A stretch of DNA of 35,360 nt from Burkholderiaceae bacterium (lineage in GTDB: Bacteria; Pseudomonadota; Gammaproteobacteria; Burkholderiales; Burkholderiaceae), in the NCBI GenBank assembly GCA_035539795.1, contig DATLHT010000008.1, forward strand, positions 1-35,360. Direction: 5' to 3'. Made by a program: the position numbers and the translations under genes. This document shows positions 1-35,360 of this stretch, piece after piece. Below the pieces are notes generated by a model that searched no databases, had not been told where the DNA came from, and was given only the letters and a program-made list of their open reading frames with translations. Numbering within the stretch: position 1 is the stretch's first letter; each line of letters begins with the position of its first letter.

Positions 1-2
1 AA

Positions 3-857
3 GTGCTGTTGCGCGAGCAGCCCGATGCAGTGCTTGCCCAGGGAGACACAACGACGGTCATGACCGTGGCATTGGCATGCTTCTATCGAAATATTCCACT
101 GGGTCATGTCGAGGCAGGATTGCGTACAGGGGATCTTCGGAATCCGTTTCCCGAAGAGATGAATCGTGTCTTCGCAGGCTTGCTCGCTCGTTGGCATTTT
201 GCGCCTACTGAGTCATCACGAGATAACCTGTTACGTGAGCACCTTCCGGCGGATCGTATTTTTCTCACGGGCAACACCGTAATCGATGCATTGCTCGACG
301 TCGCTGATCGATGTGACCATGCGGCGCCCGTTGTTGTGCCAGGCCGCAAACTTGTACTAGTGACTGCGCATCGCCGTGAAAATTTTGGTCAGCCTTTTGA
401 GGCCATCTGCCGTGCAGTCAAGGAACTGGTCCTCAGGAATGAGGACGTGGAGGTTCTGTATCCTGTCCATCCCAACCCAAACGTCAAGGAAATAGCTTAC
501 AAGATGCTGGGAGGACTGCCCCGAACAACATTGTGCGAGCCGCTCGATTACCTGCCCTTCGTCGCCGCGATGAAGTCCGCTTATTTGATTCTGAGTGATT
601 CAGGCGGCGTACAAGAGGAAGCCCCGGCACTTGCGAAACCAGTACTCGTATTGCGTCGCGAAACAGAGCGGCCCGAGGCCGTGGACGCTGGCGTGGTGAA
701 GCTGGTTGGTGCTGATTACGATGGCATCTTGAGTGAGGCGCAAATCCTTTTGCGCGATAAGGATGCATATGCAGCCATGGCCCGTGGCGTTTCGCCTTAT
801 GGCGATGGTCACGCGGCGCAGCGAATTGTGGAAACCCTGCGCAAGCACTTCATCTGA
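3..857 (+). CDS. wecB: UDP-N-acetylglucosamine 2-epimerase (non-hydrolysing), 5'-truncated by the window edge
   Basis: Family motifs QGDTTT, GHVEAGLR, PFPEEMNR, TAHRREN, SDSGGVQEEAP, TERPEAV and PYGDGHAA; reading frame open from the window start. Confidence 0.95.
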   Translation: MLLREQPDAVLAQGDTTTVMTVALACFYRNIPLGHVEAGLRTGDLRNPFPEEMNRVFAGLLARWHFAPTESSRDNLLREHLPADRIFLTGNTVIDALLDVADRCDHAAPVVVPGRKLVLVTAHRRENFGQPFEAICRAVKELVLRNEDVEVLYPVHPNPNVKEIAYKMLGGLPRTTLCEPLDYLPFVAAMKSAYLILSDSGGVQEEAPALAKPVLVLRRETERPEAVDAGVVKLVGADYDGILSEAQILLRDKDAYAAMARGVSPYGDGHAAQRIVETLRKHFI

Positions 858-1963
858 TGCAACTGCTCTACCTGTCTCCACTCCCTTGGTCTAGCTTCGC
901 CCAGCGGCCGCATAAGCTTGTAGAGTGGTTTCATGCCGAAACTGGAGGGCGTGTTCTATGGATCGATCCCTATCCTACGCGCTTGCCGAGATTAAGTGAT
1001 CTCAATCGATTGCGGGCGACGCCGTCTCCTGCCGTGACGGACATTCCGGTGTGGCTGGATGTGGTACGGCCCATGGCTTTGCCGATTGAGCCATTGCCCT
1101 TGAGCGGTTGGTTTAATCGCCTGGTTTGGAGTGACACGCTTCGCACAATCAAGCATTTCATTGCACAGGGTGACACGATGCTCGGTCTGGGAAAACCATC
1201 GGTTCTCGGTTTGCAGGTGCTCTCCCGCGGGCCTTTTCACAGAACCTTCTACGATGCTATGGACGACTTCGCAGCGTTCTACCACGGCTATTCCAGGCAC
1301 GTAATGCGTGAGCGAGAACTGCAGACGATTACGCGCACTGATATGGTATTTGCATCGTCTTCCACCTTACGGGCCACCTGGCAAACAGTTCGTCCGGACG
1401 TGCGGTTGATCCACAACGCTTGTGCGCCCGAAACGCTGCCGGACGTAGTCGGACGATCCAAGAATCTGCGGCCTGTGCTCGGTTACGTCGGTACCATCGC
1501 AGCATGGTTCGATTGGGAGCTTATCATCATGCTGGCACATTCGTGTCCGGATGTTTGCATACGTCTTATCGGGCCGATTTTTGTGGCTCCTCCTGGCGAT
1601 TTGCCGCCGAATATTGAAATGCTGCCGCCCTGTAATCACGCTGACGCGATGCGCCATGCGCAGGCATTTGATATTGGGCTCATTCCGTTTCGCCTCAACC
1701 AGTTGACCGATTCGGTGGATCCGATTAAGTACTACGAATATCGCGCCCTGGGCCTTCCCGTGCTGACCACTTCTTTCGGTGAAATGCGTTTTAGATCAAG
1801 GGAGCCAGGCGTCTATATGCTGGAACGGGGGACCGATCTTTCAGCCCTGGTGACATCGGCCTTGTCAATCTACTCGGCGGCGGGAAGAGACGATGCATTG
1901 CAGTTCCGGGAGCGAAACTCATGGAGCGCTCGATTTCGGGCAACAGGCTTGCTGTCGACGTGA
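857..1963 (+). CDS. Glycosyltransferase, GT-B/GT4-like (TuaH-like)
   Basis: N-terminal QRPHKL, YDAMDD, GYVGTIAAWFD and C-terminal DPIKYYEYRALGLPV; TGATG overlap with wecB stop. Confidence 0.8.
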   Translation: MQLLYLSPLPWSSFAQRPHKLVEWFHAETGGRVLWIDPYPTRLPRLSDLNRLRATPSPAVTDIPVWLDVVRPMALPIEPLPLSGWFNRLVWSDTLRTIKHFIAQGDTMLGLGKPSVLGLQVLSRGPFHRTFYDAMDDFAAFYHGYSRHVMRERELQTITRTDMVFASSSTLRATWQTVRPDVRLIHNACAPETLPDVVGRSKNLRPVLGYVGTIAAWFDWELIIMLAHSCPDVCIRLIGPIFVAPPGDLPPNIEMLPPCNHADAMRHAQAFDIGLIPFRLNQLTDSVDPIKYYEYRALGLPVLTTSFGEMRFRSREPGVYMLERGTDLSALVTSALSIYSAAGRDDALQFRERNSWSARFRATGLLST

Positions 1964-2012
1964 ATGATTCGAAATGCCACATGGTATATTCGGCGAGTCA
2001 AGGACCCTCCCT

Positions 2013-2759
2013 ATGTTGACAGTGTCGGTGGTGAGTCATGGCCAAGGCCAATTGCTGCGCCCATTGCTGGACCAGTTGGATATTCAGGCTGCTAGCATAC
2101 CGATGCGGGTGGTGCTGACGGAAAACCTTGGGCCCGCCATCCTGCCGGATTTTGCGCCGCAACATTTTGAACTGAAGGTGTTGCGCAATCCCGCACCAAA
2201 GGGTTTTGGGGCCAACCATAACGCTGCATTTGACTATTGCATCGGCGATCACTTTGCGGTTTTGAATCCGGACGTACGCCTCGAACGGGATAGCATGAGG
2301 CATCTTGTGGACCAGGTGTGTCAACGTCCTGGCGTGGCCGGACCCCGCGTTGTGACAACAAACGGCAGCGTGGAGGATAGTGCGCGACGCCTGCCCAGTG
2401 TCAGGCGCTTGGTGCGTAGAGTGATCATGAATGAGCGTCTCCCTGACTATGATGTGAAGAACACAGTACAGTCGGTAGATTGGCTCGCAGGGATGTGTAT
2501 GGTGTTTGACCGTCGCAGCTTTGCCATAGTTGAGGGATTCGACGAACGCTATCATCTCTATTGCGAGGACGTTGATATCTGCTTGCGATTGCACTTGGCC
2601 GGACTCAACGTAACATGGGTGCAGTCCGCCATCGTCGAGCATTCTGCTCGACGTGATAGTCACAGGAACCTGCGTTATCTTCTGTGGCATGTGCGCAGTG
2701 TGCTGCGCCTGTTGGTGTCTCCAGCCTATCGGCGATACCGTGCATTGCATCTCAAATAA
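2013..2759 (+). CDS. GT2 glycosyltransferase (WbbL/rhamnosyltransferase-like)
   Basis: GFGANHN, VLNPDV, GFDERYHLYCEDVDIC motifs; start moved from 1974 to ATG 2013 (AGGA at 2001-2004, MLTVSVVSHG is a typical GT2 N-terminus). Confidence 0.85.
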   Translation: MLTVSVVSHGQGQLLRPLLDQLDIQAASIPMRVVLTENLGPAILPDFAPQHFELKVLRNPAPKGFGANHNAAFDYCIGDHFAVLNPDVRLERDSMRHLVDQVCQRPGVAGPRVVTTNGSVEDSARRLPSVRRLVRRVIMNERLPDYDVKNTVQSVDWLAGMCMVFDRRSFAIVEGFDERYHLYCEDVDICLRLHLAGLNVTWVQSAIVEHSARRDSHRNLRYLLWHVRSVLRLLVSPAYRRYRALHLK

Positions 2760-2789
2760 GACATAGAACCCACGCCATTCATACCAGCC

Positions 2790-3863
2790 ATGTTCGATTT
2801 CTTTTGGGTGCCGCTGTTTTCAGCCCTCGTCTGTGTTCTTGCCGTCTTGCTGTTGCGCCCGCTTGCGTTCCGAGGCGGGTTGCTCGATCGACCCGGCGGA
2901 CGTAAGCAACATAGCGGTAACGTTCCGCTGATCGGCGGGATCGCGGTAACTATTGCCGTAAGCGTCAGTGCGCTGATTTTCCTGTATTCGAAGGGATATT
3001 ACGTTTCACTGTTGGCCGGCCTGATCGTGCTAGCACTCGGAGGAATGATCGATGATCTCCGTGGTATTGCACCCGTGCCAAAACTCGGCATCCAATTGTT
3101 TGCAGCCATCTTAATGACGTCGTGGGGGAATGTTTATCTGCACTCCCTCGGTGATATTTTTGCTCGCCGTGAGATCGAACTGCTCAATTGGGGGATCCCG
3201 CTCACCTTGTTCGCTGTGGTCTCGCTCGTCAATGCGATGAATATGATTGATGGCTTGGATGGACTTGCAGGCGGAATGGCTTTCATGATCTTCGGATGGA
3301 TGGCTTATCTCGCCGGAGAGGTCGGGAACCTGCCCGCGCAGCGCATGTGTGTGATCTTCTGTGGTGGGATTTTTGGGTTTCTGTTGTTTAACATGCGGAA
3401 TCCGGTGCGCGGAGACCGGCGTATCTTTCTTGGCGATGCCGGCAGCATGATGATTGGATACGGTATCGTGTGGTTTGCAGTGGAGCTATCGCAGAAAAGC
3501 TATAACGGTGGAGTCAGCGTTCCGCCAGTCGTCATGCTCTGGATTGTCGGGTTCCTGCTCATTGATCTGCTTGCCGTCGTGGCGCGGCGGGTTATCAAGG
3601 GTCGCAACCCTCTGTATGCCGATCGTACCCATATGCACCATATCCTGCTCAGACTGCATGTATCGCAGGAAGCGATCGTTTGGCTGATTCTTGGAAGTAA
3701 TATGCTTTTGGGACTGATCGGTGTGATCGCTTGGAAGCAAGGGGCATCCGAGCAGTCCTTATTTCTCGGCTTTCTGATACTGACGGCCGGCCACTTGATG
3801 GCGATGCGCCATGCATGGCGCTTCATTCGAGTCGGCCGACGTGTCTTCGGGCGCAGGCGCTAA
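2790..3863 (+). CDS. wecA: Undecaprenyl-phosphate GlcNAc-1-phosphate transferase-like (WecA/MraY family)
   Basis: Polytopic membrane protein with DRPGGRKQH, GMIDD, NAMNMIDGLDGLA, IFLGDAGS and DRTHMHH motifs. Confidence 0.88.
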   Translation: MFDFFWVPLFSALVCVLAVLLLRPLAFRGGLLDRPGGRKQHSGNVPLIGGIAVTIAVSVSALIFLYSKGYYVSLLAGLIVLALGGMIDDLRGIAPVPKLGIQLFAAILMTSWGNVYLHSLGDIFARREIELLNWGIPLTLFAVVSLVNAMNMIDGLDGLAGGMAFMIFGWMAYLAGEVGNLPAQRMCVIFCGGIFGFLLFNMRNPVRGDRRIFLGDAGSMMIGYGIVWFAVELSQKSYNGGVSVPPVVMLWIVGFLLIDLLAVVARRVIKGRNPLYADRTHMHHILLRLHVSQEAIVWLILGSNMLLGLIGVIAWKQGASEQSLFLGFLILTAGHLMAMRHAWRFIRVGRRVFGRRR

Positions 3864-3881
3864 GGGTACCTTCCGGGCATA

Positions 3882-5042
3882 CTAAACTGTACGGACGCGC
3901 TGGCGATGAGTGATGCCTTCTAAGGTCTGAATCACGCGGTCAATTTCCTCGTTTGCAATACCGACCCAAAGAGGCAGGCGTACCAGACGCTCAGACTGAA
4001 AATTGGTGACATCCAGGTCGCCGTGAGTGCGGCCATACCGCTGCCCAGCTGGAGAGGAGTGAAGGGGAATATAATGAAATACCGAACCGATTCCCTCTTG
4101 CTTCAGCTCATTTAGTACCATTTGACGATCAATCTCCGGCGCCAGGAGAATGTAATACATATGGGCATTGTGTTCGCAATCGGCAGGTATGATCGGACGG
4201 CGCAATACACCTTGTTTCTCCAGGCCTTCTAGGCCTACATGATAGCGATGCCAACTCGCCAGGCGCGCTTGGGTAATTCTTTCCGCCACCTCCAGTTGTG
4301 CCCACAAAAACGCGGCAATCAATTCACCAGGCAGAAATGACGATCCAACTTCCTGCCATGTATACTTGTCGACTTCTCCACGGAAGAATCGACTCCGGTC
4401 TGTACCTTTTTCTCGAATGATTTCCGCACGATGAATCAGCCCTGGATCGTTCACCAAAATTGCGCCGCCTTCACCAGAGATGACATTCTTGGTTTCATGG
4501 AAGCTATAGGCTCCCAGGTCACCGATGCTGCCCAGCGCCTTACCCTGATATCGTGCCATGACCCCTTGTGCGGCGTCTTCAATGACCTTAAGTCCATGTC
4601 GTTGCGCAATTGCCAAAATAGCGTTCATCTCACACGATACGCCGGCATAGTGTACCGCCACGATTGCGCGAGTACGTAGCGTAATCGCTTCCTCGATTTT
4701 CTGTTCATCCAAATTCAGTGTGTCTTCGCGAATGTCGACGAACACCGGAATAGCGCCACGCAGAACAAAGGCATTAGCCGTGGAAACAAAAGTGTAGGAC
4801 GGCATGATCACTTCGTCGCCTGGTTGTAGGTCGAGAAGAAGGGCTGCCATCTCCAAGGCAGCTGTGCAGGAATGGGTCAATAGCGCTTTGCTGCATACCG
4901 CTTGCATTTCCAGCCATTCATGGCATTTTTTTGTGAAAGGGCCATCCCCTGCGAGGCGCCCGTTGAAATGACATTCTGCAATGTAATAGAGCTCTTTGCC
5001 CGTCATGTGAGGCCAATTGAAAGGGATATTGCTGGGTTTCAT
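3882..5042 (-). CDS. rffA: dTDP-4-amino-4,6-dideoxygalactose transaminase (DegT/DnrJ family)
   Basis: SCTAALEMAA, PSYTFVSTANAF, IEDAAQG, SFHETKN (PLP lysine), EKGTDRSRFFRGEVDKYTW typical of WecE/RffA. Confidence 0.92.
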   Translation of the reverse strand: MKPSNIPFNWPHMTGKELYYIAECHFNGRLAGDGPFTKKCHEWLEMQAVCSKALLTHSCTAALEMAALLLDLQPGDEVIMPSYTFVSTANAFVLRGAIPVFVDIREDTLNLDEQKIEEAITLRTRAIVAVHYAGVSCEMNAILAIAQRHGLKVIEDAAQGVMARYQGKALGSIGDLGAYSFHETKNVISGEGGAILVNDPGLIHRAEIIREKGTDRSRFFRGEVDKYTWQEVGSSFLPGELIAAFLWAQLEVAERITQARLASWHRYHVGLEGLEKQGVLRRPIIPADCEHNAHMYYILLAPEIDRQMVLNELKQEGIGSVFHYIPLHSSPAGQRYGRTHGDLDVTNFQSERLVRLPLWVGIANEEIDRVIQTLEGITHRQRVRTV

Positions 5043-5067
5043 ATGAGGAGGCTCTAATAAATGGACG

Positions 5068-6708
5068 CTAGTGATGCGGGAGCTGTGCTTGTGTAGGCAG
5101 AGAGGCAGCTGAATCTTGGACGCAGCGCACTACGTTGATAATCACACTTCCGTGCGCTTGGCTTGCAAGTATCGATAATGTCCCACGTTGCCGCTCTTTG
5201 CAATAGAGCGAAAGTAGCGCCAGCCGGGGTTCATGCGCAATCATTGGCAAGCCATCTTTACTCAACAGGCGGGTCAGCAGTGACTTGTTGCCGAGGTGGG
5301 TACTATGCGCATAACCCGTCGGAGCAAGCGTGGTGACCCCGAGGCCCGCGAGTTTGAAAGAAAGATTGTGGGGTGGAATGTGCAGCACTGGATAAACTGC
5401 CTCGAACGGGAACACGCCTCCCCAGATGGAAACCGGGTCGGTCGGGAAATGTGCTAGTGACTTTTGCATATCCGCGGCGCTTCGCGTGTAACTCACTGAG
5501 ATGTGTACGGTCTGGTCTGAATTGATGTAGGCACACGCTGTACAAACCATCAGGGCAGCAAGCCGTCGCATCTGTGCGGGAACTGAGCATAGCAGCGGTG
5601 CTATGACCAAGAGCGAAAGCAACGGGATATAGACGCGAAGGGCACCAGGCCTGCCCAGTAAACCGAACGTGAGAATAGCGGCGAGAAACAGCGCCCAACA
5701 TATGCTTACGCGGATTGATGGAATAATTACAAACATCGAGACTGCAGCAACTGTGAGCGGCAGCAGCGAAGGGTGCGCGAGTGTTGTGATGCCTTGCCAC
5801 GCGTTGGCAAGTGTACTCTTGGCGGCGGGGATCGGGCCGAGATCGCGTAGCATCTGGCCAAGTTTGATCGGGTCGGCTACCAATGGATCAATGAAGAACC
5901 AATTACTCACCAAATCAATGTCATTTGCTGTGTAGCCATACTGGGTGGCGATCCCGAGGTGCTGTTTCAGGTGAGCGCCGGCGCCATAGTCTGTAAACAT
6001 GGCTCTGACCGGATTCAGTGCATTGTATGCCTTCCATCCGTGCTCGGAATATGTGTGGCTATCCAGAAAAAAACCAGCAACACATAGCCCTAGCAATACG
6101 AAGAGTGCCCAGCGGCAATCATTGCGCCGCAGAATCGCTTTCCAGTCGAAAAGCGGCAAAGCAATAAGTACAACAATGTAGAACTCAAGGTTACGAATAA
6201 AATATCCGCCGCATGCCAGTGCAACGGCTGCAACAAGCTGGATCCTGTTGCCACTTTCTAGGAATAGTCGCAGCAAGAGAAGCGCAGATATTGAGAGCAG
6301 GCCGGCATTGATCGTAAATTGCGGAAAAAGCGTTGGCCGCAACATGATGAGTACGAACAACGCCATCGTCAGCGCAATGCCCAGGCCGCGTTGTAGACAA
6401 AAATAAAGTAGGGTAGATCCTGAGATAAGTAGGACCGCCAGTGTTGCCAACGAATATCCCAGGATACCGCCGATGCTGGGGATCGTACTGACAATATGTC
6501 CCCAAACAGCGTTGGAGAAGAAAAGCGCCGGCGATGATTGCGCAAAGAGTCCGTAACCGTGCGCTGCCATCGACATCGCGACATCATCGTTCGTCATCCA
6601 GTGCGGAGTCAGAAAAAAGCAGAGTGCCGTAATGAAGCATCCTGACAGTAGGGCGGCGTACCATGCTGTGCGAGATGTCGCAACTGTAGCGTGAGCGGGC
6701 TTATCCAC
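5068..6708 (-). CDS. Polytopic membrane protein, putative GT-C-fold lipid-linked sugar transferase
   Basis: About 10 hydrophobic segments; acidic pair (TNDDVAM) in the loop after the first TM; GTG start overlapping the upstream stop by 8 nt. Function inferred from context. Confidence 0.6.
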   Translation of the reverse strand: MDKPAHATVATSRTAWYAALLSGCFITALCFFLTPHWMTNDDVAMSMAAHGYGLFAQSSPALFFSNAVWGHIVSTIPSIGGILGYSLATLAVLLISGSTLLYFCLQRGLGIALTMALFVLIMLRPTLFPQFTINAGLLSISALLLLRLFLESGNRIQLVAAVALACGGYFIRNLEFYIVVLIALPLFDWKAILRRNDCRWALFVLLGLCVAGFFLDSHTYSEHGWKAYNALNPVRAMFTDYGAGAHLKQHLGIATQYGYTANDIDLVSNWFFIDPLVADPIKLGQMLRDLGPIPAAKSTLANAWQGITTLAHPSLLPLTVAAVSMFVIIPSIRVSICWALFLAAILTFGLLGRPGALRVYIPLLSLLVIAPLLCSVPAQMRRLAALMVCTACAYINSDQTVHISVSYTRSAADMQKSLAHFPTDPVSIWGGVFPFEAVYPVLHIPPHNLSFKLAGLGVTTLAPTGYAHSTHLGNKSLLTRLLSKDGLPMIAHEPRLALLSLYCKERQRGTLSILASQAHGSVIINVVRCVQDSAASLPTQAQLPHH

Positions 6709-7075
6709 GCGCTGTCACCACGGTGCCTAGCACGATCAAGATGACACCCAGTACGCGATTAGCCGTAAGAGGCTCATTCAACAGCCATGCGCTCAACACG
6801 AGCACGATGACAAAATTCAAACTCATGAACGGATAGGCGTGACTCAGATCGAATCTCGTCATTGCCGCTATCCATGCCATTGACGCCAGGAAGGCAGCGA
6901 CAAATCCGGAGAAAATCATGGGGTCTAGCAAGGTCGAGAATACAAAAAAAATCTTCTCACGCATGCCTTGTGGCATGGGGCCTAACTGGGACATCCGCCA
7001 CTTGATGATTAACTGCCCATACACCGTGAAGCTGATGGTAGCCAGTATGTAGAAATAGTCGGTCAGGCGAGTCAT
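6701..7075 (-). CDS. SMR/EamA-family 4-TM protein (ArnE/ArnF-like undecaprenyl-phosphate-sugar flippase candidate)
   Basis: 124 aa, four hydrophobic helices, GQLIIK and LSHAYPFMSLNFV...LLNEP motifs. Confidence 0.8.
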   Translation of the reverse strand: MTRLTDYFYILATISFTVYGQLIIKWRMSQLGPMPQGMREKIFFVFSTLLDPMIFSGFVAAFLASMAWIAAMTRFDLSHAYPFMSLNFVIVLVLSAWLLNEPLTANRVLGVILIVLGTVVTARG

Positions 7076-7132
7076 GTTTAAGCTTCATGGACACCGGGGT
7101 TAGTTTTCAGCGTGTCTATTTCTCTAAAACGA

Positions 7133-7801
7133 TTAATCCACGCAAACGCCATCCGCCGATGGCAGGTACTTGATCGTCTTGGCAGGTGCGCCATGAATTT
7201 GCACGAGCGGTCCGGCATCGTGGGTCACTAGAGACTGGGCACCAACCAAGACGTCATCGCCAATATGCAGGCCTTGCAGAACAACGGCGGAAAATCCGAG
7301 AAACGTGCGGTTGCCAATCCTTGCTCCCCCGCCAATCGTTACATTGCTGGCAAAGAAACTATGGCTGCCAATTTTTGTGTCATGGCAGATGGTTGTATTG
7401 GACCAAAAAACGTTGTTATTTCCCAGCTGCACATCCGGCTCGATCACGCAGCCTGGCATGAAAAAATTGTTGTCGCCAAGGGAGGTTCCATTGGCGATGA
7501 ACGCCGAGTGCGCCGCGATGTTGATCAATGTATAACCGCGCAGCTTTGCTTCGGCGTACAGCGACTCGCGCACAATCATGCGCTTGTAGCCGATGGCCAT
7601 ATAGAGGTCTGCAGCAGTAGGGGGGAACTCATGTAACAGATCTTCCCAACAATACACGGGTTGGTCCAGATATGTCGCCATGTCTCGATAGGCTTTATGA
7701 ACCACGAAACCGGCGACTTCTCGCTGCATGTCTTCTTTAAGGTAGTAGTGCGCCAACTTTGATAAAGGCGATGTACCAAAAATCAGGACAGGCTTAGCCA
7801 T
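7133..7801 (-). CDS. Sugar acetyltransferase, NeuD/PglD-like left-handed beta-helix
   Basis: N-terminal Rossmann-like LIFG, MAIG motif, hexapeptide repeats (LGDNNF, LGNNNV, IGSHSF, IGNRTF, IGDDVL) and ICHD His; ATG 7801 overlaps upstream TGA (alternative GTG 7804). Confidence 0.88.
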   Translation of the reverse strand: MAKPVLIFGTSPLSKLAHYYLKEDMQREVAGFVVHKAYRDMATYLDQPVYCWEDLLHEFPPTAADLYMAIGYKRMIVRESLYAEAKLRGYTLINIAAHSAFIANGTSLGDNNFFMPGCVIEPDVQLGNNNVFWSNTTICHDTKIGSHSFFASNVTIGGGARIGNRTFLGFSAVVLQGLHIGDDVLVGAQSLVTHDAGPLVQIHGAPAKTIKYLPSADGVCVD

Positions 7802-8661
7802 CACTTGATGAACACAAAGCGAAGATACTTAAAAAGCGGGGAGGACACAGGGGCTATCGAATTAAGGTACTCCTCGATTAACCTGGCCTCGTCGAGAGAC
7901 TGTTGGTGCATGACTTTAGCTTGCCCGAGGAACCATTCGTATTCCACGACACAGTCGGAAAAGCCAATCTCGCGCGCGACCCGCAACACTTCTTCCGGAT
8001 CGAACCCCTTAGCAATGGACTTGATCGGCTCAGCCTTTTCAAGAAGCGCGCCATCTATGCCAAAGTTTGATTGGTAATATTCGCCGTTGTGAAGTGCGCC
8101 TTTGATTTCGCGAATGACCGTTTCTGACGTGATGGGACGGTGGTCATCGATGGCCTCAGCATGCGCGATGCCCAAGATAAAGTCACGGTTAGGATTCAGG
8201 TCCGAGTAAAACCTGCCGCCGGGCTTGAGTACTCTGTAGACCTCGCGGAGGAAATCCTCATAGCTGTATAGGTGATCCATAAAAGAGTACGCTGTTGCGA
8301 AATCAAACACAGCGTCAGGGAAAGGCGTATGTTCAGCGATGGACTCATGCAGGAATACATTGCCGCTGGATAAGTCCACCTGCTTCATCATATCCACGGT
8401 GATATCCACACCGTGCACCTCCTGAACAAGATCCCGGATGAGATGGATGATAAATCCGGTACCACAGCCGAAATCGATGGCCTTGGCTTCCTTTGCCACT
8501 TGTGAGTTACCAAGCAGACGTTCAAGAATAGCCCGTACCTTTGCCTGATTCTCGGGGCGGAAATGCGGGCTCTTGTTGTATTCGCCAGTGTTGGCTAGCT
8601 GGGAGTGCACATAGATGTTGGCATCGAGTGCCTCGTTACGGGCTGGGTTGCTATCTTTCAT
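7801..8661 (-). CDS. Class I SAM-dependent methyltransferase
   Basis: IDFGCGTG motif I, GVDI, PFPDAVFD, EVYRVLKPGG; ATGA overlap with upstream gene. Confidence 0.88.
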   Translation of the reverse strand: MKDSNPARNEALDANIYVHSQLANTGEYNKSPHFRPENQAKVRAILERLLGNSQVAKEAKAIDFGCGTGFIIHLIRDLVQEVHGVDITVDMMKQVDLSSGNVFLHESIAEHTPFPDAVFDFATAYSFMDHLYSYEDFLREVYRVLKPGGRFYSDLNPNRDFILGIAHAEAIDDHRPITSETVIREIKGALHNGEYYQSNFGIDGALLEKAEPIKSIAKGFDPEEVLRVAREIGFSDCVVEYEWFLGQAKVMHQQSLDEARLIEEYLNSIAPVSSPLFKYLRFVFIK

Positions 8662-9632
8662 GCCGTGTCCTTGCAGGGGTTCGAGCTCATTTTTTTGACG
8701 TTGACCATGTCCTGTACTAAATATCGCGGGCGGCGCAAGACCTCTTCATACACCCGGAACAGATAGCTACCGATGATCCCAAGAGAAACCATGATGCTCC
8801 CCAGCGTCAGGCATAAAACCAGCAAAATCAAGGTTGAGCCACTGGGTAGTGAGGCACCGAACACCGCATACTGCAGGATAATCATGAGAGAGTAAATCAC
8901 GCAGCCAGTTAGCAGCAAGCCGCCGAAATACATCGACAGGCGATGCGGAATATCCGTATAGCTGATTAGTGAATTTGCTGCCAGCTTCAGCCGCTTTCGG
9001 AACGTGTACGAGCTCACGCCATGCGGACGTGCGATATACGGCAACTCAACAAAGGCGGCTCGGTATCCTATATAGAACATCAGCGGCCCATACAGTACGT
9101 TGACTTCCCGGAATTGCAGCAGTGCGTGCAGAACGTTCTTCTTGAATGCTCTGAAGGTGCCAATGTTCACTGGAACGTCTGTGTTCACGATCTTCGAGAA
9201 GATACGGTGATACAACGCCGATGACAGGCGAGTTGAAATTTTCCGGTCAGCGGTCTTGCGAATGGTGTAGACGATATCAGCATCGTCTCTTTGCAGAGCC
9301 TCTAAAAGCGCAGGAATGTGCTCCGGACTATCTTGCAGATCGGCGTCCATCAGAATCACGCTCTCCCCTCGCGCGTGCTCAAATCCTGCGCAGATCGCCG
9401 GATGTTGCCCGAAATTGCGAGAAAGAATAATCGCCTTGAAACGCAGATTCGAGGCGCAGAGCTTGTGTAGCTCTACCGTGGAGTCATCTCTGCTTCCATC
9501 ATTAATAAAGATAACTTCATAGTTTGGTGCGCAGCTGGAAAGAGATACATCCAACCGCTGCCCCAACTCCTGAAGTGAGCGCGCGTTGTTATAGACCGGA
9601 ATGATGACGCTGACGTCGATGTGTTGGTCCAT
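8658..9632 (-). CDS. Polyprenol-phosphate glycosyltransferase (GT2, ArnC/GtrB-like)
   Basis: IPVYN, INDGSRD, LSRNFGQHPA, MDADLQD, two C-terminal TM helices and RRPRYLV. Confidence 0.9.
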   Translation of the reverse strand: MDQHIDVSVIIPVYNNARSLQELGQRLDVSLSSCAPNYEVIFINDGSRDDSTVELHKLCASNLRFKAIILSRNFGQHPAICAGFEHARGESVILMDADLQDSPEHIPALLEALQRDDADIVYTIRKTADRKISTRLSSALYHRIFSKIVNTDVPVNIGTFRAFKKNVLHALLQFREVNVLYGPLMFYIGYRAAFVELPYIARPHGVSSYTFRKRLKLAANSLISYTDIPHRLSMYFGGLLLTGCVIYSLMIILQYAVFGASLPSGSTLILLVLCLTLGSIMVSLGIIGSYLFRVYEEVLRRPRYLVQDMVNVKKMSSNPCKDTA

Positions 9633-9635
9633 GCG

Positions 9636-10451
9636 TCAACCTTGATTCGCCTTGTAAAGCCGCTTCTCCTCGGGCACGAAGAATTCTTCGAGCGAGGAAG
9701 GCAGGCGAGTATCGTAACCGATCAGGCGGCGGGCTTGATCGTTGAGCTGCGCGGCGATTTCCACTGGGATGAAGCGAACCCAGTCCATACGCTGTTTCAT
9801 GAAGGATCGGCACGCGTTGACAGTCATCGAATGACGCCAGTGATCGGTGAAGTTCGGTGCAGTGCGATGGAACAGGCGGGCATTGAAAATGATGAGCGCA
9901 CCGGCTTTGCACGTGACCTGGATACAGTTGCGTTCGAAAAGATCTTCCGATGGCGCGGCCTCGCAATGATGCGAGCCAGGGAGGACTTTGACTGCCCCAT
10001 TTTCCACGGTGTAATCAGTCAGGGTCCATATCAATCCCATATTGAAGGCCCATCCCGGAACGAATCGAGGTGAGTCGACGTGTAAACGACTGGCATAATT
10101 CTTTCCGCGCGGCGGGATAGAAGAGGAGGTGGCCGCATACATTATCCAATGTTCACCGAGATGGGGGGCTACCAGTTGTTGTAGGCGCGGATCCTCCAGT
10201 AGCCGAGCAAAGTTGATATCCGTCGCCATGAGGTCGTGGAGCTGGTTGGCGTCGAGAGCACTTCGTTCCGAGCCAGCGATAGGCTTATATCGCGCATTCG
10301 CTTCCAGCATCGCATGCCGTAAAAGTTCGCATTCAGATGGCAATAGAAATCCTTCGATGATGCTGTAACCACGTGTTTGCACGTGATAAGCATGCTCAGA
10401 GGCTTCGGTGGCAGAAAGGAGAGTGCGAGAAGCTAGCTGAATGGATGTCAT
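9636..10451 (-). CDS. Phytanoyl-CoA dioxygenase (PhyH) family Fe(II)/2-oxoglutarate oxygenase
   Basis: HxD (LHVDS)...distal His (LFHRT), ENGAVKVLPGSH, downstream Arg; ATGA overlap with wbqC stop. Confidence 0.88.
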   Translation of the reverse strand: MTSIQLASRTLLSATEASEHAYHVQTRGYSIIEGFLLPSECELLRHAMLEANARYKPIAGSERSALDANQLHDLMATDINFARLLEDPRLQQLVAPHLGEHWIMYAATSSSIPPRGKNYASRLHVDSPRFVPGWAFNMGLIWTLTDYTVENGAVKVLPGSHHCEAAPSEDLFERNCIQVTCKAGALIIFNARLFHRTAPNFTDHWRHSMTVNACRSFMKQRMDWVRFIPVEIAAQLNDQARRLIGYDTRLPSSLEEFFVPEEKRLYKANQG

Positions 10452-11161
10452 GATGTTCTGCTGCTAGATGTGGCGATATCCTTGTGCACGTAAGCAAGGG
10501 AACTCGGTCCACAATTAAAAAGTACGTCGATAACCGAAGTGGCATGCTCAAAAGGGCCGCTCCATTGTTGCTTATACGCTGCGTACGGCCCATATTCGAA
10601 CCATGTGATCTTGATTCCCGCGTCGTCAAACAAGCGCCGATCGATATAGTCTTGTGCGGCTGGTCCGGACACGTACTCAGTCGCGTCGGTTTGTTTACAA
10701 AGGCTCACAAGGCGCTCTGTCTTGCCCTCTTCCAGCCGATAGTCCCATGAGTAACTGAAGCGAGTATCAATGCTGAGATACGCGCAGATCTGTTCAATCA
10801 GAGCGCGGTTGAAGGCGCTAAGATTTGTGTGAACATGTTTTCGATAGATGGGCTCGAGTATCTGGGCAACTTCGCGAAAATATGGCGCACGACGGTAATT
10901 TGCTTCAATCATACGCCAGTGCTTTTCCTGCCACCCTGAACCGGGAAGTGTCACATCTCTGATCCTCCGGCGTATGTCCTGCCCCACGGGGATACTCATC
11001 CATTCAAGCCCTTTCGGTGTCCTGATCTTGTTGCGGTTACGCCAGTCATTTTTTGTGAATTGCATATCATCGTACAGAATGAATTCGTCGACTGATGCAA
11101 TCAGGTCGAAATATCCCTTCCAAGGAATATAGTTGGATTGAATGATGGCAAGTTTTTTCAA
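10448..11161 (-). CDS. wbqC: WbqC-family protein
   Basis: AIIQSNYIPWKGYFDLI, YDDMQF, WRNRNKI, NYRRAPYF, YVSGP, SVIDVLFN; TTG start in a TTGA overlap. Confidence 0.9.
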   Translation of the reverse strand: MKKLAIIQSNYIPWKGYFDLIASVDEFILYDDMQFTKNDWRNRNKIRTPKGLEWMSIPVGQDIRRRIRDVTLPGSGWQEKHWRMIEANYRRAPYFREVAQILEPIYRKHVHTNLSAFNRALIEQICAYLSIDTRFSYSWDYRLEEGKTERLVSLCKQTDATEYVSGPAAQDYIDRRLFDDAGIKITWFEYGPYAAYKQQWSGPFEHATSVIDVLFNCGPSSLAYVHKDIATSSSRTS

Positions 11162-12720
11162 TTTTTCAAGTCTTTCGGGATATATACGATATAGCCGGGC
11201 TTACTCTGAAAGTCAGCAACGCGATAATTCGCCTGGATGAAGCCGTAGACGAAGGGGTGCGTTCTGGCAAAGCGCATGGCATCTCGGCCATCGAGGGGAA
11301 GGTCGATCAATAGAATAAACGCAGGGTTTGCTGTCCTTATTCGTTCTATTTCCTGTCGTTCGAACATCTCTCCGCGGTGCCATAGCGCATAGATCGCCCA
11401 CATTGGCGCTTTGGTTTCGGTTATCGCATACGCTCCCGGCCAGAACGGCGTGATGACAAACGGCTCTCCATGTGGGGCGAAGCGTGCAATGATGTTTTGC
11501 AGGATGTGAATGTCTTCAGCAGTGGCTCGATCTACAAACAGGGTATCAATTCCAATTTTCTGTTTTGCACATTGATCAGGTTGGTTACACAGCCACGCGG
11601 GGTGATGAATGCGCATGGTGTATATGCTCGCAGTCAGAAGGAAGATTCCTGCCAGCCACTTGTAAGGTATCTTAAGGGTTGCGATGACTGCGAGCGTACC
11701 AAGTAGGAAAGGGAATATGCCTTGCGCGAGATGTCCCACATCGGCGCGCGAGTATGCATAGTGGGCATACGGGAGTGCGAGGCATGCGCAGGCCAAGAGG
11801 ATCGGCTCGATTGGCCTACCCTGCGCTGCTCGCCATGCAGTGACGCTAAGTCCGATTACTGCAAAGCAGACAATTGCGACAAAGAACAGGCCCACTAGCA
11901 AGTTCTGGACGGCATACCATAGAGGCAGGCTGGAAAAATCAGCCTTCCATGGCCAAGGGACTGGCAGTGGAAGATTCGTGGTCTTAATCTGGAGTAGGTA
12001 TAACACGCTGTCGATAAAGGCTTCTGAAAAGCCCGGGATTAGCACGCTCATCAGGATGATGGGCGAAAACCCGAGCAAAATACCATTGATCCATGCCAAT
12101 ATGCGCTTAAAAAAACCGATCGGAAAACGCTGTGTTACCTCAATAAGAAAAATGGCTACAATACTTCCACTCAACCCGTAAATTCCATGATTGCGCCCAA
12201 ATACCGCTACCATTCCAAGAACTAAACCTGCAACAAAATAGCGTCGCGTAGATGAATTTTCTCCTAGATAAGCTAGCGTGGCTATGAGAATAATGGATAG
12301 CGAAATATCAAAGAGCTTATGTCGGGGAAACATCCAAGCTGTCAGGACTGCGGCCGACAACACGAGAAATGTGAGACCGGGACGGGGAGTGGCACGTTGG
12401 AGCGTCCACAGGCCTATCCCCAGCCCTGCGAACTGGAAAACGGCAACTGCCTTGCGGAGGGAGACAATGCCGTGGTCACCCCAGAGGGCCATCAATGCGC
12501 CAGACCAATAGTAACGACCAGGGTCGTACGACATGAAATCTCGGAACGGAACCTCACCCGCTAAGACCCGTTGAACGCCATACCAGAGAAATCCCTCGTC
12601 CCACAAGCTAAACCCGAGGTGGCCTTGCCAAAAAAACATAGCCGTAATGACTGCCGCCGCAAGCACAATAGGCTGAAGCGATCTTGCTGCGTCCGAGAGT
12701 CGTAGTTGCGCTTGCGGCAT
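11158..12720 (-). CDS. Polytopic membrane protein, putative GT-C-fold (ArnT/PMT-like) glycosyltransferase
   Basis: WDEG acidic motif after TM1 followed by GEVPFRDF...YDPG, about 10 TM segments and a soluble C-terminal domain. Confidence 0.65.
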   Translation of the reverse strand: MPQAQLRLSDAARSLQPIVLAAAVITAMFFWQGHLGFSLWDEGFLWYGVQRVLAGEVPFRDFMSYDPGRYYWSGALMALWGDHGIVSLRKAVAVFQFAGLGIGLWTLQRATPRPGLTFLVLSAAVLTAWMFPRHKLFDISLSIILIATLAYLGENSSTRRYFVAGLVLGMVAVFGRNHGIYGLSGSIVAIFLIEVTQRFPIGFFKRILAWINGILLGFSPIILMSVLIPGFSEAFIDSVLYLLQIKTTNLPLPVPWPWKADFSSLPLWYAVQNLLVGLFFVAIVCFAVIGLSVTAWRAAQGRPIEPILLACACLALPYAHYAYSRADVGHLAQGIFPFLLGTLAVIATLKIPYKWLAGIFLLTASIYTMRIHHPAWLCNQPDQCAKQKIGIDTLFVDRATAEDIHILQNIIARFAPHGEPFVITPFWPGAYAITETKAPMWAIYALWHRGEMFERQEIERIRTANPAFILLIDLPLDGRDAMRFARTHPFVYGFIQANYRVADFQSKPGYIVYIPKDLKN

Positions 12721-12990
12721 GATATCTAGGGCGATGGAAAGGCTCCTATTCTAGTCTCCTCGAATGAATGCGTCATCCTGCTAAATAGGTACCGACGGCA
12801 CCGCAGTAACCATGTCCTGATTTCTTGACGAGGGAAACCCAAAATACACTATGTCCGCCGCTAGCTCCGGTAACTGCGTAATCGGTTGCCCATACCTCAG
12901 TGAGGCTGGAGCGTGTTCACCATGACTGTCGCCAGCTGGGCATGCCAGCAATCGACTGTGCGCGTAGCGGTAGCGTGCAGCGACGGTTTG

Positions 12991-13521
12991 CTAGCGTTGC
13001 CGCTGCTGGCACGCGATCAGATAGTCGCTGTGCATGGACACGTACCGCCCTTCCTGAGCGGGCTGCAAGGGGATAGCACGCAGATTCGAGGACAGGCCTT
13101 TTGCCTTCCAGTCCGGAATGAATTCGAACTGGCGCAGCTTGCCGGGAAAACGGAAGCTGTCGACCATCCCCGTCACGGGATTCAGGCCCAGCCGTTCGTC
13201 GGTCGAGGGCTGGTCCACGCGCATCTCCAGCACCTTGTTGAGCGGTGCAGTCCAGCTGCGCGGCAAGATGGCGTAGCTGCTCCACTGATAGTCCGGCCCG
13301 AGACCACATTCCACTTGCAGGAGCCGCCCGGCTTCCAGATCGCTGCGGCTCAGGCCGGCAGCATGCGCACGCGCCGCGAGCTGGCGGTTCCATGACTGCT
13401 CGAGGTCGGCCGGCTTGAATACCCGGCTGACCGACACCCATACCGTGTCGCCGGCGGTGGGTGGGGTTCCGCAGCCTGCGAGCAATGTCGCGGCAAGTGT
13501 GAGCCATCGTGCACGCATCAT
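12991..13521 (-). CDS. Hypothetical lipoprotein (176 aa)
   Basis: GAGGAAG RBS directly upstream of ATG 13521; signal peptide MMRARWLTLAATLLAG-C with LAGC lipobox. Confidence 0.75.
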   Translation of the reverse strand: MMRARWLTLAATLLAGCGTPPTAGDTVWVSVSRVFKPADLEQSWNRQLAARAHAAGLSRSDLEAGRLLQVECGLGPDYQWSSYAILPRSWTAPLNKVLEMRVDQPSTDERLGLNPVTGMVDSFRFPGKLRQFEFIPDWKAKGLSSNLRAIPLQPAQEGRYVSMHSDYLIACQQRQR

Positions 13522-13727
13522 GTCTTCCTCGGGAAAACGATCTCGACAGGATTGTGCCATTGACCGCGGAGCTTGCGCACAGTTATCGCAACAGTGATGA
13601 TGGCGCGGACTGAATGTCTGCATGCGAGTATCGTGTGCGGTTTCGTGTGATGCGTGCGCGTGGGCCACAGCCAGCCGAATCGGCGATCGCCTATCCGCTG
13701 TTGTTCCGGTATATCCCAAGTACGCGC

Positions 13728-13756
13728 TTGCTCGCGCTCCTGCAGTTACTTATCGT
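13728..13756 (+). promoter_or_regulatory. Putative sigma70-type promoter of paralogue 1
   Basis: TTGCTC (13728-13733), 17 nt, TATCGT (13751-13756); same architecture upstream of paralogues 2 and 3. Confidence 0.6.
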
Positions 13757-13780
13757 TGCGCCAGATTTTCTAGCCCAGGA

Positions 13781-15346
13781 ATGATGGTGTTGCGGCCTGT
13801 TCGGTTTTTCTCTCCCTCTCCCTCTACGGCAGCAGAGGCAACTTCTGTCTCCACAGCACCAGCGCATGTCCAGACGGAGTTCCTCGCTGAAAGATCTGCT
13901 GCTGCTCGCACACGACGGCTATTGCGCAGCCTACTCCGCCAGTTGGAGCGGAGCCGCCCCTACCCTCGCGCACTGACCCCTGCGGCATCGGCCTGGGGCA
14001 TCAGCGCAGAAGCTACAGCATTACGCGTCAACTTGTACGAAACGCCATTCTCCCGCAACTGGCAACCCACTGATTCCGCCGTCGTGGCGCATAGCCTGTT
14101 GTATGCCGAAGCCGGGGATCTGTTGCCCATGTTAGGTGCCAGGGGTATGAGGATCGTGCAGTGTGCATGGGAGGCAGCACGCGCAAACGACCGTGTGGCG
14201 GATGACTACGATGCCTTTGCGAGCCGCTTTGCGCTGTGGTTGCTGGAGAGACTCGCGCTTTTGCAGAATGGGCTCGCGTGTCCGGAGCTCGCACCCGGCC
14301 TGGTGGAGGCGCTGCGGATCCGGGCGTATCTCGAGACGCCAGACCGGGTGGGCACAACGCAGATCGCGGAAGCGTGGATCCGCCAGGCCGAAGCGCTGGG
14401 CCTGTGTCGCCTGCGTGTCCGCGTGGGTACGCAGGCCGAGCTCGATATCTTGCTGCAGCAGGACGATTGCGCGCTCTTTCCGGTGCTGGGCATTGCGCTG
14501 GCCGGCGCCAACCTGGAATCGCGGCATGCGACCGTGCACGACCTGATTCAGCGCATCGTGCTCCCGGACACGCCGCAGGGGATAGATCCGGTGGGGTCTC
14601 CCGCTGTTTCAGCGAGTGATCTGCTATCGAATACCTCGCCGCTAAATAATCCCTCGCCGAATGATCTGTCACCAAAAGACACCACGCCGAGCGACGCGAC
14701 ACTGAACGGCACGATACCGGAACAGCCGCCTCAAGAAGTACACGCAGATGAGGTTGTGCGTAATGTACCGTTGAGCGCCCCATGCAGTCCGGTCTCGATT
14801 GCGCCGACTGTGTCACCGACCTGGATCTCATCAACTCCGCCGATGACAGGAACAGCACCGGCCAGCGCTAACGATATCCCGTTTCCGGACAAGCCCGTGG
14901 TCTCGCACCAGGTTGACGAGGCGGTCAATGGCATTGCTGCGTTTGCGCGGGACTGGTTTGGCATTCGCGCGCCCACGGCGGCCGAACGGGAGCCAGTGAG
15001 GCGCCGCATGCGTTCCACGCTGCGCCAGAGGCAAGAGGATTTTGAGGGGCTCTACCGGCGTCTCAAGCATCAAGGCCGATTGCCGTCCATCGAGGAATTC
15101 TTTCTGACGATATGCGTGCATTGCGAAATCGCCAGGCGTCGTTCCGGTATGGAGTATTCCGTGGCGACCGGGCCCGTGCCGATGCGGCCGGGTATTTTCT
15201 ATTACCACATCAAGCTGCGGCATTTGCCGACACTGACCGTCGTGGTCAAGCCGAGCCGCTGCCATTCGCTGGCGCGACTGGTCGTGCTGCTCAATCCCGA
15301 TATGCGGGAAATCTCTGGCGCTGTGTGGTCGTTGAAACGCAACTGA
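13781..15346 (+). CDS. Hypothetical protein, paralogue 1 (domain A + domain B); candidate secreted effector
   Basis: Long ORF with visible colinear similarity to 15590-17272 and 17431-19200. Start taken at ATG 13781 (AGGA at 13777-13780; 13784 or 13787 possible) rather than 13622, which lies upstream of the predicted promoter. Confidence 0.75.
   Translation: MMVLRPVRFFSPSPSTAAEATSVSTAPAHVQTEFLAERSAAARTRRLLRSLLRQLERSRPYPRALTPAASAWGISAEATALRVNLYETPFSRNWQPTDSAVVAHSLLYAEAGDLLPMLGARGMRIVQCAWEAARANDRVADDYDAFASRFALWLLERLALLQNGLACPELAPGLVEALRIRAYLETPDRVGTTQIAEAWIRQAEALGLCRLRVRVGTQAELDILLQQDDCALFPVLGIALAGANLESRHATVHDLIQRIVLPDTPQGIDPVGSPAVSASDLLSNTSPLNNPSPNDLSPKDTTPSDATLNGTIPEQPPQEVHADEVVRNVPLSAPCSPVSIAPTVSPTWISSTPPMTGTAPASANDIPFPDKPVVSHQVDEAVNGIAAFARDWFGIRAPTAAEREPVRRRMRSTLRQRQEDFEGLYRRLKHQGRLPSIEEFFLTICVHCEIARRRSGMEYSVATGPVPMRPGIFYYHIKLRHLPTLTVVVKPSRCHSLARLVVLLNPDMREISGAVWSLKRN
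14615..14719 (+). repeat. Degenerate 15-bp in-frame tandem repeat, about 7 units
   Basis: Encodes SDLLS/NTSPL/NNPSP/NDLSP/KDTTP/SDATL/NGTIP; e.g. aataatccctcgccg aatgatctgtcacca aaagacaccacgccg. Confidence 0.55.
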
Positions 15347-15531
15347 TTGTGCTTATGCGTTCCGTGAGGGCGCAGCGCGGTGGTCGGTGGCGTAGTTCGC
15401 GAAGGGGGGCCCGCGACCAGGGTCATAAAAAGGTACCGACACCGATCCCGGCCCGTATCTTGTGCCGGCTAGGGGGCAACGAAGCTGCGGGCGGAAACAC
15501 GTTGTGTCACGCCGCACTTACATCTTTTTTC

Positions 15532-15560
15532 TTGAGAGACGCACGGACGCTGCTTATCGT
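15532..15560 (+). promoter_or_regulatory. Putative sigma70-type promoter of paralogue 2
   Basis: TTGAGA (15532-15537), 17 nt, TATCGT (15555-15560), preceded by a T6 tract. Confidence 0.65.
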
Positions 15561-15589
15561 CGGGGAGCTTTAGTTTTTCCCGATTTTTC

Positions 15590-17272
15590 ATGCCAAATTC
15601 ATCTTCTTTTCCGCCGATCCGAAGCGAGCAGGGTGCTTCTGGCGGGCGCCGTTTTCCTTCGCTAGCCAAGGCGTTCGGTGCGCTCTCCGATCATCCCGCC
15701 AACCCGCACGAGCCCAGCCGGGGAACCAGCCAGGGGGCCAGCAACATTCCCCGAAGCCGCCAGCAGGTCATGCAATCGTCATACACCAGCGCGGAACTGC
15801 CTGTCGCGGCTTCCTGGGAACGCAGCGCCGGTGCGCCGTCATCTCCCGTGTCTCCCGCGCTTCCGGTGACTATGCAGCTGCCCTGTTTCATGGCGCCGGC
15901 GTTCACGCCGGACTGGCAACCTGGCGATCATACGCTCGCCACCTACCCCACGTTATGCGGAGAGGAACGTAGCGGGAGCTTCTCGCCGATGGTCGAGATC
16001 GCCGGATACCCCTCGTTGACGCAGATGCTGTCTGCCAGGACCACCGGTGAGGCATCACCATCCGGGGCGGACACGCACATCGAGGCCTATGTCGGTCGGT
16101 TGGTCCTCTGGATGCTGGAGAATCTTCACATGGTCACCGCGCTGACCCAGGAGGCCGACGTGCAGCCAGCCGCGCTCGGGTGTACTTGTATCGATGACAC
16201 GGGATGGAAATGGGAGACTGCGGGCGACCGGTTCATCTTAAGGTTGCTGGTGGAGAAGGCCGACAGACTGGGCTTGTCCCAGTACCGGATGATGCTGGAC
16301 GAAACCCAGCCTGTGACGATTTTCGCGCCGTATCCCTTTACCCAGACAGCGACCCCGAAGATCGCCTGCTACTTTTCCGATACCCCGGTCCGGCAGCGTT
16401 GTGGCCTCCTGCAGGACTTGATAGAGCGTATCGGGTCGTGCAGCACACCCCGGCGCGGCCCAGCCCATGCCGAGAAACGCCGGGCTATGCCGCTGGAGCA
16501 GGACGTTCGTGCGCCAGCCAAGCGGCGTCTGATGCTGTCCGATGTCCTGCAAGGCGACGAGCCCGGTCTGCAGGGGCAACCTGCTGTGCAGGCCATGGCC
16601 GCCGCGCCAAGCGTTAGGTCGAGAATGTCCTTGGAGGTGCTGCTATCCGCGCCGGAGCCGTCCGCGATGCCGCAGGCGCTCGTTGCAACGGCACCGCGAA
16701 ATGAAGCCGAGGTCCGGGAGGCACCACAGCCGGCTGCCGGTATGCGCCCGTACCGTGCCATCCTGCCGGCACCGCCTGTTTCGCCGTTACCGCACAGTGC
16801 TGCGTTGTCCCTGATGCAACGCATGTCGCGTGCGCGCATCCGCGACTTCATGCTGCAGTGGACTGCCCAGCGGCCTTGTGCGCCCGAGACTGACGTCTCC
16901 TTGTCTGATGCCCAAATGCCGCTGGGGGGCAATCTCGCCGATTTTAGACGGGCACATCAGGATTATCAGACATTCACTGGTACGCAATGCTCGCCGCGGG
17001 CGTTCTACGAAAATCTCCGGGATTTGTGTGTCGTGGCATCGCGCAGACCGGCTCAGTATGCTTCGCTGGTCGAGGTCAGTTACCTTGGCGAGAGGCTGCC
17101 AGCGCATTACTTTATTGAGTTCGTGCCGGGAAGACGGATCGTAGTGATGGCCCAGATTTGCCGTACGGACCCGTTTGCTCATGCACATCTTCTGTATCAG
17201 CCGACGTCAGACGAGATCAGGTACGTGGCGAAGAGAGTCACACGGTGGATCAATTTATATGGCGGTCTGTAG
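15590..17272 (+). CDS. Hypothetical protein, paralogue 2 (domain A + domain B); candidate secreted effector
   Basis: 560-aa ORF filling the gap; Ser/Pro-rich N-terminus; homology blocks shared with both neighbours. Confidence 0.8.
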   Translation: MPNSSSFPPIRSEQGASGGRRFPSLAKAFGALSDHPANPHEPSRGTSQGASNIPRSRQQVMQSSYTSAELPVAASWERSAGAPSSPVSPALPVTMQLPCFMAPAFTPDWQPGDHTLATYPTLCGEERSGSFSPMVEIAGYPSLTQMLSARTTGEASPSGADTHIEAYVGRLVLWMLENLHMVTALTQEADVQPAALGCTCIDDTGWKWETAGDRFILRLLVEKADRLGLSQYRMMLDETQPVTIFAPYPFTQTATPKIACYFSDTPVRQRCGLLQDLIERIGSCSTPRRGPAHAEKRRAMPLEQDVRAPAKRRLMLSDVLQGDEPGLQGQPAVQAMAAAPSVRSRMSLEVLLSAPEPSAMPQALVATAPRNEAEVREAPQPAAGMRPYRAILPAPPVSPLPHSAALSLMQRMSRARIRDFMLQWTAQRPCAPETDVSLSDAQMPLGGNLADFRRAHQDYQTFTGTQCSPRAFYENLRDLCVVASRRPAQYASLVEVSYLGERLPAHYFIEFVPGRRIVVMAQICRTDPFAHAHLLYQPTSDEIRYVAKRVTRWINLYGGL

Positions 17273-17369
17273 CAATGGAGTCTATGGAAAAAATGACATG
17301 GTGCGGTACCCGGGATGCGAAGCGACAGGTAGAGCGGCGTTGTCATCGTTCGTTTAGCCAAAATTCTCC

Positions 17370-17398
17370 TTGGGGGGAGCGGCCGGGCTGCCTATCGT
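17370..17398 (+). promoter_or_regulatory. Putative sigma70-type promoter of paralogue 3
   Basis: TTGGGG (17370-17375), 17 nt, TATCGT (17393-17398). Confidence 0.55.
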
Positions 17399-17430
17399 CG
17401 TGAGCGTCTCCCTCACAATGCCAACGCGCC

Positions 17431-19200
17431 ATGCTGAAGACTCCGATTGGAAATCGCCCGGGCTTTCTGCCTTTGCAGCAAGTCAGTAATGCCGATGGCC
17501 TGAGCTGCGAAGCCGACGTGTCCACCGAGCTTTCACCGGATATGCACACGACCACGGCGCGCTCGCGTGGCATCCTGCTATCCGAACCGCAGCAGCATAG
17601 GCAGCATGGGGGGGCGCCGGGGTCGCCCACGCTGCAGGTGGTGCCTCAACCGCAGCCATCAGCAGGATGTGAGCGCGGGATGCGCGCTTCCCCCTATGCT
17701 CGACACGAGAAGACGCCGGTGCGAACTGGCGATTCGGAGATCGTATCCGCACAGGAGGTATCTGCTTCGCAGCGCATGGTAGAGGGGCGCACCCGCCGTT
17801 TCCTCCTCCAGTTTCTCAGGACGCGCGCCGCATCATCGTCTGCGTTGGGGACAGCCGGCGGGCAGGGCGGAACGCCGCCGCTCCGCGTCGCCAGTCTGCC
17901 TGCACGTGGTGCCGTCTCCCCTCAGGCGCAGACGCAGACGGCACGGCAGATGCCCCTCACAACAGCCATGCCGGGCCTGCAGCCATTGCACGTTTATCAC
18001 GGCCTGCAATTCTCAGGTGCCCCGCCGGTGTCACTGCAAGGGCTAATAGTACGCGGCGGGCAGAATGTGCTGTTATCGTCCATGCTGTGTCATGGTCACC
18101 AGCAGCCGTGGCCGACGGCTATGGCAGGGGGCTCGCCTGTGCTTTCCGATTCGGTACCTCCGCCTGTCACATTGCATGAGTCGCTTCCCGTAACGCTTGC
18201 TGTTCCGTGCGAACCGGCAGGCCCGGAGAATACGGAGGTTTCAAGTCAAGAGCATGCCAGAGCCCCCCATTTGGCAGAGGCCGATATTTCGAGCCCGGTT
18301 CACGCGCAACTTCTCGAAACGACGCGCAGTATCCTGAAAGAGAACCCCGTTGGGGACTGCATGGCGACTCGGCTGCCGTATGTGCAGCAGGTACGTGTCG
18401 CAGCGCACATGCGCAAAGCGCTCGGTCGGGAGTATCGGGCGTTCTGCGATATCCATGCACGGTACAGCCGAGCTACCGCTTCTTCGTGTTCGTTGGAAGC
18501 TTTCTATTTCAGTCTGCAGAACATGTGCGACGCCGCCCGGCGCGCGCCTGAGTTGCGCACCAACTATGTCCGCATGATCGATAGTGACCGACTGATTCGC
18601 CGCTATTGGGTTGCTCTACCGCGTGCTGTGCCGCTGATCGTGGTAGCCCAGGTTGTGACCGACGACCTGTTCGGCGCGATGTCCGTTGTGGAACAGCTAG
18701 GCCAGCAGGAGCAGCCGGACGAACAGGCATTGTCGTCGGCGAGCGAAGTTGTGCAGCAACGGGGATTGCGATGGAGAATGCAATGCACAATGGGATATGA
18801 CTACATGGGGCGGGTGAAGGCGGTCTGTGATGCATACTGGCGGGACAGTGGCATCAGGCTGTCGCACGAACAGCTGTACATGGGGCTGATGAGCCTATGC
18901 CATGAGGCTGGCGAGTCTACCGGGGAGCCCTGCATCGAGCGGTTGAGCGCTGATGTGCTGAGGACATTTACGCAGGCCATTCAGGTTCAAGGTGTCAATC
19001 AGGGAAAGCCTCTGGACGGCATCAAGCGCTACTTCGTGCAGTTGCCGGACGACAAGCGTTTCGTCCTCCTGGCGAGCCCACAAGGCAGTGATCCGCTTGG
19101 CTTGATCGACATCCTCTACAAGCCGGGTTGGCCGCAGATCCGGGATGCCTGCAAGCGCATGGCAGAAACGCCGGCCATCTGGAACGTGAATTGGCGGTAG
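17431..19200 (+). CDS. Hypothetical protein, paralogue 3 (long low-complexity N-terminus + two copies of domain B); candidate secreted effector
   Basis: 589-aa ORF; C-terminal half has two segments each alignable to the C-termini of paralogues 1 and 2. Confidence 0.8.
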   Translation: MLKTPIGNRPGFLPLQQVSNADGLSCEADVSTELSPDMHTTTARSRGILLSEPQQHRQHGGAPGSPTLQVVPQPQPSAGCERGMRASPYARHEKTPVRTGDSEIVSAQEVSASQRMVEGRTRRFLLQFLRTRAASSSALGTAGGQGGTPPLRVASLPARGAVSPQAQTQTARQMPLTTAMPGLQPLHVYHGLQFSGAPPVSLQGLIVRGGQNVLLSSMLCHGHQQPWPTAMAGGSPVLSDSVPPPVTLHESLPVTLAVPCEPAGPENTEVSSQEHARAPHLAEADISSPVHAQLLETTRSILKENPVGDCMATRLPYVQQVRVAAHMRKALGREYRAFCDIHARYSRATASSCSLEAFYFSLQNMCDAARRAPELRTNYVRMIDSDRLIRRYWVALPRAVPLIVVAQVVTDDLFGAMSVVEQLGQQEQPDEQALSSASEVVQQRGLRWRMQCTMGYDYMGRVKAVCDAYWRDSGIRLSHEQLYMGLMSLCHEAGESTGEPCIERLSADVLRTFTQAIQVQGVNQGKPLDGIKRYFVQLPDDKRFVLLASPQGSDPLGLIDILYKPGWPQIRDACKRMAETPAIWNVNWR

Positions 19201-19247
19201 CGGTCCTGCGGCCAACAGCCGCAGGTGCGATGACGGGTTCATTCGCG

Positions 19248-20390
19248 TCAGTCGTGATCAGGCCGCAGCAGCAGGGCCTCCCATGCCGCGACGATGGCCG
19301 GTTCGTGATAGCGCCCGGCAGCTAGCCGTCCCCGTGCCCCGAGGCGGGCACGTAATGCCTCGTCTTTCATCACGCGCCCCAGCGCGTTCGCGAGTGCGGT
19401 CGCATCGTCAGGTGGCACGAGCAGGCCAGCGTCCGTGCCCGCAAGAATCTCGCGTGGTCCGGTCGGGCAGTCGGTCGATACCACTGGCAGGCCGCAGGCC
19501 ATGGCTTCGATCAGTACCAGCCCGAACCCTTCGTAGCGCGAACTGAGGCAGAACACGGACGCTGCGCGATAGTGCGGCAGGACGTCTGGCGTCGCGCCAG
19601 GCAGTTCGACCGAGTCACTGAGTTTGAGCTGATCGCGCAGTGCCTCGAGCGCGGGGCGTGCTTCGCCTTCGCCAACGATGCGCAAGCGCCAGGCTGGGAA
19701 CATCGGCGCCAGCTGGTGCCATGCGTACAGCAGTACGTCGAAGCCCTTGGCGGGAATCAGACGGCCGACAGCCAGGACCAGTGGTGTGTCGGCGCGGGCG
19801 CGTGCATCTTGCGATGTCCTGTCGTATTCACTGCCGTGTTGTGCCGCGGCGGCATCGGTATCGACAGCGAACGGCAGCGGATTGGAAATCGCCACGATCG
19901 GCGCACGTGGCGACAAGGCCTCGAGCCAGCGCGCCCGGTCGCGTTTCGTCAACACCACAACTGCATCGAAGCGGCTGGCTGCCAGCCGGCGCGCCACGCG
20001 GCGGCTGCGGCGCCCCAGGTCTTCGTCGAAGTTGCAATGCTCCCACGCGATCTGCCGTACCGGGAGACCCAATGCAGCGGGCCAGGTGAACCAGGCGAGC
20101 ATCGTGTCGACACCGATCAGTATTTTGATGTCATGCTGTTTCAGGTATGCGCGGATGGCGCGTACCGTTGCCACATAGCGACGCTTGAACGACGGCCGCT
20201 CGGCATGGAGTGCATGCAGCCGGACATCCGGATGCAAGGGATAGCAGCTGCGTTCGCCCCACAGCGTCAGCACATGTACGGTATGGCCTCGGGCCGCGAG
20301 CGCGCTCGCTATCACAGCGGTTACGCGTTCGGCCCCCGCGAGTGCATCAAGTGTGCCCGTGAGGAAACAGATCGCCGGACGCACGCTCAT
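19248..20390 (-). CDS. GT4 glycosyltransferase
   Basis: GAERV, AVGRLIPAKGFD, SSRYEGFGLVLIEAMACGLPVV (EX7E); start moved to ATG 20390 (ATGA overlap with flippase stop). Confidence 0.9.
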   Translation of the reverse strand: MSVRPAICFLTGTLDALAGAERVTAVIASALAARGHTVHVLTLWGERSCYPLHPDVRLHALHAERPSFKRRYVATVRAIRAYLKQHDIKILIGVDTMLAWFTWPAALGLPVRQIAWEHCNFDEDLGRRSRRVARRLAASRFDAVVVLTKRDRARWLEALSPRAPIVAISNPLPFAVDTDAAAAQHGSEYDRTSQDARARADTPLVLAVGRLIPAKGFDVLLYAWHQLAPMFPAWRLRIVGEGEARPALEALRDQLKLSDSVELPGATPDVLPHYRAASVFCLSSRYEGFGLVLIEAMACGLPVVSTDCPTGPREILAGTDAGLLVPPDDATALANALGRVMKDEALRARLGARGRLAAGRYHEPAIVAAWEALLLRPDHD

Positions 20391-21643
20391 GCCAGATGCT
20401 CCCGGCTGCGCCACACACGAACCAGCAGGGCCACGCCGACCGCCACCGCACAGGCGTTGGCACACAGATAGCCAATGGCCGCGCCGCGTGCACCGAAGGC
20501 CGGTATCAGCAGGCTATCGATGGCTACCGTCGCGACCAGCACGGCAAGCCACTTGCCGACGATCCAGACCGGGCGGCGCAACATCACGGCAAGCAAAGTC
20601 AAGGCGGCATCGGCAAACAGCAGGGCACTGCCGAGCGCGACGAGGCGCAGCAGCGCAGCGGCGTCGCTGAAGGCTGCGCCATAGAGCAGATGCACCACCC
20701 ACGGCGCGAGCAGCGCCAGCACGGCGCCGCCTGCCAGGCCCAGCAGGGCCATGCCACCGGCCAGTTGTGCCACGCGGCGTATGGCGATCGTCCGGTCGGC
20801 CTGCGCATAGATCAGCAGTGGCGCGAGCGCATTCACCATGACGGTTGCCAGCAGCAGAAGATTGTCCAGCAGCTGCATGCTGGCCGCATATGCACCGAGT
20901 TCGGCAAGCGGCACAGCCGGTTTCAGCATCAGCTGATCCACACGGCGTGCTGCCATCATCAGCAGCATCGCCAGCCAGAACAGGGCGCCATCATGCAGTA
21001 GCGTCTGCAGCATGGTGCGGTCGAGCGTGTGTCCCAGCGGCGGCATGCCGCGCGTCCGGCGCACATATAGTCCGGCCAGGCATGCCGCGACTAGCAGCGA
21101 CTCGAGCGCCAGCACGCAGGCATACGCGGGCAGCGTACGCACACCTCCTGTATAGAGGGCGCCGACCAACAGCAGTTTCGCCAGAAGCGCAGCCATGGCA
21201 ATGACCGCAGCCGGCCGGTTGTCGGTCTGCGCTTGCAGCCAAGCGATGACGGTACCGAACGGTTCGCGCAGCAGGATACTGATGCCAAGAATGGCGACGG
21301 TCGCACGCAGGATACTTGAGTCACTCAGCCAGAACACGGCGACCAGCAGGCCCATATAGGCCAGCAGTGCGGCCGCGAGCCGCAGGACGAAGACGTGGCG
21401 CAAGAGTGGCTGGTGCGAATCCGCCGCCGGCAATGCGACCAGCCGCGGCACGGTCACCTCGGCACCGCAGACGAGCGTGGCCGCGGCACCAATCAGCACC
21501 AGCGACTGAGCATACTGGAACAGGCCAAAACCTTCGACGCCGAGCGCGCGCGCCAGCATGGCGGCGATGCCGATGCCGGCCACGGTCTGCACACCCCGCT
21601 CGGCCAGGACCCACAGGACGTTATGGGTCAGTCGCCGCTGCAT
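20387..21643 (-). CDS. wzx: Wzx-type oligosaccharide flippase (MOP superfamily)
   Basis: About 12 TM segments; LARALGVEGFG, VDQLML, ELGAYAA, LIPAFGARGAA motifs. Confidence 0.85.
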   Translation of the reverse strand: MQRRLTHNVLWVLAERGVQTVAGIGIAAMLARALGVEGFGLFQYAQSLVLIGAAATLVCGAEVTVPRLVALPAADSHQPLLRHVFVLRLAAALLAYMGLLVAVFWLSDSSILRATVAILGISILLREPFGTVIAWLQAQTDNRPAAVIAMAALLAKLLLVGALYTGGVRTLPAYACVLALESLLVAACLAGLYVRRTRGMPPLGHTLDRTMLQTLLHDGALFWLAMLLMMAARRVDQLMLKPAVPLAELGAYAASMQLLDNLLLLATVMVNALAPLLIYAQADRTIAIRRVAQLAGGMALLGLAGGAVLALLAPWVVHLLYGAAFSDAAALLRLVALGSALLFADAALTLLAVMLRRPVWIVGKWLAVLVATVAIDSLLIPAFGARGAAIGYLCANACAVAVGVALLVRVWRSREHLA

Positions 21644-22752
21644 GCGTCGGACTGCTGGGCGTCATATGCGCCGCATTGCTGGTAGAGGGTGAGCCAGGAT
21701 TCGGCGATGGCGGCAATGCCGAAGCTTTCCACGATGGCGACGCGGGCATCGGGGCTGCGCGGTGCATCGAGGGCCCGCTGTATTGCGGTGGCGAGCGCGG
21801 CCGCCTCGCCGGGTGGCACGATGCGCTCTGGGTCGCGCACCAACAGACGGATGCCGGAGACGTCGGTGGCGACGACCGGTAGTTCGCTCGCGAGTGCCTC
21901 GGCGACGACCAGTGGCATGCCTTCGACGCGAGACGACAGCACGAACAGGTCAGCCGCCTGCATCAGGGCTGGAATGTCATCGCGATTGCCGAGCAAGGTG
22001 ACTGCATCATCCAGGCCGGCCGCAGTGATCTGCTGCGCCAGGACGGCGCGCAGCGGCCCGTCTCCGGCAACCAGCAGATGCGTGGCGGGATGCGCGGCGT
22101 GCACCTGCGCGAATGCTTCCAGCAGCGTGTCCTGCGCTTTCTCGGGCACCAGCCGGCCGGCATGCAGCAGCACGCGGGTCGTATCCGGCATGCCGAGCGC
22201 CGCACGCAAGCGGGTACGACTCGCAGGATCGGGCGCGAAGCGCGTCGTGTCGATGCCATTGGGGACGACGACCACGCGTTCGGCCGGCGCGGCGTCGGAC
22301 TGGACCATGCGTGCCCTGCCTTCTGCACTGACGTGCGTCGTCAGCGTGCAGGCAGGATCGGTCAGCCGGTACGCCATCATGCGCAGCCAGCCGCCCTCGT
22401 GCACGCTGTGCGCGGTGCAGAACAGCGGAACCGTGCTGGCGCCGGGGGAGGTCAGCCGGAGCAGGCGCGCGAACAGGTTGGCGTGGAACATGTGGCTGTG
22501 CACCACATCGGGCTGCCATTGCCGCACCACGGCCCGCGCGGCACTCAGGGCGCGCAGCAGTGCCAGCGGCTGCTTGCGCAGATGCAGGAAGGTCACTTCC
22601 ACACCCTCCGGAATGGGAAATTGGCTGGCGGTTCCGGTAAGGCTGATGATATGTACCGCGTGGCCGGCAGCTTGCCAGGCGGTCGCGAGATCTACAACCT
22701 GGCGTTCCGCGCCGCCAGTCAGCAGGCCTGTGGTGATGAGCAGGATACGCAT
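21628..22752 (-). CDS. GT4 glycosyltransferase
   Basis: GGAERQV, PDVVHSHMFHAN, VPNGID, AGRLVPEK, SSRVEGMPLVVAEA. Confidence 0.92.
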   Translation of the reverse strand: MRILLITTGLLTGGAERQVVDLATAWQAAGHAVHIISLTGTASQFPIPEGVEVTFLHLRKQPLALLRALSAARAVVRQWQPDVVHSHMFHANLFARLLRLTSPGASTVPLFCTAHSVHEGGWLRMMAYRLTDPACTLTTHVSAEGRARMVQSDAAPAERVVVVPNGIDTTRFAPDPASRTRLRAALGMPDTTRVLLHAGRLVPEKAQDTLLEAFAQVHAAHPATHLLVAGDGPLRAVLAQQITAAGLDDAVTLLGNRDDIPALMQAADLFVLSSRVEGMPLVVAEALASELPVVATDVSGIRLLVRDPERIVPPGEAAALATAIQRALDAPRSPDARVAIVESFGIAAIAESWLTLYQQCGAYDAQQSDACSGD

Positions 22753-22760
22753 GTAGTCTC

Positions 22761-24086
22761 TCAGCGCGCGCCGTAGCCGGTCAGCAGCGTGCGCAGCGTC
22801 TTGGCAGCGATCAACAGGTCGAGCGCCAGCGAGCGGTGCTTGACGTAGTACAGGTCATAACTCAGCTTGGTCACTGTCTCGGCATCGGTGGCAGTGTAGC
22901 CTTGCTGTACCTGAGCCCAGCCCGACAGACCGGGGCGCACCAGATGGCGATACGGATAGTAAGGAATGCTCTGCGCATAGCGCTGAGCGATCTCCACGAT
23001 CTCCGGGCGGGGGCCGATCAGGCTCATCTCGCCGGCCAGGACGTTCCACAGCTGTGGCAGTTCGTCGAGGCGGTACTTGCGGATGATACGTCCGACCCGC
23101 GTGACACGTGGATCGTTGCGCACCGCGAACTGCTGCTCCGTGCCATGCTCATGCGTCATGCTGCGGAACTTGAGCAGGGTGAAGGGGTGACCATAGCGGC
23201 CCATGCGCGCCTGGCGGAACAACACGGGGCCGGACGATTCGACGCGGATGGCCAGCGCCACCAGCAAGGAGGCCGGCAAGGCAAACGGTAGCAGCACCAA
23301 TGCGCCGGCAATGTCGGTGAGGCGCTTGAAGGCGTCGAACAGCAGGCGCGACACATGGTCGTCGTGGAATTCCGTGTCGATATGCGCGAGTCCCACACGG
23401 CCCGTTAGCAGTTCGCCTACGCGCTCCACCGAATAGATACGCACATGGCTGATCTTGAGCTGCACCAGCAGGCGCGCCTGTTCGTCGTTGAGCGGTGCGC
23501 CCCGGTCGAGCATGATGCCATCGCACTGCCGCGCTTCGGCCTGGCTCTGCACGACGCGCAGCGTGGCCGGCGCGGGCCGGGCCGCCCCCGGCATGTCGAG
23601 CATGGCCTGCAGTGTGCCGACGGCTTGCGCATCGAGCGCACCGAACACCGGCACGTAGCGGCTGATGAAGCGCCGGTAGCCGAGCCACAGCCACAGCAGC
23701 GTGACGCCATAGCTGAGCAGCAGCGCGCCGCGCGAATAGGGCAGGTGGAACATCAGTACCACGCCGAGCAGGACAGCGAACGGCACAGCGGTAGAGAGGC
23801 CAATCAGGCTGTTGCCCTCGATGGACGGCACATGGATAGTGCGGTCGATCATCAGGCAAGCGAGCAGGTAGGGCAGCACCGACCAGAGGATGGTCTGCGT
23901 GAAGACATAGGTGACGTAGCCGCGCTGGGCGGCCTGGTGCGCGAGCCAGAGATTGCATGCGAACAGCGTCAGGCCAAGCACGCCCCACGCCAGCATGCGG
24001 CTGCGGCGGCGCGCCAGTTCGGACATCGTGCTCGGTCCCGAGAGGGCTGACTGGCCGGCTGGAACGGGAGGCTTGGAAGATGTCAT
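22761..24086 (-). CDS. Polyprenyl-phosphate phosphoglycosyltransferase (WbaP/WcaJ-like sugar transferase)
   Basis: Four N-terminal TMs, then [57 protein letters not shown]. Confidence 0.93.
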
Positions 24087-25198
24087 GGCCGTTTGCGTGC
24101 TTGCAGGGTATCGAGGTAGACCTGCCAGGTCAGTTCGGCCATCGGACCGATGCGATAGTGAGAAGCGTAGCGGCGGCGTGCGGCATTGCCCAGTTCCGCA
24201 CGGCGCGCTGGATCGGCGGCCAGGGCCTGCAGCGCGGCTGCCACCGCGCCGGGATTGCGCGGCGGCACGAGCACGCCGCAGTTGCCGTTGTCGAGCTGTT
24301 CGCGGATGCCTGGCAGGTCGCTGGCCACGATGGGCAGGCCGGCGCGCATGGCCTCGAGCACCGAAAGCGGAAAGCCTTCATGGTCTGACAGGAGCACGAA
24401 GATCTGCGCGGAGGCCAGCAGCGCGGGCATGTCCTCGACTTCGCCCGGTAGCGTGATCTGCACCAGCGGCGGCGTGTTGCTCGCATAGGCGCGCATGATG
24501 TCGAGCTGCGGACCATCGCCGGCGATGATGATTTCGACGGGCTGGGATGGCTGCAGCCGCCGCCCGGCATCGATTAGCAGGTCGGGGCGCTTGGGCGGGG
24601 CAAAGCGCGCCGCCATGACGATGCGTTCGACACGCGCCGTCGGATCGGCGCGGTGCGCTGTATCGGGAATGCCGTTGGGAATCGTCGCGATGCGCGCGGT
24701 GCGCAGCGGCAGCCGGCGCGCCATGGCATGCTCGGCCGAGGAAACACAGATCATGCGCGTGGTGAAAGGCGCCAGCATGCTTTCCGTGAGCTGGGCCACC
24801 AGCCGCTGCAGGGCTGGCGCTTCTGGCTTGAAGGCAAAGCCGTGCACCGTGTAGACCACGGGAATGCGGAGCAGCGCGCCAGCCAGCCGCGCGATGGCGC
24901 CGGCCTTGGCGCTGTGCGCATGGATCAGGTCCGGACGGACGCGACGCAGCGTGGCCACGATCTGTCCCAACAGACGCATGCCGCGCAGTGGCGAGAGCGA
25001 ATTGTCGAGCAGCGGCACGGGAATCGCCCGCGCGCCGGTCGCTTCCATCTCGCGCAGCATGGCGCCTTCGCCGCCGGCCAGGACCGTGGCGTCGACGCGC
25101 CCGGCCAGTGCGGCGTACAGGTCGGCCAGATGCCGTTGCGCACCGCCTGTCCCGGAGTCGGTGATCAGGTACGCGATTTTCAGCGGGGAATCTGCCAT
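24083..25198 (-). CDS. GT4 glycosyltransferase
   Basis: GGAQRH, PDLIHAHSAKAG, TVHGF, IPNGI, SDHEGFPLSVLEAMRAG; start moved to ATG 25198 (MADSPLKIAYLIT). Confidence 0.9.
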   Translation of the reverse strand: MADSPLKIAYLITDSGTGGAQRHLADLYAALAGRVDATVLAGGEGAMLREMEATGARAIPVPLLDNSLSPLRGMRLLGQIVATLRRVRPDLIHAHSAKAGAIARLAGALLRIPVVYTVHGFAFKPEAPALQRLVAQLTESMLAPFTTRMICVSSAEHAMARRLPLRTARIATIPNGIPDTAHRADPTARVERIVMAARFAPPKRPDLLIDAGRRLQPSQPVEIIIAGDGPQLDIMRAYASNTPPLVQITLPGEVEDMPALLASAQIFVLLSDHEGFPLSVLEAMRAGLPIVASDLPGIREQLDNGNCGVLVPPRNPGAVAAALQALAADPARRAELGNAARRRYASHYRIGPMAELTWQVYLDTLQARKRP

Positions 25199-25267
25199 GG
25201 TCTGCCGGTGTCTGTTCCGTGTCTGCCTGTCTTTTCTGCCAGGCTGCGCGGAAATGGGGTGCTGGGC

Positions 25268-25273
25268 ATTATA
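25268..25273 (-). promoter_or_regulatory. Putative -10 element of the GT4/PGT/wzx operon
   Basis: Perfect TATAAT on the minus strand about 70 nt upstream of ATG 25198 in a divergent intergenic region; no good -35 at 17 nt. Confidence 0.4.
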
Positions 25274-25391
25274 AACTGGCCTGCTCGCCAGAATCCGGCA
25301 AAATACGGGTTTGACTGCGCGGAGCAGCGTGTGGCTGGCGAACTCGTCAGGTCTGCGTCCTCCGGCGCGACGACCGCTCAGGAACATATCA

Positions 25392-26777
25392 ATGCAACTC
25401 GACGCCTCCATTTTCAAGGCCTACGACATCCGCGGCATCATCGGCAAGACCCTGGATCGCGACGTGGCGAGGTTGATCGGCCAGTCCTTCGGCTCGGCCA
25501 TGCGCGCGCTCGGCGAGCAGACTGCCGTGGTGGGCCGCGACGGCCGCCTGTCCGGGCCCGACCTGCTGGGCGGGCTGGTAGAAGGGCTGCGCGCCACTGG
25601 CGTGGATGTCATTGACCTTGGCATGGTGGCCACGCCGATGGTGTACTTCGGCGCCAATGTCGAACTCGACGGCCGCCGCGCCACCTCGGCCATCATGGTG
25701 ACCGGCAGCCATAATCCGCCCGACTACAACGGCTTCAAGATGGTGCTGGCCGGGCAGGCCATCTATGGCGAGCAGATCCAGGCACTGCGCGAGCGCATCG
25801 TGCGCGGCGACTTTGCGGCCGGCGCAGGCAGCTATGTGCAGGTCGATATCGCCCAACAGTATCTCGATCGCATCACCGGCGACGTGAAGCTGGCACGCCC
25901 GATGAAGATTGCCGTCGACGCCGGCAACGGCGTGGCAGGCGCGTTTGCGCCGACCCTGTTCCGCGCGCTCGGTTGCGAGGTGACGGAACTGTTCTGCGAG
26001 GTCGACGGGACCTTCCCCAACCATCATCCCGACCCGGCCCATCTGGAGAATCTCGACGACCTGATCCGCACGTTGCGCGAGACCGATTGCGAGATCGGCC
26101 TGGCCTTCGATGGGGATGGCGACCGCCTCGGTGTCGTCACCAAGGACGGGCAGGTCATCTTTCCCGACCGCCAGCTGATGCTGTTCGCGCAGGAGGTGCT
26201 GTCGCGCCATCCGGGCGAGCGGATCATCTACGACGTCAAATGCACCGGCAAGCTGGCACCGTGGATCCGCGAGCACGGCGGCGAGCCGCTCATGTGGAAG
26301 ACTGGCCATTCGCTGGTCAAGGCCAAGCTCAAGGAGACCGGCGCGCCGCTGGCGGGTGAGATGAGCGGCCATATCTTCTTCAAGGATCGCTGGTACGGCT
26401 TTGACGACGGGCTCTACACCGGAGCACGCCTGCTCGAGATCATCTCGCGGGTGGCCGACACGGCGGCGCTGCTCAATGCGCTGCCGAACTCCAACTGCAC
26501 GCCGGAACTGCAACTGAAATGCGCGGAAGGCGAACCCTTCACCCTGCTGGATCGCATCAAGGCCAACGCCACGTTCCCTGGGGCGCGGGAGGTCAACAAG
26601 ATCGACGGCGTGCGCGTGGAGTACGAAGACGGTTTCGGCCTGGCCCGGCCCTCCAACACCACGCCGGTGGTGGTGATGCGTTTCGAGGCCGACAACGATG
26701 CCGCGCTGGCACGCATCCAGGCGGCCTTCCGCGAGGTCATCCTGGCGGCCAAGCCCGACGCGCAGCTGCCGTTCTGA
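25392..26777 (+). CDS. pgm: Phosphomannomutase/phosphoglucomutase (AlgC-like)
   Basis: IFKAYDIRG, TGSHNP phosphoserine loop, FDGDGDR metal loop, GEMSGH, RPSNT; ATG 25392 after CAGGA. Confidence 0.95.
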   Translation: MQLDASIFKAYDIRGIIGKTLDRDVARLIGQSFGSAMRALGEQTAVVGRDGRLSGPDLLGGLVEGLRATGVDVIDLGMVATPMVYFGANVELDGRRATSAIMVTGSHNPPDYNGFKMVLAGQAIYGEQIQALRERIVRGDFAAGAGSYVQVDIAQQYLDRITGDVKLARPMKIAVDAGNGVAGAFAPTLFRALGCEVTELFCEVDGTFPNHHPDPAHLENLDDLIRTLRETDCEIGLAFDGDGDRLGVVTKDGQVIFPDRQLMLFAQEVLSRHPGERIIYDVKCTGKLAPWIREHGGEPLMWKTGHSLVKAKLKETGAPLAGEMSGHIFFKDRWYGFDDGLYTGARLLEIISRVADTAALLNALPNSNCTPELQLKCAEGEPFTLLDRIKANATFPGAREVNKIDGVRVEYEDGFGLARPSNTTPVVVMRFEADNDAALARIQAAFREVILAAKPDAQLPF

Positions 26778-26781
26778 GACG

Positions 26782-27786
26782 ATGCGCCGCATCCTGATCG
26801 TCAAGGTTTCGTCGCTCGGCGACGTCGTGCATAACATGCCGCTCGTCTACGACCTCAAGGCCCGCTGGCCCGATTGCGCCATCGACTGGGTGGTCGAGGA
26901 GGGATATGTCGAGCTGGTGCGGCTGGTGCCCGGCGTCGATCGCATCATCCCGTTCGCGTTGCGGCGCTGGCGCAAGCAACTGAGGCAGCGTTCCGCGTGG
27001 CGCGAACTGGCCGCGTTTCGGCGCACGCTCAAGGCAGAGACCTACGATGCGGTGATCGACACGCAAGGCCTGCTCAAGACCGCCATAGTCGCCGGCTGGG
27101 CGCGCCGGACGGCCGGTGCCGAAGTGATCGGGCTCGCCAATGCCACCGAAGGCTCGGGCTACGAGCCGGTCAGCCGCTGGTTCTATACGCGTTCCATCAC
27201 CGTGCCGCTGCGTACGCACGCAGTGCAGCGCTCACGCCTGCTCGGTGCCGCCGTGACCGGCCGTATTCCGGACAGCATGCCAGCTTTCTTTGGCCCTGCC
27301 GCGCAGCAGCTGCACGTGGATGACCCGCTCTGGCACAACCTGCCGGCACGTTTTGCCGTGGGTTTCCATGCCACCGCCGGCGCGCGCAAGCGCTGGCCCG
27401 TGGCGCACTGGCATGCCCTGGGGCAACGTCTGCAATCCGAGGGGCTGACGCTGCTGCTGCCGTGGGGTAGCGCGGCCGAACATGCCGAGGCCCAGGCCAT
27501 TGCTAGCGGCGTGCCGGGCGCGCGCGTCCTGCCGCGTTTCTCGCTCTTGCAGGCATTCGGCCTGATCCAGCGTGCCACATTGATCGTTGGTGTCGATACC
27601 GGTCTCGTGCATATCGCTGCGGCGCTCGAGCGTCCGACCGTGGAGATCTACACGGCTACCGGCCGCTGGAAGACCGAAGGCTACTGGGCGCCGTGCATCG
27701 CCAATGTAGGCGACCAGGGTGTGGTGCCGGATGTGGAGACGGTCCATGCCGCCGCCCTGCGCGTCATGGCAGAGGCGGCAGAATGA
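26782..27786 (+). CDS. waaC: Lipopolysaccharide heptosyltransferase I
   Basis: MRRILIVKVSSLGDVVH, DWVVEE, DTQGLLK, GVDTGLVHIAAA; start moved to ATG 26782. Confidence 0.93.
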   Translation: MRRILIVKVSSLGDVVHNMPLVYDLKARWPDCAIDWVVEEGYVELVRLVPGVDRIIPFALRRWRKQLRQRSAWRELAAFRRTLKAETYDAVIDTQGLLKTAIVAGWARRTAGAEVIGLANATEGSGYEPVSRWFYTRSITVPLRTHAVQRSRLLGAAVTGRIPDSMPAFFGPAAQQLHVDDPLWHNLPARFAVGFHATAGARKRWPVAHWHALGQRLQSEGLTLLLPWGSAAEHAEAQAIASGVPGARVLPRFSLLQAFGLIQRATLIVGVDTGLVHIAAALERPTVEIYTATGRWKTEGYWAPCIANVGDQGVVPDVETVHAAALRVMAEAAE

Positions 27787-29075
27787 TGCTGCGCTGGCTG
27801 TATACCGCGCTCTGGCACCTGGCCCTGCCGGTGGCCTGCCTGCGCCTGCTGTGGCGCAGCCGGCGCGAGCCGGGCTATCGTCAGCATATTGGCGAGCGCT
27901 TCGGCCGCTATGGCCGGCAGACGCTGGCGCAAGACCGCTGCCTGTGGGTACACGCGGTCTCGGTCGGCGAAACGCGTGCCGCGCAGCCGCTGATCGAGGC
28001 GTTGCTGGCACGCTTTCCCGACCACGCGATTGTCCTGACGCACATGACGCCGACAGGGCGGCGCACCGGCGCCGAGTTGTTTGCCGCGGAACCTCGTGTG
28101 CATGAATGCTATCTACCCTATGACGTGCCTTGGGCGATCAGCGGATTCCTGCGGCATTTTCGCCCCGAGCTGGGGCTGGTGATGGAAACCGAGATCTGGC
28201 CGAATGTCGTGCACGGCTGTCGGCGCGCAGGTGTGCCGCTGTGTCTGGTCAATGCACGCATGTCGCCGCGCAGCTATCGGCGCACGCTGCGTCTGGGTCG
28301 TGCGGCGCGCGAAGTATTCGGCGGCTTCACGCGCATCCTGGCGCAGACGCCGGGCGACGCGGAGCGCTATCGTGCGCTCGGTGTGCTGCAGGTGGAGGTC
28401 ACCGGCAACCTCAAGTTCGACATGGCGCCACCGCCCGCGTTGCAGGAAAAAGGTGCGGCGTTGCATGCCGCGCTCGCGCACGACGGGCGCGCCGTATGGT
28501 GCGCCGGCAGTACGCGTGAAGGCGAAGAGGCACTGCTGCTGGCCGCCTGGCGGCAGCAGACCGAAAGCATAGGACGTCGCGCGGCGTTGATCCTTGTGCC
28601 GCGTCATCCGCAGCGTTTCGACGTGGTGGCCGAACTGGTGATCCAGGCCGGTTTTACGCTGCAGCGGCGCAGTGCCTTGACGGCCTGGCCGGAACGTATC
28701 GACACCGATGTGCTGCTCGGCGATTCGATGGGCGAGATGACGATGTATTTCAGCGCGTCGGACGCCGCATTCATCGGCGGTAGCTTGCTGCCCCTGGGCG
28801 GGCAGAATCTGATTGAAGCCTGTGCCGTGGGTACGCCGGTGCTGGTGGGGCCGCACACCTTCAATTTTGCCCAGGCCACGGAAGATGCCATTGCCGCCGG
28901 CGCCTGCCTGCGCGTGCCCGATGCCGGGGCGCTGGCGCGGGCCGTGCACGCTTTGCTGGCCGATCCGGTCGATCTGCAGGCCCGGCGTGAAGCCGCCACG
29001 CGGTTTGCCGGTGCGCATCGCGGGGCGACCGCGCGTACGGTCGATGTACTGGCAGCGCTGGTGCCGGTACGCTGA
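27783..29075 (+). CDS. waaA: Lipid IVA Kdo transferase
   Basis: WVHAVSVGE, YLPYD, METEIWPN, NARMS, TGNLKFD, GSTREGEE, VPRHPQRF, GGQNLIEA; ATGA overlap with waaC. Confidence 0.96.
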   Translation: MMLRWLYTALWHLALPVACLRLLWRSRREPGYRQHIGERFGRYGRQTLAQDRCLWVHAVSVGETRAAQPLIEALLARFPDHAIVLTHMTPTGRRTGAELFAAEPRVHECYLPYDVPWAISGFLRHFRPELGLVMETEIWPNVVHGCRRAGVPLCLVNARMSPRSYRRTLRLGRAAREVFGGFTRILAQTPGDAERYRALGVLQVEVTGNLKFDMAPPPALQEKGAALHAALAHDGRAVWCAGSTREGEEALLLAAWRQQTESIGRRAALILVPRHPQRFDVVAELVIQAGFTLQRRSALTAWPERIDTDVLLGDSMGEMTMYFSASDAAFIGGSLLPLGGQNLIEACAVGTPVLVGPHTFNFAQATEDAIAAGACLRVPDAGALARAVHALLADPVDLQARREAATRFAGAHRGATARTVDVLAALVPVR

Positions 29076-29112
29076 ACAAGCGATCCTGACAGTCACCTTC
29101 GAGGAGATGCGC

Positions 29113-29640
29113 ATGACACACAAGCCACACGAGTCGATGGAAACCTGGCGCAGATTGGCCACTGGCCTTGCGCTGCTGGCACTGGGCGGGCTGGCGGCCT
29201 GTGCCGGCAAGCCCGCCGCGACGTCGCAAGATGCGGCCACCGATGGCGGGCTGGCGCGTTGGGAACTGGTGCGGTGGCAGACCACCGAGGGCGCCGAGCG
29301 CGCCTTGCCGACGGGCGAGCCGGTGTTCCTGCTGTTCAGCAATGGCATCGATGCCGAGCAGGGTGCAGTGTCCGGCAACACCGGCTGCAACCAGGTGCGT
29401 GGGGGCTACGCCAAAACCGCATCGGGCATTCGCTTCATGCAGCTTGTCAGTACGCGGCGGGCATGTGAGCCCGAACGCATGGCAGTCGAATCGGGATTGC
29501 AGGCTGCCTTCTCTGCGCCGCTCGAGCGCGTCGCGGCACAGCCCTCGGAGGCCGCGCCGGGTGGACGGCAGGTGATGTGGAAAACGTCTGCAGGCGAACT
29601 CCTGCAGCTTCAGGAGCGTGAGCCGGCGCGTCGCAAGTAA
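29113..29640 (+). CDS. META-domain (HslJ-like) lipoprotein
   Basis: GAGGAG at 29101-29106; LAAC lipobox; WELV, SGNTGCNQ, STRRAC, E motifs. Confidence 0.85.
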   Translation: MTHKPHESMETWRRLATGLALLALGGLAACAGKPAATSQDAATDGGLARWELVRWQTTEGAERALPTGEPVFLLFSNGIDAEQGAVSGNTGCNQVRGGYAKTASGIRFMQLVSTRRACEPERMAVESGLQAAFSAPLERVAAQPSEAAPGGRQVMWKTSAGELLQLQEREPARRK

Positions 29641-29650
29641 GCGGCGCGCC
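29625..29650. terminator. GC-rich hairpin between convergent META and tolC genes
   Basis: ggcgcgtcgc-aagtaa-gcggcgcgcc, a 10-bp stem with one G-U pair; no U-tract, so weak support. Confidence 0.3.
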
Positions 29651-29656
29651 TCAGCT

Positions 29657-31120
29657 TCAGCCGGCTGCGCGGCTTGTGGCGCGTGGCTGGGTCAGCGGGG
29701 CCGTGGACGGCGACGCCGGCGATTTCCGCGGCGCAGCCTTCGCCGTGCCGGCGGGCAGCGCCGTGAGGCTGGCACTCGTGGCCGTCAACAGGGTATTGAT
29801 CTGCACCACGTCGTCTTCGGTCAGCGTGCCGGCCGCAGCCTTCAGTCGCAGGCCGTTCAGGATCGTGTCGTAGCGCGCGCGCTGCAGGTCGCGCCGCGTG
29901 GCGAACAACTGCGCCTGGGCATTCAGGACATCGATGTTGATGCGCACGCCGACCTCGTAACCCAGGCGGTTCGATTCCAGTGAGCTCAGCGCCGATTTTT
30001 CGGCGGCTTCGAGCGCCGCCACCTGGGCGAGCCCATTTGTGACACCCGAGTAGTACTGGCGCGCCGATTGCGCCGCGGTACGGCGCGCAAAATCGTAATC
30101 GCTGGCAGCCTTGTTTTCGAGCGCCAGTGTCTCGCGCACGCGCGATTGCGTGTAGCCGCCGGAGAACAGCGGAATTGTCACCTGCACGCCGATCTGGCTG
30201 GAGTCGCTGCGCGTGCCCCCCAGATTGGTCGTGCTTTGCGATGCCGTGCTGTTGCTGCTGTAGCTGCGTGACGCCACCAGGTCGACGGTGGGCAGATGGC
30301 CGGCACGTGCCTTCTTGGTTTCGCGCTGCGCGATCTGGCCGCTGAGGCTGGCAATGATGGCCTGCAGATTGCCGTCTTCGGCGCGCTCCGACCAGCTCGT
30401 GACGTCGGCCGGTACGGGGCCCGGAAGCGGGGCCCCGGGGCGCAGGCCCATCAGTTCCTCGGCCGGCTTGCCGGTGATCTGCTGCAGCGTGGCGCGTGCG
30501 ACCTCGAGCGCGCTGCGCGCGGCAATCTCGGTCGAGACTGCGAGGTCGTAACTGGCCTGCGCTTCGTTGGTGTCGGTGATGGTTGCCGTGCCAACCTCGA
30601 AGTTGCGCTTGGCCTGCTCGAGCTGCTGCGAGATCGCATCCTTCTGTGCGCCGGCGAGATACAGATTGTCCTGTGCTGCCAGCACGTTGAAATACGCGTC
30701 GCTGACACGCGTGATCAGGTCGATCGAAGCCTGCGCCAGCGTGGTGTCGGCAATCGCCACCTGCAGTTCGCCCTGCTTGTAGGTTTCCCAGCGGTCCCAG
30801 CGGAACAGCGGCTGGGTCAGGTTGAGCGACCAGCCCTTGGAGGTGCCGTTGCGTTCCACGCGGATCGGCGAGCGCTGGTCGACTTCACTGCGCGTGATGC
30901 TGGCGCTGCCGGAGATCTGCGGCAGCAGTCCCGAACGCGCCTGCGGCAGCGCTTCCTGTCCGGCCTGCGCCTGAAAGCGCGCGCTGGCGTATTGCGCATC
31001 GTTTCCTTGCGCCTCGTGATAGACCTGCAGCAGGTCGGCGCCGTGCGCCAACGGACTCAGGACGAGCAGGGCTACCACGGCAGCGCGGAGCGGGGTCGGG
31101 GCAAAGGAAGCGAAAGACAT
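29657..31120 (-). CDS. tolC: TolC-family outer membrane protein
   Basis: Signal peptide ending AHG-ADLLQVY, LTQPLF, FEVG, HLPTVDL, IPLFSGG, GYEVGVRINIDVLNAQ; ATG 31120 after GGAG (31141 alternative). Confidence 0.93.
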   Translation of the reverse strand: MSFASFAPTPLRAAVVALLVLSPLAHGADLLQVYHEAQGNDAQYASARFQAQAGQEALPQARSGLLPQISGSASITRSEVDQRSPIRVERNGTSKGWSLNLTQPLFRWDRWETYKQGELQVAIADTTLAQASIDLITRVSDAYFNVLAAQDNLYLAGAQKDAISQQLEQAKRNFEVGTATITDTNEAQASYDLAVSTEIAARSALEVARATLQQITGKPAEELMGLRPGAPLPGPVPADVTSWSERAEDGNLQAIIASLSGQIAQRETKKARAGHLPTVDLVASRSYSSNSTASQSTTNLGGTRSDSSQIGVQVTIPLFSGGYTQSRVRETLALENKAASDYDFARRTAAQSARQYYSGVTNGLAQVAALEAAEKSALSSLESNRLGYEVGVRINIDVLNAQAQLFATRRDLQRARYDTILNGLRLKAAAGTLTEDDVVQINTLLTATSASLTALPAGTAKAAPRKSPASPSTAPLTQPRATSRAAG

Positions 31121-31141
31121 GCGGACTCCGGGATTCGACAT

Positions 31142-31471
31142 TCAATAGACCGGCATTTGGGGATCGACCTGCCGGGCCCAGGCATCCACGCCGCCCGTCA
31201 GGTTATAGACATCGGTAAAGCCCTGGCGCTCGAGAAATCCCGCCACGTGCAGGCTGCGCATGCCGTGATGGCAGATGCAGATGACGGGTGCATCCTCGTC
31301 GACCTCCGCCGCCCGTTGCGGGACGCTGCCCATCGGCATGTGCAGGCTGCCGGGCAGGGCGCAGGTCTGGAATTCCCAGTCCTCGCGCACATCGAGCAGC
31401 ACGGGCCGGCCGCGTGCCGGGGCTGGCTCGGCCAGCCAGGCAGCAAGTTCGGGAGCGGTGAGGTTCTGCAT
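31142..31471 (-). CDS. Rhodanese-like domain protein
   Basis: LLDVREDWE, CHHGMRS active-site loop, NLTGGVDAW. Confidence 0.92.
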   Translation of the reverse strand: MQNLTAPELAAWLAEPAPARGRPVLLDVREDWEFQTCALPGSLHMPMGSVPQRAAEVDEDAPVICICHHGMRSLHVAGFLERQGFTDVYNLTGGVDAWARQVDPQMPVY

Positions 31472-31522
31472 TGTCAGGATGATCCGTCTGGTCTGTCGGG
31501 TCCGGTCTGTTGTCTGCCCGCT

Positions 31523-32176
31523 TCAGAAGCGGAAGCGCGGCAGGTCGTCGGCACCGATCAGCGGCGTCGCCATGGTCTCGAACAGGTTCACGGTCTGGAA
31601 TTCGGTATCCGACAGGCGCGTGATCAGCTGGGCCGTCATGACCGGCGCAGCGCCGACGATGGCGCCGAGGCGGCCGCCGACCTTGAGCTGGTCGAGCATG
31701 GCGCGCGGCACCACAGGCAAGGCGCCGGAGACGCAGATCACGTCGAACGGAGCGCCGGCGGCATAGCCATGCGCGCCGTCCGCTTCGAGCACCTGGGCGT
31801 TGGTCACGCCGTGGCGGGCGAGGTTCTGGCGCGCCATGTCGGCCAGTTCGGGCACGATGTCGAGCGTGGTGACCTGCTGCGCGCGATGGGCCAGCAGGGC
31901 GGCCATGTAGCCGGAGCCGGCGCCGATTTCGAGCACGGTCTCATGCTTGCGCACGCCCAGTTCCTGCAGCATGCGGGCCTCGACGCGCGGGGCCAGCATG
32001 TTCTGACCAGCGGGCAACGGGATTTCCATGTCGACAAAGGCCAGCGCCTGGTAGGCCGCGGGGACGAACAGCTCGCGCTTGACGATGGCCAGCAGATCGA
32101 GAATTTCCAGGTCGAGCACGTCCCACGGACGGATCTGTTGCTCGATCATATTGAAGCGTGCCTGTTCGATATCCAT
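31523..32176 (-). CDS. pcm: Protein-L-isoaspartate O-methyltransferase family protein
   Basis: ARFNMIEQQIRPW, RELFVP, VLEIGAGSGY, APFDVI, QLKVGG; ATG 32176 with GGAAGGA 7 nt upstream. Confidence 0.9.
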   Translation of the reverse strand: MDIEQARFNMIEQQIRPWDVLDLEILDLLAIVKRELFVPAAYQALAFVDMEIPLPAGQNMLAPRVEARMLQELGVRKHETVLEIGAGSGYMAALLAHRAQQVTTLDIVPELADMARQNLARHGVTNAQVLEADGAHGYAAGAPFDVICVSGALPVVPRAMLDQLKVGGRLGAIVGAAPVMTAQLITRLSDTEFQTVNLFETMATPLIGADDLPRFRF

Positions 32177-32262
32177 TTGCATTTCCTTCCATTCATCTAC
32201 CGCACGGGCCAAACCGTGGCCACGGCATCCAACCCTGCATTCTATCAAGTCCGCAGGGCGGT

Positions 32263-35200
32263 TCAGGGGATCACCACGGTGTTGCCGGCGGGGTGCCCCG
32301 GATCGTCCGGCTCATCGCCTTTGCCATCCGAATCGCCGTCCGGGCCGTCCTTGCCGCGCCATTTGCGCCGCAGCCACGCTGCCAGGTCATCCAGGTAGGT
32401 GTAGATCACCGGCACCACCACCAGCGTCAGCACCGACGAGGTGATGATGCCGCCAATCACCGTCTGGCCCATCGGCGCACGCTGTTCCGAGCCTTCGCCG
32501 AGGCTGAAGGCCAGCGGCACCATGCCGAAGATCATTGCCAGCGTGGTCATGAGGATCGGCCGAAGCCGCACGCGCGCCGCTTCCACCAAGGCTGCCTCGC
32601 GACCCAGTGCTGCCTTGCCGTGCTCGCCGCGGCGCGCCTGGTTGGCAAAGTCCACCAGCAGGATCGCGTTCTTGGTCACCAGCCCCATGAGCATGATGAA
32701 GCCGATGATCGAGAACATGTTCAGCGTCGACCGGAACAGCAGCAGCGCCAGGAACACGCCGATCAGCGTGAGCGGCAGCGACATCATGATCGCCACTGGC
32801 TGGAAGAAGCTGCCGAACTGGGAGGCCAGGATCATGTAGATGAAGATGATCGCCAGCGCCAGCGCCGAAACCGCGTACCCGAAGGACTCTCGCATGGATT
32901 TGGTGGAACCGCCAAAACGATATTTGTAACCCGTGGGTAAAGAAAGTGACTGCATCGTCAAGTCGATCTCGCGCGCCAGATCGCCGGGCGAGCGGCCGGC
33001 GGCGTTGGCAGTGATTTCCACCTCGCGCAGCAAGTCGCGGCGGCTGATCTTGGCCGCGCCAGTCGAAGGCACGATCTCCGCGATCTGACGCAGCGGCACC
33101 ATGCGCGGGGCGCCGTCGGCGGTCGTCTGCGTGCTGGCGATCATCAGGCCTTTGAGATCGGCCACGCCGGTGCGCGCATCGCGCGGCAGGCGTACGCGCA
33201 CGTCGTAGTTCTGGTCATCCGGTCCGCGCCAGCTCGTCACAGCATCGCCGGCCAGCAGCGGGCGCAGGGCATTGCCGATCTGGTTGAGACCGATGCCGAG
33301 ATCGGAGGCCAGTTCGCGGCGGATGCGGATTTCCACGGTAGGCCGGTCTTCCTTGAGGCTGGAATCGAGGTCCACGAGACCATCGATCCTGGCGAGCCGC
33401 GCCAGCGCTTCATCCGACAGGCGCTTGAGTTCCGGCAGGCTGTCGCCCTGGATCGACAACTGGATCGCCTTCTGTCCGCCCGCACCGTCCGGCATGCCAA
33501 CCTGCGTGAGCTTGATGCCGGCAATGCGGGTCATGCGCTCGCGCAGCACGCCATTGAACTGCTTCACGCTCATATTGCGTTCGCGGCGATCCTTGAGGCG
33601 GATCGACACCAGCGCGTTGTTCTTGCCGGCCGTGTTGCCGGAATTGATGGTGGCGTAGGAGTACAGCACTTCGGGAAATTCGCCGAGCGCAGCCTGCACC
33701 TGCTTGACCTTGCTTTCGGTGACATCGAGCGACGAGCCGACCGGCGTGGTGAAACCGATCTGCGTTTCCGACAGGTCGGCGGCCGGTACGAATTCCGTGC
33801 CGATCAGCGGCACCAGCGTGAAGCTGCCGAAGAAAGCCACCACCGCCAGCACCACGGTGGCGATGCGATGGCGCAGCGCCCAGCCGAGCATCCCGGCATA
33901 GCCGTGCGAAAGCGCATCCATGCGCCGGCTGAACCAGTCCAGCAGGCGGCCGAAGGTGCGGCCATACCAGCTGCCCTTGTTGCCGGTGCCGTGCAGGTCT
34001 GGATCGCGCCACACCGAAGACAGCATCGGGTCGAGCGTGAACGACACAAACATCGAGATCAGCACGGCTGCCACCACGGTGACGCCGAACTGATGGAAGA
34101 AGCGGCCGATGATGCCGCCCATGAAGCCGACGGGCAGGAACACCGCGACGATGGAGAGTGTGGTGGCCAGTACCGCCAGCCCGATCTCGCTCGTGCCGTC
34201 GAGCGCGGCGGCGCGGTGTGTCTTGCCCATCAGGTTGTGGCGCACGATGTTCTCGCGCACCACGATGGCATCGTCGATCAGCAGGCCGACGCATAGCGAC
34301 AGCGCCATCAGCGTGATCACGTTGAGCGTGAAGCCGGACATGTACATCACGCCGAAGGTACCGATCAGCGAGATCGGCAGTGTCAGGCCGGTGATGACCG
34401 TGCTGCGCCATGAGCCGAGGAACAGGAAGACGATGACGATGGTGAGTGCCGCCCCTTCCAGCAAGGTACTGCGCACCTCCGACACACTGTTGCGGATGCC
34501 GCGCGCGGTATCGTTGATGACCTTCAGTTCCACGCCTTCCGGCACCATCTTGCGCACGTCGTCGAGCATCGCCACGAGGCCGTCCACCGTGGCCACGGCG
34601 TTCTCGCCCTGTGCCTTGATGACTGTCAGGAACAGGCCGCGCTGGCCGTTGAGCAGCGCCAGGCTGTCCTGCTCTTCCTGGCCGTCCCGGACTTCGGCGA
34701 CCTGGTCGAGCGTCACCGCCTGCCCGCCGCGCCGCGCCACGATGATACGTGCGAAATCCTCGGGCGCCAGCGCGCGTCCCTTGATCTGCACGATCTGTTC
34801 GGTCGAGGATGATTGCAGCGCACCGGCTGGCAGTTCCTGGTTCTCGCTGCGCAGCGCGTTCATGACCTGATCGACACTCACGCCCAGCGCTTCCATGGCC
34901 TGCGGGCGCAGCTTGACCTCGATCTCGCGCTTGGTGCCGCCGACCAGCGAAATCGCGCCGACGCCGCGCACGGCTTCGAGGCGTTTCTTGACGATCTGGT
35001 CGGCGATGGTCGTCAGCTCGCGTGCCGAACGCTGGGCTGACGGATCCTTGCCGGGCGCGTTCTGCACCGCGAGGTAGAAGATCGGCAGTTCGGTCGGGTC
35101 GTAGCGCAGCACGCGCGGTTCCTCGACCTCGTCGCGGAACTGCGGGCGGATCAGGGCGATCTTGTCACGCACATCCTGTGCGGCGCGGCCGATATCGACC

Positions 35201-35358
35201 GTGAGCTGGAACTGGATGACGACGACCGAATTGTCCTGGTACGAGTTGGAGAAGATCTCGTCGATCCCGGAAATGGTGTTGACCACTTCCTCGATCTTGC
35301 GGGTGACATCGGATTCCACCGATTCCGGCGAGGCGCCGGGGTAGGCCGTCTGCACCAC
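32263..35358 (-). CDS. RND efflux permease (AcrB/AcrD/AcrF family), N-terminus beyond the window
   Basis: YPGASPE, GLLIDDAIVVRENI, VTKNAILLVDF, RLRPILMTT motifs; two large periplasmic loops. Confidence 0.95.
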   Translation of the reverse strand: MVQTAYPGASPESVESDVTRKIEEVVNTISGIDEIFSNSYQDNSVVVIQFQLTVDIGRAAQDVRDKIALIRPQFRDEVEEPRVLRYDPTELPIFYLAVQNAPGKDPSAQRSARELTTIADQIVKKRLEAVRGVGAISLVGGTKREIEVKLRPQAMEALGVSVDQVMNALRSENQELPAGALQSSSTEQIVQIKGRALAPEDFARIIVARRGGQAVTLDQVAEVRDGQEEQDSLALLNGQRGLFLTVIKAQGENAVATVDGLVAMLDDVRKMVPEGVELKVINDTARGIRNSVSEVRSTLLEGAALTIVIVFLFLGSWRSTVITGLTLPISLIGTFGVMYMSGFTLNVITLMALSLCVGLLIDDAIVVRENIVRHNLMGKTHRAAALDGTSEIGLAVLATTLSIVAVFLPVGFMGGIIGRFFHQFGVTVVAAVLISMFVSFTLDPMLSSVWRDPDLHGTGNKGSWYGRTFGRLLDWFSRRMDALSHGYAGMLGWALRHRIATVVLAVVAFFGSFTLVPLIGTEFVPAADLSETQIGFTTPVGSSLDVTESKVKQVQAALGEFPEVLYSYATINSGNTAGKNNALVSIRLKDRRERNMSVKQFNGVLRERMTRIAGIKLTQVGMPDGAGGQKAIQLSIQGDSLPELKRLSDEALARLARIDGLVDLDSSLKEDRPTVEIRIRRELASDLGIGLNQIGNALRPLLAGDAVTSWRGPDDQNYDVRVRLPRDARTGVADLKGLMIASTQTTADGAPRMVPLRQIAEIVPSTGAAKISRRDLLREVEITANAAGRSPGDLAREIDLTMQSLSLPTGYKYRFGGSTKSMRESFGYAVSALALAIIFIYMILASQFGSFFQPVAIMMSLPLTLIGVFLALLLFRSTLNMFSIIGFIMLMGLVTKNAILLVDFANQARRGEHGKAALGREAALVEAARVRLRPILMTTLAMIFGMVPLAFSLGEGSEQRAPMGQTVIGGIITSSVLTLVVVPVIYTYLDDLAAWLRRKWRGKDGPDGDSDGKGDEPDDPGHPAGNTVVIP

Positions 35359-35360
35359 CA

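What the first reader, a model, noticed from the sequence alone, without database searches (positions are those of the whole stretch)
13781..19200. Tandem family of three modular paralogues: candidate undescribed nucleus-targeted effector system
Seen: three 520-590 aa ORFs with no motif I recognise, but mutually homologous with shuffled architecture (A+B, A+B, B+B). They have long Pro/Ser/Ala/Gln-rich linkers, no Sec signal peptide or TM helix that I can see, individual matching promoters, and eukaryote-like linear motifs. Established: translocated effectors of plant- and fungus-associated Burkholderiaceae often occur as diverged paralogues with disordered N-termini and host-mimicking motifs. 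Inference: a co-regulated effector family, possibly transcription-regulator mimics, inserted between two glycan loci.
Basis: partly seen in the sequence, partly recalled or inferred. Interest (0 to 1): 0.88.

Follow-up and report, generated by a model that had tools for sequence, protein, structure and literature searches.

The report
Orphan effector-like gene trio in Imbroritus
Three related genes, so far seen only in the water-and-sludge bacterium Imbroritus, encode two unclassified protein domains joined by floppy linkers, and they are likely proteins that the bacterium injects into amoebae or fungi, with one predicted to enter the nucleus and possibly recruit a gene-silencing factor.

Summary
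Three intact, purifying-selected genes (13781-15346, 15590-17272, 17431-19200) form a real paralogue family with architecture A+B, A+B, B+B, long disordered linkers and one matching upstream element each. The window comes from an Imbroritus (Burkholderiaceae) genome. The family and a divergent lipoprotein form a cassette between two glycan loci that adjoin in a sister genus; all relatives found look like Imbroritus orthologues or paralogues. Neither domain has a known family; B folds confidently but matches nothing above noise. The genome encodes a Ysc-type type III system, and the N-termini resemble its substrates. ORF2-type proteins keep a nuclear-import-like basic motif and a Tup1/eh1-like motif as conserved islands in diverged linkers. 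Best reading: a new type III effector family aimed at microbial eukaryotes (secreted about 0.55; nuclear corepressor recruiting for ORF2 about 0.2). Nothing here shows secretion or localisation.

The parts
12991..13521 (-). Divergent 176-aa lipoprotein-like gene (N-terminal LLAGC), part of the same genus-specific cassette
   Evidence: No Pfam/PADLOC/PHROG hit; found in 2 of 198 family genomes scored, 90% identical in the congener
13680..13707 (-). Degenerate HrpL-like box (GGAAC-N16-TCGCCGA) facing the lipoprotein gene
   Evidence: the congener has a perfect box at the same place, 1 of only 8 genome-wide, 5 of which are in the type III cluster; reversed-pattern control 3
13727..13756 (+). RpoD-type promoter-like element 1 (CTTG-N19-TTATCGT)
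   Evidence: matches ttG-N20-TANaaT architecture in PMC4149516
13781..15346 (+). ORF1, 521 aa, A+B; basic B domain with CVHC; no K-based NLS, no Tup1-type motif
   Evidence: dN/dS 0.17 in A, 0.37 in B; B net charge +13
14027..14575 (+). ORF1 domain A (acidic, no known family)
14921..15343 (+). ORF1 domain B (distant member)
   Evidence: Leave-out profile
15531..15560 (+). RpoD-type promoter-like element 2
   Evidence: rank 1 of 6.69 million positions with a matrix from the congener's sites only
15590..17272 (+). ORF2, 560 aa, A+B with motif-bearing disordered linker
15881..16447 (+). ORF2 domain A; AlphaFold model unusable (pLDDT 43)
16475..16528 (+). Bipartite NLS-like motif KRR-x12-KRR (residues 296-313); EKR[KR] core in 5 of 5 ORF2-type proteins
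   Evidence: block score 98; 11 of 200 shuffles reach it
16625..16657 (+). Tup1/eh1-like motif MSLEVLLSAPE (residues 346-356)
   Evidence: (score 121, 0 of 200 shuffles); motif definition from PMC4943189
16826..17263 (+). ORF2 domain B: two helices, four-stranded sheet, C-terminal helix
   Evidence: AlphaFold pLDDT 77, pTM 0.73; best structural Z 5.1
17369..17398 (+). RpoD-type promoter-like element 3
17431..19200 (+). ORF3, 589 aa, about 290-aa disordered N-terminus then B1+B2; the RKR motif of two orthologues is lost here
   Evidence: (dN/dS 0.17 B1, 0.43 B2)
18337..19185 (+). ORF3 tandem domains B1 (about 18337-18741) and B2 (about 18742-19185)

Best explanation
These three genes are a tandem, Imbroritus-restricted paralogue family under purifying selection, and they likely encode type III effectors that the genome's Ysc-type injectisome would deliver into microbial eukaryotes such as amoebae or fungi, where the ORF2-type protein is predicted to enter the nucleus and possibly recruit a Tup1-like corepressor. 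Shown: family, architecture, selection, conserved motifs, presence of the injectisome. Inferred: export (from N-terminal composition and disorder), the host (from habitat and the spread of Tup1), nuclear import (from the basic motif), corepressor binding (from a short amphipathic motif). Domain B is the likely working module; its strong positive charge in ORF1-type proteins would suit nucleic-acid binding. The family has split its jobs: ORF2-type proteins carry the nuclear motifs, ORF1-type a basic B, ORF3-type a doubled B. Odds: exported effector about 0.55; nuclear ORF2 given export about 0.65; Tup1-type motif functional given that about 0.5.
For: Complete-looking Ysc-family system in both genomes: SctV, D, X, J, L, N over curated cut-offs, gatekeeper, SseC-like translocator and a CesT-family chaperone, with counterparts on four contigs of the window's genome at 78-88% identity; SctX/Y mark the Ysc family (PMC7498569). 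No T6SS sheath gene in either genome. N-termini: all three have 12-20% Ser in the first 50 residues and no acidic residue in the first 12, a pair met by 8.9% of 1112 predicted genes (rule from PMC3338616 abstract); Ser of 10% or more in 8 of 8 family members with usable starts, composition like the cluster's own translocators. No signal peptide or membrane helix. Disorder in the top 1%. Fast evolution, duplication, domain loss and gene-order change across four lineages. In 5 of 5 ORF2-type linkers an EKR[KR] motif and an [MI][SP][ILV]xx[LM]L motif persist while the rest diverges; the latter occurs 30 times in 2158 other predicted proteins, 0 times in disordered flanks; a matrix from three proteins of the other lineage ranks the ORF2 and P0005 motifs 6th and 3rd of 655,953 peptides. 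Fungal Tup1 ligands follow [VI]xx[IL][LM], and Tup1 occurs in fungi, oomycetes, Amoebozoa and Naegleria (PMC4943189). The divergent cassette gene has the type III promoter box in the congener.
Against: The three genes lack the HrpL-like box that marks the type III operons; their own element is RpoD-like and has no match of 9 bits or more in 40 kb of the type III region. The third N-terminal rule (aliphatic or Pro at position 3-4) is met by 2 of 8 members and the acidic rule by 6 of 8; the cited paper says these patterns are not required and can mislead. The three are paralogues, so their N-termini are not independent evidence. ORF1 and ORF3 have no K-based NLS and no Tup1-type motif (best ranks 262 and 1281). 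The window's ORF2 motif starts with Leu, so only 3 of 5 fit the strict fungal pattern; the motif was defined after seeing the sequences, Copley warns that without the first Phe it is poorly specified, and the top-ranked match in the genome is an ordinary sigma-70-family protein. The NLS block alone is marginal (11 of 200 shuffles). B is near neutral in most ORF2- and ORF3-type copies. No chaperone gene is adjacent. No eukaryotic host is known for the genus.
Confidence: 0.4

Rival explanations
1. The proteins stay inside the bacterium. They are housekeeping-promoter-driven, lineage-specific factors, for example a much-diverged RelE/BECR-type nuclease or defence protein, or regulators tied to the flanking glycan loci; the short motifs bind bacterial partners.
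For: RpoD-type promoters rather than the type III box. RelE/HigB/YoeB/ParE structures recur among the weak structural matches of B (7nbu_Y Z 4.9, rmsd 4.0, 95 aligned; 6af3_A Z 4.3, rmsd 5.7, 103 aligned). The cassette sits at the edge of a strain-variable surface-glycan locus. The corepressor-like motif resembles a stretch of a sigma-70-family protein.
Against: Profile comparison with a RelE family alignment gives probability 0.4-0.7%; no PADLOC, PHROG, Pfam or NCBIfam hit; no small antitoxin-like gene between the ORFs; no conserved catalytic-type Arg/His/Tyr set, only one Cys and one Ala invariant in 17 B copies; disorder this extensive is in the top 1% of the proteome.
Confidence: 0.27
2. 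They are type III effectors, but B works in the host cytoplasm as a longin/roadblock/profilin-like interaction module (membrane traffic, small-GTPase regulators or actin), for example to survive in a phagosome; tandem B1-B2 would mimic a longin dimer.
For: Top structural rows are Gse1p/EGO (3lgo_A Z 5.1, rmsd 4.1, 93 aligned) and profilin (8c47_B Z 5.1, rmsd 3.5, 93 aligned), with MglB, Mon1-Ccz1 and TRAPP lower. Two of the three window proteins lack nuclear motifs.
Against: Z 5.1 is below the 7-8 that the tool reports as typical for models without a clear match; RelE-like rows tie with it. ORF2-type proteins keep an NLS-like motif in 5 of 5.
Confidence: 0.17
3. They are exported to a eukaryote by another route (flagellar export, a type IV system or vesicles), which would explain the missing type III promoter box.
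For: Flagellar FlhA is present; a partial VirB4-like match exists in the congener; Mycetohabitans TAL-like proteins reach the fungal nucleus without a recognisable type III signal (PMC12886408).
Against: No VirB4 match in the window's genome, which is 73% complete; N-termini resemble this genome's type III substrates.
Confidence: 0.11
4. The ORFs are decaying or non-functional reading frames and the similarities are low-complexity artefacts.
For: A crude codon-usage gene caller did not call them; within-species differences listed for ORF1 were 12 non-synonymous of 19; one of seven DNA runs shows a single-base insertion in ORF3.
Against: Between species dN/dS is 0.17-0.43 in the domains; all other indels inside the ORFs in seven DNA runs are in frame; homology lies in the folded domains, not the linkers; promoter elements are conserved across species.
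Confidence: 0.03

Closest known systems
Corepressor-recruiting effectors with EAR motifs (oomycete HaRxL21, Ustilago Jsi1 and others binding TOPLESS; PMC12886408 passages)
   Same: Proposed logic: a translocated protein carries a short motif that recruits a Groucho/Tup1-family corepressor.
   Different: Those are eukaryotic pathogens' proteins with LxLxL or DLNxxP motifs aimed at plant TOPLESS; none of the three window proteins has either motif. The motif here is of the fungal Tup1/eh1 type and binding is untested.
TAL and TAL-like effectors (Xanthomonas, Ralstonia RipTAL, Mycetohabitans Btl) and Pantoea HsvG
   Same: Bacterial transcription-factor mimics; Burkholderiaceae examples act in fungal nuclei; N-terminal export region plus NLS.
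   Different: No TAL repeats or any Pfam domain; different folded modules; no DNA binding shown.
Fungal Tup1 ligands (MATalpha2 IxIxxLL; [VI]xx[IL][LM] in fission-yeast factors) and metazoan eh1 (PMC4943189)
   Same: Spacing of hydrophobic residues in a disordered region; the congener's IPIHTLL equals IxIxxLL.
   Different: No leading Phe (so not eh1 proper); the window's ORF2 has Leu at the first position; carried by a bacterial protein with no known DNA-binding domain.
Bordetella Bsc / Ysc-family type III system with ECF sigma BtrS (PMC7498569) and the HrpL promoter (PMC4149516)
   Same: The genome's injectisome has SctX, SctW-TyeA and sctL-sctN adjacency, and GGAAC-N16-YYACTNA boxes before its operons.
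   Different: This is the proposed delivery machine, not the finding; the three genes are unlinked to it and lack its box.
RelE/HigB/ParE toxin fold; longin/roadblock/profilin fold
   Same: Weak structural resemblance of B: helices on a four-stranded sheet (Z 3-5.1).
   Different: Scores are at noise level, profile similarity to RelE is absent, and the proteins are five times longer with no antitoxin partner.

Membership tests
Type III secreted effector | A non-flagellar type III system with translocon in the same genome | tested here: met
Type III secreted effector | Substrate-like N-terminus (Ser-rich, no early acidic residue, aliphatic/Pro at 3-4), no Sec signal | tested here: inconclusive
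   First two patterns met by 3 of 3 window proteins, third by 1 of 3; background 8.9% for the pair
Type III secreted effector | Promoter of the type III regulon | tested here: not met
   HrpL-like box absent before ORF1-3; present only before the divergent lipoprotein in the congener
Type III secreted effector | Translocation that depends on the injectisome | not testable with these tools
   Needs a reporter assay
Nucleus-targeted effector (nucleomodulin) | Nuclear localisation signal | tested here: inconclusive
   Bipartite basic motif in ORF2; EKR[KR] in 5 of 5 ORF2-type; none in ORF1 or ORF3 (RKR in 2 of 4 ORF3-type); block p about 0.055
Nucleus-targeted effector (nucleomodulin) | Nuclear localisation and action on chromatin or transcription | not testable with these tools
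   Needs imaging and reporter assays
TAL / TAL-like effector | Array of 33-35-residue repeats | tested here: not met
   No Pfam hit; no such repeats in the sequences or the DNA repeat scan
EAR-motif (TOPLESS-binding) effector | LxLxL or DLNxxP motif | tested here: not met
   Absent from ORF1-3
Tup1/Groucho WD40 ligand | [VI]xx[IL][LM] motif conserved in a non-domain region | tested here: inconclusive
   Conserved island in 5 of 5 ORF2-type linkers; strict pattern in 3 of 5, not in the window's ORF2
Tup1/Groucho WD40 ligand | Binding to the corepressor | not testable with these tools
   No eukaryotic partner could be modelled
RelE/HigB toxin superfamily | RelE-type fold | tested here: inconclusive
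   Z up to 4.9, rmsd 4.0, 95 aligned, tied with unrelated folds
RelE/HigB toxin superfamily | Profile similarity to a RelE family and an adjacent antitoxin gene | tested here: not met
   hhalign 0.4-0.7% against one five-row PF06296 alignment only; no Pfam hit in 8 B copies; no small partner gene
Longin/roadblock/profilin-like fold | Structural match well above background | tested here: inconclusive
   Best Z 5.1, rmsd 3.5-4.1, 93 aligned

The most novel reading that the evidence does not exclude
An environmental bacterium injects a family of transcription-factor mimics, built on a new nucleic-acid-binding fold (domain B), into amoebae or fungi, and the ORF2-type member silences host genes by recruiting the Tup1 corepressor through an eh1-like motif: the microbial-eukaryote counterpart of TOPLESS-hijacking plant effectors and a repressor counterpart of TAL effectors.
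Probability: 0.18. Interest if true: 0.85.

Novelty: new variant of a known kind. Interest (0 to 1): 0.56.

Why it matters
What type III systems of free-living bacteria inject into protists and fungi is poorly known. This locus gives a small, culturable test case: an undescribed family with two unclassified domains, one of which folds confidently with no structural match above noise, in a genus with a deposited strain and an apparently undescribed Ysc-type injectisome. If ORF2 recruits Tup1, it would be a bacterial effector that hijacks the fungal/amoebal corepressor; my searches found no such report. Even if the effector reading fails, domain B is a candidate new fold.

Tried and rejected
Family libraries: no hit for ORF1-3 in Pfam, NCBIfam, PADLOC or PHROGs; 8 B copies gave one weak Pfam hit. 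PDB sequence profiles gave nothing under E 0.05. ESM Atlas: no usable feature hit for A or B. Foldseek against PDB and viral models: nothing at E 0.001; an unlisted fold is not excluded. Domain A model too poor to search. Idea that A is a diverged B: probability 4% with small alignments, 0.7% with larger ones; not supported. Idea that B is HigB/RelE: see membership. PIP/hrpII boxes (TTCG-N16-TTCG) are absent upstream of the genes and from the congener's type III region. Relatives outside the genus: 0 of 59 other relatives with ORF2, 0 of 399 class genomes with the B profile, none in JGI metagenome, viral or plasmid collections. One hit of the 1.84-billion search (P0016, a 2676-aa repeat protein matched through 12 repeats) was dropped as spurious, leaving 9 of 10. 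Expression: one RNA run holds five 151-170-base contigs on the locus; this does not show transcription. The species description of I. primus is not held; only its title was seen in a reference list. Earlier scan notes: none found.
Full report
Source. The window is contig C8 of a 3.37 Mb, 73% complete genome. Its only congener among the held genomes (G001) carries the same locus; the genome-contig scan names that record Imbroritus primus, a Burkholderiaceae genus described from environmental water (title only). Twenty public runs from 17 studies hold the stretch; their labels are activated sludge, sludge, wastewater, oil/hydrocarbon, soil or unspecified (the soil run may be the source). I laid 8 of them.

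Observation. The three ORFs are as described. Domain-level shuffles confirm A(1)-A(2), B(2)-B1(3), B(2)-B2(3) and B1-B2 at z 8-13; ORF1's C-terminal domain is only marginal pairwise but is recovered by a profile that excludes its subfamily (ranks 1-4 of 2162). The genes are under purifying selection between species (dN/dS 0.17-0.43 in domains, 0.32-0.57 in linkers and N-termini; neighbours 0.13-0.17). In seven other DNA runs all indels inside the ORFs are in frame except one single-base insertion in ORF3 in one low-depth contig.

Distribution and history. An exhaustive profile search of 1.84 billion representatives gave 10 hits, 9 of them family members; word-based searches added no other kind. 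By the B-domain tree and contig sizes they come from about four related lineages; the genus of the two unnamed lineages is inferred from this, not shown. The congener has the genes in the order ORF1, ORF3, ORF2-like, and one lineage has two ORF2-type proteins, one of which has no A domain (P0014, P0015), which points to duplication and loss. With a divergent lipoprotein gene (2 of 198 family genomes) the trio forms a cassette; in two genomes of a sister genus the glycosyltransferase-flippase cluster directly adjoins the other glycan locus, and none of 3 loci examined has the cassette. The left-hand glycan locus differs between strains and species.

Domains. No library names A or B. B folds with pLDDT 77 and pTM 0.73 as helices on a four-stranded sheet. 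Its best structural scores (Z 5.1 to Gse1p and profilin, 4.9 to HigB1) are below the tool's typical background best of 7-8, and a RelE profile does not match. B is strongly basic in 4 of 4 ORF1-type proteins (+7 to +13; 2.3% of background windows reach +8) and mostly near neutral elsewhere; A is acidic. A could not be modelled.

Secretion context. Both genomes have a non-flagellar SctV. The congener's cluster encodes SctD, V, X, N-chaperone, W-TyeA, an SseC-like translocator, I, J, K, L, N, Q and a CesT-family chaperone, matched in the window's genome at 78-88% identity; SctX/Y are specific to the Ysc family (PMC7498569 passages). No T6SS sheath gene was found in either genome and a partial VirB4-like match only in the congener. 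The N-termini of ORF1-3 meet two of the three P. syringae substrate patterns (PMC3338616 abstract), a pair met by 8.9% of 1112 crudely predicted genes, and resemble the cluster's translocators. This is suggestive only.

Regulation. Each gene has CTTG-N19-YTATCGT upstream: 3 of 3 genome hits here (1.2 expected anywhere by independence), 3 of 6 in the congener, and a matrix from the congener's sites ranks the window's sites 1, 2 and 6 of 6.69 million. This is the RpoD layout ttG-N20-TANaaT, whereas the type III operons carry GGAAC-N16-YYACTNA, the HrpL layout (PMC4149516 passages). One link remains: the divergent lipoprotein gene has a perfect box in the congener (1 of 8 genome-wide, control 3) and a two-mismatch version here.

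Linear motifs. In 5 of 5 ORF2-type proteins the disordered linker keeps EKR[KR] (bipartite in ORF2 and P0005) and [MI][SP][ILV]xx[LM]L..PE; the second block beats all 200 shuffles, the first is marginal (11 of 200). The second motif is never in disordered flanks among 2158 other predicted proteins (0 of 30 hits) and is recovered across lineages. It fits the fungal Tup1-ligand pattern strictly in 3 of 5, and Tup1 occurs in fungi, oomycetes, Amoebozoa and Naegleria (PMC4943189, parts 1-2 of 5 read). Cautions: the pattern was drawn from these sequences, is weakly specified, and a sigma-factor stretch scores higher. That basic clusters of this kind act as NLSs is recalled knowledge, not a call result. 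ORF1 and ORF3 have neither motif.

Mechanism. Most likely the proteins are made from housekeeping promoters, exported by the Ysc-type system through their N-termini into a grazing or neighbouring microbial eukaryote, and act through B; ORF2 would enter the nucleus and bring in Tup1. Every step after 'the genes exist and are conserved' is inference. The main rival is an intracellular role, favoured by the promoter type.

Literature. 'Imbroritus' occurs in 2 held papers, a name list (listing only) and a citation (passages). Searches for a bacterial effector with an eh1/Tup1 motif returned 0, 0 and 5 papers; the five listings concern plant TOPLESS or unrelated topics, and I read passages of one (PMC12886408). 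Searches were seen as listings apart from the papers named. Subscription papers, including the species description, and supplements were not seen and could mention this type III system.

Verdict. A real, undescribed, genus-restricted family with two unclassified domains; a reasonable but unproven effector candidate, with the nuclear case limited to ORF2. New variant of a known kind; interest 0.56.

Noticed in passing
L013:10704-19988 and L014:1-19657 (G001); G000 contigs C434, C517, C490, C421: Ysc/Bsc-type type III cluster with HrpL-like promoter boxes, flanked by an AraC (485 aa), an OmpR-type and a LuxR-type regulator; an ECF-type sigma gene lies about 11 kb away. No report of it found in the held literature.
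   Followed up: partly
L014:3169-7197: A 1342-aa protein with no Pfam or NCBIfam hit sits under a type III promoter box beside the gatekeeper and translocator genes; a further effector or translocon candidate.
   Followed up: no
L051:848-1546 (minus strand); G000 contig C523: A type III promoter box outside the cluster precedes a roughly 200-aa Pro/Ala-rich ORF that has a counterpart in the window's genome; candidate effector. A long 7-base tandem repeat follows it in the congener.
   Followed up: partly
L041:1501-1851; G000 contig C387:531: A type III promoter box conserved in both genomes precedes an 87-aa protein with a hydrophobic N-terminus.
   Followed up: no
window:12991-13707: Genus-restricted lipoprotein-like gene, far more conserved (90%) than the trio, with a type III box that is perfect in the congener and degenerate here.
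   Followed up: partly
window:1-12950: Low-GC (50-56%) surface-glycan locus; other strains diverge from it left of about 12986-13004 and the congener has Kdo/capsule-type genes there.
   Followed up: partly
window:17601-17607: A run of G in ORF3 is one base longer in one contig of one run (depth about 6), not in six other DNA runs; assembly error or slippage.
   Followed up: partly
window:15653-15667 and equivalents: An N-terminal [FY]PS[LAF][AV] motif is shared by 4 of 4 ORF2-type proteins with intact N-termini and the congener's ORF1; 1 of 2158 other predicted proteins has it. Possible chaperone-binding or export motif.
   Followed up: partly
window:16760-16777: ILPAPP motif in 3 of 5 ORF2-type linkers; I recall similar motifs in eukaryotic transcription factors but did not test this.
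   Followed up: no
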